Of a stretch of 64,000 nucleotides of DNA, positions 1 through 64,000 are shown in pieces. How positions within the stretch are numbered: the first letter of the stretch is position 1; every line of letters starts with the position of its first letter. A model generated the notes under the pieces. That model did no database searches. It worked only from the letters and a program-made list of their open reading frames with translations, and had not been told where the DNA came from. A program made the translations under genes and the position numbers. This stretch comes from an uncultured Lachnospiraceae bacterium. GTDB lineage: Bacteria > Bacillota > Clostridia > Lachnospirales > Lachnospiraceae. Where the stretch lies: NCBI GenBank assembly GCA_910585605.1, contig CAJUFL010000011.1, positions 3,313 through 67,312 of the forward strand, given 5' to 3'.

Positions 1-481
1 AAATGCCTTTTCCATATTGATAACTCTCCTCATCATAACTTCCCGGATTGGAAGCCTTTGAAAACGGCTTTACTTCTCCAGTTCCGGTTATTGCACTTCC
101 AAGGATAAACTCCTGATCCGTTTCCAGAATAATAGATATAGAAAGGCTTTTGCCCTCTATCACAGAACTTTTGATTATATATTTATTTCTACTGCCGGAT
201 TCCTCCCTCTTTTCCACCCTGCCGCAAAAAAACACTTTTTTCCCGTCAGACATCCTGCAAAATTCCATGCACTCCTGCATATAAAGCAAGCGGACAGCTC
301 CGAATAAGAAAAATACACTTCCCAGTAAGATGATCAATTTATTTTTCTTTAATAATATAATCGGAACTGCTCCAGCTATTATCCCTGCCATTAAAAAACC
401 TGTCAAACCTATCGGTAATATCCTGCATAGTACTTCTCCAAGCATGAACAAGATTGCCCAATAAAGTACAGGTCTGTTCAA
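1..481 (-). CDS. comEC: ComEC/Rec2-family competence channel protein, N-terminal fragment (continues beyond window start)
   Basis: Absent from the ORF track because it is open at the window edge. Translating the minus strand from TTG at 481 (directly after the TAA of the upstream gene; alternative ATG at 445) gives LNRPVLYWAILFMLGEVLCRILPIGLTGFLMAG..., i.e. TM helices. It continues ...KPFSKASNPGSYDEESYQYGKGI, resembling the NPGxFDy..Y...kGI signature of the ComEC N-terminal (DUF4131) domain. Confidence 0.6.
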   Translation of the reverse strand, partial: MNRPVLYWAILFMLGEVLCRILPIGLTGFLMAGIIAGAVPIILLKKNKLIILLGSVFFLFGAVRLLYMQECMEFCRMSDGKKVFFCGRVEKREESGSRNKYIIKSSVIEGKSLSISIILETDQEFILGSAITGTGEVKPFSKASNPGSYDEESYQYGKGI

Positions 482-1450
482 TTATTCTTCTGCCTCCTCC
501 TGTTCTATCAAATCCAGATTTCGCTCAAAAATGCCATCAAAAGGCAATGTCTCTCTGAAAAATTCCTGTTTCTCCCCATTTCTCAAAAATTGAACCTTGG
601 AAACTGTTGGCAATTCTACCAGAGAGTTTACAATAGAATATATAATGATATCATTTTTTAACGGATTATCCGCATTATAAAATTCATCACTTAAATCCAC
701 ATAACAGATTCCATCCTTCACCAAAATATTACGTATTGTCGTTGACTTTGGAATCGTAGCAGTATATTCTTCTGTTCCTGGTCCCTCAATTAAAGATTCT
801 AACACCAGTCTGTCTAAGGAAGTTGTATTGGAAATCTCCACAGCTTTACGGTATTCTTTTAATGCTTCTCCCGACTGGCTTGCAAAATATAATACAATTG
901 CTCCTTTTTGCTTATATCCACTCTCGTTGCCAAATGACATCGTAAAGGAATCCTGATCAAAATTTTCCGTTACCGTCGCTGTGTCCTCATTGGTACTCGC
1001 GACATCTGTCAAAGAAAGTGAAATGGAATTGACATCCTCCAACTGTAACAGAGTCTTAACAATACTGGCTTTAAAAAAAAGAAGGGTGTCTGCGTTTATG
1101 GCATCATAAACAATATTAAAGGACACTTCCAGCCTTCCGGACTTCTCTCCAAGCACAGAACCAAGATAAGTTAACCCATCCGGTATCGGTGATTGAATTC
1201 TCTCTGTTGCCTCTACATCAAAAAGATTATTGATTATTTTAGAAACTGTATCAGTCAACGGTTCTTCCCGGTCTATGGTATAGACTTCGGGAACAATTCC
1301 TGTCTTATCGAAATTAACATAATATATATATATCTGGTTTTCCCCCAACGCTTTCTTATCACTCTCCCCGCTTTCCACTTTTCCACAGGCAGCAAGAAGC
1401 ATGACAGCAAGTATCAGGAAACATAATCTTATTTTTTTCATTTTCTTCAC
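482..1450 (-). CDS. gerM: GerM-like sporulation/germination lipoprotein (two GerMN repeats)
   Basis: Lipoprotein signal MKKMKKIRLCFLILAVMLLAAC. Two GerMN-like repeats follow (...LESLIEGPG...IPKSTTIRNILVKDGICYVDLSDEF...IVNSLVELPTVSKVQFLRNGEKQ). The start abuts the stop of the kinase gene at 1451. Confidence 0.72.
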   Translation of the reverse strand: MKKMKKIRLCFLILAVMLLAACGKVESGESDKKALGENQIYIYYVNFDKTGIVPEVYTIDREEPLTDTVSKIINNLFDVEATERIQSPIPDGLTYLGSVLGEKSGRLEVSFNIVYDAINADTLLFFKASIVKTLLQLEDVNSISLSLTDVASTNEDTATVTENFDQDSFTMSFGNESGYKQKGAIVLYFASQSGEALKEYRKAVEISNTTSLDRLVLESLIEGPGTEEYTATIPKSTTIRNILVKDGICYVDLSDEFYNADNPLKNDIIIYSIVNSLVELPTVSKVQFLRNGEKQEFFRETLPFDGIFERNLDLIEQEEAEE

Positions 1451-2800
1451 CTAACTAACATATTTGAGAGGAATTCTTACCGTAAAGGTTGTTCCTTCTC
1501 CCGGTTCTGAATAAAGCTTAATCGCCCCTTTATGCATTAAGACTGCATTTCTGGTAATCGCAAGTCCTAAACCAGTACCTCCTGTTTCCCTGCTTCTTGC
1601 TTTATCCACACGATAAAACCGTTCAAAAACCTGAGCCTGGCATTCCTCCGGTATCCCCACACCATCATCCTGCACTTTGACATAAAAAAATTTATGATCT
1701 GCATTTAATGATACATGAACATTTCCGCCATCATTATTATATTTAACTGCATTTTCTATCAGATTGGAAAACGCCAGTGACATCTTAACCTCATCTACTT
1801 CTCCGACCACTTCCCGAAAGCTTTCAAAAACTACCTCAATATTACGCTTTGCAGCCAGGGGCTTTATCCTTTTTAACAATAACTCCAGCAAAATATTAAT
1901 ATTAACCGGTTCAACATTTAATCCCGATGCTTTCTTATCCATCTTGACCAATGTCAGCAGATCATTAATAATCTTACTCTCACGGTCAATCTCTTCCACC
2001 ATGTCTGTCATAAATTCCCGGTACATTTCATTTGGCACCTCTTCCTGCATCAGTAAAGAATCTGCCAGCACTTTCATAGATGTAATAGGCGTTTTCAGTT
2101 CATGGGATACATTGGAAACAAACTCCTGTCTGGAATCTTCCAGCACCTGCATCTTATTCAGCAACGCATTAAAGGAATCTGTCAATCTGGACAATTCATT
2201 ATAACGGCTTTTCACCTTTAAATCCTCCAACTGTCCTTCACTCAAGCCTGAAATCTGCATATTCAGCCGATTTATATCATATACACTGACGTTACATATA
2301 ATAAACGCTGCCACAAAAGCCATTAGCGAGAACAGCAAAATCAATACATCTGCCTGCATGGAAATATACGCATTGGTATTCTCAATATCCTTAAGTGAAA
2401 CCATGGCGATCATGGCACCATTCACTGTTCTATCCACGTTGACAATTGGTATGATAATTTCTGCATAGTCATCCACCATCCGGATATTTTTATCCTTCTC
2501 ACCACGCATTACCTTTACAACTTCATCATAAATAATATAATTATTCTGGTCAATGGTATAGGTATCTTTTACAATCCTGTAACTGGAATCAATGACCAAA
2601 ATCCTGCCTTCCCAAACATTAGCAAGCTGGTCAATCTCTACATTCAGATTACTCTGTAATGCATCAATGGTAAACTGATTCACCAGAATCTGATTTCCTA
2701 AAATGCTGCACTGGTTCTGTACCAGTAAAAGTTTCTCTTCGATCGTCTTATCATTGTAAGACTTTTGCAGCAGCAGGTTAAAAATAAACATGGAAAGCAA
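1451..2800 (-). CDS. Sensor histidine kinase (HisKA + HATPase_c, two-TM extracytoplasmic sensor)
   Basis: H-box SNVSHELKTPITSM, N-box NLIENAVKYN, G-boxes QDDGVGIP and GGTGLGLAI. It lies downstream of an OmpR-type regulator. Confidence 0.9.
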   Translation of the reverse strand: MLSMFIFNLLLQKSYNDKTIEEKLLLVQNQCSILGNQILVNQFTIDALQSNLNVEIDQLANVWEGRILVIDSSYRIVKDTYTIDQNNYIIYDEVVKVMRGEKDKNIRMVDDYAEIIIPIVNVDRTVNGAMIAMVSLKDIENTNAYISMQADVLILLFSLMAFVAAFIICNVSVYDINRLNMQISGLSEGQLEDLKVKSRYNELSRLTDSFNALLNKMQVLEDSRQEFVSNVSHELKTPITSMKVLADSLLMQEEVPNEMYREFMTDMVEEIDRESKIINDLLTLVKMDKKASGLNVEPVNINILLELLLKRIKPLAAKRNIEVVFESFREVVGEVDEVKMSLAFSNLIENAVKYNNDGGNVHVSLNADHKFFYVKVQDDGVGIPEECQAQVFERFYRVDKARSRETGGTGLGLAITRNAVLMHKGAIKLYSEPGEGTTFTVRIPLKYVS

Positions 2801-2864
2801 TGCCAGCAGAAAAAAGGAAATAAAAACAACGACCTTAAGACTTCGGAGTGGATTAGATTTTATC

Positions 2865-3551
2865 TTATTTCTTAAAATAGTAACCCACTCCCCACTTTGT
2901 CTGAATATATTTTGGATCTCCCGGATTGGATTCTATCTTCTCTCGCAGCCTTCTTACATGAACATCTACCGTTCTTCCGTCTCCTAAGGCATCACTGCCC
3001 CAGACCTCCTTTAACAAATCATCTCTAGAATATACTTTATTGGGATGAAAAAGCAGCAATGTCAGAATATTGAATTCCTTCGCTGTAAGATTAATCTCTT
3101 TTCCTGCCAGAGATACTCTCCGGCTGTCCATCTCTATCTTCAATTCTCCTTCTATCAGAGTTTTTGGATTATCGACAGCAGGAGTTTTTTTCTGATTCCT
3201 GCGGATTATCGCCTTGATTCTCGCTTTTACTTCCAAAATATTAAACGGCTTGGTAATGTAATCATCTGCACCATATTCCAGTCCCAGTATTTTATCCATA
3301 TCCTCCCCTTTCGCTGTCAGCATGATAATCGGCACGTCCGAAAATTCCCTAATCGCCTGACACACTTCAAAACCAGATAAACCGGGAAGCATCACATCAA
3401 GAAGAATGATATCAAAATCATTATTTTTCGCCAGTTCCAGTGCTTCTTCTCCATCATAGGCGGCAGTTACCACCATCTCATCCTGTTCCAGGGAAAATTT
3501 GATTCCTTTTACAATTAATTTTTCATCATCTACTACCAATACCTTTTTCAT
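2865..3551 (-). CDS. OmpR/PhoB-family response regulator
   Basis: Receiver domain (VLVVDDE, ILLDVMLPGLSG, MLTAKG) plus winged-helix output domain (VWG...RTVDVHVRRLREKIE...GVGY). Confidence 0.92.
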   Translation of the reverse strand: MKKVLVVDDEKLIVKGIKFSLEQDEMVVTAAYDGEEALELAKNNDFDIILLDVMLPGLSGFEVCQAIREFSDVPIIMLTAKGEDMDKILGLEYGADDYITKPFNILEVKARIKAIIRRNQKKTPAVDNPKTLIEGELKIEMDSRRVSLAGKEINLTAKEFNILTLLLFHPNKVYSRDDLLKEVWGSDALGDGRTVDVHVRRLREKIESNPGDPKYIQTKWGVGYYFKK

Positions 3552-3616
3552 TCCAAATCTCCTCTATTTTGTGACAGTTTTATATAGCAAATTTCCATGT
3601 TTCTTTTTAACTGTTA

Positions 3617-4186
3617 TTATATCTTTATCTTGTCTTTTATTTTATTAAATACACCTTCCTTAATGCCTGGTATCTCCATCAAGTCTTCAATACATTCAAA
3701 ACTTCCATGCTCCTGTCTGTATTGAATGATAACGGCCGCCTTTGATTCTCCAATTCCCGGCAATGCCATAAAATCTTCTTTTACAGCCGTATTGATATTG
3801 AGCAGTCCGTCTTCTTCCGAAACGGACTCTTCTCGGATATTTTCCCCAATTCCCGGAACATATAATGTTTGTCCATCCGTCACATGTTCTGCCTGATTCA
3901 AAGCCTCTGCATCTCCATCCTCCAGAACACCACCTGCAAGCAGCAAAGCATCACAGATTCTGGATTCCTCAGCCAGACAGTATACACCCGGCTGCTTCAC
4001 ATATCCACAGACATATACATAAATCTCTTCTGATTGAGCCGTCTGCTCTTTTGATGAAACCGTTTCCTGTACTTCCTCCGTAATCAGGGATTCTGTGCCA
4101 GCAGTCATCATCACGTCCTCCTGTCCCATGCAGCCCGCAAGTATGCTTATACAAAAAAACAGTTCTATTATAAGTTTAAACCTCAT
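3617..4186 (-). CDS. comEA: ComEA-family DNA-binding competence protein (SLBB + helix-hairpin-helix)
   Basis: N-terminal membrane/lipoprotein anchor (ILAGC). C-terminal tandem HhH: LNINTAVKEDFMALPGIGESKAAVIIQYRQEHGSFECIEDLMEIPGIKEGVFNKI. Confidence 0.85.
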   Translation of the reverse strand: MRFKLIIELFFCISILAGCMGQEDVMMTAGTESLITEEVQETVSSKEQTAQSEEIYVYVCGYVKQPGVYCLAEESRICDALLLAGGVLEDGDAEALNQAEHVTDGQTLYVPGIGENIREESVSEEDGLLNINTAVKEDFMALPGIGESKAAVIIQYRQEHGSFECIEDLMEIPGIKEGVFNKIKDKIKI

Positions 4187-4400
4187 AAAAAATTCCTCCT
4201 AAAATTTGTGTCTAAATTTGAAATCATTTTAGGAGTGTGACAAATGATAGAAAATAAAACTAAGATATAGTATCATCATACCTAAAAAGCAAACAATTTA
4301 CAACCCTTTTTCATTCTTTATCATTATTTTTTATAATCAAACAATCCGTATAAAATATTGCCTTTACAACACATTTTTAAAACGCACTAAATAAACAAAT

Positions 4401-4429
4401 TTGACAATTCCCTGTAAAACCTCTAAAAT
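4401..4429 (+). promoter_or_regulatory. Sigma-A-type promoter for the MCP gene
   Basis: TTGACA (4401-4406), 17-nt spacer, TAAAAT (4424-4429), about 36 nt upstream of the ATG at 4466. An AGGGGG RBS lies in between. Confidence 0.45.
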
Positions 4430-4465
4430 ATAAATAATTATACGTCAAAGGGGGAAAATTCTATA

Positions 4466-6472
4466 ATGAACAAATTATTATCCATGTCCCACGTGGACAA
4501 ACGCAGCATTGAAGGGAAATTGATAAAAACGGTTCTACTGCTGCTCTATATATCTTTAGGTACACTAGGGATTATTTCTATTTATCTGAATTATTCCAGT
4601 ACAACAAAGTTATTAAAAAAGAATATGGCGGAATCCGCAAAAATTGCCGCAGAAAAAGCACAATGGGAAATAACAGCGTTTACCAATACCGTCTCCGAGA
4701 TGGGATGTGATCCCCGACTTTCCGGTAATCTTTCCACTGAAAAAATAAAAGAACTGACCGAAGAAAAGACAGCATATTACAGCTTAGAACGAATCAATGT
4801 TCTTGGTACAGACGGTCTCAGCATCTTTGACGGCAAAGATTACAATGAACGTGCATATTTTCAGGCAGCCATGAAAGGACAGACTTATGTCAGTGAACCG
4901 TTAATCAGCAAGATTACAGGAGAACTTACTATTATAGTAGCAGCACCAATCTGGAAAGACGGTAAGGCGGGGTCTGAGGTCTGCGGTGTCATATACATTG
5001 TACCAAACCCCGATTTTCTGAATGAAATTGTAAAAAGTATCCATATAAGCAAGAATAGTTTTGCATACATGATCGATGCAAACGGAACCGTAATTGCACA
5101 TACCGATACCGATAAAGTCAAAAATATGGAGAATACCATCAACAATGCCAAATCAGATTCCTCCCTTAAAAAACTTGCTTCCCTTGAGGAAAAAATGACA
5201 AAAGGTGAATCCGGATTTCAAACATACCGCTACAAAGGTAAAAAGAAATTTCTGGCATATGCACCGGTTAACGGCAGCAATGGATGGAGCTTTGCCATTG
5301 ACGCACCTATCAGTAATTTTATGCTGGACACAATTGTAGGTATCATCATTGTAATTGCCACTATTTTAATATCTACCTTTATTGGTTATGTCCGTGCTCA
5401 GAAACTTGCCTCAGGTATCGGAATGCCTATCAGACAATGTGCCGACCGTCTGGTTCTTCTTGCCCAGGGCGACTTAAATTCTCCCGTCCCCCAAGGTGCT
5501 GATGACGACGAGACAGGCATTCTTTCCAATGCCACTCAGGAACTGTTAGAAGGTATTAACACAATCATTAAAGATATTGATTATACATTAAGTGAAATGG
5601 CAGGCGGTAACTTTAATATTCACTCATCGGCTCCAGACAGCTATATTGGGGATTTTGCCGCAATCCTGGAATCTTTGAGAGAGATTAAGCACTCTCTTAC
5701 AACAGCACTCTCCGGAATTAAGGATGCCTCCGATCAGGTTGCTGCCGGTTCCGGACAGCTTGCAGACAGTGCTACCGATCTGGCAACCGGTGCAACGGAA
5801 CAAGCTGGTGTTGTAGAAGAATTATTCGCCACTGTCACGGAAATAACAAATCATTCATACGAAAATTCAGAGACAGCATCCAAGACCAGCAACAGGGCAA
5901 GGAAGATCGGCGAAGAAGCCAGAAACAGTTCCGTTCAGATGAATGAAATGAACCAGGCAATGCAGCGCATCAGCAATGCCTCACAGGAAATAAATAATAT
6001 TATCGCAAGTATTGATGCGATAGCTGCCCAGACAAATCTGCTATCTCTCAATGCTTCTATCGAAGCTGCAAGAGCAGGAGAAAGCGGTGCCGGTTTTGCA
6101 GTTGTAGCCAATGAAATCGGACAGCTTGCAAAACAAAGTGCAGAAGCTGTTGATATTACCAGAACATTGATTCAAACGGCTTTATCAGAAGTTGAAAACG
6201 GTACTTTAATCGTAGATAAAACTACGGTATCCCTTAATCAGGTTATTGAACAGATTGAAGATATCGTTAAAGATATTGAAGCCGTTTCCCAGGCAAATAA
6301 AAACCAGGCTTCCAGCATGAAAGAACTGAATCAGGGAATTGAACAGATTTCCGGTGTGGTAGAAAACAATTCCGCTACAGCTGAAGAATGCTCTGCCACC
6401 AGTGAAGAGCTTTCGGCCCAGGCATATACATTAGATGATTTAATCGGAAACTTTAAACTATCCGAATCATAA
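4466..6472 (+). CDS. Methyl-accepting chemotaxis protein (Cache-type sensor, HAMP, MA domain)
   Basis: N-terminal TM helix, periplasmic Cache-like domain, second TM helix, then the conserved signalling hairpin [39 protein letters not shown]. Confidence 0.92.
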
Positions 6473-6553
6473 TATCATGTGTCACCAATTTTCAGAGAAA
6501 ATTGGTGACCTGCTTGCACATCAGTGCAATTCATTATATCATATAGACAAAGT

Positions 6554-6597
6554 GGCTGCCGTATTAAGAAATTTTTCTTTTACGGCAGCCATTTTTT
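6554..6597 (+). terminator. Rho-independent terminator after the MCP gene
   Basis: GGCTGCCGTA (6554-6563) pairs with TACGGCAGCC (6581-6590) and is followed by ATTTTTT. It overlaps the stop of the convergent DMT gene. Confidence 0.6.
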
Positions 6598-7036
6598 ATG
6601 ATTCCCACTTGAATACTACAATGCCTGCAATGGCAATTATGACACCAATCAGTTTTGACATTGAGAACGGGACCTTTTCTACCCCAAACAACCCAAATAA
6701 CTCAATCAGATAACCTACCAGAACCTGTGTTACCACAATAGCCAGTATTGCTTTTGCCGGGCCTAAGGAGGACATGCTTTGAATCACTGTAAGCGTTATA
6801 AACGCACCTATCGCACCTCCCAGCAGCATATATTTATGCTCCACCTTAAACAGATCTCCAATGGGAACCTTTCCCTGTTCCGTAAATAAAAAGAAAACAA
6901 GGCATACCAAAAAAGCTGTCAGCTGAACAAAACAATTGGTAAGCCATGTCCCTGTTTCTTTTGTAACTCCGGTATTAAATACCCCCTGAATACTCATTAA
7001 TGCCCCTGAAATACAAGCAATCAAAAAGCCCCACAT
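6596..7036 (-). CDS. DMT-superfamily small membrane transporter (YdcZ/DUF606-like)
   Basis: About 146 aa, all hydrophobic helices. I shortened the start to ATG 7036 (MWGFLIACISG...), which has a GGAGGA RBS 6 nt upstream. The ORF-track start at 7069 is a TTG with no RBS. Confidence 0.65.
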   Translation of the reverse strand: MWGFLIACISGALMSIQGVFNTGVTKETGTWLTNCFVQLTAFLVCLVFFLFTEQGKVPIGDLFKVEHKYMLLGGAIGAFITLTVIQSMSSLGPAKAILAIVVTQVLVGYLIELFGLFGVEKVPFSMSKLIGVIIAIAGIVVFKWES

Positions 7037-7103
7037 ACATATTCCTCCGATTTTAACATTTTGTTTCAAATAGTATGTGAGCCTTTTCCTATTTCTTATT
7101 CAT

Positions 7104-8447
7104 TTATTTTATTTTTTCTTCCATTATACTTTGCAGCCTGTCGAGCTGTTCCTTTACATCCTTGCCTTCCCATATAGCATCAAAAGCAATTCCGCTCTCT
7201 GTCAGATAATCCCCTAATACCATAACCTTCGGCACCGGTTTGGAGTTCAGGTACTGTGCATAGATAACTGCCTGCATACTGTCAAATCCTTCTTTTTGAT
7301 TGATAACAGGCAATTTTCCGTTCCCTGCATACTGCTTATCCTGGCTGGCATAACTTAAGTACAGGGCAAACATATTACCGGCTGCCTTATTCCTCCCATA
7401 TGGGTTCACAAAAGCCCCATAAGTTGTGGAGATAGTAGTAGAGGAAAGCTCAGCAGTCAGACTGGGGACATAAGAAATCTGATAATTGGTTTGTTCCGTC
7501 TCACTTCCCTCTTCCGGCTCCTCACTGCTGTTATCCTCTGTATCTTCAGGATTCCCCACAGTCTGATCTGCTTTCTGATTCATCTCATAAAGAACCGGCA
7601 GAATATCGGATTTACAAAGCCCAAGAACCAAAGTTCCATCCTTAATACGGTTCATGACCGTATCATGGGAAATATTATTCTTATTCATCCACAAATATGC
7701 ACTAAGTGACTGAAAATACTCCATAGCTGCAACGGACTGTTCACCGTTAATCTTAAATGAAGACGCCTCATCCCCATTTTCTCCAAAAAAATCTGCATAA
7801 GAAGCTAAAAACATTGTATTAACATAAGGATCTGCCACATCCCACCGAAACACTGCCTTTGTAGAGCCTGTATCTTCATAATCATCCAGAAATGCCAGAA
7901 TATCATCTACGGATGCAGGGGCATTCTTTAAAAGATTGGCATCATATACAAGACAATATGTATCAAAATACACAGGATATCCATATTGCTTATTTTTATA
8001 AGTCAATGCCTTTTTTGCCACTTCTGGATAATTGGTCTTCCAAAACTCTTCATCAAACCCTGTATTTTCTTCTGCCATCCCACTATTTTTCGCAAATTCC
8101 AACTGGTCATTTCCCATCAGGTAAACATCCGGTCCATTCCCACTCTGGTTAGCCTGATTCATATCTTCAAAAAAACTCACACCATCATAATAAACCAGAT
8201 TGACTTTGATGGAATATTCTTTTTCAAATCTTTTTGCAGCTGTCTCTAACCATGCCTTATCTGAATCGCTTGTATACCAGCAATCCACAGAATCAGAAGC
8301 TGCCTGCTGCTTCCATATTTTCATCATTCCTTCATAGCCAGCCGGAAGCACAGTTTCTTCAGTGTTCTCTTCTTTTCTACCACAGCCGGATAAAAGAGCG
8401 ATCATCAGCATAATTACAAGTAAAAAAGATACCCTGCGAATTTTCAT
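7104..8447 (-). CDS. Extracellular solute-binding lipoprotein (MalE/family-1-like), orphan
   Basis: Lipobox LLSGC. The length and composition fit ABC substrate-binding proteins. An acidic insert is present (NPEDTEDNSSEEPEEGSETEQ). No permease or ATPase gene is adjacent. Confidence 0.7.
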   Translation of the reverse strand: MKIRRVSFLLVIMLMIALLSGCGRKEENTEETVLPAGYEGMMKIWKQQAASDSVDCWYTSDSDKAWLETAAKRFEKEYSIKVNLVYYDGVSFFEDMNQANQSGNGPDVYLMGNDQLEFAKNSGMAEENTGFDEEFWKTNYPEVAKKALTYKNKQYGYPVYFDTYCLVYDANLLKNAPASVDDILAFLDDYEDTGSTKAVFRWDVADPYVNTMFLASYADFFGENGDEASSFKINGEQSVAAMEYFQSLSAYLWMNKNNISHDTVMNRIKDGTLVLGLCKSDILPVLYEMNQKADQTVGNPEDTEDNSSEEPEEGSETEQTNYQISYVPSLTAELSSTTISTTYGAFVNPYGRNKAAGNMFALYLSYASQDKQYAGNGKLPVINQKEGFDSMQAVIYAQYLNSKPVPKVMVLGDYLTESGIAFDAIWEGKDVKEQLDRLQSIMEEKIK

Positions 8448-8473
8448 AATCTTATTCTCCTTAAGTCTGTAAC

Positions 8474-9364
8474 TTAAAATAATGGTTCTTTTAGGATAGC
8501 AGTTCCGATACCTTTTTCAGTAAAGAACTCAAGAAGCAGGCAATGCTCCACACGTCCATCTAAAACATGGACTCTGGACACTCCATTTTCGATGGCATCA
8601 ATACAGTTGGTCAATTTGGGAAGCATACCTCCTCCCACAACCCCTTTTTCAATAAATGCCTTTGCCTCATTAATATCCATTTCGGAAATCAGGGTATTCC
8701 GGTCATTGGGATCCACAAAAACACCTTCTATATCAGTGAGAAATACCAGTTTTTCTGCCGCAATTTCTTTTGCCACTGCACAGGCCGCATCGTCCGCATT
8801 GATATTATAACTCTCAAAATCTTCTGAAGAGCCAATGGGAGCGATAACCGGAATAAAATCATTTTCAATCAAGGTATCTAAAATCTGACCATTGACGGAC
8901 TTTACTTCCCCTACATATCCAATATCTTTACCACCCGGAAATCTCTTTGTTACGGTCAAAAGACCGGCATCCTTTCCACTGATTCCCACAGCATTCAGAC
9001 CTAATTTCTGCATCATCTGCACAAGACCTTTATTTACCTTGGAAAGCACCATCTCCGCAATTTCCATGGTCTGTGCATCCGTCACACGCAGTCCGTTGAT
9101 AAACTCCGGTTCCTTTCCGATCATCTCCACCCATTTGCTGATCTCCTTGCCACCACCATGTACGATAATTGGCTTAAGTCCAATCAGCTTCAATAATGCA
9201 ACATCCTTAATGACATTATATTTTAAATCCTCATCTAACATGGCACTTCCACCATATTTTACAACAATTTTCTTTCCGTTAAATTTCTGTATATACGGCA
9301 ATGCCTCTATCAGAGTCTGTGCTTTTAAAATTATCTGTTCCATATTATTATTTTTGTTAATCAT
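8474..9364 (-). CDS. argB: Acetylglutamate kinase
   Basis: [18 protein letters not shown] and [13 protein letters not shown] motifs of the amino-acid kinase family. It follows argC. Confidence 0.95.
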
Positions 9365-9401
9365 TTTTTCTATCCTTCCTTATCCTGAAAATGTGTTACC
9401 C

Positions 9402-10442
9402 TCACGGAAACATTGGAACCTGATCAAGACCCATTGTCTCTGGCAGACCAAACATCAAATTCATATTCTGCACTGCCTGACCCGCAGCTCCCTTTACCAG
9501 ATTATCAAGTGCTCCCATCACGATCACACGTTTTGTCCTATCATCAATCTTAAAATTGATATCCACAAAATTACTTCCCTCTACCCATCTGGTCTCCGGA
9601 GGCACATCTTTATCAAGAATTCTTATGAAATACTCTTTCTCATAATATTTATCATAGATTGCCTTTAATTCTTCATATGTATAATTTTTTGTAAGATTAC
9701 CATAGGCTGTCACCAAAATTCCCCTGTTCATCGGCACCAGATGAGGTGTAAAATTCAGAAGAATCTCCTTTCCACAGGCATATCCTAACTGCTCTTCAAT
9801 TTCGGGTATATGGCGGTGTGTTGTAACACCATATGCCTTTATATTTTCATTCACTTCACAATAAAGGTTATTAATCTTTGCCCCTCTGCCGGCTCCGGAA
9901 GTTCCTGATTTTGCATCTATGATAATACTATCTGTATCAATAACACCCTCTTTTACCAACGGATAAAGAGATAAAATAGAACATGTGGTATAACAGCCGG
10001 GATTCGCCACCAAACGTTTTCCCTGAATCTCGTTTCTGTTTATCTCACACAGACCATATACTGCCTCTTTAATATATTCTGGAGACTTATGTTCTATTCC
10101 ATACCATTTTTCATAGACAGAAACATCTTTTATCCTGAAATCTGCACTCAAGTCCACAATTTTAACTCTGGATAAAATATCTTCATTTACCAAAGAAGCA
10201 CATAACCCCTGAGGTGTAGCAGTAAAAATAATGTCTGCCCTGTCTGCAAGCTCCTCCATATTATCATCCAGACACTTTTCATCTACAATCTCAAACATAT
10301 TGCCAAATACCTGATAGTATTTTTGATCAATATAGCTTCTAGAACCATACCATACAATCTCCGCTTCTTTATGTCCTAATAATAATCTCACCAATTCCTG
10401 TCCTGCATAACCTGTAGAACCGATAATACCTGCCTTTATCAT
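9402..10442 (-). CDS. argC: N-acetyl-gamma-glutamyl-phosphate reductase
   Basis: NAD-binding GSTGYAGQELVRLL at the N-terminus and the catalytic Cys context ANPGCYTT. Confidence 0.95.
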   Translation of the reverse strand: MIKAGIIGSTGYAGQELVRLLLGHKEAEIVWYGSRSYIDQKYYQVFGNMFEIVDEKCLDDNMEELADRADIIFTATPQGLCASLVNEDILSRVKIVDLSADFRIKDVSVYEKWYGIEHKSPEYIKEAVYGLCEINRNEIQGKRLVANPGCYTTCSILSLYPLVKEGVIDTDSIIIDAKSGTSGAGRGAKINNLYCEVNENIKAYGVTTHRHIPEIEEQLGYACGKEILLNFTPHLVPMNRGILVTAYGNLTKNYTYEELKAIYDKYYEKEYFIRILDKDVPPETRWVEGSNFVDINFKIDDRTKRVIVMGALDNLVKGAAGQAVQNMNLMFGLPETMGLDQVPMFP

Positions 10443-10669
10443 AATGCTATCCTTCCTTACATTGTTGTAACTGCTTTTGCCATATTATATTTTCCCGCCA
10501 CATTATTCAAAAAATACATATGGATTCAAACCCGAATTCTTATTATAACATTGTTTTATTCTAATGTATAGATACAGAGTCAGGATTTTTCTGTTTATAA
10601 TTATACATATATTCTGTATATTATGCAATAGATTTCTTATTTTTTCTTAATTTTTCTGTCGAAAAAGGG

Positions 10670-10698
10670 TTGCATAATATGCACTTTGGTTGTATATT
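10670..10698 (+). promoter_or_regulatory. argG promoter with overlapping ARG-box-like palindrome
   Basis: TTGCAT (10670-10675), 17-nt spacer, TATATT (10693-10698). The perfect 13-bp palindrome TGCATAATATGCA (10671-10683) overlaps the -35. Confidence 0.45.
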
Positions 10699-10731
10699 AG
10701 TCAGTAGATATTTTGAAGGAGGACTTTTATA

Positions 10732-11943
10732 ATGAAAGAAAAAGTTATTTTAGCTTATTCCGGCGGACTGGATACTACCGCCATCATCCCTTGGCTAAAG
10801 GAGAATTATGATTATGATGTCATCTGTGTGTGCATCGATGTGGGACAGGAAAGTGAATTAGAAGGTCTGGAAGAAAGAGCTATTTCCAGCGGAGCTTCCA
10901 AATGTTATGTATTAGATGTTGTTGACGAATTCTGTGATGATTACATTGTTCCCACCGTGCAGGCTGGTGCCGTATATGAGAATAAATATTTACTGGGTAC
11001 TTCCATGGCAAGACCTTTGATCGGCAAAGTTTTAGTGGATATCGCCCATAAAGAAGGTGCAACCGCTATCTGTCATGGTGCAACCGGCAAGGGTAATGAT
11101 CAGGTTCGTTTTGAACTTGCCATCAAAGCATTCGGACCGGAGCTTAAGATCATTGCAGCATGGAGACAGGATGCCTGGACCATGAATTCCCGCGAAGAAG
11201 AGATCGAATACTGCCGTCAGCATGGTATCAACCTTCCATTCTCCGCAGATTCCTCTTACAGCCGTGACCGTAACTTATGGCATATCAGCCATGAGGGTCT
11301 GGAACTGGAAGACCCTGCTAACGAACCAAACTATGACCATTTATTAGTACTTGGTACATATCCTGAAAAAGCTCCAGATGAAGCGGAATACGTAACCCTT
11401 ACTTTCGAAAAAGGTGTGCCCAAGTCCGTAAATGGCAAAGAAATGAAAGTTTCTGACATTATCCGTGAATTAAACCGCTTAGGCGGCAAACATGGAATCG
11501 GCATTGTGGATATCGTGGAAAACCGCGTAGTGGGAATGAAGTCCCGCGGTGTGTACGAGACTCCCGGTGGAACAATCTTAATGGAAGCCCATGACCAGTT
11601 GGAAGAACTGATTCTGGACCGCGAAACACTGGCATTTAAAAAGACGATTGGAGATAAATTTGCAGATGTGGTTTATGAAGGAAAGTGGTGGTCACCTCTT
11701 CGCGAGGCATTACAGGCATTTGTCACCTCTACACAGGAACGTGTGACCGGTGAGGTTAAATTCAAACTGTACAAAGGCAACATCATCAAAGCCGGTACTA
11801 CCTCTCCGTATTCCCTATATTCCGAGTCACTGGCAAGCTTTACTACCGGAGATCTGTACGACCACAAGGATGCAGAAGGATTTATCAACCTGTTCGGGCT
11901 TTCTACAAAAGTACGTGCAATGCTGGATGCCCAAAATAAATAG
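10732..11943 (+). CDS. argG: Argininosuccinate synthase
   Basis: [12 protein letters not shown]-binding motif, [13 protein letters not shown] and [10 protein letters not shown]. Full length, 403 aa. Confidence 0.97.
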
Positions 11944-12013
11944 AACAACTGCCAAATTAACATATGAATTTCTATACATTTTCTAAATATGCTATCTTTA
12001 CAAAATAATATTT

Positions 12014-12068
12014 AAAAACCTCAATGTAAAGCATATTAATTCTAAAATATGCTGCTTTGAGGTTTTTT
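12014..12068 (+). terminator. Rho-independent terminator of argG
   Basis: AAAACCTCAA pairs with TTGAGGTTTT, with an inner AGCATAT/ATATGCT stem, followed by a T-run (ggTTTTTTg). Confidence 0.75.
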
Positions 12069-12216
12069 GCTCATTATTCGATGCTACTCCTTTCTGAACA
12101 AATCCCTAATAACTGGTCATTCATCCAAAAAACTGGTTATCTGTCCGAAAAATGATAATTGATAAAAATTTATGATATAATGAATTTACTAATTTCGGAA
12201 GGAAAAGGAGAGCTTT

Positions 12217-13188
12217 ATGAATGAATTTAATGTGAACCCATTTATATTAAAAGAAAAATCCCATAGTTTTGAAGCTATCAGCAACAACATGCGAACCTCT
12301 ACAGACCAAATCCAAAAAATTTCCATGCAATTAAAAATAACTATGAGCTCCAACATTACAAAAAGTCTGAATACTGTAATTGGCAATCTGGATAATGAGA
12401 CAAAAAGCTGTAAACAGCTCTATGATCAATTATTGCAAATAGCGGCAGCTTATGAAAACTATGAACAAAAAATTTGCAATGAATACAAAAATACACAAAA
12501 TAATGATACTCCCCAAAAACATAATGGTAATGAGGAGGAAAAAAACCCTGATGATATGAGCTATGAAGAATATCTGCAATACAGGTACGAAAACGCTGTA
12601 GATGAAAATACAAGAAAGTTATATGAGAAATATATGGATAATATCAATATCAAGGATGATGACTATGAAGATACAGCATTTTATAATCCATTTTGGAATC
12701 ACATAAAGTATAACGCAGAAGATGATGCAGAAAATGTACGCGGAATCGGATGCACATACTACCATGAGACAGGACATTTAATAGATGATCAATCTGATTG
12801 GTTTGGAAATACGTCAACTGACGGCAGCTACGACTTTTATGAAAAATTAAATGAAGATGTGGATAATTATATCAACAATATCATGGAAGAAAAGGGATAT
12901 ACTGACATAGAAGATGCCTATAGTGATTTTTCAAATTGGCTCAACGAAGATGGTAATAATAAGAATGGTGTTTCCGATCTTGTAAATGGGATAACCGACG
13001 GAAAAGCCTGCGGAGGCTGGGGACATGCTGATAATTACTATAATTCAAATTCCATACCTAAGGAAGCTTTCGCACATTTTTTTGAAGCCGGAATGTCCGC
13101 TGATCCTACTAAACTGGATTACATTAAGGAAGTATTCCCCTCTGCGTATGCTGAATACCAAAAAATGATTGAAGATGAATTGAATTAA
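12217..13188 (+). CDS. Putative secreted or polymorphic-toxin-like zinc metallopeptidase (helical WXG100/LXG-like N-domain + HExxH zincin C-domain)
   Basis: Strong RBS (AAAGGAGAG) and no signal peptide. Residues 1-90 are heptad-like and helical. An acidic, low-complexity linker follows. HETGH lies at aa 183-187 (nt 12763-12777) and a later PKEAFAHFFE at aa 281-290. The DNA is very AT-rich. Confidence 0.55.
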   Translation: MNEFNVNPFILKEKSHSFEAISNNMRTSTDQIQKISMQLKITMSSNITKSLNTVIGNLDNETKSCKQLYDQLLQIAAAYENYEQKICNEYKNTQNNDTPQKHNGNEEEKNPDDMSYEEYLQYRYENAVDENTRKLYEKYMDNINIKDDDYEDTAFYNPFWNHIKYNAEDDAENVRGIGCTYYHETGHLIDDQSDWFGNTSTDGSYDFYEKLNEDVDNYINNIMEEKGYTDIEDAYSDFSNWLNEDGNNKNGVSDLVNGITDGKACGGWGHADNYYNSNSIPKEAFAHFFEAGMSADPTKLDYIKEVFPSAYAEYQKMIEDELN

Positions 13189-13203
13189 AGAAAGGGACAA
13201 ATA

Positions 13204-13797
13204 ATGAAAAATTTAAATAATATATTTGAAATTGATTGGACACTGCTCAAAAACGATAAACTTTATGACGGTAAAAGCCTTATATGGGAAGATAATAAAT
13301 TAACGGAAATCAAGGATAAGCTAGATAAAAATAATATCCATGAAGGCAGATTAGGCGAATTTCCGATTAAAAAAGTCAATATCAGCATGGGACTGGATCT
13401 ATTTTTACCAGTTGTTAAGAAAAACAAAGATTTAATAAATACTCACGATATTATTGACACCCCAAAGCTTTATCAGATGTTATCTGAAAATAGAATTCTA
13501 AAGATAGAGCGATTGGAAAACAACGAATATCACACAAAAATCCTTGAGTATAATAATTTGGAATCTATGCAAAATATTTCTACTACAGATAATAAGGAGG
13601 CTCTGCAAATATATGAAGGCATATTAAATACTGAAAAATATGGTGCTATGCTGGGCATTATAACTTTTCTACCCGGAACAAAGGATACTGCATTCAGCTT
13701 TACATATGCAGGAACAGGTAATTATACAGATATAAAAATGGAAAAAGACATTATATTAAAAAGATTAATAAGGAGTATTAAAAAATATGATAAATAA
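13204..13797 (+). CDS. Hypothetical cytoplasmic protein (candidate immunity or partner of the upstream zincin)
   Basis: Starts 15 nt after the upstream stop with an AAAGGGA RBS. I recognise no motif. Same AT-rich composition. Confidence 0.55.
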   Translation: MKNLNNIFEIDWTLLKNDKLYDGKSLIWEDNKLTEIKDKLDKNNIHEGRLGEFPIKKVNISMGLDLFLPVVKKNKDLINTHDIIDTPKLYQMLSENRILKIERLENNEYHTKILEYNNLESMQNISTTDNKEALQIYEGILNTEKYGAMLGIITFLPGTKDTAFSFTYAGTGNYTDIKMEKDIILKRLIRSIKKYDK

Positions 13798-14245
13798 GAA
13801 AAAGACTTTTATCAAATGGGTATTTTTTTTCCTACTTATTTTGATGATCAGCGGATGTCAATCTGATAAAGAAACCAGTTTAAAAAACATAGGAGAATTA
13901 AAAAAAATAACAGTAACCTTAAAAGATAAAGCAGATATTACATATACTGTAACAATAGACTTAAAAAAACAAACAAAAACGCTATACAAATTTACCAAAA
14001 ATACAGAAGAAACCACAGAAATTTTTCCCGTAAGTGATGACTTTTTACTATTTATTAAAGAAAACCTCTTGACGGAATTAACTAACTCCTCTAAAAATAA
14101 CCAGTCCTCGGATACATTACCTGTATTATGGAGAATAGAGATTAGAACAGAAGAAGAAAATTATCATATTAACGGATATGATGAATTTCCTTCCTATTGG
14201 GAGACACTATTAAATTATATGGATATATCTCTTGATTCCCTTTAA
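13787..14245 (+). CDS. Hypothetical lipoprotein
   Basis: Overlaps the upstream ORF by 11 nt. Signal plus lipobox: KWVFFFLLILMISGCQS. An AAGGAG lies upstream. Confidence 0.6.
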   Translation: MINKKKTFIKWVFFFLLILMISGCQSDKETSLKNIGELKKITVTLKDKADITYTVTIDLKKQTKTLYKFTKNTEETTEIFPVSDDFLLFIKENLLTELTNSSKNNQSSDTLPVLWRIEIRTEEENYHINGYDEFPSYWETLLNYMDISLDSL

Positions 14246-14256
14246 TTATTTATCCC

Positions 14257-16038
14257 TTACAAAGCTTGCTCTGGCAGAATTACTGTTACCTGTGTTCCCT
14301 TACCAGGCTCACTCTCTACCTGAATCTCTCCATGATGCATCAGGACAACATGCTTGACAATGGATAATCCAAGACCGGTTCCGCCCGCTGATCTGGAATG
14401 GCTCTTGTCCACCCTGTAAAACCGTTCAAAAATTCTGTCGGTTTCTTCTGCCGGAATACCGATACCGGTATCTTTCACAGAAATAATAATTTTATGCGTA
14501 TCATCTATTTCCTTTTTGTAAAACGCGAGTATAACTGTTCCACCCGCATGATTATATTTAATCCCGTTATCACAAAGATTATATAAAACCTCCTCTATCA
14601 TGGAGGGTATGCCTTCCATCACAACATCCTCTCCTGTAATCTGAACAGATACATTTCCTGTCCTTCCAGAAAGACTTAACCGCTCTATCACCTGCTTAGC
14701 CAGGTCTTTGAGATTAATTTTTTGTGTATGGCAGGATAGGTGTCCTTCGTCTAATTTAGATAAAAATATAATATCATTTATCAGTTCTATCAGTCTGCCT
14801 GCTTCTTCATAGATATTTCTTGCAAATCCGGGAATGTCTTCCGTTTTTACTATCCCGTTCATGATGATCTCTGCCACACCCGATATAGAAGTCAATGGTG
14901 TCTTTAATTCATGTGACACATTAGAAGTAAATTCCCTTCGAAGCTGTTCTCTTTTTTCTTTTTCTGTTTCATCCAGAACGATGATAACTGCTCCTGCCAC
15001 CTGTTTTTCCTGTTTATTTCCCATTGATGCCAATATTTCTTCTGTTATCCCATCTTCTTTGGTATCCTCTAACAGAATCGGGTTGGAAAAAATATGAAAA
15101 ACTTTACCCCTGGTCTTTCGTATTTTCTGATTTCTCGCACCCTTTAAAGCTTCCTCTAAAGCCTCTTTAAGCACACCACTCCTGTCAAAATCAGCTGCAT
15201 GTTTTCCTGTATAATCTATGTCCTTAGAACCCTCAAAAAGTTCTACTACCGCCGGATTATAGGATAACACATTCCCCTTTTTATCCAATACAAGAAATCC
15301 CTCATTCATATGCTCTGTAAGAGCCTGAAATTTTGCCTGCTGATTCTTAAGATCTTCTATCTGCCGGTCGATCAGAATATTCTGTTTCCGTATCCTCCTT
15401 AGAAGAGGAACGAGTTCCTCGTATTCCTCATCCATTTCACCATACAATAAATCCATATTATTGATAGGTTCTACTATACTTTTTGCTGCCCGCTTAGACA
15501 TAAAATAAGATAAAATGATGATCAGAAAAATTAAAAAGGCTGTCGGCTGAAGCATTGCCAGCACAATAGCCAATATTGTGTTATAGGCACTGGATATCCG
15601 GAGCACCGTACCGTCTGTTAACTCCACTGCGTAATAGAGAGTCTGTTCATCTAATGTACCGGAATACCGCACGGTATACCCTTCTCCGTTCTCCAGTGCC
15701 TTTTTTATCTCTTTTCTGTTTTTATGGTTCTCCATACTTTTTGCATCTACATCTGAATCAAACAATACATCACCTGTTTTATCAATCCAGGTAATCCGTT
15801 TTTTATGTTCACCGGCTCCACTGGTTCTTTGCTTCATAAGCATATATCGGTTAAAATTGATAAGATATTCTTCCCCTGCATAATCAATACCATATGCAAT
15901 ATACTCCGCTTCTGTCTTAAGTTCTGCCTTTATCTGATGTTCAAAATAATCATATAAGATACCCACTATTATTAAATAAGAAACAAATAATGTTACCATG
16001 GACACCCAGAATGTATTTTTAAATATACGTTTTATCAT
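14257..16038 (-). CDS. PhoR-like sensor histidine kinase (TM, PAS, HisKA, HATPase_c)
   Basis: H-box SNVSHELKTPLTSI, N-box NLCDNGIKYN, G-boxes KDTGIGIP and GGTGLGLSI. A PAS-like segment is present (LTEHMNEGFLVLDKKGNVLSYN). Confidence 0.88.
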   Translation of the reverse strand: MIKRIFKNTFWVSMVTLFVSYLIIVGILYDYFEHQIKAELKTEAEYIAYGIDYAGEEYLINFNRYMLMKQRTSGAGEHKKRITWIDKTGDVLFDSDVDAKSMENHKNRKEIKKALENGEGYTVRYSGTLDEQTLYYAVELTDGTVLRISSAYNTILAIVLAMLQPTAFLIFLIIILSYFMSKRAAKSIVEPINNMDLLYGEMDEEYEELVPLLRRIRKQNILIDRQIEDLKNQQAKFQALTEHMNEGFLVLDKKGNVLSYNPAVVELFEGSKDIDYTGKHAADFDRSGVLKEALEEALKGARNQKIRKTRGKVFHIFSNPILLEDTKEDGITEEILASMGNKQEKQVAGAVIIVLDETEKEKREQLRREFTSNVSHELKTPLTSISGVAEIIMNGIVKTEDIPGFARNIYEEAGRLIELINDIIFLSKLDEGHLSCHTQKINLKDLAKQVIERLSLSGRTGNVSVQITGEDVVMEGIPSMIEEVLYNLCDNGIKYNHAGGTVILAFYKKEIDDTHKIIISVKDTGIGIPAEETDRIFERFYRVDKSHSRSAGGTGLGLSIVKHVVLMHHGEIQVESEPGKGTQVTVILPEQAL

Positions 16039-16088
16039 AGTACCACCTGTTTTTGAAATGATGAAACCATATCAAAATAGTTTCTTTG

Positions 16089-16769
16089 TCATACAGGATT
16101 TCCCAGTTTATAACCAAATCCCCTGACTGTTTCGATCAGACTTCCTGCCTCCCCTAGTTTCTGCCTCAACGTCCTTACATGCACATCTACCGTCCTGCTT
16201 TCTCCATCAAAATCATATCCCCATATCGACTGCAATAACTGGTCTCTGGAAAATACCGTTCCCTGATTCTGAATCAATAAAGATAACAGTTCAAATTCTT
16301 TGTAAGTAAGAGTCCCAATTTCTTTCCCTCTGACTTTTACGATATGCTTGGAAATACATACATAAAGCATTGCCACTGTATAAATATCTCCTTTTTCTTC
16401 CTCCTGACTGCTTCTTCTTAATAATGCCCGGATTCTGGATATCAATTCCATCATGCTGAATGGTTTTGCTACATAATCATCTGCGCCCGAATCCAGTCCC
16501 AGTACCTTATCGTATTCTGTTCCCTTTGCTGTCAGCAAGATAACAGGCAGCCGCTTTGTATCGTTACAGCTCCTAAGCTTTCTTAAAATCTCCATTCCGT
16601 CTTCTTCCGGAAGCATAATGTCCAACAATAACAAATCCGGTATCTGTTCCTCCATCCCTTTCCAGAATGCACCGGGATATTCAAAGCCTTCTGCTTCAAA
16701 CCCTGTATTTTTCAATGTATATAATACAAAATTCCTAATACTGTCATCATCCTCTAATAAATATATCAT
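16089..16769 (-). CDS. OmpR/PhoB-family response regulator
   Basis: Start moved to ATG 16769 (MIYLLEDDD...), which has an AGGAGA RBS. Receiver domain (LLLDIMLP, LLTAKG) plus winged helix (IWGYDFDGESRTVDVHVRTLRQKL). Confidence 0.9.
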   Translation of the reverse strand: MIYLLEDDDSIRNFVLYTLKNTGFEAEGFEYPGAFWKGMEEQIPDLLLLDIMLPEEDGMEILRKLRSCNDTKRLPVILLTAKGTEYDKVLGLDSGADDYVAKPFSMMELISRIRALLRRSSQEEEKGDIYTVAMLYVCISKHIVKVRGKEIGTLTYKEFELLSLLIQNQGTVFSRDQLLQSIWGYDFDGESRTVDVHVRTLRQKLGEAGSLIETVRGFGYKLGNPV

Positions 16770-17020
16770 ACAGTCTCTCCTACTATTTACCTGATTATGC
16801 AGAATAATTTTATCTGCCATGTACAAAACCCAGATATTTTCATCATAAGCATATTGTATAATACTGGAAAGTATATTACAAACAATAGATTGTTAAATAT
16901 ACGTTAAATCATCTTTTATTTTTAATGTTTTTATAATTTCAGATATGAGCCTTACTGAAATTACCGACCTGCGTACAGCCGCCATATATAGATAAGCTTA
17001 TACCTTCTGTGCACAATAAC

Positions 17021-17055
17021 AAGCGGTAAAATCCGCCTAAAAGATTTTACCGCTT
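17021..17055 (-). terminator. Hairpin terminator downstream of nadC
   Basis: AAGCGGTAAAATC (17021-17033) pairs perfectly with GATTTTACCGCTT (17043-17055), a 13-bp stem about 60 nt after the nadC stop. The U-tract is weak. Confidence 0.5.
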
Positions 17056-17115
17056 TCCTATATCCTCTTCCACCCTCCGTAAAAGTGAATACTATATACC
17101 ATTTACTGTCTGTTC

Positions 17116-17967
17116 TCAGGATAATTTATGCAGGTTTTTAAGTGATAGATCAAGAATAGGGGCTGAATGCGTCAGTGCACCGGAAGAAACATAATCCACC
17201 CCGATATCAATCAAATCCGCTGCATTTTCCTTCGTCACATTCCCGGAACACTCTGTCTCTGCTCTGCCATTAATCATCCGAACTGCCTCTTTCATGGTTT
17301 CTTTATCCATATTATCTAACATGATAATGTCAGCACCTGCTTCTACCGCCTCCCTCACCATATCAAGATTTTCAACCTCTACTTCTATCTTGTGCACAAA
17401 CGGAGCATATTCTTTTGCCATCTTAACTGCCTTTGCAACACCTCCTGCTGCTCCGATATGATTGTCCTTTAACAAAATACCATCGGACAGGTTGAAGCGA
17501 TGATTATAACCGCCACCTACTTTCACTGCATATTTTTCAAATATACGCATATTGGGTGTGGTCTTTCTTGTATCTAAAAGCTTTGTCTTACTTCCCTCAA
17601 ACAATATAGCAATAGAACGGGTATAGGTAGCAATCCCACTCATTCTCTGTAAATAATTAAGCGCTGTTCGCTCTCCCTCTAACAAAACACGGATATCTCC
17701 CCGTATCTGTCCCAAATGCTGTCCATTTTTTATTTGGTCTCCGTCCTGTACCTGCATTTTAAAAACCGTATTCTCATCCAACAATGTAAATACCCGCTGA
17801 AACACTTCCAATCCTGCTAACACACCATCCTGCTTACATATCAGATCCACTTCCCCTAACTGATAGGAACGCATAACCGAATTTGTGGTAATATCCTCGC
17901 TGGTAATATCTTCCCTTAATGCCTGCAAAATAAGATGATCTACATTTAAATCCATTAACTCTCTCAT
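17116..17967 (-). CDS. nadC: Nicotinate-nucleotide pyrophosphorylase (quinolinate phosphoribosyltransferase)
   Basis: QPRTase length and motifs (LLDTRKTTPNMR, LLKDNHI, IMLDNM). The start overlaps the nadB stop by 4 nt. Confidence 0.94.
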   Translation of the reverse strand: MRELMDLNVDHLILQALREDITSEDITTNSVMRSYQLGEVDLICKQDGVLAGLEVFQRVFTLLDENTVFKMQVQDGDQIKNGQHLGQIRGDIRVLLEGERTALNYLQRMSGIATYTRSIAILFEGSKTKLLDTRKTTPNMRIFEKYAVKVGGGYNHRFNLSDGILLKDNHIGAAGGVAKAVKMAKEYAPFVHKIEVEVENLDMVREAVEAGADIIMLDNMDKETMKEAVRMINGRAETECSGNVTKENAADLIDIGVDYVSSGALTHSAPILDLSLKNLHKLS

Positions 17968-19286
17968 GTATTCTTTTCCTCTCTGCCTTTTCGTGCTTCC
18001 TCTATTTTTTCTTTCACCCGGTTATGGTATTCTTGTGAATATTCCTGATATGGTTTATGGAGAACTTGACCATTTTCCATTTTCTTCTCAAAATAACTTC
18101 CGTATTCTTCCCACCTAACCGGTTCATATTGTTTTCCAATCTTACAAGCCGCCCTTTTTGCCCAGACAAGACTTTCCAATAATGAATTACTCGCCAGACG
18201 GTTTGCACCATGCACCCCATTACATGCCGTCTCTCCGGCAGCAAATAACCGCTCCATCGACGTCCTGCCATCAGCATCTACCTTTACACCTCCCATAAAA
18301 TAGTGCTGTGCTGGAACGACCGGAACAGGCTCCTTTGTAATATCATAACCCTCTTCCATGCACCGTTTATATATGTTTGGAAATCTTTTGATAATATCCT
18401 GTGCCGGCATATTTCCCAGAGAAAGAAGCACATGATCCGTACCATCCTTCTCCATCTGTTCTTTAATCCGTTTTGTCAGTATATCCCTTGGAAGCAATTC
18501 ATCTACAAACCGTTCCCCATTCTTATCCAGCAAAACAGCACCTTCTCCCCTGACAGATTCTGAAATCAGAAATCTTTTTCCCGGCTTTTTAGAATACAAC
18601 GTTGTAGGATGAATCTGTACATAATCCACATTTAATAAATCAATCTCATGATTTAAAGAAATTGCCAATGCATCTCCGGTCAAATGTCTGAAATTAGTAG
18701 AATGCTTATACAATCCGCCAATCCCACCACAGGTCCATACAGTATAATCACTAAATATCTCTGTAACGGTTCCGTCTTCTAACTCTGCCACAATACCATA
18801 ACAGATATTTTCTTTTTCCAATATATCTATCATAGTCGTATGGGAAAATATTGTAATATTCGGACGTTTTTGTACCTGCATGAGCAGCTTCTCCGTAATC
18901 TCTTTTCCTGTCAGATCCTCATGATATAAAATTCTAGAGGCTGTATGCCCTCCTTCTCTCGTAAACAGAAACTCTCCATACTTTCTCTCAAAATCTACGC
19001 CAAAATCTACTAATTCTCTTATAATGTCCTGAGAAGACCGAATCATAATCTCAACAGATTCCCTGTTATTCTCATAATGTCCTGCCCGTATGGTATCTTC
19101 AAAATAAACAGCATAATCATCTTCATTTTTCAACACGCATATGCCGCCCTGGGCAAGATAAGAATCACTTTCTTCCAAATCTGCTTTTGTGATCATCACA
19201 ATCTGTTTATCTTCAGGTAAATGCAGTGCCGCAAACAATCCTGCTACACCAGTTCCCACAATCATAATATCATATTGTTTTTTCAT
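17964..19286 (-). CDS. nadB: L-aspartate oxidase
   Basis: Start set at ATG 19286 (MKKQYDIMIVGTGVAGL, FAD dinucleotide fold) with an AAGAGGA RBS. The longer track ORF would overlap nadA. Contains a succinate-dehydrogenase/fumarate-reductase-type flavoprotein core. Confidence 0.92.
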   Translation of the reverse strand: MKKQYDIMIVGTGVAGLFAALHLPEDKQIVMITKADLEESDSYLAQGGICVLKNEDDYAVYFEDTIRAGHYENNRESVEIMIRSSQDIIRELVDFGVDFERKYGEFLFTREGGHTASRILYHEDLTGKEITEKLLMQVQKRPNITIFSHTTMIDILEKENICYGIVAELEDGTVTEIFSDYTVWTCGGIGGLYKHSTNFRHLTGDALAISLNHEIDLLNVDYVQIHPTTLYSKKPGKRFLISESVRGEGAVLLDKNGERFVDELLPRDILTKRIKEQMEKDGTDHVLLSLGNMPAQDIIKRFPNIYKRCMEEGYDITKEPVPVVPAQHYFMGGVKVDADGRTSMERLFAAGETACNGVHGANRLASNSLLESLVWAKRAACKIGKQYEPVRWEEYGSYFEKKMENGQVLHKPYQEYSQEYHNRVKEKIEEARKGREEKNT

Positions 19287-19324
19287 CTTAAGTCCTCTTA
19301 ATACACATAATCCTCCGCAAAGAA

Positions 19325-20233
19325 TTACCTGTTTCCTAACTCCAGCATGCGATTTAGTGAATGATTTGCCCCCTTGCACACCTCATCACTTACATTCACC
19401 TCATAGTCCGTATCCTGCAATGCTTTCAGCACCTTATCCACTGTAATCTTCTTCATATCCTCACAAATCATATGTCCGCCTGCTGGATAAAACATTTTAT
19501 CAGGATTCTTTTTCTTCAGTTCGTAAAAAACACCCTTTTCCGTACCGATAATGAACTCTTTGTTATCGGAAGCGGTTGCATACTCAATAATGCCACTGGT
19601 AGAACCTATGTAATCTGCCAGGGCAAGTACATTGCTCTGACATTCTGGATGTACCAGAAATTCTGCCTCAGGATATCTTCTCTTTTCTTCAGTTACTTCC
19701 TCCACCGTCAATTGATGATGAATTGGACAAAATCCGTCATTAAAGATAAATTTCTTTTCGGGCACCTGTCCTGCTACATATCTGCCAAGATTCCCGTCCG
19801 GAATAAAAAATATATTCTTGTTTGGCAATGCTTTAACAATCTTTACTGCATTTGCAGAAGTAACACAAACATCTGCATGTACTTTTAACTCTGCTGTAGA
19901 ATTGATATAACAAACCACTGCTACATCCTCATACTGTGCCCTGATCTGTTTAATCTTATCTACTGCCGCCATATGTGCCATCGGACAATCAGCCGTTTCA
20001 TCCGGCATGATAACTGTTTTTTCGGGATTCAAAATCTTAGCACTTTCTCCCATAAAAGAAACACCGCAAAACACGACCATATCTGCTTCAAGATCTACCG
20101 CCACCTTGCTAAGATAAAAGGAATCTCCAATATAATCTGCAATTTCCTGTACTTCATCAGGTACATAGTAATGTGCTAAAATCACCGCATTCTTTTCTTT
20201 TTTTAATTCTAAAATCCTGGCCTTTTTATCCAT
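19325..20233 (-). CDS. nadA: Quinolinate synthase
   Basis: 302 aa, type-II NadA-like sequence (AHYYV..EVQ..AD.IGDS, VHPEC) with conserved Cys residues. It sits upstream of nadB-nadC. Confidence 0.94.
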   Translation of the reverse strand: MDKKARILELKKEKNAVILAHYYVPDEVQEIADYIGDSFYLSKVAVDLEADMVVFCGVSFMGESAKILNPEKTVIMPDETADCPMAHMAAVDKIKQIRAQYEDVAVVCYINSTAELKVHADVCVTSANAVKIVKALPNKNIFFIPDGNLGRYVAGQVPEKKFIFNDGFCPIHHQLTVEEVTEEKRRYPEAEFLVHPECQSNVLALADYIGSTSGIIEYATASDNKEFIIGTEKGVFYELKKKNPDKMFYPAGGHMICEDMKKITVDKVLKALQDTDYEVNVSDEVCKGANHSLNRMLELGNR

Positions 20234-20299
20234 ATAATCTCCTATTTCCTGCCATAAACAGAAAATCTTGTATTATTTTATCTCATAGTGATAAAATCC

Positions 20300-20560
20300 T
20301 TAATCTTCCTGTTCTGACATATCCAGATCCATACCGGTGTCATTAAAATTATCATAGAGAACCTGACCCATGTTAAAGTCATAGGCATCTACATTTCCGT
20401 ATACCTTACGGACTTCTTCTTCCAGTTCTTCTTTAATTGGCATAAGAGTCTCAACCGGAACATCAAGCATCATGGAAACCTCTTCCACATCGATCTTTCC
20501 TTTTAACATCCTCTTTGCCGCATCCAATTTTGCCTTATCAGTGTTATTCATGTCAAACAC
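20300..20560 (-). CDS. Small acidic hypothetical protein
   Basis: 86-aa ORF whose ATG overlaps the argH stop by 8 nt. Very acidic C-terminus. I recognise no motif. Confidence 0.4.
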
Positions 20561-21944
20561 CTCTTTCTATATGATCTAACCATTCTTCATTCATTGCGAT
20601 CACCTGTTCCATAGATGCCCTGCCCGGTGCTCCGATGGTTTCCCTTTTCTCCACACAGGTTTTTAAACTGATAGCATCATAGATATCCTCTTCAAATACC
20701 GGGGAAATCCTTTTATATTCCTCTATCGTCATGTCATCCAGCGAAATCCTTTTTTCAATACAGTATAACACCAGCTGTCCGACAATACCGTGTGCATCTC
20801 TAAATGGAACCCCGTGATTCACAAGATAATCTGCTGCATCAGTAGCATTGGTAAACCCGTTTTTGGCACTACACTCCATTACATCTTTATTAACTGTCAT
20901 TGTTTTGATCATGCCTGTAAACAGGGCAAGACATCCTTTTACAGTATCAATGGCATCAAAGGTAAATTCCTTATCCTCCTGCATGTCCTTATTATAAGCA
21001 AGGGGAATCCCCTTCATAGTAGTGAGAATCTGCATCAAGGCACCATAAACACGCCCTGTTTTCCCCCTTACCAATTCTGCAATATCCGGATTCTTCTTCT
21101 GTGGCATAATGGAACTACCAGTACTATAGGCATCATCTAATTCCACAAAACGGTATTCGTTGGAATTCCATATGATAATCTCTTCCGAAAACCGGCTTAA
21201 ATGCATCATGATCGTAGACATTGCACCAAGCAGTTCAATCACATAATCTCTATCGGAAACTGAATCCATACTGTTAAGTGTCGGTCCTTTAAATCCTAAT
21301 AATTCGGCTGTCATATTCCGGTCAAGGGGATATGTTGTTCCCGCAAGTGCCCCAGACCCCAGCGGACAGTAATTCATCCTGTCATAAATATCACAGAGCC
21401 TGCCATAGTCCCTTTTAAACATCTCCATATATGCACCAAAATGATGTGCCAGGGTAATCGGCTGGGCTTTCTGCAAATGGGTAAATCCTGGCATAAAAGT
21501 ATCCACATGCTCTTTCATCAAATTCTGAAGCACCAAAAGTAAATCCTTCACCAAACCCTTTAGATTCACGATTTCCTTTCTTGTATAAAGCTTCATATCA
21601 AGTGCTACCTGGTCATTTCTGGAACGCCCCGTATGAAGTTTCTTTCCGGCATCGCCAATGCGTTCAATCAGATTAGCTTCTACAAAACTATGAATATCCT
21701 CATATTCCGAAGAAATCTCCAATTCCCCGCTCTCTACATCAGCAAGGATTCCCTCAATTCCTTTTAGGATCTTGTCCCTTTCTTCCTCGGTAATAATCCC
21801 CGATGCAGCAAGCATCTTTACATGTGCCATACTGCCTTCCATATCCTCCCTGTAAAACTTCTGGTCAAATGATATGGAAGCGTTAAAATTGTATACTAAC
21901 TGATCCGTTTCTTTTGTAAAACGGCCGCCCCAAAGCTGTGCCAT
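20553..21944 (-). CDS. argH: Argininosuccinate lyase
   Basis: GRSRNDQ and the fumarate-lyase signature [12 protein letters not shown]. Start placed at the second ATG (21944, MAQLWGGRF) for proper spacing from the GAGGA RBS. Confidence 0.96.
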
Positions 21945-21989
21945 AAACATATCCTCTTTTCTTAATATTTAAAAAGTATCCTCTTTCCA

Positions 21990-22030
21990 AAAAGTAAAAA
22001 CGATGAGAAATACGCTTTGTGAATTTCTCA
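21990..22030 (-). terminator. Intrinsic-terminator-like hairpin inside the argH leader (candidate attenuator)
   Basis: On the minus strand, TGAGAAAT, an 11-nt loop, ATTTCTCA, then TCGTTTTTACTTTTT. It lies about 45-85 nt upstream of the argH start and downstream of the predicted promoter. Confidence 0.5.
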
Positions 22031-22147
22031 CGTTCGCGGACGGCACCAAATCGGAATGCAGGCATTCCAGCTTAACTTATGCCTTCCACACAAATCAAAT
22101 GGAACAGGAATGGAAATTCTTTTTCCATATCCAAACACACTTCTTTC

Positions 22148-22176
22148 ATTCTACAACAATTTAATATGAGTGGCAA
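22148..22176 (-). promoter_or_regulatory. Sigma-A-type promoter for argH
   Basis: On the minus strand, TTGCCA (22176-22171), 17-nt spacer, TAGAAT (22153-22148). This predicts a leader of about 190 nt. Confidence 0.45.
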
Positions 22177-22354
22177 GTGCTATTCCACTTCGATTTAAAA
22201 ATCCTGTTTCAGCCCGACTTATATATCCAGTGCTAATATGAAAAAATTATCCTTATGCCAAAGACTATGTTTTGGATGATATATTTTCCGTAAGAAAAAG
22301 AGCCCGTCCCGCTATCATATACAGAACCAGCGTGACAGACTCCTCCTTTTTCAT

Positions 22355-23578
22355 CTATTTCATTGTTACTTCAATTTCCAAAATTGCTTCCTTCAAAATT
22401 GCCGCCGCCTTGTCACAATCCTCTTTCGTGATAATAAGCGGGGGAACCATACGGATAATGCGGTCAGAAGTTGCCGTAACAAGCAGTTTCTTCTCCATTG
22501 CCTTCACCTTTACCTGAACTGCATCTATATCCTCTAATTCCATACCTACTATCAGACCAAGACCTCGTACCTCTTTAACATGAGGCAGGTTTTTCAGCTG
22601 TTCCATAAAATAACTGCCCATTTCCTGTGCATTTTTTGCCAGATTCTGCTCTAAAAGCTCCGTAATCTGTGCATAAGAAGCAGCACAGCAGACCGGATTT
22701 CCTGAATAAGTACTTCCGTGAGAGCCGGGATTTAAAGCTTCAGCACACTTTTGCGTTGCAGCAAGTGCTCCAATAGGTAGTCCTCCTCCCATTGCCTTTG
22801 CCATGGTAACGGCATCCGGTTTTACGCCATAATGCATAAATGCCATAGTTTCACCGCATCGGCACCAGCCAGTCTGTACTTCATCAAATAACAGCAGCAT
22901 TCCCCGTTCATCACAAAGTTTACGAAGTCCCTGCAAAAATTCTTTTGTCGCGGGATATACGCCGCCTTCTCCCTGAATCGGTTCCACCATAATCGCAATC
23001 GTGTTTTCAGTACATGCCGCCTGAAAACTTTCCAAATCATTAAAATCTGCATAATCAAATCCCGGCAACATTGGCTTAAATCCAATCTGACATCCATTGT
23101 CAGGCTGTCCGGTAGCACTCATGGCTCCATATGTTCTTCCATGAAAACTTTTCCTTGCCGTCACAATATGATAATGATCCTCTCCAAAATGTTCAACACC
23201 ATATTTACGTGCCATTTTGATCATAGCCTCATTTGCTTCCGTTCCTGAATTCTGAAAAAATATGCGATCCATTCCAATGGTCTCACAAATCAGTTTTGCC
23301 AGTAATGCCTGGGGAACCGAATACGGATAAAGACTGGTATGCATAACCTGCCCTGCCTGTTCCCTGATTGCTGCCACTACTCTTTCATTACAGTTACCTG
23401 TTGAATTCACTGCAATCCCTGCATAAAAATCCAGATATTCATCCCCATCCATATCTTTTACAAGTACTCCTTTTGCCTCTTCTGCCACAATAGGAAAACG
23501 ATATCCGATATTTAACATATATTGATCTGACATTTTAATGACATCATGTTTTGTAAGTCCATAATCTTTTGCTTTCAT
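22355..23578 (-). CDS. argD: Acetylornithine aminotransferase (class-III PLP aminotransferase)
   Basis: Start set at ATG 23578 with a GGAAAGAGGGAA RBS. Contains FDEVQTG and the PLP-lysine context TMAKAMGGG. The arg-gene neighbourhood supports argD over other class-III enzymes. Confidence 0.82.
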   Translation of the reverse strand: MKAKDYGLTKHDVIKMSDQYMLNIGYRFPIVAEEAKGVLVKDMDGDEYLDFYAGIAVNSTGNCNERVVAAIREQAGQVMHTSLYPYSVPQALLAKLICETIGMDRIFFQNSGTEANEAMIKMARKYGVEHFGEDHYHIVTARKSFHGRTYGAMSATGQPDNGCQIGFKPMLPGFDYADFNDLESFQAACTENTIAIMVEPIQGEGGVYPATKEFLQGLRKLCDERGMLLLFDEVQTGWCRCGETMAFMHYGVKPDAVTMAKAMGGGLPIGALAATQKCAEALNPGSHGSTYSGNPVCCAASYAQITELLEQNLAKNAQEMGSYFMEQLKNLPHVKEVRGLGLIVGMELEDIDAVQVKVKAMEKKLLVTATSDRIIRMVPPLIITKEDCDKAAAILKEAILEIEVTMK

Positions 23579-23673
23579 AATATTCCCTCTTTCCACTTGC
23601 AACCAATTTTGCTTTGCAAACTTTGTTTGCTGCAATATATCAGGAAAATGATTCCTTTCCCATATAACCTCTT

Positions 23674-23712
23674 ATTTTACTACTGATTTTCAATTTGTCA
23701 ACAAAAATTGAA
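23674..23712 (-). promoter_or_regulatory. argD promoter with flanking 8-bp inverted repeat
   Basis: On the minus strand, TTGACA (23701-23696), 16-nt spacer, TAAAAT (23679-23674). TTCAATTT (23689-23696) and AAATTGAA (23705-23712) form a perfect inverted repeat bracketing the -35. Confidence 0.4.
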
Positions 23713-23736
23713 TAAATATAATGTATTATTGTATAT

Positions 23737-24624
23737 TTATTCTTCTTTTCGCAAGTCCACTTCTAAACGGTTATACGGAATCTCAATCTGATTGGCATCA
23801 AAGGAAGCCTTTATCTTCTCCCGCAAATCCCATGTAGTACTCCAGAAATCCTCTGTTTTCACCCATGCCCGGATTCCCAAAGTCATTCCACTGTCATCAA
23901 AAGAATCTATAAATACATCTTTGGGTTCCTCTGCCAAAATCCTGTCGTCCGCGTCAAGGAGCCCATAAACAATCTCTTTTATTTTCTGAATATCACTGTT
24001 ATATGCGATAGAAACCTTGACTTCTATTTTACGCTTCACCTCATTGGTAAGATTTACAAGGCTGTTATCTGCCAAAATACCATTCGGAATCACTACAATT
24101 CTATTGTCATGGGTTCGCAAACGGGTATAAAAAATATCAATCGAAACCACTGTTCCTTCATTATTCTTATTATTTTCAATAATATAATCCCCCAGTCCAA
24201 AAGGCTTTAACAAAAGAATCAGCACACCGCCTGCAAGATTGGAAAGTGCTCCCTGCAGGGCAAGACCAATCGCCAAAGATGCTGTTCCTAATATAGTTAC
24301 AAAACTGGTCACTTCAAATCCAACAATCGTTGCAGCCGTAATCAACACCAGCGTGTACCCCAATACCCTGATCATCGAGAGCAAAAAACCTGATACGGAA
24401 GCTTCCATTTTGGACTTCTCAAAAGAACGCCGTAAGATCTTAATCAACGCACTCACAATTTTTATTCCAACTGCGATAAATAAAACTGCCACCAAAACAC
24501 TGCCTGATTTACTGATCATCCAGTTTATCAATTCATTTAGTGTCTGTTTAACCAAACCGGCAGATTCTTCTGCATTTTTTGCTGCCTGTTCCACTGCCTG
24601 ATTATCAATCGTTTCCAATAACAT
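23737..24624 (-). CDS. mscS: Small-conductance mechanosensitive channel (MscS family)
   Basis: Three TM helices, then the MscS beta-domain GDYIIENNKNNEGTVVSIDIFYTRLRTHDNRIVVIPNG. Confidence 0.9.
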   Translation of the reverse strand: MLLETIDNQAVEQAAKNAEESAGLVKQTLNELINWMISKSGSVLVAVLFIAVGIKIVSALIKILRRSFEKSKMEASVSGFLLSMIRVLGYTLVLITAATIVGFEVTSFVTILGTASLAIGLALQGALSNLAGGVLILLLKPFGLGDYIIENNKNNEGTVVSIDIFYTRLRTHDNRIVVIPNGILADNSLVNLTNEVKRKIEVKVSIAYNSDIQKIKEIVYGLLDADDRILAEEPKDVFIDSFDDSGMTLGIRAWVKTEDFWSTTWDLREKIKASFDANQIEIPYNRLEVDLRKEE

Positions 24625-24714
24625 ACTTCTATCCCTTTCCTTAACACAACCTAAAAACAGTAAAGGGCTGTCGCATTAAGAAAAATATTCTCTTTTGCCA
24701 CAACCCCCCGTTTT

Positions 24715-27003
24715 TTAGTTTTTCTTCTTTTTGGATTCTGTATTAACTTCTTTTTTTTCTGTTGGTTTTGTAGTCTTTTTTTTCTTCGAGTTACTTTCTG
24801 TACCACTTTTTGCAAGCTTAAAAATACTCATGGAAAGCGGTGCCAGACCAATGGTGATAGAATTGCTTCTCCCATCACAGGAACTTCTCTTGCTTGTCCG
24901 CATAACAGAATTCTTACTCCCATCACCACCAAATTTCACATTGTCACTGCAAAAAATCTCCTTATAGCTGCCTGCAAAGGGTACACCCACCTTATACTTA
25001 TCGTATAAAACCGGGGTAAAATTACAAACAATTAATAAGGTGTCTTCTTTTTTTGCCGTTTTTCTCAAAAAGGATACGATACTCTCATTTGCAGCATTTG
25101 CATTCATCCATTCAAATCCTACTGCGTTATTATCAAGTGCATATAAGGCAGGTTCCTTTTTATATAAATGATTCAGTGCCTTTACATAATCCCTTAATAT
25201 GGTATGTGCGTCAAATTCTAATAAATTCCAGTCAATCTCAGCCGCCTCATTGAATTCTTTAAACTGTGCAAACTCCTGACCCATAAATAAAAGCTTTTTC
25301 CCTGGATGCATCATCATATATCCATAAAGAAGCCGGAGATTCGAAAACTTTTCTTCATATCCGCCAGGCATCTGGTCTACAATGGAACCCTTACCACCCA
25401 CAACTTCTGTATGCGAAAACTCCAGAATATATTTCTCATCATAGGCATTTGTCAGGCTGTTGGTCAGCTTCTTATGTTCATATTTACGGTATAACGGATC
25501 CAATGCCATATAAGATAATAAATCCTTCATCCATGACATATTAAACCGATAATCAAATCCCATGCCCCCATTGTCCACTTCTTCCGTTAACATGGGCCAC
25601 CCGGATTCCTCTTCCACAATCATCATACAATTGGGGAATCTATCTTTTATAACGGTGTTCAATTCTTTTAAAAATCCAATGGCATCCAGATTCTCATTCC
25701 CTCCATATTGATTGGGAATCCAGCAGCCATACGGCTTTCCGTAATCCAAATACAGCATAGATGCAACACTATCTATCCTAAGACCATCCAGATGATACTT
25801 GCCAATCCAATAAACAGCGTTGGATATCAGATAATTTTTAACCTCATTTCTCCCATAATCAAAAATATATGTTCCCCACCTTGAATTCTCGCTTCTTCTT
25901 GAATCCTGTGGTTCATACAAAGGTTCACCGTCATATCTCGCAATTCCGCTTTCGCTCATGGGAAACTGACTTGGCACCCAGTCACAAATAACACCAATTC
26001 CTTTGCTATGCATATAGTCTACAAAATACATAAAATCAGTCGGCTCCCCATAACGTGAAGTCGGTGCATAAAAACCTGTGGTCTGATATCCCAAGGTTCC
26101 ATCCTGTTCATGTTCCATGATAGGCATCAGTTCTACATGGGTATAACCCATATCTGCCGCATAGTCTGCAAGTTCTTTTGCAATCTCACGGTAGGAGAAA
26201 AACTCCCTGCCATCCTTTGGTCTTTTAAAAGAACCTAAATGCACTTCATAGATATTCATTGGCATTTCATTCTTTACAAGTGCCTGTTTTTCAAAATAAG
26301 CAGAGTCATTCCATTCATAAGACAAATCTGCTATTCTGGAAGCATTTGCAGGACGCAATTCTGCATAATTAGCATAGGGGTCCGGCTTCATAAAAGTATC
26401 CCCTGAACGCGTCTGTATCTCATATTTGTATATCTCACCATCAGCAATACCCGGAATAAACAACTCAAATATACCGGAATATTCAATCCTGCGCATCATA
26501 TGTACTCTGCCGTTCCAGCCGTTAAAATTACCTACAACGGATACTCTTACTGCCCGGGGGGCCCATACTGCAAACAACACTCCTTTTACCCCATCCAGCA
26601 TACAGGGGTGTGCACCTAATTTTTCATATATCTCATAATGAATACCATCATTAAATTTACTAATGTCAATGGGATCAATTACTGGTTCAAAAGCATAGGG
26701 ATCAATTACAGTCCTTTTCTTTCCATCAGGAAATCGTACTTCAAAATAATAAACAAAACTTTGTCTGTCAGGTACTTTAACCGAAAAAAAACCATTCACT
26801 CTATCACTGATCAGTTTGTATCTGGTCTTTGTATTCTTACAAACAGCTGTAACTGACTTTGCCCCCGGAAAATATGCATTAATAAAAACTCCATCTGTTG
26901 TCTCATGCATTCCTAAAATATGATGTGGATTATCATGACGACCTGCTGCTAATGTCTCCACCTCTGTCCAGTTAATTGCAAATACCAGTTTCTTATTGGC
27001 CAT
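24715..27003 (-). CDS. glgB: 1,4-alpha-glucan branching enzyme (GH13) with Lys-rich C-terminal tail
   Basis: GH13 catalytic regions DWVPSQF, GLRIDSVASMLY and VEEESGWP. 762 aa, including the tail SKKKKTTKPTEKKEVNTESKKKKN. Confidence 0.95.
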   Translation of the reverse strand: MANKKLVFAINWTEVETLAAGRHDNPHHILGMHETTDGVFINAYFPGAKSVTAVCKNTKTRYKLISDRVNGFFSVKVPDRQSFVYYFEVRFPDGKKRTVIDPYAFEPVIDPIDISKFNDGIHYEIYEKLGAHPCMLDGVKGVLFAVWAPRAVRVSVVGNFNGWNGRVHMMRRIEYSGIFELFIPGIADGEIYKYEIQTRSGDTFMKPDPYANYAELRPANASRIADLSYEWNDSAYFEKQALVKNEMPMNIYEVHLGSFKRPKDGREFFSYREIAKELADYAADMGYTHVELMPIMEHEQDGTLGYQTTGFYAPTSRYGEPTDFMYFVDYMHSKGIGVICDWVPSQFPMSESGIARYDGEPLYEPQDSRRSENSRWGTYIFDYGRNEVKNYLISNAVYWIGKYHLDGLRIDSVASMLYLDYGKPYGCWIPNQYGGNENLDAIGFLKELNTVIKDRFPNCMMIVEEESGWPMLTEEVDNGGMGFDYRFNMSWMKDLLSYMALDPLYRKYEHKKLTNSLTNAYDEKYILEFSHTEVVGGKGSIVDQMPGGYEEKFSNLRLLYGYMMMHPGKKLLFMGQEFAQFKEFNEAAEIDWNLLEFDAHTILRDYVKALNHLYKKEPALYALDNNAVGFEWMNANAANESIVSFLRKTAKKEDTLLIVCNFTPVLYDKYKVGVPFAGSYKEIFCSDNVKFGGDGSKNSVMRTSKRSSCDGRSNSITIGLAPLSMSIFKLAKSGTESNSKKKKTTKPTEKKEVNTESKKKKN

Positions 27004-27051
27004 GCTTTCCTCCTCACGAAAAAACGACGCTCCAAAAAGCGTCGTTATATT

Positions 27052-27621
27052 CTACTCGCCTCTTAACTGTTTTACTACACGCTTAATCGACTCGTTAAAC
27101 TCTTCCTCTGAAGAATTTTCAAACACAATGAGCTCCTTAATATTATCCGGCTGGTTAAAATTACAGCTTGCTATATATTCCTCCCAATGTTCCAGCTTCC
27201 AGGTATCTCTATCTGAATTTCTCTTAATCATTCTTTCCCTGCATACTTCCACTCTGGTATTCACCCAGATAACGACGAGTTCTGCTCCATGCTTTGCCAG
27301 CTTCTCTCTTAAAGAATCCAGATATGCATCATCACGAATCTCATCTGAAAACGGAGCATTAATCAAAACTGTATCATTATAATCAAGTGCTTCCATTGCT
27401 AAATCTAAAACACAATAATATTCATAGTCACGTATCTCCCTCTGGAAGAAATCAGAAGAACGGTTATATTCTTCTCCTGCCACCTTAAATATCTGTTTTG
27501 ATAATACAATAAGCGTGTCTTTATCCAGATATACGCAATTAGTTAGCGCCTTAGCGAGCTGCTTCGAAATAAAGGTCTTACCACATGCAGGTGGTGACGT
27601 AACTAATATTAAATGTTTCAT
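27052..27621 (-). CDS. P-loop NTPase/kinase-like protein (AAA_33-like)
   Basis: N-terminal Walker A-like LILVTSPPACGKTF and a small (189 aa) nucleotide-kinase-like layout. Specific function not assignable. Confidence 0.6.
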   Translation of the reverse strand: MKHLILVTSPPACGKTFISKQLAKALTNCVYLDKDTLIVLSKQIFKVAGEEYNRSSDFFQREIRDYEYYCVLDLAMEALDYNDTVLINAPFSDEIRDDAYLDSLREKLAKHGAELVVIWVNTRVEVCRERMIKRNSDRDTWKLEHWEEYIASCNFNQPDNIKELIVFENSSEEEFNESIKRVVKQLRGE

Positions 27622-27731
27622 GTATATATGCCTCCTTTATGCCATCCGGCTTAAAATCTTCCTTTGTACTTTTGTACAACAATTAAACCAAATTATAGCA
27701 TATTTTATGAGGATTGACAACGCATTTACTG

Positions 27732-28511
27732 CTAAATATCCAAATAATTTTTCATACTCTTCAGTGCGGATTTTTCAAGGCGTGATACCTGTGCCTGAGA
27801 AATCGCAATTTCGTTTGCCACCTCTGTCTGGGTTTTTCCTTCAAAAAAGCGAAGCCTTATAATATTATATTCTCTGTCGGAAAGTTTTTTCATTGCTTCT
27901 TTTAAAGATATATCCTCCACCCAGTTGTCTTCTTTATTTTTCTTATCGCTTACCTGATCCATAATATATAAGGTGTCTCCCCCCTCCTGATATACCGGAT
28001 CAAACAAAGAAACCGGAGTTGCAATAGCATCCAGAGCCATCACTACTGTCTCTTTATCCATTTCAATTGCTCTCGCAACCTCATCAATCGTCGGTTCCCG
28101 ATCCTCCTCTTTTAGAATTCTCTCTTTCGCATAGATTGCCTTATATGCTATATCCCGTAAAGAACGGGAAACCCTTATTGCATTATTATCCCTTAAATAC
28201 CGTCTGCATTCTCCTATGATCATAGGCACAGCATATGTGGAAAATCTGACATTCAGACTTCTGTCAAAATTATCAATTGCCTTCATAAGTCCGATACAGC
28301 CTACCTGAAATAAATCATCTGCATTTTCATTGGATGCTGCAAAACGCTGAATTACACTTAATACCAGTCTTAGATTACCCTTAATCAGCTTTTCCCTTGC
28401 CTGTTTATCTCCCTGCTCTATCTGAATAAATAATTCATTTTTTTCATCATTGGTAAGAAGTGGTAATTTTGCAGTGTTTACTCCGCAAATAACGACTTTA
28501 TTAAGTGCCAT
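27732..28511 (-). CDS. sigG: Sporulation sigma factor SigG
   Basis: Sigma-70 region 2 (DLFQVGCIGLMKAIDNFD) and region 4 (QTEVANEIAISQAQVSRLEKSAL). It sits directly after spoIIGA-sigE, the conserved arrangement. Confidence 0.88.
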   Translation of the reverse strand: MALNKVVICGVNTAKLPLLTNDEKNELFIQIEQGDKQAREKLIKGNLRLVLSVIQRFAASNENADDLFQVGCIGLMKAIDNFDRSLNVRFSTYAVPMIIGECRRYLRDNNAIRVSRSLRDIAYKAIYAKERILKEEDREPTIDEVARAIEMDKETVVMALDAIATPVSLFDPVYQEGGDTLYIMDQVSDKKNKEDNWVEDISLKEAMKKLSDREYNIIRLRFFEGKTQTEVANEIAISQAQVSRLEKSALKSMKNYLDI

Positions 28512-28615
28512 GTCACGTCCTCCTTAACTGTTATATAGTTAAGGATTTACAAATGAAACACTCTTTATACAAGACAAATACCGTTAAATTTTTCCACGAT
28601 TATACCATTTTGGTC

Positions 28616-29356
28616 CTAAGAACCAATTCTCAACATCTCTTTTTTTAACCTTTTCATAATCTTTTTTTCCAGTCTCGAAATATAAGACTGAGATATGCCA
28701 AGTAAATCCGCCACCTCCTTTTGTGTCAACTCTTCACCTTTCTCATTGTTAAGACCAAATCTTAGGTCGATAATCTTCTTTTCCCTGTCTGATAATATAT
28801 TCATAGCCTTTTTCAATAGCTCTTTATCTACTTCTTCTTCCAGATCCCGATATATCAAATCTTCCTCCGTACCCAGAATATCAGAGAGCAGCAATTCATT
28901 CCCATCCCAATCCACATTTAGCGGTTCATCAATAGATACCTCCATTTTTGTTTTTGCACTCCTTCTTAAGTACATTAAAATCTCATTTTCTATACAGCGG
29001 GAAGCATATGTCGCAAGTTTAATCTTTTTATCCATCTTAAATGTATTGATCGCTTTAATCAGACCAATTGTTCCAATGGATATCAAGTCCTCTACACCAA
29101 CTCCCGTATTATCAAATTTTTTGGCAATATACACTACAAGCCTTAAATTTCTCTCAATCAAAATGCTTTTTACTTCCGTATCATCTAACGTACCAAGCTT
29201 TTCTAAAAGCTTCCGTTCTTCTTCCGGTTCCAGCGGAGGAGGCAGAATATCCGCTCCTCCTATATAATGTATCTCCTTTTTTGGCATAAAAAACATACTC
29301 GCCACATTTTTCATCATGGTAAGCTTAAATTTATCATTACTGACTATGTTCACCAT
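28616..29356 (-). CDS. sigE: Sporulation sigma factor SigE (pro-sigma-E)
   Basis: Pro-sequence ending in [13 protein letters not shown], region 2 [17 protein letters not shown], region 4 [22 protein letters not shown]. Start set at ATG 29356 (GGAGG 5 nt upstream) rather than the track TTG at 29368. Confidence 0.9.
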
Positions 29357-29374
29357 ACAATCCTCCAAATAACG

Positions 29375-30238
29375 TTAGATGCACTCAAAATGCAGCAGTC
29401 CCTGATACTCTTTTCCCTCAAATAAATCAGCCGAACCAATTGCAACCGGCTGTTTCACTAACACCTGCCCATTTTTTTTCAGAACAATCTCTTCCATTAT
29501 CAGGCAAAGAAGCTTTCCTGAAGGATTTCCCACACTCTGATATGCTATCTCATGAAAACAAACCCTCTTTTGTATATCAAGAACTATCTGTTTCTTATAA
29601 TTTATATATCCTTTTTTCTTATATTCCTCTATAAATTCTTTTTCTTCCTCCGTCAGACATTTCCCGACAAAGCTCTCAGAAAGCAGAATAACAGGTTTTG
29701 AAAATAACGGATCCCACAGCATATTTCCAGTATCCATATATACGTAGTCCATCGCCTCTCTCATGCCATGCCGTATCTGGATCAAATAAATATGCTTTCC
29801 TTTATGTAACATTTTTTGCAGAAACCGTATCATATAAAAACAGCCTCCTGCTCCTCCTGCAAATAAGAACATCCATATACATAATGAGACTGACGTAACA
29901 CCTGTCATGTATTTTAGATAGTTTATCATACCGCCCAGAAGAATCATAATAGTGGTGGAAAGAAACCATTTTTTAACCAAACCTCCCTTTTTTCTGCCAA
30001 GAGAAATAGCAACGGCTCCCATACTGATTCCTGTGCAAAGAATGATTCCCGTTTTTCCCGTCAGAATATACGGACGAAAAATAAACGGAAGAAGCGAGAC
30101 AGCACCAAATAATGCCCCAGCTATCACTCTCCAGTATACGATTTTTTGTTTCATGATAATTCCAGTCAAAAACAAAACAAAAAAATCTACTATGAAATTA
30201 ACGAAAAAAATGATGTCCAGATAGACTATTATCTGCAA
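29375..30238 (-). CDS. spoIIGA: Sigma-E processing aspartic peptidase SpoIIGA
   Basis: Five N-terminal TM helices, then YMDTGNMLWDPLFSKPV (DTGN active site). TTG start with GGAGG 6 nt upstream. Confidence 0.86.
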   Translation of the reverse strand: MQIIVYLDIIFFVNFIVDFFVLFLTGIIMKQKIVYWRVIAGALFGAVSLLPFIFRPYILTGKTGIILCTGISMGAVAISLGRKKGGLVKKWFLSTTIMILLGGMINYLKYMTGVTSVSLCIWMFLFAGGAGGCFYMIRFLQKMLHKGKHIYLIQIRHGMREAMDYVYMDTGNMLWDPLFSKPVILLSESFVGKCLTEEEKEFIEEYKKKGYINYKKQIVLDIQKRVCFHEIAYQSVGNPSGKLLCLIMEEIVLKKNGQVLVKQPVAIGSADLFEGKEYQGLLHFECI

Positions 30239-30419
30239 TATATGCCTCCTGCTTCTTTATAAAAAAGTATAGTCTGCCTTCTACTCAAAAAAAGTCGAAA
30301 TACATTGCCTGCAACCGCAAATCTCCAAACATTATGCACTCCTTTCACAAGAAAAAAGAACAATAAACAGGCATGTCCTATTTACTGTCCTTTGTATCTT
30401 AAATAATCTTATCCAATTT

Positions 30420-31775
30420 TTATCTTCTCTTTAAAAACTCTGGAATCTTAATCGTTCCGTCTGCTTCCTGCTTAGGCGTCTGCGGTCTTGCGGTTGTCAC
30501 CGGAGCTGCCTGTGTCGTATTATTCACTGCACTTCCCTGTGTACCATTCATGAAAGAAGGCTTTGCGACTGTTTTAGGCTGGGGTGTTGCCATAGGCTGT
30601 CCCACATAAGTCGGTGATGCCTGTCCTGCATTCAGTCCAGTCTGTACACTTTCAGATGCTGGTGCTGACTGTACCGGACGATACGGCTGCTGAGCCGCCG
30701 GCTGTGCTGATGCTGTAGCAGCAGGTTGTACCGGTGTCGGTTGTACTGGTGCTGAAACCGGTGTCGGTTTTGTAAAAGAAGCCATAGTAGGTTGTCCAAA
30801 ACTGCCGTAAGTATTCTTTCTGGCTGCCTGCTCAATACCGGTTGCAATAATTGTTATGCTTACTTCATCTCCTAATGTCTCATTATCAACTGTACCAAAT
30901 ATAATATTAACATCTTCCCCAGCAGCTTCCGTCAGATAATTAACAGCATCATAAGCTTCTATCATGCCGATATTTCCTGCAAAATTAATGATAATATCTG
31001 TTGCACCAGAAACCGTTGTTTCTAACAATGGAGACTCCATAGCTTGTTTAATCGCTTCAACCGCCTTATCCTCTCCGCTTCCGCGTCCGATACCAATATG
31101 TGCAATTCCTTTATCACGCATTACAGACTGGATATCTGCAAAGTCAAGATTGATAATCCCCGGACTCTGAATCAAATCCGTAACACCCTGAACACCCTGC
31201 TGCAATACTTCATCGGCCTTCTTAAGTGCATCCGGAATGGTTGTCCGCTTATCACAAATCTGTAATAACTTATCATTCGGAACAACGATCAATGTATCTA
31301 CATTCACTTTTAATCTGTCGATACCTGCGATTGCATTATTCATACGAGGCTTACCTTCAAACGAAAATGGCTTTGTAACAACACCAACTGTTAAAATTCC
31401 AAGATTTTTGGCAATTTCAGCAACAACGGGAGCTGCACCGGTTCCGGTTCCTCCACCCATACCACAGGTAACAAATACCATATCAGCATCTTTTACCAGT
31501 TCGGTAATCTCTTCTCTATTCTCTTCTATCGCTCCTGCACCAACTTCAGGCTTAGCTCCTGCACCAAGTCCCTTTGTCAGTTTTTCGCCAATCTGAATCT
31601 TTGTAGGTGCCTTAGATGTTGCTAACACCTGTTTATCTGTATTAATGGCAACTAAGTCCACCCCATTGATGTTCTCATCCACCATTCTATTAACTGCATT
31701 GTTACCAGCTCCACCTACACCAATTACCAAAATCTTAGCAGGTCCTTTTTCTTCGAATGTTTTTATTTCAAGCAA
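30420..31775 (-). CDS. ftsZ: Cell-division GTPase FtsZ
   Basis: [13 protein letters not shown] and the tubulin signature [12 protein letters not shown] long P/Q/A/T-rich linker ends in the conserved C-terminal peptide [13 protein letters not shown] start with an AGGAGG RBS. Confidence 0.97.
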
Positions 31776-31923
31776 GGTAATTTCCTCCTTATTTAAATTT
31801 TCCTTAATTATTAGTAAACATATATATAATACTGTTTTTCGGTAAAATAATCAACCCTCTATTTTATGAATATTTTTAAAATATGCATATTTTTTCATAT
31901 TTTGAAGAAGATAATCGCCACTT

Positions 31924-32673
31924 TTATTCTGTACTCGTCTTAAAAGATGCTTTTCCAGATGCGGAATTGAAATCTCTCATATTCAAAGTTCCCTTCTTTC
32001 CCTCCAATCCTTGTAATATCTTATTTAAATCGACCAGCTGCTCCTCCAGATCCCTTCCATCACCAAGTTCAATCCGGATAGACTGGTAACCCATTACAAT
32101 TTCGCCTTCTGAGGTAAATTTAATGGAATCGATTTTTAATTCATATTTATCAATCAGTTGTGTCAGCTTCAAAATTATTTTGAATCTGTCCTCATCTTTA
32201 ATAGGAAGCTTTTCATGCAGCTCCATACTTTCGAATGACATTCCGGTTATGCATGGTGCATCATCCAGCTTTGTCTGGGATATCTCAAGTACATATCCAT
32301 CCTGATCAAAATACACATATGCATTCATATATTCAATGCAACCGGCCATTGCTTTTTCATAAACCGTCACGGTAACCTTATGTGCACTGACATATTCAAT
32401 ATCCAATTTTGCAATAAATGGAATATCTTCAATTGGATGAATTTTATTTTTGAGCATCAAAAGTACTGTATTATCAATGTACCCTTTTGCAAATACAAAA
32501 TCCTTTATCTCTTCCTTATTATAATGCTTATTTCCTGTCACTTCGATGCTGTCAATCCGAAAACAGGTAAGCAGAACAACAATAAAAACAACTAAAAAGA
32601 GAACAACAAAAATAGCTGCCATACCCTTTCGTTTTTTCTTAAATTGTATTACATTATCTTCCCTGTTTCTCAT
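31924..32673 (-). CDS. ftsQ: Cell-division protein FtsQ/DivIB (POTRA)
   Basis: Short cytoplasmic tail, one TM helix (AAIFVVLFLVVFIVVLL), and a POTRA-like start (RIDSIEVTGNKHY). Located between the mur genes and ftsZ. Confidence 0.75.
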   Translation of the reverse strand: MRNREDNVIQFKKKRKGMAAIFVVLFLVVFIVVLLTCFRIDSIEVTGNKHYNKEEIKDFVFAKGYIDNTVLLMLKNKIHPIEDIPFIAKLDIEYVSAHKVTVTVYEKAMAGCIEYMNAYVYFDQDGYVLEISQTKLDDAPCITGMSFESMELHEKLPIKDEDRFKIILKLTQLIDKYELKIDSIKFTSEGEIVMGYQSIRIELGDGRDLEEQLVDLNKILQGLEGKKGTLNMRDFNSASGKASFKTSTE

Positions 32674-32682
32674 TTTACACCT

Positions 32683-33948
32683 TTATACATAAGCAATATC
32701 CACTCCTAAACAGTGCAGGTCTCTTACAATATCCTCATACCCGCGTTCTATATAGGAAATATCTGTTATTGTTGTATATCCTTTACTAATCAGTCCTGCA
32801 ACCACAAGTGCTGCTCCCTGTCTTAAATCTGTTGCTTTCACAGTGTGTCCCTGGAGTTTTATATTTCCTTTTATCAATGCCTTTTGCTCCTTCACCTGAA
32901 TTCTGGCATTCAGTTTTTCCAATTCTTTTACAATCGCAAAACGGTTCTCAAATACCGTTTCTGTCACACTGCTGTCCTGAACTGCTTTTGCCAGAACAGT
33001 CATCAATACCGGCTGTAAGTCCGTTGGAAATTCAGGATAAATTCCTGTCTCAAAGTCACCTGCTGCTACTTTCCCCAGAGACTGAATACTCAGATATCTG
33101 TCAAACTTTATTACATTGACTCCCAGCTTAGATGCCGTCTGAATAATATTTTTCAAATAATGAATATCTTCTATTCCTGTCATTTTGATATCACTGGGAA
33201 CTGCTGCTGCCATAAGCAGATAAGTACCTGCGACTATTCTATCATATACATTGTGGTAATCGGATGAAACCAGCTCCTTTGTTCCCTTTATAATCAGCAC
33301 ATCTGTTCCGATACCTTCTATCAGAGCACCCATGGATACCAGATAATTGCAAAGCTCAATAATCTCAGGCTCTTTTGCCGCTCCCCGCAATATGGTTCTT
33401 CCTTTTGCCCCTACTGCTGCCATAAGCAGGTTCTCCGTTGCACCAACACTCGGAAAACGCAGATGATATTCACACCCTTGAAGATAATAGGTTTCACAGG
33501 ATAAGATTTCCTTATGCAGATTTACATCTACATTCATTTTCACTAATCCTTCTAAATGAATATCAATCGGTCTAAGACCAATCGCACAGCCGCCCGGCAT
33601 ACCAAGTTCTGCCTTATGCCACCTTGCCAGCATTGACCCTAGCAGCAAAACAGAAGATCTGAGTCTCTTCGTCAGAGAATATGGTAACGGTTCATAAGAA
33701 GCTTCTCTGGTGTCAATCGTTAAAGTATGTTCTGCCAGACTGGTCTTAACATGAAGACACTCTAACAGCCTGCACATCACCTGTACATCTTCTATCATAG
33801 GACAGTTATAAATCACTGATATTCCAGAAGTAAGTAACGTTGCCGCCATAACGGGTAAAACCGTATTTTTGGAACCTTGTATTTCAATTGTTCCCTTTAA
33901 TTCTCCGGCTTCTTTCACACTAATCGCTTTCAAGGAACTCACATCCAA
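32683..33948 (-). CDS. murA: UDP-N-acetylglucosamine 1-carboxyvinyltransferase (MurA family, divergent paralog)
   Basis: EPSP-synthase fold motifs: IQGSKNTVLPVMAA, active-site loop GMPGGCAIGLRPIDIHL (Cys present), FPSVGATENL, EFPTDLQP, ATDLRQGAALVVAGL. Confidence 0.88.
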   Translation of the reverse strand: MDVSSLKAISVKEAGELKGTIEIQGSKNTVLPVMAATLLTSGISVIYNCPMIEDVQVMCRLLECLHVKTSLAEHTLTIDTREASYEPLPYSLTKRLRSSVLLLGSMLARWHKAELGMPGGCAIGLRPIDIHLEGLVKMNVDVNLHKEILSCETYYLQGCEYHLRFPSVGATENLLMAAVGAKGRTILRGAAKEPEIIELCNYLVSMGALIEGIGTDVLIIKGTKELVSSDYHNVYDRIVAGTYLLMAAAVPSDIKMTGIEDIHYLKNIIQTASKLGVNVIKFDRYLSIQSLGKVAAGDFETGIYPEFPTDLQPVLMTVLAKAVQDSSVTETVFENRFAIVKELEKLNARIQVKEQKALIKGNIKLQGHTVKATDLRQGAALVVAGLISKGYTTITDISYIERGYEDIVRDLHCLGVDIAYV

Positions 33949-34004
33949 TCCCTGCCATATATATTATAATATGCCACTAGAAAGAATTATGTGATTCCCA
34001 AACA

Positions 34005-35156
34005 TCAATATTCTTTGGGAATTCTTATCTGCCTGGCCACAGAAAGTACCAGACCCATTTCTATCAAAAGTCCGCATAGTGCCGTTCCTCCATAACTGAT
34101 AAACGGCAGCGGAACCCCTGTGGGCGGAATAGAATTTGTTACAACTGCAATGTTGACAAGCACCTGAACTGCAATATGCGTGATAACACCTACTACTATC
34201 AATGCACCAAATAAATCCGGAGCACTCATGGCAATCATAACACAACGCCATATCAGCAATATAAAAATCGCCACTACACATGCGGCACCAAACAATCCCA
34301 GTTCTTCACAAATCACCGAGAAGATCATATCATTATGGGACTCAGGAATGAATCCCAGCTTCTGGATACTCTGTCCTAACCCCTTTCCAAAAATGCCACC
34401 GGAACCAATGGCATATAATGACTGCAATGTCTGATAACCTTTTTCATACTTTTCGGGATCCAGCCATATTTTAATACGCTCTACCCTGTAAGTCGCAATC
34501 ATAAGGAAAAATACCATGATAATTACAACCACAATGCCCATCATTAAAAATTGCTTTACCTTCGGACTGGTAACAAATACAATCATCAATGTAATTGCCG
34601 CGCATATAATACCGGTACTTAAATTTTCTTTTGCAATCAAAGCAACTGCGACCATAGGAAGAACCATAACTTTAGCCATAATTTTGAAATCTCCGATTCT
34701 TGCTGCCCGAATCGTTGCCATATGTGACGTAAATATAATAATCACGATTTTGGCCACCTCGGATGGCTGGAACTGCAAAGGACCAATCTGAATCCATCTT
34801 ACCGCACCGTGAGAAGCCGCTCCAAGAATCAACACCAGCACCAACAGTCCGATCACACCATACATCATGAGCAAAGACCATTTCTTCCACCAGTGATAAT
34901 CTATTCTTGCTACCAGCAGCATTACCACAATCCCTAAAAGAGCAAAAGCTCCCTGTCTTTTTAAATAATACGTGGCACTCTGCTGTTTTAATTCTGCCGT
35001 ATAGGAACTGGTACTAAATACCATAACCAGACCAAACGCCACTAAAAACAAAATAATAAATAGCAGGGAATAATCAAAATAATTACTCTTTACACGTGCC
35101 AACGAACTTCTTTTCCGTATTCGCTTGTTAGCATTCCCAGGCTTTCTTCCCGCCAT
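34005..35156 (-). CDS. ftsW: SEDS-family peptidoglycan polymerase FtsW/SpoVE
   Basis: Polytopic membrane protein with QPSEVAKI, PESHNDMIFSVICEELG and GVPLPFISYGGT motifs. Confidence 0.9.
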   Translation of the reverse strand: MAGRKPGNANKRIRKRSSLARVKSNYFDYSLLFIILFLVAFGLVMVFSTSSYTAELKQQSATYYLKRQGAFALLGIVVMLLVARIDYHWWKKWSLLMMYGVIGLLVLVLILGAASHGAVRWIQIGPLQFQPSEVAKIVIIIFTSHMATIRAARIGDFKIMAKVMVLPMVAVALIAKENLSTGIICAAITLMIVFVTSPKVKQFLMMGIVVVIIMVFFLMIATYRVERIKIWLDPEKYEKGYQTLQSLYAIGSGGIFGKGLGQSIQKLGFIPESHNDMIFSVICEELGLFGAACVVAIFILLIWRCVMIAMSAPDLFGALIVVGVITHIAVQVLVNIAVVTNSIPPTGVPLPFISYGGTALCGLLIEMGLVLSVARQIRIPKEY

Positions 35157-35159
35157 AAA

Positions 35160-36524
35160 CTATGCTCCTAACTTATTTACATATTCTTTAAACATATTTC
35201 CACGCTGTTCATAATTATTAAACATTCCCCAGCTTGCACATGCCGGAGACAATAAAACTGCTTCTCCCGGTGCCGCTTCTTTTGCACAAACGCCAACCGC
35301 CTCCTCCAAAGTATCCACAATAACTACATTTTCGAAACCCAGTTTCTTCGCTGTGTCTGCTATCATTCTGGCTGTCTGGCCAAGAAGCACAAGCTTTTTC
35401 ACCTTGCCGCCAAAAGACTGGATCCATTCATCAAAAGCAACGCCTTTATCGTATCCCCCACCAATCAAAACCGTTTTACGATTCATTGCCTGTACTGCTT
35501 TTATCGCTGCATCCGGATTCGTTCCCTTGGAATCATTATAATATGTAACACCATTTACTTCTCTCACAAATTCAATCCTGTGTTCTACACCTTTAAAAGT
35601 CTTTAATACATCTATGATATCTTTTAACGGTACTCCCATGTAATAAGCTACCGCAATACCCGCCATATAATTTTCAATATTATGGGCTCCAAGCAGTATT
35701 AAATCTTTTGTATCAATTACCTTCGTCTCGCATCCTGCCTCCCGAAGTACAATAGTTTCCCCTTTTAAACAGATTCCCTCTTCTATACTATGTAACCGAC
35801 TGAAAAATATAACCTTCGCTTTCACCCTCTCATCTTCCGCCATCTGCCTTGTAACCGGATCATCATAATTTAATACAAGATAATCCTGTTCTGTCTGATT
35901 TCTACATATATCAAGCTTAACAGATGCATAGTTTTCCATTGTATAATGTCTGTCTAAATGGTCCGGTGTCACATTAAGAACTGCACTGACATGCGGTTTA
36001 AAATCCACGATAGTCTCCAGCTGGAAAGAGGAAACCTCTGCAACTGTATAAGACTCTCTGTTCATCTTAAGTACTACTTCCGTATATGGAATTCCTATAT
36101 TGCCTACAGTAAAACTATTAGAGGTATGTGCAGAAAATATTTCTCCCACAAGAGATGTTGTCGTTGTTTTTCCATTAGTACCTGTAATAGCTGCCAGTTT
36201 TCCGTCTCCAACCTGATAAGCCAGTTCAATCTCACTCCAGATTGGAATCTTCCGCTCCCTCACTGCATTAGCTATATCAGAATCCGACGGTATTCCTGGA
36301 CTTATGACCATCAAACCAATATCATCCAAGATAATATCGTTTATATCACCTAAAACAACTCTGATATCCTTCCGTTCTTTAAATTGTGATAAAAGCTTTT
36401 CTACATCCAATGCTGCATTATCGTCATAAAATATAATCTCTGCACCCTTTTCCAGCAATAATTTTCCTGCGTTCACTCCGCTTTTTCCTGTGCCTGCAAT
36501 CAGCACTCTCTTATGAAAATCCAT
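35160..36524 (-). CDS. murD: UDP-N-acetylmuramoylalanine--D-glutamate ligase
   Basis: IAGTGKSG Rossmann N-terminus and the Mur-ligase P-loop ITGTNGKTTT. Start set at ATG 36524 (GGAGGA RBS) instead of the track TTG at 36536. Confidence 0.93.
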   Translation of the reverse strand: MDFHKRVLIAGTGKSGVNAGKLLLEKGAEIIFYDDNAALDVEKLLSQFKERKDIRVVLGDINDIILDDIGLMVISPGIPSDSDIANAVRERKIPIWSEIELAYQVGDGKLAAITGTNGKTTTTSLVGEIFSAHTSNSFTVGNIGIPYTEVVLKMNRESYTVAEVSSFQLETIVDFKPHVSAVLNVTPDHLDRHYTMENYASVKLDICRNQTEQDYLVLNYDDPVTRQMAEDERVKAKVIFFSRLHSIEEGICLKGETIVLREAGCETKVIDTKDLILLGAHNIENYMAGIAVAYYMGVPLKDIIDVLKTFKGVEHRIEFVREVNGVTYYNDSKGTNPDAAIKAVQAMNRKTVLIGGGYDKGVAFDEWIQSFGGKVKKLVLLGQTARMIADTAKKLGFENVVIVDTLEEAVGVCAKEAAPGEAVLLSPACASWGMFNNYEQRGNMFKEYVNKLGA

Positions 36525-36577
36525 ACTTTCCTCCAAAATATCACAAACTATATATCCTTTTTATTAACAAATGCTGT

Positions 36578-37543
36578 CTACAATGCCACCAATCCTATCA
36601 GACATAGAATTGCAGTCACAATTGAAAAAATCGCTACTACTTTTGTTTCCGGCCAGCCGGAAAGTTCAAAGTGATGATGAATGGGGGCCATCTTAAATAC
36701 TCGTTTTCCTGTTTTCTTAAAATAAGCAACCTGAATAATAACGGATAGCACCTCCACAAAATATATAAATCCAACTATCACGATATATACCGGCATTTTC
36801 AACATAACCGCAGTCGCTGCAATCAGTCCGCCAAGGGCTAATGATCCAGTATCTCCCATAAATACCTTGGCAGGATATACATTAAACACCAAAAATCCCA
36901 GCAGAGCCCCGACAGCTGCACAGGTAATGGTTTCCAGACCTGAAACCATTCCAATCGCAACCACCGTAAAAAAAGTTGCCGTCAACACCGTAATTGATGA
37001 TAACAGTCCGTCTAACCCATCCGTAAAATTGGTTCCGTTTACTGTTCCGATCACCACAAAAAACAAAAACGGATAAAACCAGAAGCCCAGATTGAATTCA
37101 TATCCTCCCGTAAACGGAATCATAACAGAGGTTCCAATCTCCGTATAATTCGCCAGATAATAGGCAAATACCGCCGTTATCAGAAACTGCCCTGCCATTT
37201 TCTGCCATGCCCGAAGCCCCATGGAACGCTTCATGACCACTTTAATATAATCATCCAAAAATCCCACCAGACCAAAACCTAATGTAACAAAAAGTACCGG
37301 AAGAATTTCCGGATGGCTCTTCATATAAAACAGAGAGGTAAGGACGATACTGCAAAGAATGATCAACCCTCCCATTGTAGGCGTTCCGGATTTCTTTAAA
37401 TGCGATTCCGGTCCGTCATCTCTGACAAACTGACCAAACTTCAGCTTTTTCAAAAACGGTATCATCACCGGACTTAAAATCACGCTGATTCCAAAAGCAA
37501 TCAATACTGGTAACAAAATTGTAAAATCAAATTTCATAGTCAT
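36578..37543 (-). CDS. mraY: Phospho-N-acetylmuramoyl-pentapeptide transferase
   Basis: GTPTMGGL, DDYIKV, NGTNFTDGLDGL and GDTGSLALGG motifs. Confidence 0.96.
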   Translation of the reverse strand: MTMKFDFTILLPVLIAFGISVILSPVMIPFLKKLKFGQFVRDDGPESHLKKSGTPTMGGLIILCSIVLTSLFYMKSHPEILPVLFVTLGFGLVGFLDDYIKVVMKRSMGLRAWQKMAGQFLITAVFAYYLANYTEIGTSVMIPFTGGYEFNLGFWFYPFLFFVVIGTVNGTNFTDGLDGLLSSITVLTATFFTVVAIGMVSGLETITCAAVGALLGFLVFNVYPAKVFMGDTGSLALGGLIAATAVMLKMPVYIVIVGFIYFVEVLSVIIQVAYFKKTGKRVFKMAPIHHHFELSGWPETKVVAIFSIVTAILCLIGLVAL

Positions 37544-37685
37544 TCCTACCCTTTAGTAATTTTTTTTGCAGCCACTCTTCCAATAACCACAAGACCTTGT
37601 ATGCTACAAAAAGCACATACCCTAATAGTATAATTCTTTTTTATTATTTTATCAACCTCTTGGTCATCATTCTTTCCCTTTCCAC

Positions 37686-39560
37686 TTATTCTACAGTATC
37701 TTCAAAATCAATGGATATGACAGATTCTTTTATTTGCTCCTCCGAATAGTCTGCCTCTATTCCCAGATAAGGTAAAATATTGGAAAACATTTCTGACATT
37801 ACCGGTGCAGCAATCGTTCCCCCATAATAAATGCCAACAGGCTCATCAATCAAGATAATTCCAATCACCTGCGGATTGTCTGCTGGTGCAAACCCAAGAA
37901 ATGAAGAAATATACTTTCCGTTTCCTCTTGGAAGCTTTTCAGACGTTGCAGTCTTTCCTCCTACTCTGTATCCTTCCACCTGTCCTTTATGACCGGAACC
38001 TTCCGCCACAACCGCCTCCAGCAGTTCTTTCATCATTTCAGACGTTTCCTTTTCTATGGCATTTTCTTTTTCTTCATAAGAAAACGTTTTGGTACGTTTA
38101 CCTGTCTCATCCGTTGCATAAACTCCGAAATGCGGAGTCACCAGCGTTCCCCCATTGACTACGGCACTTGCTGCCCGAAGCAGCTGCAACGGTGTAATCT
38201 GAAAAGACTGCCCAAAACTCATGGTAGCCAGCTCCACTGCTTTTACATTTTCCTGTTTATGCATGATCGAAGATGCCTCTCCCGGAAGATCCACACCTGT
38301 TTTCTCAAACAGACCAAGTTTTTCGTAATTCTTATACATTGCAGAAACACCTACTCTTGCACCAACATCCATAAATACCGGATTGCAGGAATTCATAAAG
38401 CCCTGTTTGAATGTTTCTGTACCATGTCCTCCCACCTTATGGCATCGGATTCTTCTGTCTTCTACCATACGGAATCCCGGACACGAAAATGTATCTTCTA
38501 ATTTTACAACTCCTTCTTCCAATGCAGCAGTCGCGGTTACAAGCTTAAAAGTAGAACCCGGTTCATAAGTATCATTAATACAAAAATTCCGCCACATATT
38601 ATTTAAGGCGTCCTGTTTTTCTTTTTCAGTCATTTCTGTTATACTCTTGGATTTTTCTTCCGCTTCCGTTGTTCCCTCTTCTTTTACTGTCGTCACTGTA
38701 TCTGCCTCACCCTCCACAGACGGTTTTACATACAGATCTTCCACACTAACTAATGTATAAGGATCATTCAAATTATATTCAGGAACATTTACCATTGCAT
38801 AAATCTCTCCGTTTTGCGGATTCATAAGTACCACGGATACCCGCTTTGCCTGTTTTGCCTTCAGCACCTTGGTGGCTGCCTGTTCTGCATATTTTTGTAT
38901 ATTCACATCAATAGATACGTACAGATTATTACCGGAAACCGGTTCAATCCTGCTTTCTGCTTCATTTTCAATTTCCAGACCATATGCATCTGTCAAAGTC
39001 AGAATGCTGCCGGGTGTTCCGGCTAAAATATCTTCATAAGCAACTTCAATTCCTACAATCCCCTGATTATCAGAACCTGTAAATCCCAGCACCTTACTTG
39101 CCAGAGAATCATATGGGTAATATCTTTTATAATCCTCATCCACCATGACACCGTCAAGATTCATTTCTCTTAATATATCAGCAGTTTCCTTATCCACGTT
39201 ACTCTTGATTTTTTCACGTATTGTATTGGCCTTGACCTTCTTTCGTACAGTCTCTTCCTCTAATGATAAAACCTTGCAAAGAGCTTCTACAACTTTGTCC
39301 TCATCTGTAATCTGGGAGTGAATGACCGAAATGGAACATACCGGTTTATTGCCGGCTAACTCTACGCCATTTCTATCGTAAATAACTCCTCTTTTCGCTT
39401 TTATACTTCTCTCCCTCTCATGGAGAGCTTCAGCTTTCTTCAAATAATAATCTGACCTTGCTATCATCAGGTATGAAAGTCTTCCTATCAACATAATAAA
39501 CGCAAGAATGATCAATAATGCCACAACAAATATCTTTTTCCGTGTAAAAGTTTTTAGCAT
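37686..39560 (-). CDS. Class B penicillin-binding protein (SpoVD/PBP2B-like)
   Basis: N-terminal TM anchor and PBP dimerisation domain. Transpeptidase motifs STFK and SCN are present. The third box reads KTA (GGKTATSE) instead of KTG. Confidence 0.88.
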   Translation of the reverse strand: MLKTFTRKKIFVVALLIILAFIMLIGRLSYLMIARSDYYLKKAEALHERERSIKAKRGVIYDRNGVELAGNKPVCSISVIHSQITDEDKVVEALCKVLSLEEETVRKKVKANTIREKIKSNVDKETADILREMNLDGVMVDEDYKRYYPYDSLASKVLGFTGSDNQGIVGIEVAYEDILAGTPGSILTLTDAYGLEIENEAESRIEPVSGNNLYVSIDVNIQKYAEQAATKVLKAKQAKRVSVVLMNPQNGEIYAMVNVPEYNLNDPYTLVSVEDLYVKPSVEGEADTVTTVKEEGTTEAEEKSKSITEMTEKEKQDALNNMWRNFCINDTYEPGSTFKLVTATAALEEGVVKLEDTFSCPGFRMVEDRRIRCHKVGGHGTETFKQGFMNSCNPVFMDVGARVGVSAMYKNYEKLGLFEKTGVDLPGEASSIMHKQENVKAVELATMSFGQSFQITPLQLLRAASAVVNGGTLVTPHFGVYATDETGKRTKTFSYEEKENAIEKETSEMMKELLEAVVAEGSGHKGQVEGYRVGGKTATSEKLPRGNGKYISSFLGFAPADNPQVIGIILIDEPVGIYYGGTIAAPVMSEMFSNILPYLGIEADYSEEQIKESVISIDFEDTVE

Positions 39561-39768
39561 GTGGACTCCCGCAGTTCTTTCTTACTAATCTTATTACAGA
39601 ATATTTACAGTTATGATAACTATTCCTTTGTCATCAAAAAATATCCTATACATATGCAGACACCACATTTACCTAAATAACCCAGGCACAGCCCACCTCT
39701 CCCAAAGTAAACCATGCCTTTTCAATCCATTAGAACCTGCCACCGGTAGATCCTAAACCTGCTATCTT

Positions 39769-41898
39769 TTATTCCTGCCCAGACTCTGTTCCCTGCTCTG
39801 TAGTACTTTCTGTCGTCGCCTCTGTTGTTGCTTCTGTGGTACTTTCTGTTGTTTCTTCCGTAGAAGTTTCAGGCGGATTTTCTTCACTGTTCTCCTGTTG
39901 TTCGTCTTCTGGTATATCACCAGTGTAAATCGGCGTTGCTATCTGATCCCCAACATTCGGGTCTCCTGCACTTTCCCCAGTCTCCGTCTGATATATATTC
40001 ATGTAAGGAAGCAGTTCCGTAAAAATACGCTGTGCGATGATCGTACCAAGACCTGAACTTGACTGATCCTCTACATAAGGCTCATCTACCGTTACGTATA
40101 CTACCACCTGCGGATTTTCAACCGGCGCAAACCCAATGAAGGATAATAAATATTTATTATTGCCACGTGGAATCTTTTCTGCCGTACCGGTTTTTCCACC
40201 TATTGTATATCCCTCCACCTTGGCTTTTTGGGCTGTACCGGAGTCAACAACCTTAAACAGTGCCTGTCTCATAAATTCAGATGTTTCGGAAGATATTGTT
40301 TTTCTCAAAACCGTAGGCTCTATATTATTAATGATTCCTCCGTTTTCATCCACTATCTGCTTTACCATATGCGGTTCATAATAATTCCCGCCATTAATCA
40401 CAGAACAAAATGCGGTTCCTAACTGCATCATCGTAACTGTAGGTCCCTGCCCGAACGAAGAGGTCGCAAGTTCCACTGGATTTAAGCCTGCCTCATCATA
40501 AATTTCTCCTGAAGCCTCTCCCAAAAGATCCACATTGGTAGGTTTCCCAAACCCAAACGCATCCTGATATTTGGCAAATGCTGCCCTTTTTTCAGCCTGT
40601 GCAATCTGCATCAATGCTACGTTACAGGACTGCATCAGTGCCTGTTCCACCGTCACCTGACCATGACCGCCATGATCATGGCAGTTGATCGTATAATCCT
40701 CTACCTCCAGATTACCGCCGCAAAAATAACTCTCAGTCCCTTTAATAACATCATCTTCCAGTGCACCTGATATTGTAAAGGTTTTATATGTTGAACCCGG
40801 TTCAAAGTTATCAGATATGATAAAATTGCGCCAAGCTTTATTCAGACACAATAACCTGAAATCCTCTGTTAAACTGTTTATTTTTTCTGCTGCGGATATT
40901 CCTCCATTTTCCAATATTGCTTTTAAATCAGCTTTATCCTCCGGCAGTTCCTCTCCTTCTTTTGGCTTAAAATATGCTTTTACTGCCTGATCCGATAACA
41001 AATACTGAATCCCTTTATCCTCAAACATATATTGGATGGCACTATCCTCATAAGGCTCATTCAGATCAAAACCATTTGAATTGGCCAATGCCAGTATTTC
41101 TCCGGAATTCGGATCCATTACCAGAGCCGATACATTTCTTGCACCGGTTTCTTCCATAAACTCATTAATCTTTTTCTCAACTATATTCTGAGCGTTTGCA
41201 TCAATGGTAGATACTACATTATATCCGTTTACCGGTGTTTTTGTAGTCCGTTCCAATGTCATATCCTCTGTCAGATATCCATATTCCCTACCGTTAACAC
41301 CATTCAGTTCACTGCTGTAATACCCTTCAATTCCACCTTGTCCCACATTACCACTTACAGTAAATCCTATCGCATGGCAGGCAAGAGAACCATATGGATA
41401 ATACCTGTTGTATTCATCCTCAAACCATATTCCCTTTACATTCTTACCTTCTTTCGTCTCCAAGAATTTATTAAAGGGTTCCACTTGTTCATAAGAAAGT
41501 TTCTTCAGCATCTTTTTATATAAAGATTTATCATCCTCTAATGCTTCGTTTATCGTTTCTTCTGTGATATCAAAATACTGGAGAAGTGCCTTTATGGTCG
41601 CCGCTTTTACCTCATCACTTTGCAATACATTTTTCGGCTCCATGATCAGATTATAAACCTTTTCACTTGTCGCAAGCTGCGTCCCATTCCTATCCAGAAT
41701 GTCGCCTCTCCGATATGGAATCTCTATACTGTCATAGCTTTGCTGCGCCAGTACGATCTTCTCATAACGTTTTCCATCCTTCAAATTAATGTACAGCACT
41801 CTCACCACTAAAAGCAGAAACAATAATGTAAAAATTACCGCCATTACAAATAATTTATTCTGCATTCTGGCAAGAAAACGTTTTCTCTTTTTTGCCAT
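39769..41898 (-). CDS. Class B penicillin-binding protein (FtsI-like) with T/E-rich C-terminal tail
   Basis: TM anchor, then STYK, SCN and KTGT (GGKTGTAE) motifs. The C-terminus is the repeat TSTEETTESTTEATTEATTESTTEQGTE. Confidence 0.9.
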   Translation of the reverse strand: MAKKRKRFLARMQNKLFVMAVIFTLLFLLLVVRVLYINLKDGKRYEKIVLAQQSYDSIEIPYRRGDILDRNGTQLATSEKVYNLIMEPKNVLQSDEVKAATIKALLQYFDITEETINEALEDDKSLYKKMLKKLSYEQVEPFNKFLETKEGKNVKGIWFEDEYNRYYPYGSLACHAIGFTVSGNVGQGGIEGYYSSELNGVNGREYGYLTEDMTLERTTKTPVNGYNVVSTIDANAQNIVEKKINEFMEETGARNVSALVMDPNSGEILALANSNGFDLNEPYEDSAIQYMFEDKGIQYLLSDQAVKAYFKPKEGEELPEDKADLKAILENGGISAAEKINSLTEDFRLLCLNKAWRNFIISDNFEPGSTYKTFTISGALEDDVIKGTESYFCGGNLEVEDYTINCHDHGGHGQVTVEQALMQSCNVALMQIAQAEKRAAFAKYQDAFGFGKPTNVDLLGEASGEIYDEAGLNPVELATSSFGQGPTVTMMQLGTAFCSVINGGNYYEPHMVKQIVDENGGIINNIEPTVLRKTISSETSEFMRQALFKVVDSGTAQKAKVEGYTIGGKTGTAEKIPRGNNKYLLSFIGFAPVENPQVVVYVTVDEPYVEDQSSSGLGTIIAQRIFTELLPYMNIYQTETGESAGDPNVGDQIATPIYTGDIPEDEQQENSEENPPETSTEETTESTTEATTEATTESTTEQGTESGQE

Positions 41899-41912
41899 AA
41901 TATCACCTTATC

Positions 41913-42389
41913 TTATTCAACCGGTACATCCTTAAACTGTTTTACATAATCTGGATTAGTTGCCTTATATGAAACAATTTGTCCGCTTTTGGGATATACC
42001 ATTCCCAGTTCTTTTGTTGCCACCTCCAGTACCTCCGGCAAATTAACAGAACTTTCCAGTCTTTTACTGGTCTCGTTATTCGTGTCGGTCAGTTCATTTA
42101 AACTGCTTTCCAGCCTGGCAATCTGTCTTCTCTGATCTGTAATATCTGCCTGTAGTGTAAGCATATTTACACATGACACAAACAAAAAGACCGTTGCAGT
42201 CACCAACGCCATAGTATATTTTAAATCAAACGCTTTTGCACGTCTTGTATTACGACTAATTTTCTCATTAACTTTATGTTCCCTGCGTTCCGGTTTCTCT
42301 ATCCTCTCCGGTACTGCATTCAGCTTTCTGGCTGTGTTCCCCTCTACGTAATGATACCGTCTCTCATTTTTTGAATCCAATTCTCTCAT
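41913..42389 (-). CDS. ftsL: FtsL-like cell-division protein
   Basis: Basic N-terminus, a single TM helix (MALVTATVFLFVSCVNML), then a coiled coil (QRRQIARLESSLNEL). Located between rsmH and the PBP genes. Confidence 0.6.
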   Translation of the reverse strand: MRELDSKNERRYHYVEGNTARKLNAVPERIEKPERREHKVNEKISRNTRRAKAFDLKYTMALVTATVFLFVSCVNMLTLQADITDQRRQIARLESSLNELTDTNNETSKRLESSVNLPEVLEVATKELGMVYPKSGQIVSYKATNPDYVKQFKDVPVE

Positions 42390-42470
42390 TCCCCTTTTCT
42401 AAAATACGTCTTATCTTCCGTATTCTCAGATGTTCCCCTTTTATCAAGTGTCTATTTACTTAAATACCAA

Positions 42471-43412
42471 TCATGCCTTTTCAAATATCCGTAATTTGGC
42501 ACTTTTACTTCTTCGATTCTCCTCTAATTCCTCTTCAGACGGTAAAATCGGTTTCCTTGTCATCACTTTCCCTCTGGAAACCTTACCACATACACATTTA
42601 GGAAAGTCGGGAGGGCATGTGCAAGGATTTTCATTAGTTCTAAATATCCTTTTTACAATCCGATCTTCTAATGAGTGGAACGTAATGATGCAAATTCGGC
42701 CCCCTGGGTTTAACAGATCTATCATCTGGTCGATGGATTGTTCAAGAATGGTCAGTTCTTTATTTAATTCAATCCTGATAGCCTGATAAGTTCTTTTGGA
42801 CGGGTGCCCTCCTGCAGACCTAGCTCTAATTGGTATAGCAGCCTTTATAATGTCATTGAGCTCAAAGGTTGTCTCAATGACTTTTTCCTGTCTTGCCCTG
42901 CATATATGCTTGGCAATATTTTTGGCGAATTTTTCTTCGCCATAATCCCTGATTACTCTGCAAAGTTGCATTTCAGAATAATCATTTATAATATCCTTGG
43001 CAGTCATCTCCTGCCTTTGATCCATTCTCATATCGAGAGGCGCATCCTCTCTGTAGGTAAATCCTCTCTCTGGTGTATCTAACTGATAGGAGGATACCCC
43101 CAGGTCAAGAACGATACCATCAACACCGCTGATGTTCAGTGTTCTTAAAACCTGAGGGGTTTTCTGATAATTGCTTCTTATAATATCAATCTTTATTTTA
43201 TCTTGATATGGTAATAGACGGATGCCTGCTGCCTCAATGGCAGCTGCATCCTGATCTATTCCTATGAACCTACCTTTACCGGACAAACGTTCACATACAT
43301 AAAATGCATGTCCTCCACCACCTACGGTGCCATCCACATAAGTTCCGTCTCTTTTGATATTCAGTCCTTCTATGGTTTCCTCCAGCAAAACTGACTTATG
43401 TGAAAATCCCAC
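42471..43412 (-). CDS. rsmH: 16S rRNA (cytosine1402-N4)-methyltransferase
   Basis: [27 protein letters not shown] and [12 protein letters not shown] motifs. GTG start with an AGGAGGA RBS. Confidence 0.96.
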
Positions 43413-43422
43413 GTTTATCCTC

Positions 43423-43869
43423 CTATATCATAATACCTAAATCTTCGATCCCCTGTGCTAATTCATTGAAATCGATGTCATCAATATTGTTCTTCTCTTC
43501 CCATTTTTCTTTGCTCCAGATTTCCGCACGTTCTCCTACACCAACCACGGTTACGTCTTTTGTAATCTCTGCAAACTCTCTTAAATTTGCCGGCAAAAGA
43601 ATTCTTCCCTGATTGTCCACTTCACAATCTGTAGCACCGGCCTGAAAAAATCTTTTGAACTTTCTTGAGTTCTCATTAGTCATTGGAAGCTGTCTCAACT
43701 TGCCTTCAAAGATCTCCCACTCTTCATTGGGGTAAGCAAATAAACAACCATCCATTCCTCTTGTCACAACGAAAGACATCCCTAATTGTTCTCTTAACTT
43801 TGAAGGTACGATCATTCTGCCCTTGGCATCCACGGAATGATTATATTCGCCTTTTAATCCCTTGGACAT
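43423..43869 (-). CDS. mraZ: Transcriptional regulator MraZ
   Basis: Two SpoVT/AbrB-like repeats ([24 protein letters not shown]; [18 protein letters not shown]). Start set at ATG 43869 (MSKGLKGEY). The track's 5' extension to 43953 runs into the operator repeats. Confidence 0.93.
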
Positions 43870-43928
43870 GATTCTCACCTTCCCCTGTCTCTCGTTTGTA
43901 AATATGCCTTGTGTTTTTTGATAAATCC

Positions 43929-43973
43929 ACCACAATTTACCACTGTCCACCACAATTCACCACTTACAACCAC
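43929..43973 (-). promoter_or_regulatory. Candidate MraZ operator: five GTGGT direct repeats at exact 10-bp phasing
   Basis: ACCAC occurs on the plus strand at 43929, 43939, 43949, 43959 and 43969 (GTGGT on the coding strand), 60-105 nt upstream of the mraZ start. Confidence 0.6.
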
Positions 43974-44273
43974 TATTGTACCCTATCAGGTTATAGAATG
44001 CAATAAAAGATTTACCCATATCCCATTGTGAAATTAGCTAAAGTTACCCTGCTATTTTTATGCAATATGCACATTTTTTCTACTGTTTTTTCGCTGTTTT
44101 CTTCTCACTTTGCACAATATCTTGTACATTCTCATATCCAACATACAGATATATTGTGTTTTCCCATCTTAAGATTCTCTTTCGCATTTTTCCTTTCTTT
44201 ATATAGTGGGGAAAAGTGGGAAAATCCCCCACCACGAAAATGAATAATACATTTTGCGGGGGTTATCTAACTA

Positions 44274-44324
44274 CAAAAAACCACAGAATTGTAAATTCAC
44301 ACAATCCTGTGGTTATCATCATTA
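44274..44324 (-). terminator. Rho-independent terminator of lgt
   Basis: On the minus strand, AACCACAG, loop, CTGTGGTT, followed by TTTTTT (plus-strand A-run 44275-44280). It lies 20 nt after the lgt stop. Confidence 0.7.
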
Positions 44325-44343
44325 AAAAATTTCCTTAAGTTAT

Positions 44344-45264
44344 CTATTCTAATTCTGTATTTACATTCCGCAGCTTCATCCGCTTGTAAATAATGAATAT
44401 TGATGCACCCACTACACAAAAAGCAGCCAACAGCTGGGACACTCTAAAATTGATTCCCGGTATCATCAAAGAATCTGTCCTAAGCCCTTCTACCCACACG
44501 CGGCCAAGACCGTATCCCCAAATATACATAGCAAACATCTCTCCGTCAAATTTCTTGTATCTTCTGTATAAAAAGATGACAAGCAGTACTCCAAGATTCC
44601 ATAATGACTCGTATAAGAAAGTCGGATGTACCTGAATAAATTCCATCCCTTCAATAGTAACGACATGATCTATCATTTCCTGTGTAATCACTCCGTTATT
44701 CACAGTACTAAGCAGATAATTTTTACTTCCAAACCATTCTACGGGAATCGCCATGGCAAGTAACGAATCTGTATATCCGCCAAATGCCTCTCTGTTAAAA
44801 AAGTTTCCCCATCTTCCAAGAATCTGTCCCACCAAAAGTCCCATGGCACACGTATCCAGCATCAGCATCGTGCTGACTTTACGCTTTTTTGCAAAAATCA
44901 GCAGCGTAATAATTCCGGCTATAACTCCTCCATAAATAGCAAGACCACCACCGCGGATATTTAACATCCCAAGAATCGTATCCTTAACAGACTGTCCCTC
45001 TTTTATATAATCTCCGAGGCTAAACAATACATAGTAAATCCTTGCCCCCAGTATTGCCGGTATCACCAGCCAGAGCATGTAATCCAGATATAATTCCGAA
45101 TCCTGCCCGGTTCTTTTTGCTTCTCTCGCAATCAGAACATATCCAAGGATAAATCCAAGTGCTATCACCATTCCGTAAAAACGTATTTCAAAATTGCCGA
45201 TAAAAAAACCATCTGCCACATTTTTAAGTACAATCCCCAAATTCGGAAAACGTATCTCGTACAT
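44344..45264 (-). CDS. lgt: Prolipoprotein diacylglyceryl transferase
   Basis: Polytopic membrane protein with GGLAIYGGVIAG and the Lgt signature GRWGNFFNREAFG. Confidence 0.93.
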   Translation of the reverse strand: MYEIRFPNLGIVLKNVADGFFIGNFEIRFYGMVIALGFILGYVLIAREAKRTGQDSELYLDYMLWLVIPAILGARIYYVLFSLGDYIKEGQSVKDTILGMLNIRGGGLAIYGGVIAGIITLLIFAKKRKVSTMLMLDTCAMGLLVGQILGRWGNFFNREAFGGYTDSLLAMAIPVEWFGSKNYLLSTVNNGVITQEMIDHVVTIEGMEFIQVHPTFLYESLWNLGVLLVIFLYRRYKKFDGEMFAMYIWGYGLGRVWVEGLRTDSLMIPGINFRVSQLLAAFCVVGASIFIIYKRMKLRNVNTELE

Positions 45265-45277
45265 AGCATCCTCCTAA

Positions 45278-46375
45278 CTACACATTAAATTTAAACAAAA
45301 CTACATCGCCATCCTGTACAATATATTCTTTTCCTTCTGAACGTACCAGTCCCTTTTCTCTTGCTGCCGTCATAGAGCCATTTTCCACCAGATCCTTATA
45401 GTTTACAACTTCTGCACGGATAAATCCTCTTTCAAAATCAGTATGAATCTTCCCAGCTGCCTGAGGTGCCTTTGTTCCTTTCTTAATCGTCCATGCACGG
45501 GTTTCATCCTCTCCTGATGTCAGATAAGAAATCAAACCCAGCAGGGAATAACTGGCACGAATGAGTTTATCCAGTCCTGATTCTGAAAGTCCTAAATCCT
45601 CCAGAAACATTTTTTTCTCATCCTCATCCAGTTCCGATATCTCCTGTTCAATCTGGGCACATACCGCAAATACTTCTGAACCGTATTCTGACGCATATTC
45701 CTTTACTGTTTTTACAAATTCATTTCCTGCACCATCATCTGTCAAATCATCTTCCGATACATTTGCTGCAAAAATAACAGGTTTTCTGGTAAGAAGATTA
45801 TATTCTGCCATCCATGCTTCCTCATCTTCTCCATCCGTTTCAAATGTAATGGCAAGCTTTCCATTTTCAAGATGTTCCTTAATCCGTTTCATAAAAGCAA
45901 GCTCTTTGGCAATTTCCTTATTATTATTGGCAGCTCTCGCATTTTTTGCAATTCTTCTCTCTAGTATCTCAACATCCGAAAAAATCAATTCAAAATTAAT
46001 CGTTTCAATATCCCTTAATGGGTCAATACTTCCATCCACATGTACAACATTGGAATCTTCAAAACACCGCACCACATGCACGATAGCATCCACTTCCCTG
46101 ATATTAGATAAAAACTGGTTTCCAAGTCCTTCTCCCTTAGAAGCACCTTTCACAAGTCCTGCAATATCTACAAATTCAATTACTGCTGGTACTGTTTTCT
46201 TGGAACTGTACATTTTTGTCAGAACGTCAATCCTCTCATCAGGCACTGGAACCACTCCAACATTTGGGTCAATCGTACAAAACGGATAATTTGCTGATTC
46301 TGCCCCTGCCTTTGTCAAAGAATTAAATAATGTACTTTTTCCTACATTGGGAAGTCCGACTATGCCTAGTTTCAT
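45278..46375 (-). CDS. ychF: Redox-regulated ribosome-binding ATPase YchF
   Basis: MKLGIVGLPNVGKSTLFN G1 motif, the Obg-like family layout and a TGS-like C-terminus (YIVQDGDVVLFKFNV). Confidence 0.96.
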   Translation of the reverse strand: MKLGIVGLPNVGKSTLFNSLTKAGAESANYPFCTIDPNVGVVPVPDERIDVLTKMYSSKKTVPAVIEFVDIAGLVKGASKGEGLGNQFLSNIREVDAIVHVVRCFEDSNVVHVDGSIDPLRDIETINFELIFSDVEILERRIAKNARAANNNKEIAKELAFMKRIKEHLENGKLAITFETDGEDEEAWMAEYNLLTRKPVIFAANVSEDDLTDDGAGNEFVKTVKEYASEYGSEVFAVCAQIEQEISELDEDEKKMFLEDLGLSESGLDKLIRASYSLLGLISYLTSGEDETRAWTIKKGTKAPQAAGKIHTDFERGFIRAEVVNYKDLVENGSMTAAREKGLVRSEGKEYIVQDGDVVLFKFNV

Positions 46376-46636
46376 TTTTCTATATCCTCCTAAAAATCCT
46401 TTATTTTATGTTACATTCCATTTATCTTTATTAGAAAATACACCATCTGATACACCATTTCACAAACCCTGATACAGCAACCCACATATTACCATATAAC
46501 AGCCTAAAAGTCTATATTTTCTTATAATTCTACACTGGACGATAAAAAACTCTGCCCTAATGAAAGAAGTGCCTGAAAGATATTTCCTTCAGACACTGTT
46601 TAGTAAAAAAACTGTCATTCATCAGCAAATGCATTC

Positions 46637-47065
46637 TCATGATTTCTTACCATGCAGCATCTGCTTTAATGCCTCCTCAATATGTTTGTCAGTCGTGAGT
46701 GGACGGAAATCCCTCGTCTCAGAAAGTTCTTTTAAATCCTCATTGTTAAGGGTAATCACATGTTCCTGTTCACTGTCCGGCTCAGGGATAACATATAAAT
46801 TCATTTCTTTTTCCAGCTGATTCAATCTTCGCATAATATCAGTAATCTGGCTCTTACCCAAATCCACTGTCTCAAGTAGTTCATCGTAAAGCTCAGTTAT
46901 ACGTTCACAATCCGGAATATCCTCATAAATAACTTCCGGTTCATCCTTAATTCCTGATTCATTGCCGTTCTCGTAAACATACCTATTATCCTTGATATTC
47001 CTGTCTAAGAAATTCAGTGTTTGTGTTATCTTTCCTCCTTCGACTGTTATGATGAGTTTTGCCAT
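46637..47065 (-). CDS. Hypothetical acidic protein
   Basis: 142-aa ORF with a strong AAGGAGG RBS. I recognise no motif. Divergent from the cotJ operon. Confidence 0.55.
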   Translation of the reverse strand: MAKLIITVEGGKITQTLNFLDRNIKDNRYVYENGNESGIKDEPEVIYEDIPDCERITELYDELLETVDLGKSQITDIMRRLNQLEKEMNLYVIPEPDSEQEHVITLNNEDLKELSETRDFRPLTTDKHIEEALKQMLHGKKS

Positions 47066-47464
47066 ACTCCGTCCTCCTTTTTCTTACAATATCGTATAGG
47101 GAATGGTACATGACAAACCAGCCTCCTGCTTGTGGTGTTCTTATTATATCGGTTGAAGTACTATTTATCAGTACGTTCATACCGCACCGTAATAGTTAAA
47201 ATAGGTAATACGTAAAAGCTGGTGTGCTGCTACATTCACCTTTATGTTTTCCAGTATACTACGGAAATAGGTGTTTTTCAAGATTCAACCACTGAATAAT
47301 TTATGTCGGCAATATTTTTTAATATCCAATATCTTCCACAAACCGTATAATTTGTACCCTGTATCTGAATCGTGGGAATAATTGCTTACATACAATTTTT
47401 TTATTTACAAAAAATATTATTGTAACTTTAAATAATTTTAGTATGCCCAAAAGGAGATGATTTT

Positions 47465-47929
47465 ATGGATAATCAGGATTGTTGTACCTGTGCCGACACT
47501 CTTGCCATGGCTTCCATACCAAAGCAAAACTGGTGTCAACCCTATGAGTATGAAAAGGCATTGATGGAAGGAACTATTTTCCCATGTCTGAATCTTCCAT
47601 TCTATAAAGCTGATGAAGGAGACAGCACTTTAAATACCAATACAATTTCTTCCAATCCCGAAGAAACAGAACGTGAAAAATTATTAACTGAGATTTCTAC
47701 CATAAGCTTTGCTATCAACGATTTAACACTTTATCTGGATACCCATCCGAACTGCAAAAACGGTCTGACTCTTTTTCATGAACTGTTAAAAAAACGTCTG
47801 GATATGCTGGCAGATTTTGCGGACCGCTTTTATCCTTTAACACAGATTTCCATGGTTACCGGAAACTGTGACTGCAACTGTTATGGCTGGGGAGAAGGAC
47901 CCATGCCCTGGGAAGGAGGTTTGATCTAA
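47465..47929 (+). CDS. cotJB: Fused CotJA-CotJB spore-coat-associated protein
   Basis: The N-terminal part LAMASIPKQNWCQPYEYEKALMEGTIFPCLNLPF matches the CotJA signature (LAMAYVP.Q.W...AL..GT.FP.L..PF). The C-terminal part ISFAINDLTLYLDTHPNCKNGLTLFHELLKKR matches CotJB. AAAGGAGA RBS. The stop overlaps the cotJC start. Confidence 0.72.
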   Translation: MDNQDCCTCADTLAMASIPKQNWCQPYEYEKALMEGTIFPCLNLPFYKADEGDSTLNTNTISSNPEETEREKLLTEISTISFAINDLTLYLDTHPNCKNGLTLFHELLKKRLDMLADFADRFYPLTQISMVTGNCDCNCYGWGEGPMPWEGGLI

Positions 47930-48546
47930 TGTGGTGCTATGAAAAACGACTGCAATATCCCGTAAAAATTAAAAACACCTGTCCAAAGACTGCACAACTG
48001 ATTATCAGCCAGTATGGCGGACCGGATGGTGAGCTTTCTGCTTCTATGCGTTATCTGGCACAGCGTTATTCCATGCCGGTAAAAAAAGTTGGAGGTTTAT
48101 TAACAGATATCGGTACAGAGGAAATCAATCACATGGAAATAATCTGTGCGATCGTTTACCAGCTGACCAAAAACTTAACACCAGAAGAAGCAAAAACTGC
48201 CGGTTTTGATGCATATTATATTGATCATACTGCCGGATTATGGCCACAGGCGGCTGCCGGAGTACCTTTTACTTCATTGGAATTTCAATCTAAAGGAGAT
48301 GTAATGGCTGATCTGTATGAAGACCTTGCGGCAGAACAAAAAGCACGAACAGTATATGATAATCTGCTCCGGGTCATAGAAGATCCTGACGTACGGGCCC
48401 CTCTTAAATTCCTCCGTGCAAGAGAAATCGTACACTTCCAGCGTTTCGGAGAAGCCTTAGAAATGACAAAAGATAAAATGGATGCAAAAAATTTCTATTT
48501 CTTCAATCCCGAATTTGATAAAGAAATGTACAAGAAGGAACTATAA
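47929..48546 (+). CDS. cotJC: Manganese-catalase-family spore coat protein CotJC
   Basis: MWCYEKRLQYPVKI...ISQYGGPDGELSASMRYLAQRY...EEINHMEI, typical of CotJC and Mn catalases. Confidence 0.92.
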   Translation: MWCYEKRLQYPVKIKNTCPKTAQLIISQYGGPDGELSASMRYLAQRYSMPVKKVGGLLTDIGTEEINHMEIICAIVYQLTKNLTPEEAKTAGFDAYYIDHTAGLWPQAAAGVPFTSLEFQSKGDVMADLYEDLAAEQKARTVYDNLLRVIEDPDVRAPLKFLRAREIVHFQRFGEALEMTKDKMDAKNFYFFNPEFDKEMYKKEL

Positions 48547-48559
48547 AAACAATCCTATT

Positions 48560-48599
48560 AAAAAGATGCCTTAATGCTAAAACAAAAGGCATCTTTTTT
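48560..48599. terminator. Bidirectional terminator between cotJC and yebC
   Basis: AAAAGATGCCTT (48561-48572) pairs perfectly with AAGGCATCTTTT (48586-48597). The A- and T-runs lie within the stem arms, extended by an A at 48560 and TT at 48598-48599, between convergent genes. Confidence 0.75.
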
Positions 48600-48609
48600 C
48601 AATCTCATC

Positions 48610-49338
48610 TTATTCATCCCAATTATGATAAACGGCCTGTACATCGTCATCTTCATCCAGTAAGTCCAGGATCTTATTCATCTTTTTAATATCTTCTTCA
48701 CCTGTAAGCTCCACCCATGTCTGCGGAACCATCGTTACTTCTGCTGATGCCATGGGAACTTTTCCCGTCTCCAAAGCCTCTCTTACTGCCGAAAAATCAT
48801 CCGGTGCTGTCAAAATCTCGTAACTGTCCTCTTCCTCTGCAAAATCCTCGGCTCCTGCATCCAATGCCATCATCATAAGATCATCAGCATCTAATTCACA
48901 TTCTTCTTTATCTACAATAATCTGTCCTTTTTTATCAAACATAAAAGATACACACCCTGTAGTTCCAACATTTCCTCCTCCTTTTGTAAATGCGTTTCTT
49001 ACATTAGATGCCGTCCGGTTCTTATTATCTGTCAGTGCATCTACAATGATCGCTGTACCATTGGGTCCATATCCTTCATATGTAATGGACATATAATTCA
49101 CGGAGTTGGCATCTCCGGCAGCTTTCTTAATTCCTCTTTCAATGGTATCATTAGGCATATTATTTGCCTTTGCCTTTGCTATCACATCACGAAGCTTGGA
49201 ATTATTATTCGGATCTGCACCACCCTCTTTTACTGCTACTGCGATTTCCCTTCCGATAATTGTAAATATTTTACCCTTTGCCGCATCATTTTTCTCTTTT
49301 TTATGCTTAATATTTGCAAATTTTGAATGTCCTGACAT
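48610..49338 (-). CDS. yebC: YebC/PmpR-family DNA-binding regulator
   Basis: [25 protein letters not shown]... N-terminus and the overall length are typical of the family. Confidence 0.95.
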
Positions 49339-49574
49339 CTTTCTAACTCCTATCTTTAATAATAATCATTCACACATGTGCTATATTTTAACACTATGCA
49401 CACTCTTTTTCAAGTCCAATCAGGAGCGAAGACTATACAAAAAGGGACTGCCGCAAAAAGGCTCTATTTTCATTTTGCTGCAAAAAATCAGCAAAAGAAA
49501 AATCCCTTCATACGACAAGTCCCTTCATACTAACTAGTGTACTGAAACATTGATATTTGATAAAACCACACTAA

Positions 49575-49967
49575 TTATGCACCCACATACTCAGATGAAT
49601 CAAATGCAAGAATCAATATAAAAATCGGATTTAAAAACAACAGTCCGAATCCAAATCCTGGTCCATGACCAAATGCTTTTGCCAATTTAAAGTACAGCAT
49701 GATGCCGAATACAGCATTAGCAAGCGGTATCAGCAATGTCAGAAAATACCATCCGTTCCCAAAAGCAATCTTATATAGCACATAGATATTATAAAATGGG
49801 ACAATACTTGCCCATCCCGGTTCTCCTGCTTTTGTGAAAATCCTCCAAAATGCAACAATTGATAAAACTAACAATGCCAGGCATATAATTGAATATACAC
49901 CTGAAAATAGTGCTAAAACGCCTGCTGACGCAGAGTCATAGCCTACTGTCATTAATGATGTTAACAT
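49575..49967 (-). CDS. Small membrane protein (DUF5684-like)
   Basis: Start moved to ATG 49967 (GGGAGG RBS). Contains the motif FWRIFTKAGEPGWASIVPFYNIYVLYKIA, which I recall as characteristic of DUF5684 membrane proteins. Confidence 0.55.
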   Translation of the reverse strand: MLTSLMTVGYDSASAGVLALFSGVYSIICLALLVLSIVAFWRIFTKAGEPGWASIVPFYNIYVLYKIAFGNGWYFLTLLIPLANAVFGIMLYFKLAKAFGHGPGFGFGLLFLNPIFILILAFDSSEYVGA

Positions 49968-50089
49968 AAAACATCCTCCCTCATAATTATTTACAAAGTT
50001 TTTTGTATGACAATAATCTATCAATTATAACATAATTTGTCAATTCTTAATTTGAACGTTTTCTTATTGCATTATTCTTAATAATATTC

Positions 50090-51241
50090 TTACACTGGCT
50101 TGCTGTTATCGGAAACCCTACCCTGTAATTCTTCTTTGTTCTTTGTTGCATCTCTTAACAGCTTGTAAATAGATGCTGCAACCGGAACACCTAACAGCAT
50201 TCCCACTACCCCTCCAAGACCGCTTCCAATCATAATCGCAGCCAATACCCATATACCGGGAAGACCAATGGAGGAACCAACCACTTTGGGATAGATCAGA
50301 TTTCCTTCCAGCTGCTGTAAAATCACAAGAAATACCAGAAATACCACTGCCTGTTTCGGATCTACCGTAACAATCATAAAAGCACCGAGAGCTGCACCGA
50401 TATACGCACCAAAAATAGGAATTAACGCTGTCAGTCCAACCAAGGCTCCAATGGGACCGGCATATGGCAGCCGTAAAATCCACATTCCCAATGCACAAAG
50501 ACTTCCCAGAATGACGGCCTCTGTAGCCTGTCCAAGTATAAAACTGGAAAAACTCTCATCAATGATACCCAGCACATATACTGTCTTTTCATAAAGAGAA
50601 GTCTTCATAAAAGCCTTCATCATACGATTTATCTTAACTCCAATCTCCTCTTTACATGCCAGTACATACATACTGAAAATAAGACCTACCACCACATTTA
50701 CCACTGCTCCAAAAAAAGAGCCTACAATTGTGGTAGCCGAAGTTAAAAGTCCCTTTGTTCCCGTCATCAAACCTGCTGAAACCTTATTGATGATATTTCC
50801 CCAATCCAGATCTAATTCTGTCAGCTGCTTTTGTAAAGCCGGCAGTTCATCTGATTTTTCTATCAGAAACTGTATCACATTCTGAAATACCTCCGGTACA
50901 TCCTTTGAAATAATGACAAAGCAATCGATAACCTGTGGAATCACCAGATACAGTACAAAAATGACAATCAGTGTCAGCAATGCCAGGGAAAATACCATAC
51001 ACATTCCCCTTCTGGATTTTGTAATCAGTTTATTTTTACTCTTTGGAAAATAGATCTTTTCCAGACGCACCATCAAAATATTCAAAACATATGCGAACAC
51101 ACACCCTAAAATCAAAGGATATGCAACAGATAAAAGCCTGCCGCCCCAATTCAAAATCCATTTAAAATACATGACAAATAAGCATAAAAATGCTACAACA
51201 AACCCATATTGAATAAAATGTTTCATATTATGATTTTTCAC
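50090..51241 (-). CDS. AI-2E family transporter (PerM-like)
   Basis: About 8 TM helices with a conserved C-terminal half (LIPIFGAYIGAALGAFMI...QQLEGNLIYPKVVG). The start is uncertain; GTG 51241 has GGGAGG 7 nt upstream, whereas the track start at 51256 lacks an RBS. Confidence 0.82.
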   Translation of the reverse strand: MKNHNMKHFIQYGFVVAFLCLFVMYFKWILNWGGRLLSVAYPLILGCVFAYVLNILMVRLEKIYFPKSKNKLITKSRRGMCMVFSLALLTLIVIFVLYLVIPQVIDCFVIISKDVPEVFQNVIQFLIEKSDELPALQKQLTELDLDWGNIINKVSAGLMTGTKGLLTSATTIVGSFFGAVVNVVVGLIFSMYVLACKEEIGVKINRMMKAFMKTSLYEKTVYVLGIIDESFSSFILGQATEAVILGSLCALGMWILRLPYAGPIGALVGLTALIPIFGAYIGAALGAFMIVTVDPKQAVVFLVFLVILQQLEGNLIYPKVVGSSIGLPGIWVLAAIMIGSGLGGVVGMLLGVPVAASIYKLLRDATKNKEELQGRVSDNSKPV

Positions 51242-51465
51242 AGCAAAACCTCCCATAGGTATTTATTAAACGTGAATAGTATACCATATATTGCCAAAAA
51301 TACAATCTTTCCAGTCACTTTTCTATATTACCCGCATTCCCTGTTCCAATTTTCCTTCAGCATTTTCCATATAATTTTAATCTACTTTTCCCAACTATAT
51401 TGCTACCATTCCACTTTTTTGATATGATAAGAACATCTTGAAAGATTAGAAATCAGGAGGATACT

Positions 51466-52923
51466 ATGGATTCCGAAACACAAGGTATATATACAACTAT
51501 TATGTCCATTGCAGACAAAATTGATAAGCATTTGATGAAAGAAAATGATGCAACAGAAAGCGTAAAGGAGCTTCTGCGCATTGACTTACGCAATTTTCTT
51601 ATTTTCCTTACAATTGCAGACCATATAATATCAAAAGACGAAATCCGCTATATCAACAAATCCCTCGGTTACAGCTTTGATGATATGACTATGAAAAATT
51701 TTGCACTGAAAAGCAGCATAGTTCGTGAAGATTTTCTCAACACTCCACCCGCCTCCATGCATTACTTTTTGGAATATGGCAAAGATGAATATATCATACA
51801 TGAAGCTAAGTACTACGATATCAAAAAACTTTATATCCTTATTTTCCAGTCGCTGGGGGAAGATTTTTTGTCAAGCTGCAAACATATGGATATAACGGAA
51901 GTAAACCAGCTGACCCGTTATCGTTTTATGCTGGAAAGCAAAATAAGGGCATTTGTGAAAAGCGGCGGGGTTGCCCCAAGCAGACCCGACAGCATCCCTT
52001 TCAAATTAAAATCCCGCCAGGAAGAGGAATCCCAGGCGGAGATTCCTTTTATCGGCAATGTTACCGGCGGCGACAAGACCCGCGAAGACCTGGATTCTCT
52101 GTTAAAAGAATTAGAATCTTTAATCGGTCTTACTTCCGTCAAAGCAGAGGTTAAAAATCTGATCAATCTTTTAAAGATCATAGATATCCGTAAACAAAAT
52201 AATCTAAAAACTCCTTCCGTTACCAGGCATTTTGTTTTTACTGGAAACCCGGGAACCGGTAAAACCACTGTCGCAAGGCTTCTCTCACAAATCTATTGTG
52301 CACTGGGCATTCTTTCCAAGGGGCATATCGTAGAGGTGGACCGTTCCGGCATGGTTGCAGCCTACATGGGACAAACCGCAATTAAGGTAAAAGCGGTTAT
52401 CGACAGAGCTTATGGCGGTGTATTATTTATCGATGAAGCTTACGCCCTTGCCAATGAAACTCCTGGAGGAGATTTCGGCCAGGAAGCCATCGACACCCTT
52501 GTAAAAGCCATGGAAGATAAACGTGAAGATTTGATCGTTATCGTTGCCGGATATCCCGACCTAATGAAAAAATTTATCGAATCTAATCCGGGACTCAAAT
52601 CAAGATTTCAAAAAACCATTCATTTTCCTGATTACAGTGCCAAAGACTTATACCAGGTATTCCTTAAATTCTGTAAGGAAAATGATTATGTACTCAGTCC
52701 GGACGGAGAGATTTATCTAAAAGAAAAGTTAGAAGAATACGTTCAAAATTCTGATAAGTATTTTGGAAATGCCAGAGATGTCCGAAATTTTCTGGATATT
52801 GCCATATCTGACCAGGCAAACCGCCTGTTAAACGAAAATGAAACATCACCGGAAGCACTTGTCACATTGCAGCCAATTGACCTTTCACACATCTTTGAAC
52901 AAAAAGGAGACGATGCCAAATGA
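51466..52923 (+). CDS. AAA+ ATPase of the SpoVK/CbbX type with an uncharacterised ~220-aa N-terminal domain
   Basis: Walker A FTGNPGTGKTTVA and Walker B VLFIDEAY, plus VIVAGY and GNARDVRN as in SpoVK/CbbX. The N-terminal helical domain (..LTIADHIISKDEIRYINKSLGY..) is not assignable by eye. Confidence 0.82.
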   Translation: MDSETQGIYTTIMSIADKIDKHLMKENDATESVKELLRIDLRNFLIFLTIADHIISKDEIRYINKSLGYSFDDMTMKNFALKSSIVREDFLNTPPASMHYFLEYGKDEYIIHEAKYYDIKKLYILIFQSLGEDFLSSCKHMDITEVNQLTRYRFMLESKIRAFVKSGGVAPSRPDSIPFKLKSRQEEESQAEIPFIGNVTGGDKTREDLDSLLKELESLIGLTSVKAEVKNLINLLKIIDIRKQNNLKTPSVTRHFVFTGNPGTGKTTVARLLSQIYCALGILSKGHIVEVDRSGMVAAYMGQTAIKVKAVIDRAYGGVLFIDEAYALANETPGGDFGQEAIDTLVKAMEDKREDLIVIVAGYPDLMKKFIESNPGLKSRFQKTIHFPDYSAKDLYQVFLKFCKENDYVLSPDGEIYLKEKLEEYVQNSDKYFGNARDVRNFLDIAISDQANRLLNENETSPEALVTLQPIDLSHIFEQKGDDAK

Positions 52924-53807
52924 CCCTGCTTGCCTATCAAATCTTTCAGACCGTAGTGGAACAGGGAAGCTTTCAGCATGCCGCAGAAGTCTTAAATTTA
53001 ACTCCGTCTGCAATCAGTCATGCTATTTCCACGGCAGAAAAAGAATTAGGATTTCCACTGTTTAACCGTAACAAAAACGGGGTTACTCTTACCAGTTATG
53101 GTGAAAACCTACAGCCTTATATTTTAACTGTATTAAATAGCGATGCCAAACTTCAGCAGGCCATTTTGGAATTTAACGGATTAACCCATGGCTCTGTAAA
53201 AATAGGAACCTTTTCCTCTGTCTGTAATAATTTTATACCCGATTTGGTTACCAGCTTTTCAAAATCGCACCCTAACATCGAAATTAAAATTTATCAGGGA
53301 ACCTATGACGATGTATATAACTGGATAAAAACCGGTGTCGTAGATCTTGGTTTTCTCTCAGAGTCCAGTAGTAAAGATTTACCGATTGTCCCACTATATA
53401 AAGATGAATTGCTTTGTGTTGTTCCCAAATCATTCCGCACAAAGCGCCAAAACTATATCCAGCTGACAGATTTAAAGGAACAGAATTTTGTTTCCCAAAG
53501 CGAAAGTACAGATGCAGATATCCAGAAGCTCTTTAGCAAATATGAGCTCAAAATCCGTTCCTCCTGCCATGTAGTGGATGATTTAAGTACTATTGCCATG
53601 GTAGCTGCCGGTCTCGGAATCTGTATCATGCCCAAACTTGTCATGAAACACATTCCCTATGATGTAAATATGTACCCACTAAAACCGGCCGAACACCGAA
53701 CCATCGGAATCTGTTCATTAAATCCGGAGTTGATGGCTCCCGCTGTCAAAAGTATGTATAAACATATTTTAAAATATTTCAAAAACCTAAATATTAATAA
53801 AAAGTAG
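52920..53807 (+). CDS. LysR-family transcriptional regulator
   Basis: N-terminal HTH FQHAAEVLNLTPSAISHAISTAEKELGFPLFNR plus a LysR substrate-binding domain. The ATG overlaps the upstream TGA (ATGA). Confidence 0.9.
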   Translation: MTLLAYQIFQTVVEQGSFQHAAEVLNLTPSAISHAISTAEKELGFPLFNRNKNGVTLTSYGENLQPYILTVLNSDAKLQQAILEFNGLTHGSVKIGTFSSVCNNFIPDLVTSFSKSHPNIEIKIYQGTYDDVYNWIKTGVVDLGFLSESSSKDLPIVPLYKDELLCVVPKSFRTKRQNYIQLTDLKEQNFVSQSESTDADIQKLFSKYELKIRSSCHVVDDLSTIAMVAAGLGICIMPKLVMKHIPYDVNMYPLKPAEHRTIGICSLNPELMAPAVKSMYKHILKYFKNLNINKK

Positions 53808-53820
53808 GGGATGTTTAGAT

Positions 53821-54168
53821 ATGTTTAATGAAAATCTCAGACTCATATTTCAATACGTGTTGTTGATAATTTATATATTGCTGTTTTTTCTTCAAATAGT
53901 TTTGTTTATACATTTTATCAAAAGAAAGAATAAATATTGGATATATCCAGCAGGCACCGCACTTATATCATGCATGGCTGCCATCATACTTATGTTCTTT
54001 TATGACAGCTTACCTGGATATGGATCTATGCCGGGACTCACATATTTTGCAGAATGGTTTTATTCTTTTTGTGCAAGTATTGTTTTTGCCGGTATGTTAA
54101 TATTATCCATAGCAAGCAGGATAATATTAACATTTATAACCAGAATAAAACAACGCACCCATTCCTAA
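53821..54168 (+). CDS. Hypothetical membrane protein (3-4 TM helices)
   Basis: 115-aa hydrophobic ORF starting 13 nt after the lysR-type gene, preceded by AGGGGA. Confidence 0.5.
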   Translation: MFNENLRLIFQYVLLIIYILLFFLQIVLFIHFIKRKNKYWIYPAGTALISCMAAIILMFFYDSLPGYGSMPGLTYFAEWFYSFCASIVFAGMLILSIASRIILTFITRIKQRTHS

Positions 54169-54175
54169 TTTGCTA

Positions 54176-55453
54176 TTACTGAATTTTAGTCTTACCACCC
54201 ATATACGGCTGTAATACTTCGGGAATATTTACCGTTCCATCTGCATTCAGATTATTCTCCAAAAATGCGATCAACATACGTGGCGGTGCAACTACAGTAT
54301 TATTTAAAGTATGTGCATAATATTTGCCATTTACACCATCTACCCGGATTTTCAGGCGCCTTGCCTGTGCATCACCCAGATTGGAACAGCTTCCAACTTC
54401 AAAATATTTTTTCTGTCTTGGTGACCACGCCTCCACGTCAATGGATTTTACCTTGAGATCTGCCAAGTCTCCGGAACAACACTCCAATGTACGCACAGGA
54501 ATATCCAGGCTTCTAAACAAATCTACAGTATTCTGCCATAACTTTTCAAACCACATTTTACTCTCTTCCGGTCTGCATACCACGATCATCTCCTGCTTTT
54601 CAAACTGATGAATCCGGTAAACACCCCGTTCTTCAATTCCATGTGCTCCCTTTTCCTTACGAAAACACGGTGAATAGCTGGTAAGAGTTTTGGGTAAATT
54701 CTCCTCTTTGATAATGGTATCAATAAATTTACCAATCATGGAATGCTCACTGGTTCCAATCAAATAAAGATCTTCTCCTTCAATCTTATACATCATGGCG
54801 TCCATTTCAGCAAAACTCATAACACCTGTTACCACATTGGAACGAATCATAAAAGGCGGTATACAATACGTAAACCCTCTGTCAATCATAAAATCCCTTG
54901 CATAAGATATAATTGCCGAATGGAGCCTTGCAATATCTCCCATCAGGTAATAAAATCCATTACCGGCCACTTTGCCTGCCGCATCCAGATCAACTCCGTC
55001 AAACTTCTCCATAATCTCTGTATGATATGGAATTTCAAAATCCGGGACTACCGGTTCCCCATATTTTTGAATCTCCACATTCTCACTGTCATCTTTACCG
55101 ATCGGAACAGAAGCATCAATAATATTAGGAATCACCATCATAATCTTTGTAATTTTTTCCTGTAGATCTTTTTCCTGTTCCTCTAAAGCAGCAAGCTCCG
55201 CTGAACGCTCTGTTACAAGTTTTTTCGTCGCTTCAGCTTCCTCCTTTTTGCCCTGCGCCATCAAAGCACCAATCTGCTTGGAAATCTTATTGCGCTCTGC
55301 CCGGAGTGCATCAGCCTTCCCCTTTGCCTCACGGCTTCTGGTATCCAATTCGATCACTTCATCTACCAACGGTAATTTCTCTTCCTGAAATTTGTTCTTG
55401 ATGTTCTGCTTTACGACGTCAGGATTCTCGCGTAAAAATTTAATGTCGATCAT
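54176..55453 (-). CDS. serS: Seryl-tRNA synthetase
   Basis: MIDIKFLRENPD N-terminal coiled-coil arm and class-II motifs (FRKEKGAHG..., RIHQFEKQE, GSCSNLGDAQARR). Confidence 0.97.
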   Translation of the reverse strand: MIDIKFLRENPDVVKQNIKNKFQEEKLPLVDEVIELDTRSREAKGKADALRAERNKISKQIGALMAQGKKEEAEATKKLVTERSAELAALEEQEKDLQEKITKIMMVIPNIIDASVPIGKDDSENVEIQKYGEPVVPDFEIPYHTEIMEKFDGVDLDAAGKVAGNGFYYLMGDIARLHSAIISYARDFMIDRGFTYCIPPFMIRSNVVTGVMSFAEMDAMMYKIEGEDLYLIGTSEHSMIGKFIDTIIKEENLPKTLTSYSPCFRKEKGAHGIEERGVYRIHQFEKQEMIVVCRPEESKMWFEKLWQNTVDLFRSLDIPVRTLECCSGDLADLKVKSIDVEAWSPRQKKYFEVGSCSNLGDAQARRLKIRVDGVNGKYYAHTLNNTVVAPPRMLIAFLENNLNADGTVNIPEVLQPYMGGKTKIQ

Positions 55454-55469
55454 GTTCTTTCTCCTATCT

Positions 55470-56921
55470 TTAATACCCTAAAATTCTATTATACAATTCC
55501 ATATATTTTGCCGCTGATTTATCCCACGAAAAATCTTCCTTCATACCTCTTACCACCATTTTATTCCAGTCATCTCTATGATCATAATATATTTCTTTGG
55601 AATAATTAATTATCTTTAACATTTCATCTGCATTATAATTTGTAAAGGAAAAACCGGTTCCCGTTCCTTCGTACTCATTATAAGGAACAACCGTATCCTT
55701 AAGACCTCCTGTCTCTCTTACAATAGGAACTGTTCCATAACGCAGGGAAATAAGCTGCGTCAGTCCGCAAGGCTCAAATCTCGAAGGCATTAACATGGCA
55801 TCTGCGGCTGCATACAATCTGTGTGCTCTCTCATCTGAATAAAAAATATTGGCAGACACTCTGTCAGAATATACCCATTGATAATGTTTAAACATATTCT
55901 CATATTTTGCCTCACCGGTTCCAATCACTACAAACTGTACATATGGATCCACGATCCCCTCCATTACCCAGTCTATCAAATCGAGACCCTTCTGGTCTGT
56001 CAAACGGGATATAATGGCGATCATATATTTATTCTCATCCACAGGTAGTCCAAGTTCTTTTTGCAATTCCATTTTATTTGCGGCTTTTCCCTTTTTATAG
56101 CTTCTCACATTGTATTTTTTAAATATCTTTTCATCTGTATTGGGATCATACACATCATAATCAATTCCATTCACGATACCACAAAGCTTTTGATTATGAA
56201 AACGCAATAAATCATCAAGATTTTCTCCATATTCAGGTGTCTGGATTTCTCCGGCATACGTATCGCTTACTGTAGTAATGTAGTCAGAATATACCATACC
56301 TGCTTTTAACATATTACCGTCTTTGTAAAATTCCATACGGTCCGGAGTAAATACATAATCCGGTAATCCTGAAATGTATTTAAAGGTCTTAACATCCCAC
56401 ACTCCCTGAAACTTCAAATTATGTATTGTCATAATCGTTTTGGTTCCCGCAAAAAATGGATTATCATGATACAAAGTTCTCAGATAAACCGGCACAAGTC
56501 CCGCCTGCCAGTCATGACAGTGAATGACATCCGGCTTAAAATTAATAACAGGCAAAATCGCCAAAGCCGCCTTGCTAAAAAATGTAAATTTCTCAATATC
56601 AAAACGGATTGTTCCATATGGTGCCCAACCTGAAAAATAATACTCATTATCAATTAGATAATATGTGATACCATCTAATTGATAAGTCATGATACCAACA
56701 TGAACATTCTCAAATCTCTGTCCTAAATCCATATAAAAATGATGAACATATTGGAATTTCTCTCTATACTCCCAGGGAATGCATGTATAGTTAGGTATTA
56801 CTACACGCACATCATACTCTTCTTTTGGAAACATCTTAGGAAGTGCCCCAACAACATCTGCCAATCCGCCGGTTTTAATAAAAGGAACACACTCTGAAGC
56901 TACAAACAAAATATTTTTCAT
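55470..56921 (-). CDS. glgA: Glycogen synthase (GT5)
   Basis: Start set at ATG 56921 (MKNILFVASECVPFIKTGGLADV, the KTGGL motif) with a GGAGGG RBS. The C-terminal half contains PSRFEPCGLTQL. Confidence 0.95.
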   Translation of the reverse strand: MKNILFVASECVPFIKTGGLADVVGALPKMFPKEEYDVRVVIPNYTCIPWEYREKFQYVHHFYMDLGQRFENVHVGIMTYQLDGITYYLIDNEYYFSGWAPYGTIRFDIEKFTFFSKAALAILPVINFKPDVIHCHDWQAGLVPVYLRTLYHDNPFFAGTKTIMTIHNLKFQGVWDVKTFKYISGLPDYVFTPDRMEFYKDGNMLKAGMVYSDYITTVSDTYAGEIQTPEYGENLDDLLRFHNQKLCGIVNGIDYDVYDPNTDEKIFKKYNVRSYKKGKAANKMELQKELGLPVDENKYMIAIISRLTDQKGLDLIDWVMEGIVDPYVQFVVIGTGEAKYENMFKHYQWVYSDRVSANIFYSDERAHRLYAAADAMLMPSRFEPCGLTQLISLRYGTVPIVRETGGLKDTVVPYNEYEGTGTGFSFTNYNADEMLKIINYSKEIYYDHRDDWNKMVVRGMKEDFSWDKSAAKYMELYNRILGY

Positions 56922-57054
56922 AATCACGCCCTCCAATTTAGTAACCACTTTTACATCGTAAAATTTTATCACAGTAACAACGACCAGCCATATACTGCCC
57001 AATGCCACTAAACATATTATACCCTTTTTTACAATATCTGTCTACGAAACCTTC

Positions 57055-57663
57055 TTATTTTTTCAGTTCATCCAATGTTTTCTTATACGCCCCAATAAAA
57101 TCCCTTTCAAAATCACGGACTTCGGGCAAATCCATATCCTTTAATTTGGTATAAACTGCCGCCTTTGCACTGGAAAATTCACGGTTACCTGTTTTTTCCT
57201 CTTCCAGACATTTTATATATGCAGATAATTTATCTGCTGCTTTTACCAGTTGCCACAGATACTCTTCTCCTTCTTTGGGAAACAAAATAGATTCATATTC
57301 TTCATAAAGATAATCAGGAAGCATGGATAAAAGTTCCTTTGCTGCCTGTTTTTCTACATTTTTATATGCCTCTTTTGTATCCATGTTATAATACTTAACC
57401 GGTGTCGGCATATCTCCTGTTAAAATCTCTGTGCAGTCATGATACATCCCCATCAAAGCCGCCCGCTCCGCATTCAGACACCTACCATATCTTTTATTAC
57501 TAATAAGTGCTAATACATGGGCAATCATTCCAACCTCCAAAGAGTGTTCACTTATATTTTCAGGATAGGAATTACGCATCAGCGCCCACCTGTTAATATA
57601 TTTCATCCTTGCCATCATTGCAAAAAAGGAACTGTCATATTCCTTATATTCTTCTCTTTCCAT
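57055..57663 (-). CDS. HD-domain 5'-deoxynucleotidase (YfbR-like)
   Basis: ENISEHSLEVGMIAHVLA and MYHDCTEILTGDMPTPVKY match the YfbR-type HD motif arrangement. Confidence 0.8.
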   Translation of the reverse strand: MEREEYKEYDSSFFAMMARMKYINRWALMRNSYPENISEHSLEVGMIAHVLALISNKRYGRCLNAERAALMGMYHDCTEILTGDMPTPVKYYNMDTKEAYKNVEKQAAKELLSMLPDYLYEEYESILFPKEGEEYLWQLVKAADKLSAYIKCLEEEKTGNREFSSAKAAVYTKLKDMDLPEVRDFERDFIGAYKKTLDELKK

Positions 57664-57751
57664 CGATCATCCCCCATTTCTCAAAAAAATCCAACACAGC
57701 AGATGTGCAAACAAACAAGTGATTTTACCTAATTATCAACGCGACATGACA

Positions 57752-58423
57752 CTAATACGGTCTGGGACAGCAAATACTTCCTCCACAGCACAGATTACAG
57801 AAAATATTAGCCAGACAGAGTTTAAAACAAAAATCAGTCCCTTCCATTCCCGGCATGCCATACTCCGTGCCTCTGCCTGTATACCATGTCCCACCACTTT
57901 GCATAACATTATAAAATTGGCGGTACTCTGCATTACCGGGCTCCATACGCATAGCCATCTGGATATGCTCCAAGGCTCTCGCCTGATTACCCAGACCCTG
58001 ATTAGCAATTGCCGAAACATAATACCACTTCCCATTTTTATTTTCAATATCAGACAAAACCCTGAGTGCAGACTGATAGTCTCCTCCCCTGATATAATTC
58101 ATCGCTGCATTTAAATATGTGGAATCTTTATCATCTCCATAAGACGTACTGCCGGTCCGTCCGTAACCCTCGCCAAATCCCCTGAAACCACCATATCCGT
58201 TACCGGCATAATCGTTTGCATTACCATACCCTCCTGTATTTCCATCCATGATTGCCTGATATGCCTGCTGTACTTCCTTAAATCGCTCTTCTGCCTGTTC
58301 TTTATTCGGATTATTCACATTTGCATCCGGATGATATCTTCTACTCAGATTACGATATGCCTTTTTTATTTCTTCTTCAGATGCATCCGGTGATACACCT
58401 AATATATCATACGGACTTTTCAT
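57752..58423 (-). CDS. J-domain protein with TPR-like middle region and Cys-rich hydrophobic C-terminus
   Basis: J-domain DILGVSPDASEEEIKKAYRNLSRRYHPDAN (HPD). A Gly/Tyr-rich linker follows. The C-terminus CFKLCLANIFCNLCCGGSICC carries 7 Cys in 21 residues. Confidence 0.85.
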   Translation of the reverse strand: MKSPYDILGVSPDASEEEIKKAYRNLSRRYHPDANVNNPNKEQAEERFKEVQQAYQAIMDGNTGGYGNANDYAGNGYGGFRGFGEGYGRTGSTSYGDDKDSTYLNAAMNYIRGGDYQSALRVLSDIENKNGKWYYVSAIANQGLGNQARALEHIQMAMRMEPGNAEYRQFYNVMQSGGTWYTGRGTEYGMPGMEGTDFCFKLCLANIFCNLCCGGSICCPRPY

Positions 58424-58480
58424 TTTCTACCTCCATATTTGTAACAATTCTGCTTTAGCAATGCTTCCAAGCCACCTCTT

Positions 58481-59329
58481 CTACCTGGATGTTTCTTTTT
58501 TCTCTAATGCCATTCTTTTCCTCTTGACTTCTTCATATTTTGTCCATATACCGGAATAAATTATGTTTCGAAGAATATCAACATTTTCAGTAATCGGAAG
58601 CTTCTCAAATGTTTTTGCAAACTCAGCTGCTATCATCGTAAGCAGCTGCTTGACCCATTCATCAAACCCCTCTTCTTTTTCTCTCTCCAAAAAGGGATTG
58701 AAGCAGCCCTTTCTTCTGTCCTGTTCTAAATCCTCATAAGCATCTACAATATAAATAAATTTCCCAATATAAAACCCGATATTCCGGAGATATTTTTCCC
58801 ACTCATCTTGTTTTACCACAAATATTTCTTCCAGTAAATGCCCGAAAATCCCAGACAACCGATCAATATCCAAATTCCCCATTTTTTCAAGCATTAACAG
58901 GCTGTTCATACATTCTTTAACAATCTTTTCCTGCCTTTCATAACATAAACCTATATTCTTTACTTTCTTTTCAATGCTCTTCCCGTAAATTCCTTTTATA
59001 ATATTCCCTTCATCCCTAAAATCATCTCTGCATTTATACCATGTGAGCAATACGTTCATATCTGCCACATATTCTATCATTTTGTTGTTTTTAATCTGCT
59101 GTTTTCTTATGGGATGAAGAACGCACCTATCCAGACATTCCGTTTCCTGAGGCTCATACAACAGGCTTAAAAGCATTGCCAGAAATGTCATGTCATAGCT
59201 TAATGTCAACTGGCCCCGTATACCGTATTTTTCCTTCAATACTCTGCAAAGTCCGCAATAATAAGAACGATATTCATGAAATTCCCTAATCCGCAGTTCA
59301 GGCTCATTCACCACTACATAACCAAACAT
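58481..59329 (-). CDS. DUF5685-like protein
   Basis: Start set at ATG 59329 (MFGYVVVNEPELRIREFHEYRSYYCGLCRVLKEKYG). This N-terminal YCGLC signature is what I recall for DUF5685. No function is known. Confidence 0.65.
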   Translation of the reverse strand: MFGYVVVNEPELRIREFHEYRSYYCGLCRVLKEKYGIRGQLTLSYDMTFLAMLLSLLYEPQETECLDRCVLHPIRKQQIKNNKMIEYVADMNVLLTWYKCRDDFRDEGNIIKGIYGKSIEKKVKNIGLCYERQEKIVKECMNSLLMLEKMGNLDIDRLSGIFGHLLEEIFVVKQDEWEKYLRNIGFYIGKFIYIVDAYEDLEQDRRKGCFNPFLEREKEEGFDEWVKQLLTMIAAEFAKTFEKLPITENVDILRNIIYSGIWTKYEEVKRKRMALEKKETSR

Positions 59330-59368
59330 TTTTAATCTGCTCCTAAACAATATCCTTTAAACATTTCA

Positions 59369-59794
59369 TCAGCTTTTTTTCCTAAACTGATATTTACACT
59401 TCGGACATGTTACCATAATCTTTCCTTTTCCTTTCGGAATCCGTATTTTCTGTCCGCATTTTCTGCACTTATATATCCTGTATGGATCTGCTGTCTGTTT
59501 CCCATATTTAATACGATATCTGACTTTGGCAAAAAAGTTGCGAATCCCCCATGTGGAATCTAAAAACTTCTGATTCTGTGCATATCTTTTATTGATATTT
59601 TTAGAAAAAATCCTTATATACGCATAAACAAGCAAGACCCAACAGATAATCTGCAAAAACGGTATTCTAATAAACATAGCAGCAAGTGCCAGAATAACCG
59701 CTGACCATATCATGAAATTGGATAACTGGTCTACCCCATATCTCCCCTTCATAAATTGTAACATTCTCTGCTTAATCCCTGTTTTCTGATTCAT
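59369..59794 (-). CDS. Membrane-anchored zinc-ribbon protein
   Basis: Two TM helices, then CRKCGQKIRIPKGKGKIMVTCPKCKYQF (CxxC-x17-CxxC). The start is uncertain (ATG 59794 preferred, track start 59824). Confidence 0.6.
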   Translation of the reverse strand: MNQKTGIKQRMLQFMKGRYGVDQLSNFMIWSAVILALAAMFIRIPFLQIICWVLLVYAYIRIFSKNINKRYAQNQKFLDSTWGIRNFFAKVRYRIKYGKQTADPYRIYKCRKCGQKIRIPKGKGKIMVTCPKCKYQFRKKS

Positions 59795-60073
59795 TCCGGA
59801 ACACCCCTTTATACTAATAATCATCCACTATATACCACTTTTGTGTCTATTTTATGTCTTTTTAATACCTCAATATAATCTTTTTGTTTTCCTGAATTTT
59901 TATGCTGATTTGTAATATTTTATTCTGCTTATTTTTACTCCCATTCTGCCATCTTACGACATTCCGGTTTTGTCCTTATATACAACAATACTTTTTTATC
60001 TACACATATCAAATATATGTCCCTGTTGTCAAATACCCGATTTTGACAACAAAATCAATTATCCTGTAAACGT

Positions 60074-60115
60074 AAAAAATCCCGGAACCTTACAACCATC
60101 AAAGTTCCGGGATTT
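60074..60115 (-). terminator. Rho-independent terminator after tRNA-Gly
   Basis: On the minus strand, AAATCCCGGAAC, 15-nt loop, GTTCCGGGATTT, followed by TTT (a 6-nt U-run counting the last three stem bases). The stem begins 11 nt after the tRNA 3' end. Confidence 0.75.
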
Positions 60116-60125
60116 CATAATAAAG

Positions 60126-60197
<72 letters not shown>

Positions 60198-60217
60198 ATG
60201 TCTTAACGACAGGTATT

Positions 60218-60246
60218 AATATATCAAATTCAGAAATATTTGTCAA
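60218..60246 (-). promoter_or_regulatory. Sigma-A-type promoter for tRNA-Gly
   Basis: On the minus strand, TTGACA (60246-60241), 17-nt spacer, TATATT (60223-60218), about 20 nt upstream of the mature tRNA 5' end. Confidence 0.55.
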
Positions 60247-60306
60247 TAATAAATTTCACTTTTTTTGAAAAAAATACAAATAAATATTTTTTACTTTTTT
60301 CAAATC

Positions 60307-60756
60307 TTATTTTACCAATTTACTTCCTGCCTTCGGATATACCTGATAATCCTCTGTAATCCCTCCATAATATACCTCTACCTTATTCTTATTAGAATCT
60401 AAAGTATAGTAAAAGCATCTTTTATCAACATCAAACTCATTGCCATCTGCATCTTTTTTTGACTTTCCTTTTATATCAGTAACACCTAATGTATCATATA
60501 CCTCTTTTTTAAAATCACTGCCATCCATATCAGATACCGGCTGTGGCGTTGCATGCTCTACCGCATTGTCTCTAACGTTGTCATTCACCACACAAGACAT
60601 AATCGCCATTGCAATTTCTCTCCCCATATTTACATCCGTACTAAGTCTTGATTTATGTATATATTTTATTAAAGCCGGTGTTAATACCCCTGCCAATATA
60701 GCCATAATAGCAATTACAATAATCAATTCAACCATTGAAAATCCTTTATTTTTCAT
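60307..60756 (-). CDS. Type IV pilin/pseudopilin-like protein (prepilin N-terminal cleavage/methylation domain)
   Basis: MKNKGFSMVELIIVIAIMAILAGVL is a class-III signal peptide, with G at -1, E at +5 and a hydrophobic helix. Start set at ATG 60756 (GGGGAG RBS). Confidence 0.8.
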   Translation of the reverse strand: MKNKGFSMVELIIVIAIMAILAGVLTPALIKYIHKSRLSTDVNMGREIAMAIMSCVVNDNVRDNAVEHATPQPVSDMDGSDFKKEVYDTLGVTDIKGKSKKDADGNEFDVDKRCFYYTLDSNKNKVEVYYGGITEDYQVYPKAGSKLVK

Positions 60757-60915
60757 ATACACTCCCCATTAAAGAAAACTTGCTCAAGTCTTCTTTTCAC
60801 TCATCAATCATATCCTTATCAAACTACAAAGCAACCTATAAAATAGCATTTTACAACAGCCACCAGGATCATAGGAACATGACCCTGGCACTGCCTGCAA
60901 ATCAACAATAGAATA

Positions 60916-63015
60916 TTATAAAGCCACCATATCAAAACTTAACCGCTTAATCGTCTGCAACGTCTTCTCACGAACTTCTTCTGCTTCAAAAGCAGACAGT
61001 AAAGAATCTTTATCAAATTTGTTCTGCATCAGATATTCAATCCAGTCCTCGATATAATTCTTCACATATTCAACATTTTCTTCTCTCCGGTCTCTAAGAT
61101 AATCTTCAATATGGTTAATATGGTCAATCACCGTAAGATCACTACTCTTACTGCTTACCGGCTTACCATCTGATTCATCCGAAAGTTCAATGACCTTGCC
61201 AGTCTTAGTGATAATAACTCTTTTATTTGGCGTAGACTCTGGTACAACCTTCTTGTCTTTTCGTGCAATCAATATTTCTACAACTTTAATCAGACAAGCC
61301 ACACTATATGTGCATTCTTCTTCTGTCCTTTTCTCTTTTCCTTTATCCTTATACTGATTCCACAACCACTCAGATTTACATAACATTTCTTCTATCTGCA
61401 AATTACTGAACATACGGTTTAATTCAGGATTCACAACCGGAGCCACGGTCTTACCAAATCCAAATTTGGGAACTGATACTGCTTCCTGTTTATTTTGCTC
61501 ATATTTGGAAGGTACACTAACTTTTGTATAAGTATCCTGAAACATCTTTTTAGCTCTTTCCATATCATAATTTGAACTGATAATAGGTAGATTCTTATTA
61601 TTCAGTCCATGCCGCACCATATCGTCCGCCGCCAGGAAAATCAGATGCTTCTGTCTGTCTTCCAAAAGCTTCTTAATCTCATAATTGGTTCTGCTCTTCT
61701 CCAGAATCGTATTCTTGCGGACTTTAAATGCCTTAATCTTTTCCTTAACACTAAAGAATAATTTAAGCAGTGATGGATTCGCATTTACATAATTACCAAT
61801 CCATGCAAGTTCCACATATTGGTGCTCTATACGATTGGATATCTCATATACATTATACCCATCAAAAACAACATTCAAAGTAGTATAAAGCATATCAAGA
61901 ATTTCATATTTTTCTTCCCATGAACGCGTAGACAAATCCTGATTTACAAGCTGTTTAATACCACACTCATGAAAGACCAGATTATATTCATACAAACCTT
62001 CAAATACATTGCTCTTATCACTAAGTGACGAACCCGCTCCAAGAATCTGTAGATTTTTCTTCATATTCGGCTCATCTTCAATGTATTTATAAACCTTTTT
62101 AACAAAAGCAGATACTTCTACCAAAAGACTGTCAATACGCTTATTATAAATATCTTGTTTGGAAATAGCTGAAATCACATTCCGACTTAAAACATTTGTA
62201 TACTGTGCACTATTACAATTCCTGATTAGTTCTTTGAAATTCTCATATACCTGCATATTATCAACCGGTATATATTCTGCATTCAACCCATAAAATTCAA
62301 ACGCCCTGTCATAATCCCCTTTACGGATATAAGAATTAAACAATCCCATACTAAACTGGATTTTATAATCATTCCCTACATGAGAATCCTCTACAAAATA
62401 ATCATACAAAACCTCCAGATTATTCAGATATGCCTCTGAATTTGACTCAGAAGGAGGTAAATCCATCTCCATTACTACTTTTATCAAATCCATATATCCC
62501 ATTACTGCTTTATCGTAAGTAGCCGGTCTGTCATCTGCATCCGCAATCTGGTAACAGGTATTGATCAATAAAGGTGCAACCCTTTCTCCAATCAGCCTCA
62601 TGGCCTCTCCAAAACAATCCAGCTGATATAAGTAAATAAGCCAGATACTGTATCGATATATACCTGTTGTGTTGATTATCGCATCCGTGTCAGACGGATC
62701 AATCTCCCCATATACAAATCTAAACAATGGCTCTATCCATTCTTCTATCTCATATCTACCCGGTCGTTTAATATTCTCATCTACAAATTCAGCTAATTCA
62801 TAAAGCTTTGTACACTGTGCCTTTACATCATCATCAACCAACATTGTAGATAAATCAAAATTGTGATCTTTTAAATAATCAATTACTAATGCATAAAATC
62901 CTTCTTCTACCTGCTCATTCAAAAAACGAATCAACATGCCTTTATTGGAAGATGCTGCAATAGATATAATATTTGTATCGTTACCCCGAGTAACATTTGC
63001 TGGCAAATTCTGCAT
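60916..63015 (-). CDS. Large hypothetical protein (699 aa), predicted mostly alpha-helical, no recognisable catalytic motif
   Basis: Uninterrupted 2.1-kb ORF with a strong AAGGAGG RBS 6 nt upstream of the ATG. No signal peptide, TM segment, Walker A or other motif that I can identify. Confidence 0.75.
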   Translation of the reverse strand: MQNLPANVTRGNDTNIISIAASSNKGMLIRFLNEQVEEGFYALVIDYLKDHNFDLSTMLVDDDVKAQCTKLYELAEFVDENIKRPGRYEIEEWIEPLFRFVYGEIDPSDTDAIINTTGIYRYSIWLIYLYQLDCFGEAMRLIGERVAPLLINTCYQIADADDRPATYDKAVMGYMDLIKVVMEMDLPPSESNSEAYLNNLEVLYDYFVEDSHVGNDYKIQFSMGLFNSYIRKGDYDRAFEFYGLNAEYIPVDNMQVYENFKELIRNCNSAQYTNVLSRNVISAISKQDIYNKRIDSLLVEVSAFVKKVYKYIEDEPNMKKNLQILGAGSSLSDKSNVFEGLYEYNLVFHECGIKQLVNQDLSTRSWEEKYEILDMLYTTLNVVFDGYNVYEISNRIEHQYVELAWIGNYVNANPSLLKLFFSVKEKIKAFKVRKNTILEKSRTNYEIKKLLEDRQKHLIFLAADDMVRHGLNNKNLPIISSNYDMERAKKMFQDTYTKVSVPSKYEQNKQEAVSVPKFGFGKTVAPVVNPELNRMFSNLQIEEMLCKSEWLWNQYKDKGKEKRTEEECTYSVACLIKVVEILIARKDKKVVPESTPNKRVIITKTGKVIELSDESDGKPVSSKSSDLTVIDHINHIEDYLRDRREENVEYVKNYIEDWIEYLMQNKFDKDSLLSAFEAEEVREKTLQTIKRLSFDMVAL

Positions 63016-63230
63016 TGTAACTCCTCCTTAATACTTACATTTTGTGTGAATTAAATAAATTACACCTCATTAATTTTAATATTATCACAATATTGACTGA
63101 TTTACAACTGGATTTTATTCTGTTTTCAGCTATTATTACAGATGTGCCTGTACATTTTGTACAAATCTATGTTCATTCCCCCAAAACATCCCCAATTATT
63201 TACAAAAAATTATGTCTATTTTATATAAAT

Positions 63231-63419
63231 CTACTTATCATCATCACCTTTTAAGTCTTTTATCAAAAATACAATGCCAATTCCCAAAAATAATAATCCA
63301 AATATAATTGCTGCAATTCCTAATCCTTTTTTGGAAATTACCATTAAAGCAATACCTGCTATCATCATTAATACTGCACATACAAAAAAATTTTTTGTTA
63401 CCTCTTTTATTTTATTCAT
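63231..63419 (-). CDS. Small two-TM membrane protein (hypothetical)
   Basis: 62-aa ORF with two hydrophobic helices and a charged tail (KDLKGDDDK). A weak AAAGGG lies upstream. Confidence 0.4.
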   Translation of the reverse strand: MNKIKEVTKNFFVCAVLMMIAGIALMVISKKGLGIAAIIFGLLFLGIGIVFLIKDLKGDDDK

Positions 63420-63577
63420 TCCAAAACCCTTTCTAATTCAATTAAATATTTTGAATAGCAATAATCATTATCACATATAATATCTAAAATAGCAAATAAG
63501 AATTGCTTTTTCCCCTTTTCCGTATTAAAATAAATATAACTATTCACCCAGTATATATTATAAATAAGGAGATCATT

Positions 63578-64000
63578 ATGGCAAAGAATAAGAATACTTT
63601 TGGTAAGCTTCTTGCTTTCACGACTACCATAGCCGCAATCGGAGGAGCCTGTTATATCTTCCGTGATAAGATTAAACAAAGTTCGATTTATAAGCTTTCT
63701 GCCGATAAGTTTAACGACATTTACGACAAATTTTCCAATAAAGTCTGTACTCCTGAAGAAGATGATTTTTTCTTTGATGATGATTTTGAAGAACCTTTCT
63801 CTGAAGATTCAAAAAATGAGCGGGAATATACTTCTATCACGATTAATCCAAAAGAAGATACTTCTGATGAGGCGCCTGACAAAGTTTCTGCTTCATCAAA
63901 AGATTCCTTCGAAGATGAAACACCTGATGATTTTTCATCAACTGAGGATTCCATTCCCACCATCAGCTTTCATTCTGTAACAGAACCGGTGACTTTGTCA
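63578..64000 (+). CDS. Hypothetical membrane-anchored acidic protein, N-terminal fragment (runs off window end)
   Basis: Absent from the ORF track because it is open-ended. ATG 63578 lies 6 nt after AAGGAG. My translation is MAKNKNTFGKLLAFTTTIAAIGGACYIFRDKIK... (one TM helix), then a D/E/S-rich region, open to position 64000 in frame. Confidence 0.55.
   Translation, partial: MAKNKNTFGKLLAFTTTIAAIGGACYIFRDKIKQSSIYKLSADKFNDIYDKFSNKVCTPEEDDFFFDDDFEEPFSEDSKNEREYTSITINPKEDTSDEAPDKVSASSKDSFEDETPDDFSSTEDSIPTISFHSVTEPVTLS

Follow-up and report, generated by a model that had tools for sequence, protein, structure and literature searches.

A candidate orphan toxin–immunity cassette of a clostridial type VII secretion system with a WXG100-like hairpin fused to a zincin domain

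What is the role of an HExxH protein with a helical N-terminal domain that is encoded among arg, nad and two-component genes in an uncultured Lachnospiraceae bacterium? [quoted passage not shown] The block at 12217–14245 is considered here to be most probably an orphan toxin–immunity cassette of a clostridial T7SS. The layout of such a cassette is already known; the zincin family in it has neither a model nor an experimentally tested member in the databases and literature searched.

A three-gene block among housekeeping genes

The candidate toxin gene (12217–13188, + strand) is a real gene. Its reading frame yields the 323-aa product quoted in the first-pass annotation, and a GGAGAG ribosome-binding site lies 4 nt upstream of the ATG. 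An identical protein occurs in 49 indexed blocks of a public assembly collection, and among the 23 contigs read for it, the neighbourhood is the same wherever listed. A candidate promoter-like site (ATGATA, 18 nt, TG-TATAAT; 12152–12181, +) is situated 5' of the cassette; this 10/12 sigma-70-like match with an extended −10 is the top-scoring one in 11900–14400, a region in which such sites are no commoner than chance. Based on 60 homologues and a whole-protein AlphaFold2 (AF2) model with a mean pLDDT of 89, the protein consists of a WXG100-like hairpin, a linker and a zincin domain, the latter forming a compact α/β fold. A hydrophobic signal-like segment is absent from the N-terminus by sequence reading, consistent with the earlier statement that the protein has no Sec or lipoprotein signal. 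The acidic linker noted earlier (aa 97–112; 12505–12552, +) is disordered in the AF2 model, with a pLDDT below 50 at aa 97–105, and varies in length and sequence among the aligned homologues; compared with a sister taxon, it is 69% identical, against 95% for the C-domain.

The three-gene block has a G+C content of 31.0%, compared with 38.4% for the whole window, and diverges from the sister taxon faster than the flanking arg genes. In other genomes, the cassette is found in unrelated chromosomal contexts. A prophage or MuF remnant was considered and rejected, as no MuF or PHROG match exists and the neighbours are housekeeping genes.

The 64-kb window is devoid of T7SS genes, WXG100 genes and any other hairpin protein. 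Such an orphan location would fit a stranded or decaying cassette in a genome that lost, or never had, the matching T7SS, leaving an immunity island with a non-exported toxin gene; truncated relatives do occur, namely a 109-aa copy of the N-domain in other assemblies (P0202) and a 175-aa zincin adjoining a lipoprotein gene (L024). However, the reading frame in the window is intact with all catalytic residues present, the identical sequence recurs in many independent samples, and the sister taxon keeps all three genes intact at the same place. Moreover, orphan loci far from the T7SS cluster are normal for LXG toxins (PMC10765036). Decay of the cassette is regarded as very unlikely.

The N-terminal hairpin and its probable link to the T7SS

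The N-terminal domain (aa 1–96; 12217–12504, +), a candidate T7SS targeting domain, is predicted by AF2 to contain two long helices (aa 8–39 and 45–96), as the earlier proposal of a helical hairpin had anticipated. Helical hairpins in general are common. In Foldseek searches against the PDB, the top matches of the hairpin are EsxA/WXG100 proteins with a TMt of 0.75–0.84, comprising EsxA from S. aureus, Geobacillus and S. agalactiae; the EsxA chain 2vrz_B superimposes with a TMt of 0.84 and an rmsd of 1.8 Å. The profile of the N-domain family matches WXG100 structures end to end with E-values of 1.2e-5 to 8e-4 (about 1e-5 to 1e-3), which are inflated by composition, because designed coiled coils outscore the WXG100 proteins in the same search. 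When WXG100 proteins of clostridial T7SS clusters are turned into a one-step profile, its best match in the window is the 323-aa protein (aa 3–89, E 8e-4); in the alignment, four residues are gapped precisely at the WxG turn, and a YxxxE motif is common to both sides. Reciprocally, the N-domain profile recognises the Pfam-annotated WXG100 proteins of locus L063. A search of a 5.8-billion-protein database with the N-domain profile returned solely P0202, the truncated form of the query mentioned above; so short and divergent a domain is beyond reach at that database size, and the spread of the hairpin across proteins was assessed within the fetched loci. One homologue bears the JGI name 'YukE'.

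The YxxxE motif (Y79-E-N-Y-E83; 12451–12465, +) is located near the end of helix 2 and constitutes a candidate export motif. It is the sole strongly conserved feature of the N-domain, as 34 of the 37 sequences have Tyr79 and 34 have Glu/Asp83. Most have a hydrophobic residue at position 86 (Ile/Leu/Val in 24/37; 33/37 with Ala, Met and Cys included), and the window protein displays the pattern Y79-x3-E83-x2-I86-x3-Y90. The motif of the C-terminal helix in WXG100 proteins is written as HxxxD/ExxhxxxH in a longer form, or as YxxxD/E (as cited in PMC10801868). The latter is present in the hairpin, and in the clusters L063, L016 and L022 the WXG100 proteins have YxxxE at the aligned position.

The WxG turn motif is missing: the turn positions 40–46 are variable, without a conserved Trp or Gly in the 37 sequences. 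The window protein has no match to WXG100 (PF06013) at E-values up to 10, and among 50 homologues only three sub-threshold matches occur (best E 0.0076), none reaching the curated cut-off; L029, a more distant relative of the C-domain, scores 20.3 bits against a cut-off of 27.3. Likewise, LXG (PF04740) gives no match to the window protein and its curated cut-off is not reached; the domain has only ~96 aa and contains no LxG. The earlier observation that canonical WxG and LxG motifs are lacking is thereby upheld. The proposed WXG100/LXG-like layout is supported by fold and profile matches to WXG100 proteins; neither family's curated cut-off is attained. Similar to EsxA and other WXG100 proteins, the hairpin combines size, a helix-turn-helix fold, end-to-end profile matches and YxxxE; unlike them, it has a shorter, variable turn in place of WxG, lies below the Pfam cut-off and is fused to an enzyme instead of standing alone. 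Fold modelling and profile comparison support a WXG100-like domain with a candidate role in T7SS targeting.

Close homologues of the 323-aa protein are placed inside T7SS clusters. In L063, a complete T7SS operon on one strand ends with a zincin protein 57% identical over its full length and with the two genes that also follow the zincin gene in the window; the order is EssC (FHA and FtsK), YukD, four WXG100 genes, a trypsin/FHA protein, PP2C, zincin, and proteins of 190 aa and 147 aa. Meanwhile, L016 contains EssC, YukD, PP2C and WXG100 genes, L022 contains WXG100 genes, and L019 contains EssC with two genes of DUF4176, whose proteins are T7SSb toxin chaperones (PMC12478183, PMC10801868). T7SS variants containing FHA domains and PPM phosphatases exist in Clostridia (PMC11217815). 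No T7SS genes lie within 10 kb of the cassette in L007, L010, L064, L065 and L067. These placements suggest that the 323-aa protein of the window would likewise be exported by a T7SS.

The layout of the cassette, with a helical N-terminal candidate targeting domain, a C-terminal candidate toxin domain and downstream candidate immunity genes, is that of the LXG/WXG100-type T7SS toxins of Firmicutes, such as TelA–C of Streptococcus intermedius and EsaD and TspA of S. aureus. In both, the loci are either inside T7SS clusters or orphan, and the targeting and toxin domains are both shuffled. This polymorphic toxin class and the hallmarks of its toxin–immunity modules were defined by Zhang et al. 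2012 (PMC3482391). Unlike these toxins, the window protein has no LxG or WxG, its targeting domain is a single ~96-aa hairpin instead of a roughly 200-aa LXG domain, its gene is not preceded by a partner gene of the Lap or WXG type, and its predicted toxin domain is a zincin.

The C-terminal zincin domain and its carriers

The C-terminal domain (aa 113–323; 12553–13185, +), a candidate toxin domain of gluzincin-like type, is modelled on its own by AF2 with a pLDDT of 93.8 and a pTM of 0.92. The predicted zinc-binding and catalytic motif HETGH (H183, E184 and H187; aa 183–187; 12763–12777, +) is embedded in YYHETGHLIDD, and a later PKEAFAHFFE spans aa 281–290; the first-pass annotation had given the same position for HETGH and had pointed out the later segment. 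Within the latter, E283-AFAHFF-E290 (13063–13086, +) is located inside the helix 279–292 and contains the probable third zinc ligand. In 50 homologues, H183, E184, G186, H187, D190, E283, F285, A286, F289 and E290 are invariant. Among 110 representatives sharing only 20–37% identity, the HExxHxxD, SD, GH and ExxA positions are invariant, the extended form of the zinc motif being HExGHxxD. Because these residues are invariant across both the 50 homologues and the 110 divergent representatives, the motifs are not due to chance. The arrangement of HETGH with invariant E283 and E290 in a downstream helix is that of gluzincins. E283 is probably the third ligand, an assignment by analogy with gluzincins that leans on fold-level similarity and on the sequence of anthrax lethal factor.

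Lethal factor is the only whole-domain match of the C-domain in the PDB (Foldseek; ~234 columns, TMq 0.43–0.52, E 0.06–0.2, probability up to 0.99–1.00). Of the 29 PDB entries ranked highest for the C-domain model, 27 are lethal factor and two are ArdC. The family profile also aligns with lethal-factor chains over 86 residues, including the strands before HExxH, with an E-value of 0.084; phmmer with the C-terminal 73 residues against the PDB does not match lethal factor. ATLF (PF07737) has no match to the window protein and matches 2 of the 50 homologues (best E 0.038) without reaching the cut-off. Both the window zincin and lethal factor (MEROPS M34, ATLF) contain an HExGHxxDD-type motif and, further along the chain, a helix whose Glu belongs to an E-x-F-A-x-x-F pattern. 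The two are only 12–14% identical, and the window zincin includes ~50 extra residues, the helices of aa 207–259, between HExxH and the Glu helix. The suggested ATLF/M34-like C-domain is in line with this whole-domain structural match; the relation is remote (TM ~0.5), and the ATLF profile is not matched above its threshold. Structure models and sequence comparison point to a remote likeness to the catalytic domain of lethal factor.

The suggested check against Tox-MPTase profiles gave nothing: these families are absent for the window protein at E-values up to 10, among the 25 commonest of the 79 families matched by the 50 homologues, and among all 16 families matched by the 110 representatives. 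Tox-MPTase4, the T7SS-linked zincin of Zhang et al., was rejected for lack of a profile match. In addition, ImmA/IrrE-type regulators and ArdC/SprT-type proteases were rejected, giving only low-ranked structural matches with poor TM-scores, and a defence system was rejected, as no PADLOC match exceeds coiled-coil noise. Zhang et al. 2012 list ALF-MPTase toxins with PVC and T2SS delivery only, T7SS not being among the routes given (PMC3482391). The 323-aa protein and both downstream proteins have no match above noise in Pfam, NCBIfam, PADLOC, PHROGs or PDB sequences, and the zincin domain family has no model in the copies of Pfam, NCBIfam and PHROG searched.

The zincin domain is carried by 2295 cluster representatives (~2300 clusters at 50% identity), in all of which it is C-terminal, in proteins of 200–2005 aa. 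The N-termini ahead of it include MuF, RTX, LXG-like, WXG100-like, Ser/Thr-rich and hairpin types. Among the 110 representatives, 21 carry Phage_min_cap2, 13 Phage_Mu_F and 4 RTX repeats, and a 607-aa relative in L020 has an LXG-like N-terminus (E 2e-4, below the cut-off). Conversely, the hairpin occurs on a 448-aa protein with a different, Gly-rich C-domain in L019, on a 316-aa protein with another HExxH and as a stand-alone protein of 129 aa in L063, and at the C-terminus of a 557-aa lipase-like protein in L007 (39.8 bits), encoded four genes downstream of the zincin gene. A C-terminal candidate toxin domain behind varied N-domains, together with a candidate trafficking hairpin on other toxin-like domains, is as in polymorphic toxins, whose grammar the first-pass annotation had recognised in the series of trafficking domain, enzymatic toxin domain and small downstream reading frames. 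The L007 protein resembles the reverse-orientation lipase toxins TslA/TslM of S. aureus (PMC10730906, PMC13560087) in bearing the targeting domain C-terminally; unlike TslA, its hairpin is shorter than an LXG-like domain, and the protein neighbours a homologue, outside the window.

The best structural matches overall are the C-termini of phage MuF proteins (TMq 0.82, E 6e-9). A point in common with the polymorphic MuF toxins of temperate phages is that many MuF/minor-head proteins end in this zincin domain. A metallopeptidase domain, possibly of this family, is reported for 20% of MuF toxins (Jamet et al. 2017, PMC5576092). Unlike MuF toxins, the window protein has no MuF domain and lies outside any prophage.

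The phage relationship raises the reading of an intracellular zincin that is not exported by a T7SS, akin to MuF-borne proteases and acting, for example, in phage–host conflict or abortive infection, with the helical N-domain serving only oligomerisation or regulation and the 197-aa protein being an antitoxin-like inhibitor. Around one third of the family representatives are phage head (MuF) fusions; together with the phage proteins at the head of the structural matches, the lack of T7SS genes within 64 kb and the soluble partner encoded directly downstream, this favours such a reading. Nevertheless, none of the three proteins matches PADLOC or PHROG, the N-domain and WXG100 proteins match reciprocally with YxxxE kept, and close homologues of identical architecture lie inside T7SS operons. 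Furthermore, a system confined to the cytoplasm would have little use for a lipoprotein partner. A purely intracellular role is judged quite unlikely.

Partner genes, proposed mode of action and implications

The two small downstream reading frames noted earlier are both present. The first (13204–13797, +) encodes a 197-aa soluble protein, a candidate cytoplasmic immunity or neutralising partner. It has no match in Pfam, NCBIfam, PDB, PADLOC or PHROG; a homologue search yields 9 matches, all unannotated. Its gene is the fastest-evolving of the block, with 86% identity to the sister taxon. The second (13787–14245, +) encodes a 152-aa lipoprotein, a candidate extracytoplasmic immunity protein, whose signal peptide ends in an ISGC lipobox with Cys24 at nt 13856–13858, and which has weak matches to LPAM_1 and SA0632-family lipoproteins. 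Neither partner matches a known immunity family, Imm12 at an E-value of 0.029 being at noise level.

Both genes are syntenic with the zincin clade, alone or together. Among the neighbourhoods fetched, 13 distinct ones encode a homologue of the 197-aa protein directly 3' of the zincin gene, an LXG-fused zincin being included, and 13 distinct ones encode lipobox-bearing homologues of the 152-aa protein 3' of that gene, with a duplication in L010. At every locus encoding a hairpin-fused zincin, at least one of the two partners is encoded directly 3' of the zincin gene. The immunity assignment is ambiguous because two different partner genes exist; the synteny suggests that both may have a protective role.

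Alternatively, the protein may be a metalloprotease that leaves the cell by a T7SS without being an antibacterial toxin and serves in the processing of other substrates or surface proteins, in envelope remodelling, or against gut host proteins. Instead of conferring immunity, one partner would then be a chaperone or inhibitor, and the other would be a partner or substrate at the surface. Lethal factor, the closest structural relative, acts on host proteins, and in L063 the cassette ends a core T7SS operon, right after the conserved machinery genes. A 2023 review of T7SSb toxins does not use the word 'peptidase', and 'protease' appears in its reference list only. Yet the C-domain is shuffled among carriers of MuF, RTX, LXG and WXG-like type, the hairpin is also fused to other toxin-like domains, the toxin-plus-partner unit moves between unrelated chromosomal sites, and the partner genes are fast-evolving and sometimes duplicated. 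Shuffling, mobility and fast-evolving partners count against this reading, because they are hallmarks of toxin–immunity modules (PMC3482391). A non-toxic exported protease is considered unlikely, with a small share of the probability.

For the preferred toxin–immunity cassette, the following sequence of events is proposed. The 323-aa protein would be made in the cytoplasm, where its YxxxE-bearing hairpin (aa 1–96) probably pairs with its own copy or with a WXG100 protein from a T7SS locus, and the resulting four-helix bundle would be recognised by an EssC-type ATPase and exported. The short disordered linker would join the hairpin to the zinc endopeptidase domain, in which H183 and H187 may bind zinc, E184 may act as the catalytic base and E283 probably provides the third ligand. 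This domain would harm a neighbouring bacterium by cleaving a protein target. Protection of the producer and its kin would fall to the two downstream genes: the soluble 197-aa product probably blocks the protease ahead of export, and the 152-aa lipoprotein probably stops toxin that arrives from outside at the membrane's outer face.

The site of action may be the cell envelope, as for TelC, because the partner is a lipoprotein and the toxin has no middle or translocation domain (following the reasoning of PMC10801868). Similar to TelC–TipC, the window toxin lacks a middle domain and a partner is anchored outside the membrane; unlike TelC–TipC, the toxin would be a peptidase instead of a lipid II phosphatase, and the window system has an extra cytosolic partner. 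A cell-envelope target would not be a property of the whole family, because the MuF fusions in the wider family act inside cells. More speculatively, and with the balance of judgement against it, a zincin family common to T7SS substrates, phage MuF head proteins and RTX proteins may have given rise to a T7SS clade that acts at the envelope, with two-tier immunity (a cytosolic inhibitor in the producer and a surface lipoprotein against incoming toxin) and export by a minimal WxG-less hairpin at either end of the protein.

To our knowledge, every T7SS toxin with an established activity is so far a nuclease, an NADase, a lipid II phosphatase, a lipase or a membrane-depolarising protein; the literature searched, the T7SSb review included, yielded no peptidase toxin of a T7SS with experimental characterisation. 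The T7SS variants of Clostridia have been recognised only recently (PMC11217815), and this small cassette provides an experimentally tractable case from Clostridia of the gut and rumen. The proposed minimal hairpin tag is also C-terminal on a lipase-like protein and bears on substrate recognition by the T7SS, and the paired cytosolic and lipoprotein partners provide a direct handle on the toxin's compartment of action. Because the family links T7SS, phage capsids and RTX/T1SS delivery, the substrate of the zincin would inform several fields.

A stably inherited gene within a three-gene block

The candidate toxin gene (12217-13188, + strand), with a GGAGAG ribosome-binding site before its ATG, encodes a 323-aa protein whose translation agrees with the HETGH (aa 183-187, nt 12763-12777) and PKEAFAHFFE (aa 281-290) motifs read in the first-pass annotation. 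As also described there, the N-terminus contains no hydrophobic signal-like segment and small ORFs lie downstream. These are, on the same strand, a gene for a 197-aa soluble protein without a hydrophobic segment (13204-13797) and a gene for a 152-aa lipoprotein (13787-14245), the signal peptide of which ends in the lipobox ISGC. A candidate promoter-like site with an extended -10 is located at 12152-12181 (+ strand), in a region where the count of such sites is not above chance. The block has a G+C content of 31.0%, compared with 38.4% for the window, and is flanked by argG (10732-11943) on one side and a convergent histidine-kinase/response-regulator pair on the other. In the public assembly collection, 49 blocks contain the identical 323-aa protein, with the same neighbourhood wherever examined; the ORF is a real gene, inherited stably. 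In GCA_948603825.1, the adjacent histidine kinase is encoded by two ORFs (346 and 261 aa) rather than one of 593 aa (L003:12041-13826, - strand, corresponding to window 14257-16038), a difference that may be due to a frameshift, to an assembly error or to the gene being a pseudogene.

The AlphaFold2 model of the whole protein, built on a 50-sequence alignment (pLDDT 89), bears out the proposed N-terminal helical bundle and acidic linker: two long helices (aa 8-39 and 45-96) run antiparallel as a hairpin, and after an acidic disordered linker (aa 97-112) comes a C-domain with a compact alpha/beta fold. Modelled alone, the C-domain reaches a pLDDT of 93.8 and a pTM of 0.92. None of the three proteins of the block reaches a curated Pfam or NCBIfam cut-off, and PADLOC and PHROGs return noise-level matches or none.

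The C-terminal zincin domain

The 60 homologues of the 323-aa protein are all unannotated or 'hypothetical' and derive mostly from metagenome-assembled genomes of Lachnospiraceae and Oscillospiraceae; among them, the C-domain is well conserved and the N-domain very divergent. Across 50 sequences, Y156, D170, H183, E184, G186, H187, D190, D214, S253, D254, Y274, E283, F285, A286, F289, E290, F307 and P308 are invariant; in a much more diverse set of 110 representatives, this still holds for the HExxHxxD motif, E-x-x-A, an SD pair and a GH pair. In a search of 1.84 billion cluster representatives, the C-domain profile matches 2295 proteins at E<=1e-3, of which 1177 reach E<=1e-10. The domain is C-terminal in all 150 matches listed, in proteins of about 200 to 2005 aa, the upper length being that of a single representative. 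The N-terminal parts of the 110 representatives include Phage_min_cap2 (21), Phage_Mu_F (13), VG15 (3) and an LXG-like domain (1). In addition, RTX (HemolysinCabind) repeats precede the zincin domain in 4/110, which implies that other lineages deliver the domain through type I secretion. Among the fetched loci, the zincin is joined to a WXG100-like N-terminus in L029 (an end-to-end PF06013 match with E 7e-4, below the cut-off), an LXG-like one in L020 (E 2e-4, below cut-off) and a Mu-F one in L060.

The first-pass annotation had likened the C-domain to anthrax lethal-factor-like (ATLF/M34) peptidases, and this holds only as a remote likeness. For the whole-protein and C-domain models alike, the lethal factor catalytic domain is the only whole-domain PDB match (~234 aligned columns, TMq 0.43-0.52, probability ~0.99, but E 0.06-0.2); ArdC and minimal zincins rank below it with poor scores. 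In the sequence-profile search, lethal factor appears at E 0.084 over 86 residues, taking in the strands that precede HExxH, and neurolysin and thimet oligopeptidase align near HExxH. A direct sequence search with the E283/Y274 segment does not match lethal factor, and at E<=0.001 the Pfam zincin models yield nothing on the domain in the 110 representatives except one noise-level Peptidase_M13 (E 8e-4, 1/110). On sequence criteria of any kind, the domain is not a member of M34/ATLF. When predicted viral structures are compared, phage minor capsid (MuF) proteins match best, through their C-termini (TMq 0.82, E 6e-9). We conclude that the C-domain is an uncharacterised gluzincin-type zincin, remotely lethal-factor-like, in which E283 is the putative third zinc ligand and Y274 the putative counterpart of the lethal-factor catalytic Tyr.

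The WXG100-like hairpin and the linkage of homologues to T7SS genes

In Foldseek comparisons, the hairpin matches EsxA/WXG100 proteins of S. aureus, Geobacillus, S. agalactiae, B. anthracis and M. tuberculosis (TMt 0.7-0.84, rmsd ~2 A). A profile of 37 N-domains aligns end to end with the WXG100 structures 3gvm (E 1.2e-5) and 3o9o (1.6e-5), B. anthracis EsxB (1e-4), S. aureus EsxA (3e-4) and CFP-10 (8e-4), E-values to which composition contributes, since designed coiled coils score even higher. Loci L063, L016 and L022, all T7SS-linked, supplied seven small proteins for a test profile: four are L063 proteins that Pfam annotates as WXG100, and jackhmmer recruited the other three from these. In one step it retrieves the 323-aa protein as the best match of the 223 window ORFs (E 8e-4, aa 3-89), with a Y-x-x-x-E motif aligned and a gap of four residues that falls precisely on the W-x-G turn, in keeping with the earlier remark that no canonical WxG is present. 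Conversely, the N-domain profile finds three of the four L063 proteins that carry the Pfam WXG100 annotation. Mean column identity among the N-domains is only ~21%, and their sole strongly conserved feature is Y79 (34/37), then E/D83 (34/37) and a mostly hydrophobic position 86. One homologue bears the JGI name 'YukE'. On account of the Foldseek matches, the reciprocal profile matches and the shared YxxxE, the N-domain is predicted to work like WXG100 and is probably homologous to it. The suggested WXG100/LXG type therefore stands in its WXG100 part, with two defining features absent, in that the WxG motif is lacking and the Pfam cut-off is not reached; the N-domain is not of the LXG type.

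Elsewhere within the 64-kb window there is no EssC-size ORF, other hairpin or WXG100 protein. In L063, the homologue P0008 (57% identity over the full length, with the same two downstream genes) comes next after a complete T7SS cluster, all on one strand, comprising EssC (1664 aa, FHA + FtsK_SpoIIIE), LytTR, an LRR protein, YukD, four WXG100 proteins, a trypsin/FHA membrane protein and a PP2C phosphatase. L016 has EssC ~4 kb away, together with YukD, PP2C, an FHA protein and a WXG100 gene; in L019, EssC, FHA proteins and two DUF4176 genes adjoin the hairpin toxins; and in L022, WXG100 genes immediately follow the partner gene. Clostridia T7SS variants are known with FHA-bearing ATPases, FHA partners and PPM phosphatases (PMC11217815), and DUF4176 proteins are T7SSb toxin chaperones (PMC12478183, PMC10801868). 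Further homologues lie, as in the window, in orphan cassettes at unrelated chromosomal sites, and orphan loci are usual for LXG toxins (PMC10765036). The cassette is mobile, because in L067 (8683-14869) it sits, together with a number of unannotated ORFs and an HTH gene, between tsf and pyrH, interrupting the otherwise conserved rpsB-tsf-pyrH-frr block.

Domain reuse and partner genes

Within the fetched loci, the hairpin occurs in four other settings. A 448-aa protein (L019:7916-9262, - strand), divergent from the zincin gene, carries it N-terminally, followed by a Gly-rich region without a Pfam match; the two DUF4176 genes (L019:7227-7900, - strand) precede its gene, and the protein is probably another T7SS toxin, distinct from the zincin. 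In the L063 cluster, a 316-aa protein (12696-13646, + strand) joins the hairpin to a different HExxH (HELRH), and a stand-alone 129-aa hairpin (5287-5676, + strand) lies between the yukD and WXG100 genes. In L007, four genes downstream of the zincin homologue, a 557-aa Mbeg1/lipase-like protein (12858-14531, + strand) has a C-terminal hairpin of ~90 aa (aa 467-557, 39.8 bits), which mirrors the reverse arrangement of the S. aureus T7SS lipases TslA and TslM (PMC10730906, PMC13560087) and makes it a candidate 'reverse-arrangement' T7SS lipase. Since the hairpin is found on other domains and the zincin on other N-termini, both halves are reused independently; polymorphic toxins are defined by this grammar (PMC3482391), and that part of the first-pass annotation is borne out.

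An identical 346-aa WXG100-like/zincin protein recurs in L029-L036 and L061 (gene ~9614-10654), in genomes assigned to Clostridium, Coprococcus, Eisenbergiella, Brotaphodocola and Ruminococcoides, among many genera; a 1984-aa LPD11/SNF2 polyvalent protein encoded nearby suggests a widely shared mobile element. In the related loci L026, L027, L037-L039, L043, L045 and L046, the zincin gene lies downstream, in most cases directly, of a gene for a ~1460-1540-aa FtsK_SpoIIIE protein in which no FHA domain was detected. Two truncated forms, a 109-aa protein of other assemblies that is identical to the window N-domain (P0202) and a 175-aa C-terminal zincin fragment adjoining a lipoprotein gene (L024:9965-10492), may stem either from cassette decay or from breaks in the assemblies.

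When the fetched loci are searched iteratively, a homologue of the 197-aa protein, of the lipoprotein, or of both lies directly downstream of every hairpin-fused zincin. Both occur in the window, L066, L007/L014, L012, L015, L016, L063, L064 and L067; the soluble partner only in L017, L023 and L065, as well as in L022 and the LXG-type L020/L021; and the lipoprotein only in L010 (two copies), L013, L018, L019 and L024. Neither accompanies the more distant MuF-type and 346-aa WXG100-type clades of these loci. By this distribution, it is the toxin domain that the partners follow rather than the targeting domain. Identity to the sister taxon L066 is 97-99% for argB, argC and argG, 91% for the whole zincin (N-domain 87.5%, C-domain 95%), 91% for the lipoprotein and 86% for the 197-aa protein. 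The 197-aa protein is a candidate cytoplasmic inhibitor and the lipoprotein a candidate surface immunity protein. Given the lipoprotein partner and the absence of a middle domain, a trait shared with the extracellularly acting TelC but not with the cytoplasm-acting TelA and TelB (PMC10801868), the zincin may act at the cell envelope.

The layout of the cassette is that of canonical T7SS polymorphic toxins. Metallopeptidase toxins on WXG or LXG carriers were predicted by Zhang et al. 2012 (HopH1, Tox-MPTase1 and Tox-MPTase4), who assigned lethal-factor-like peptidases to PVC or T2SS delivery only (PMC3482391); no experimentally characterised T7SS peptidase toxin was found in the literature searched. 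New here are a large, remotely lethal-factor-like family of candidate zincin toxins without a family model in Pfam, NCBIfam, PHROGs or PADLOC, a minimal WxG-less hairpin in both orientations, and the pairing of a cytosolic with a lipoprotein partner. The proposed T7SS toxin mechanism appears well supported by the comparative evidence.
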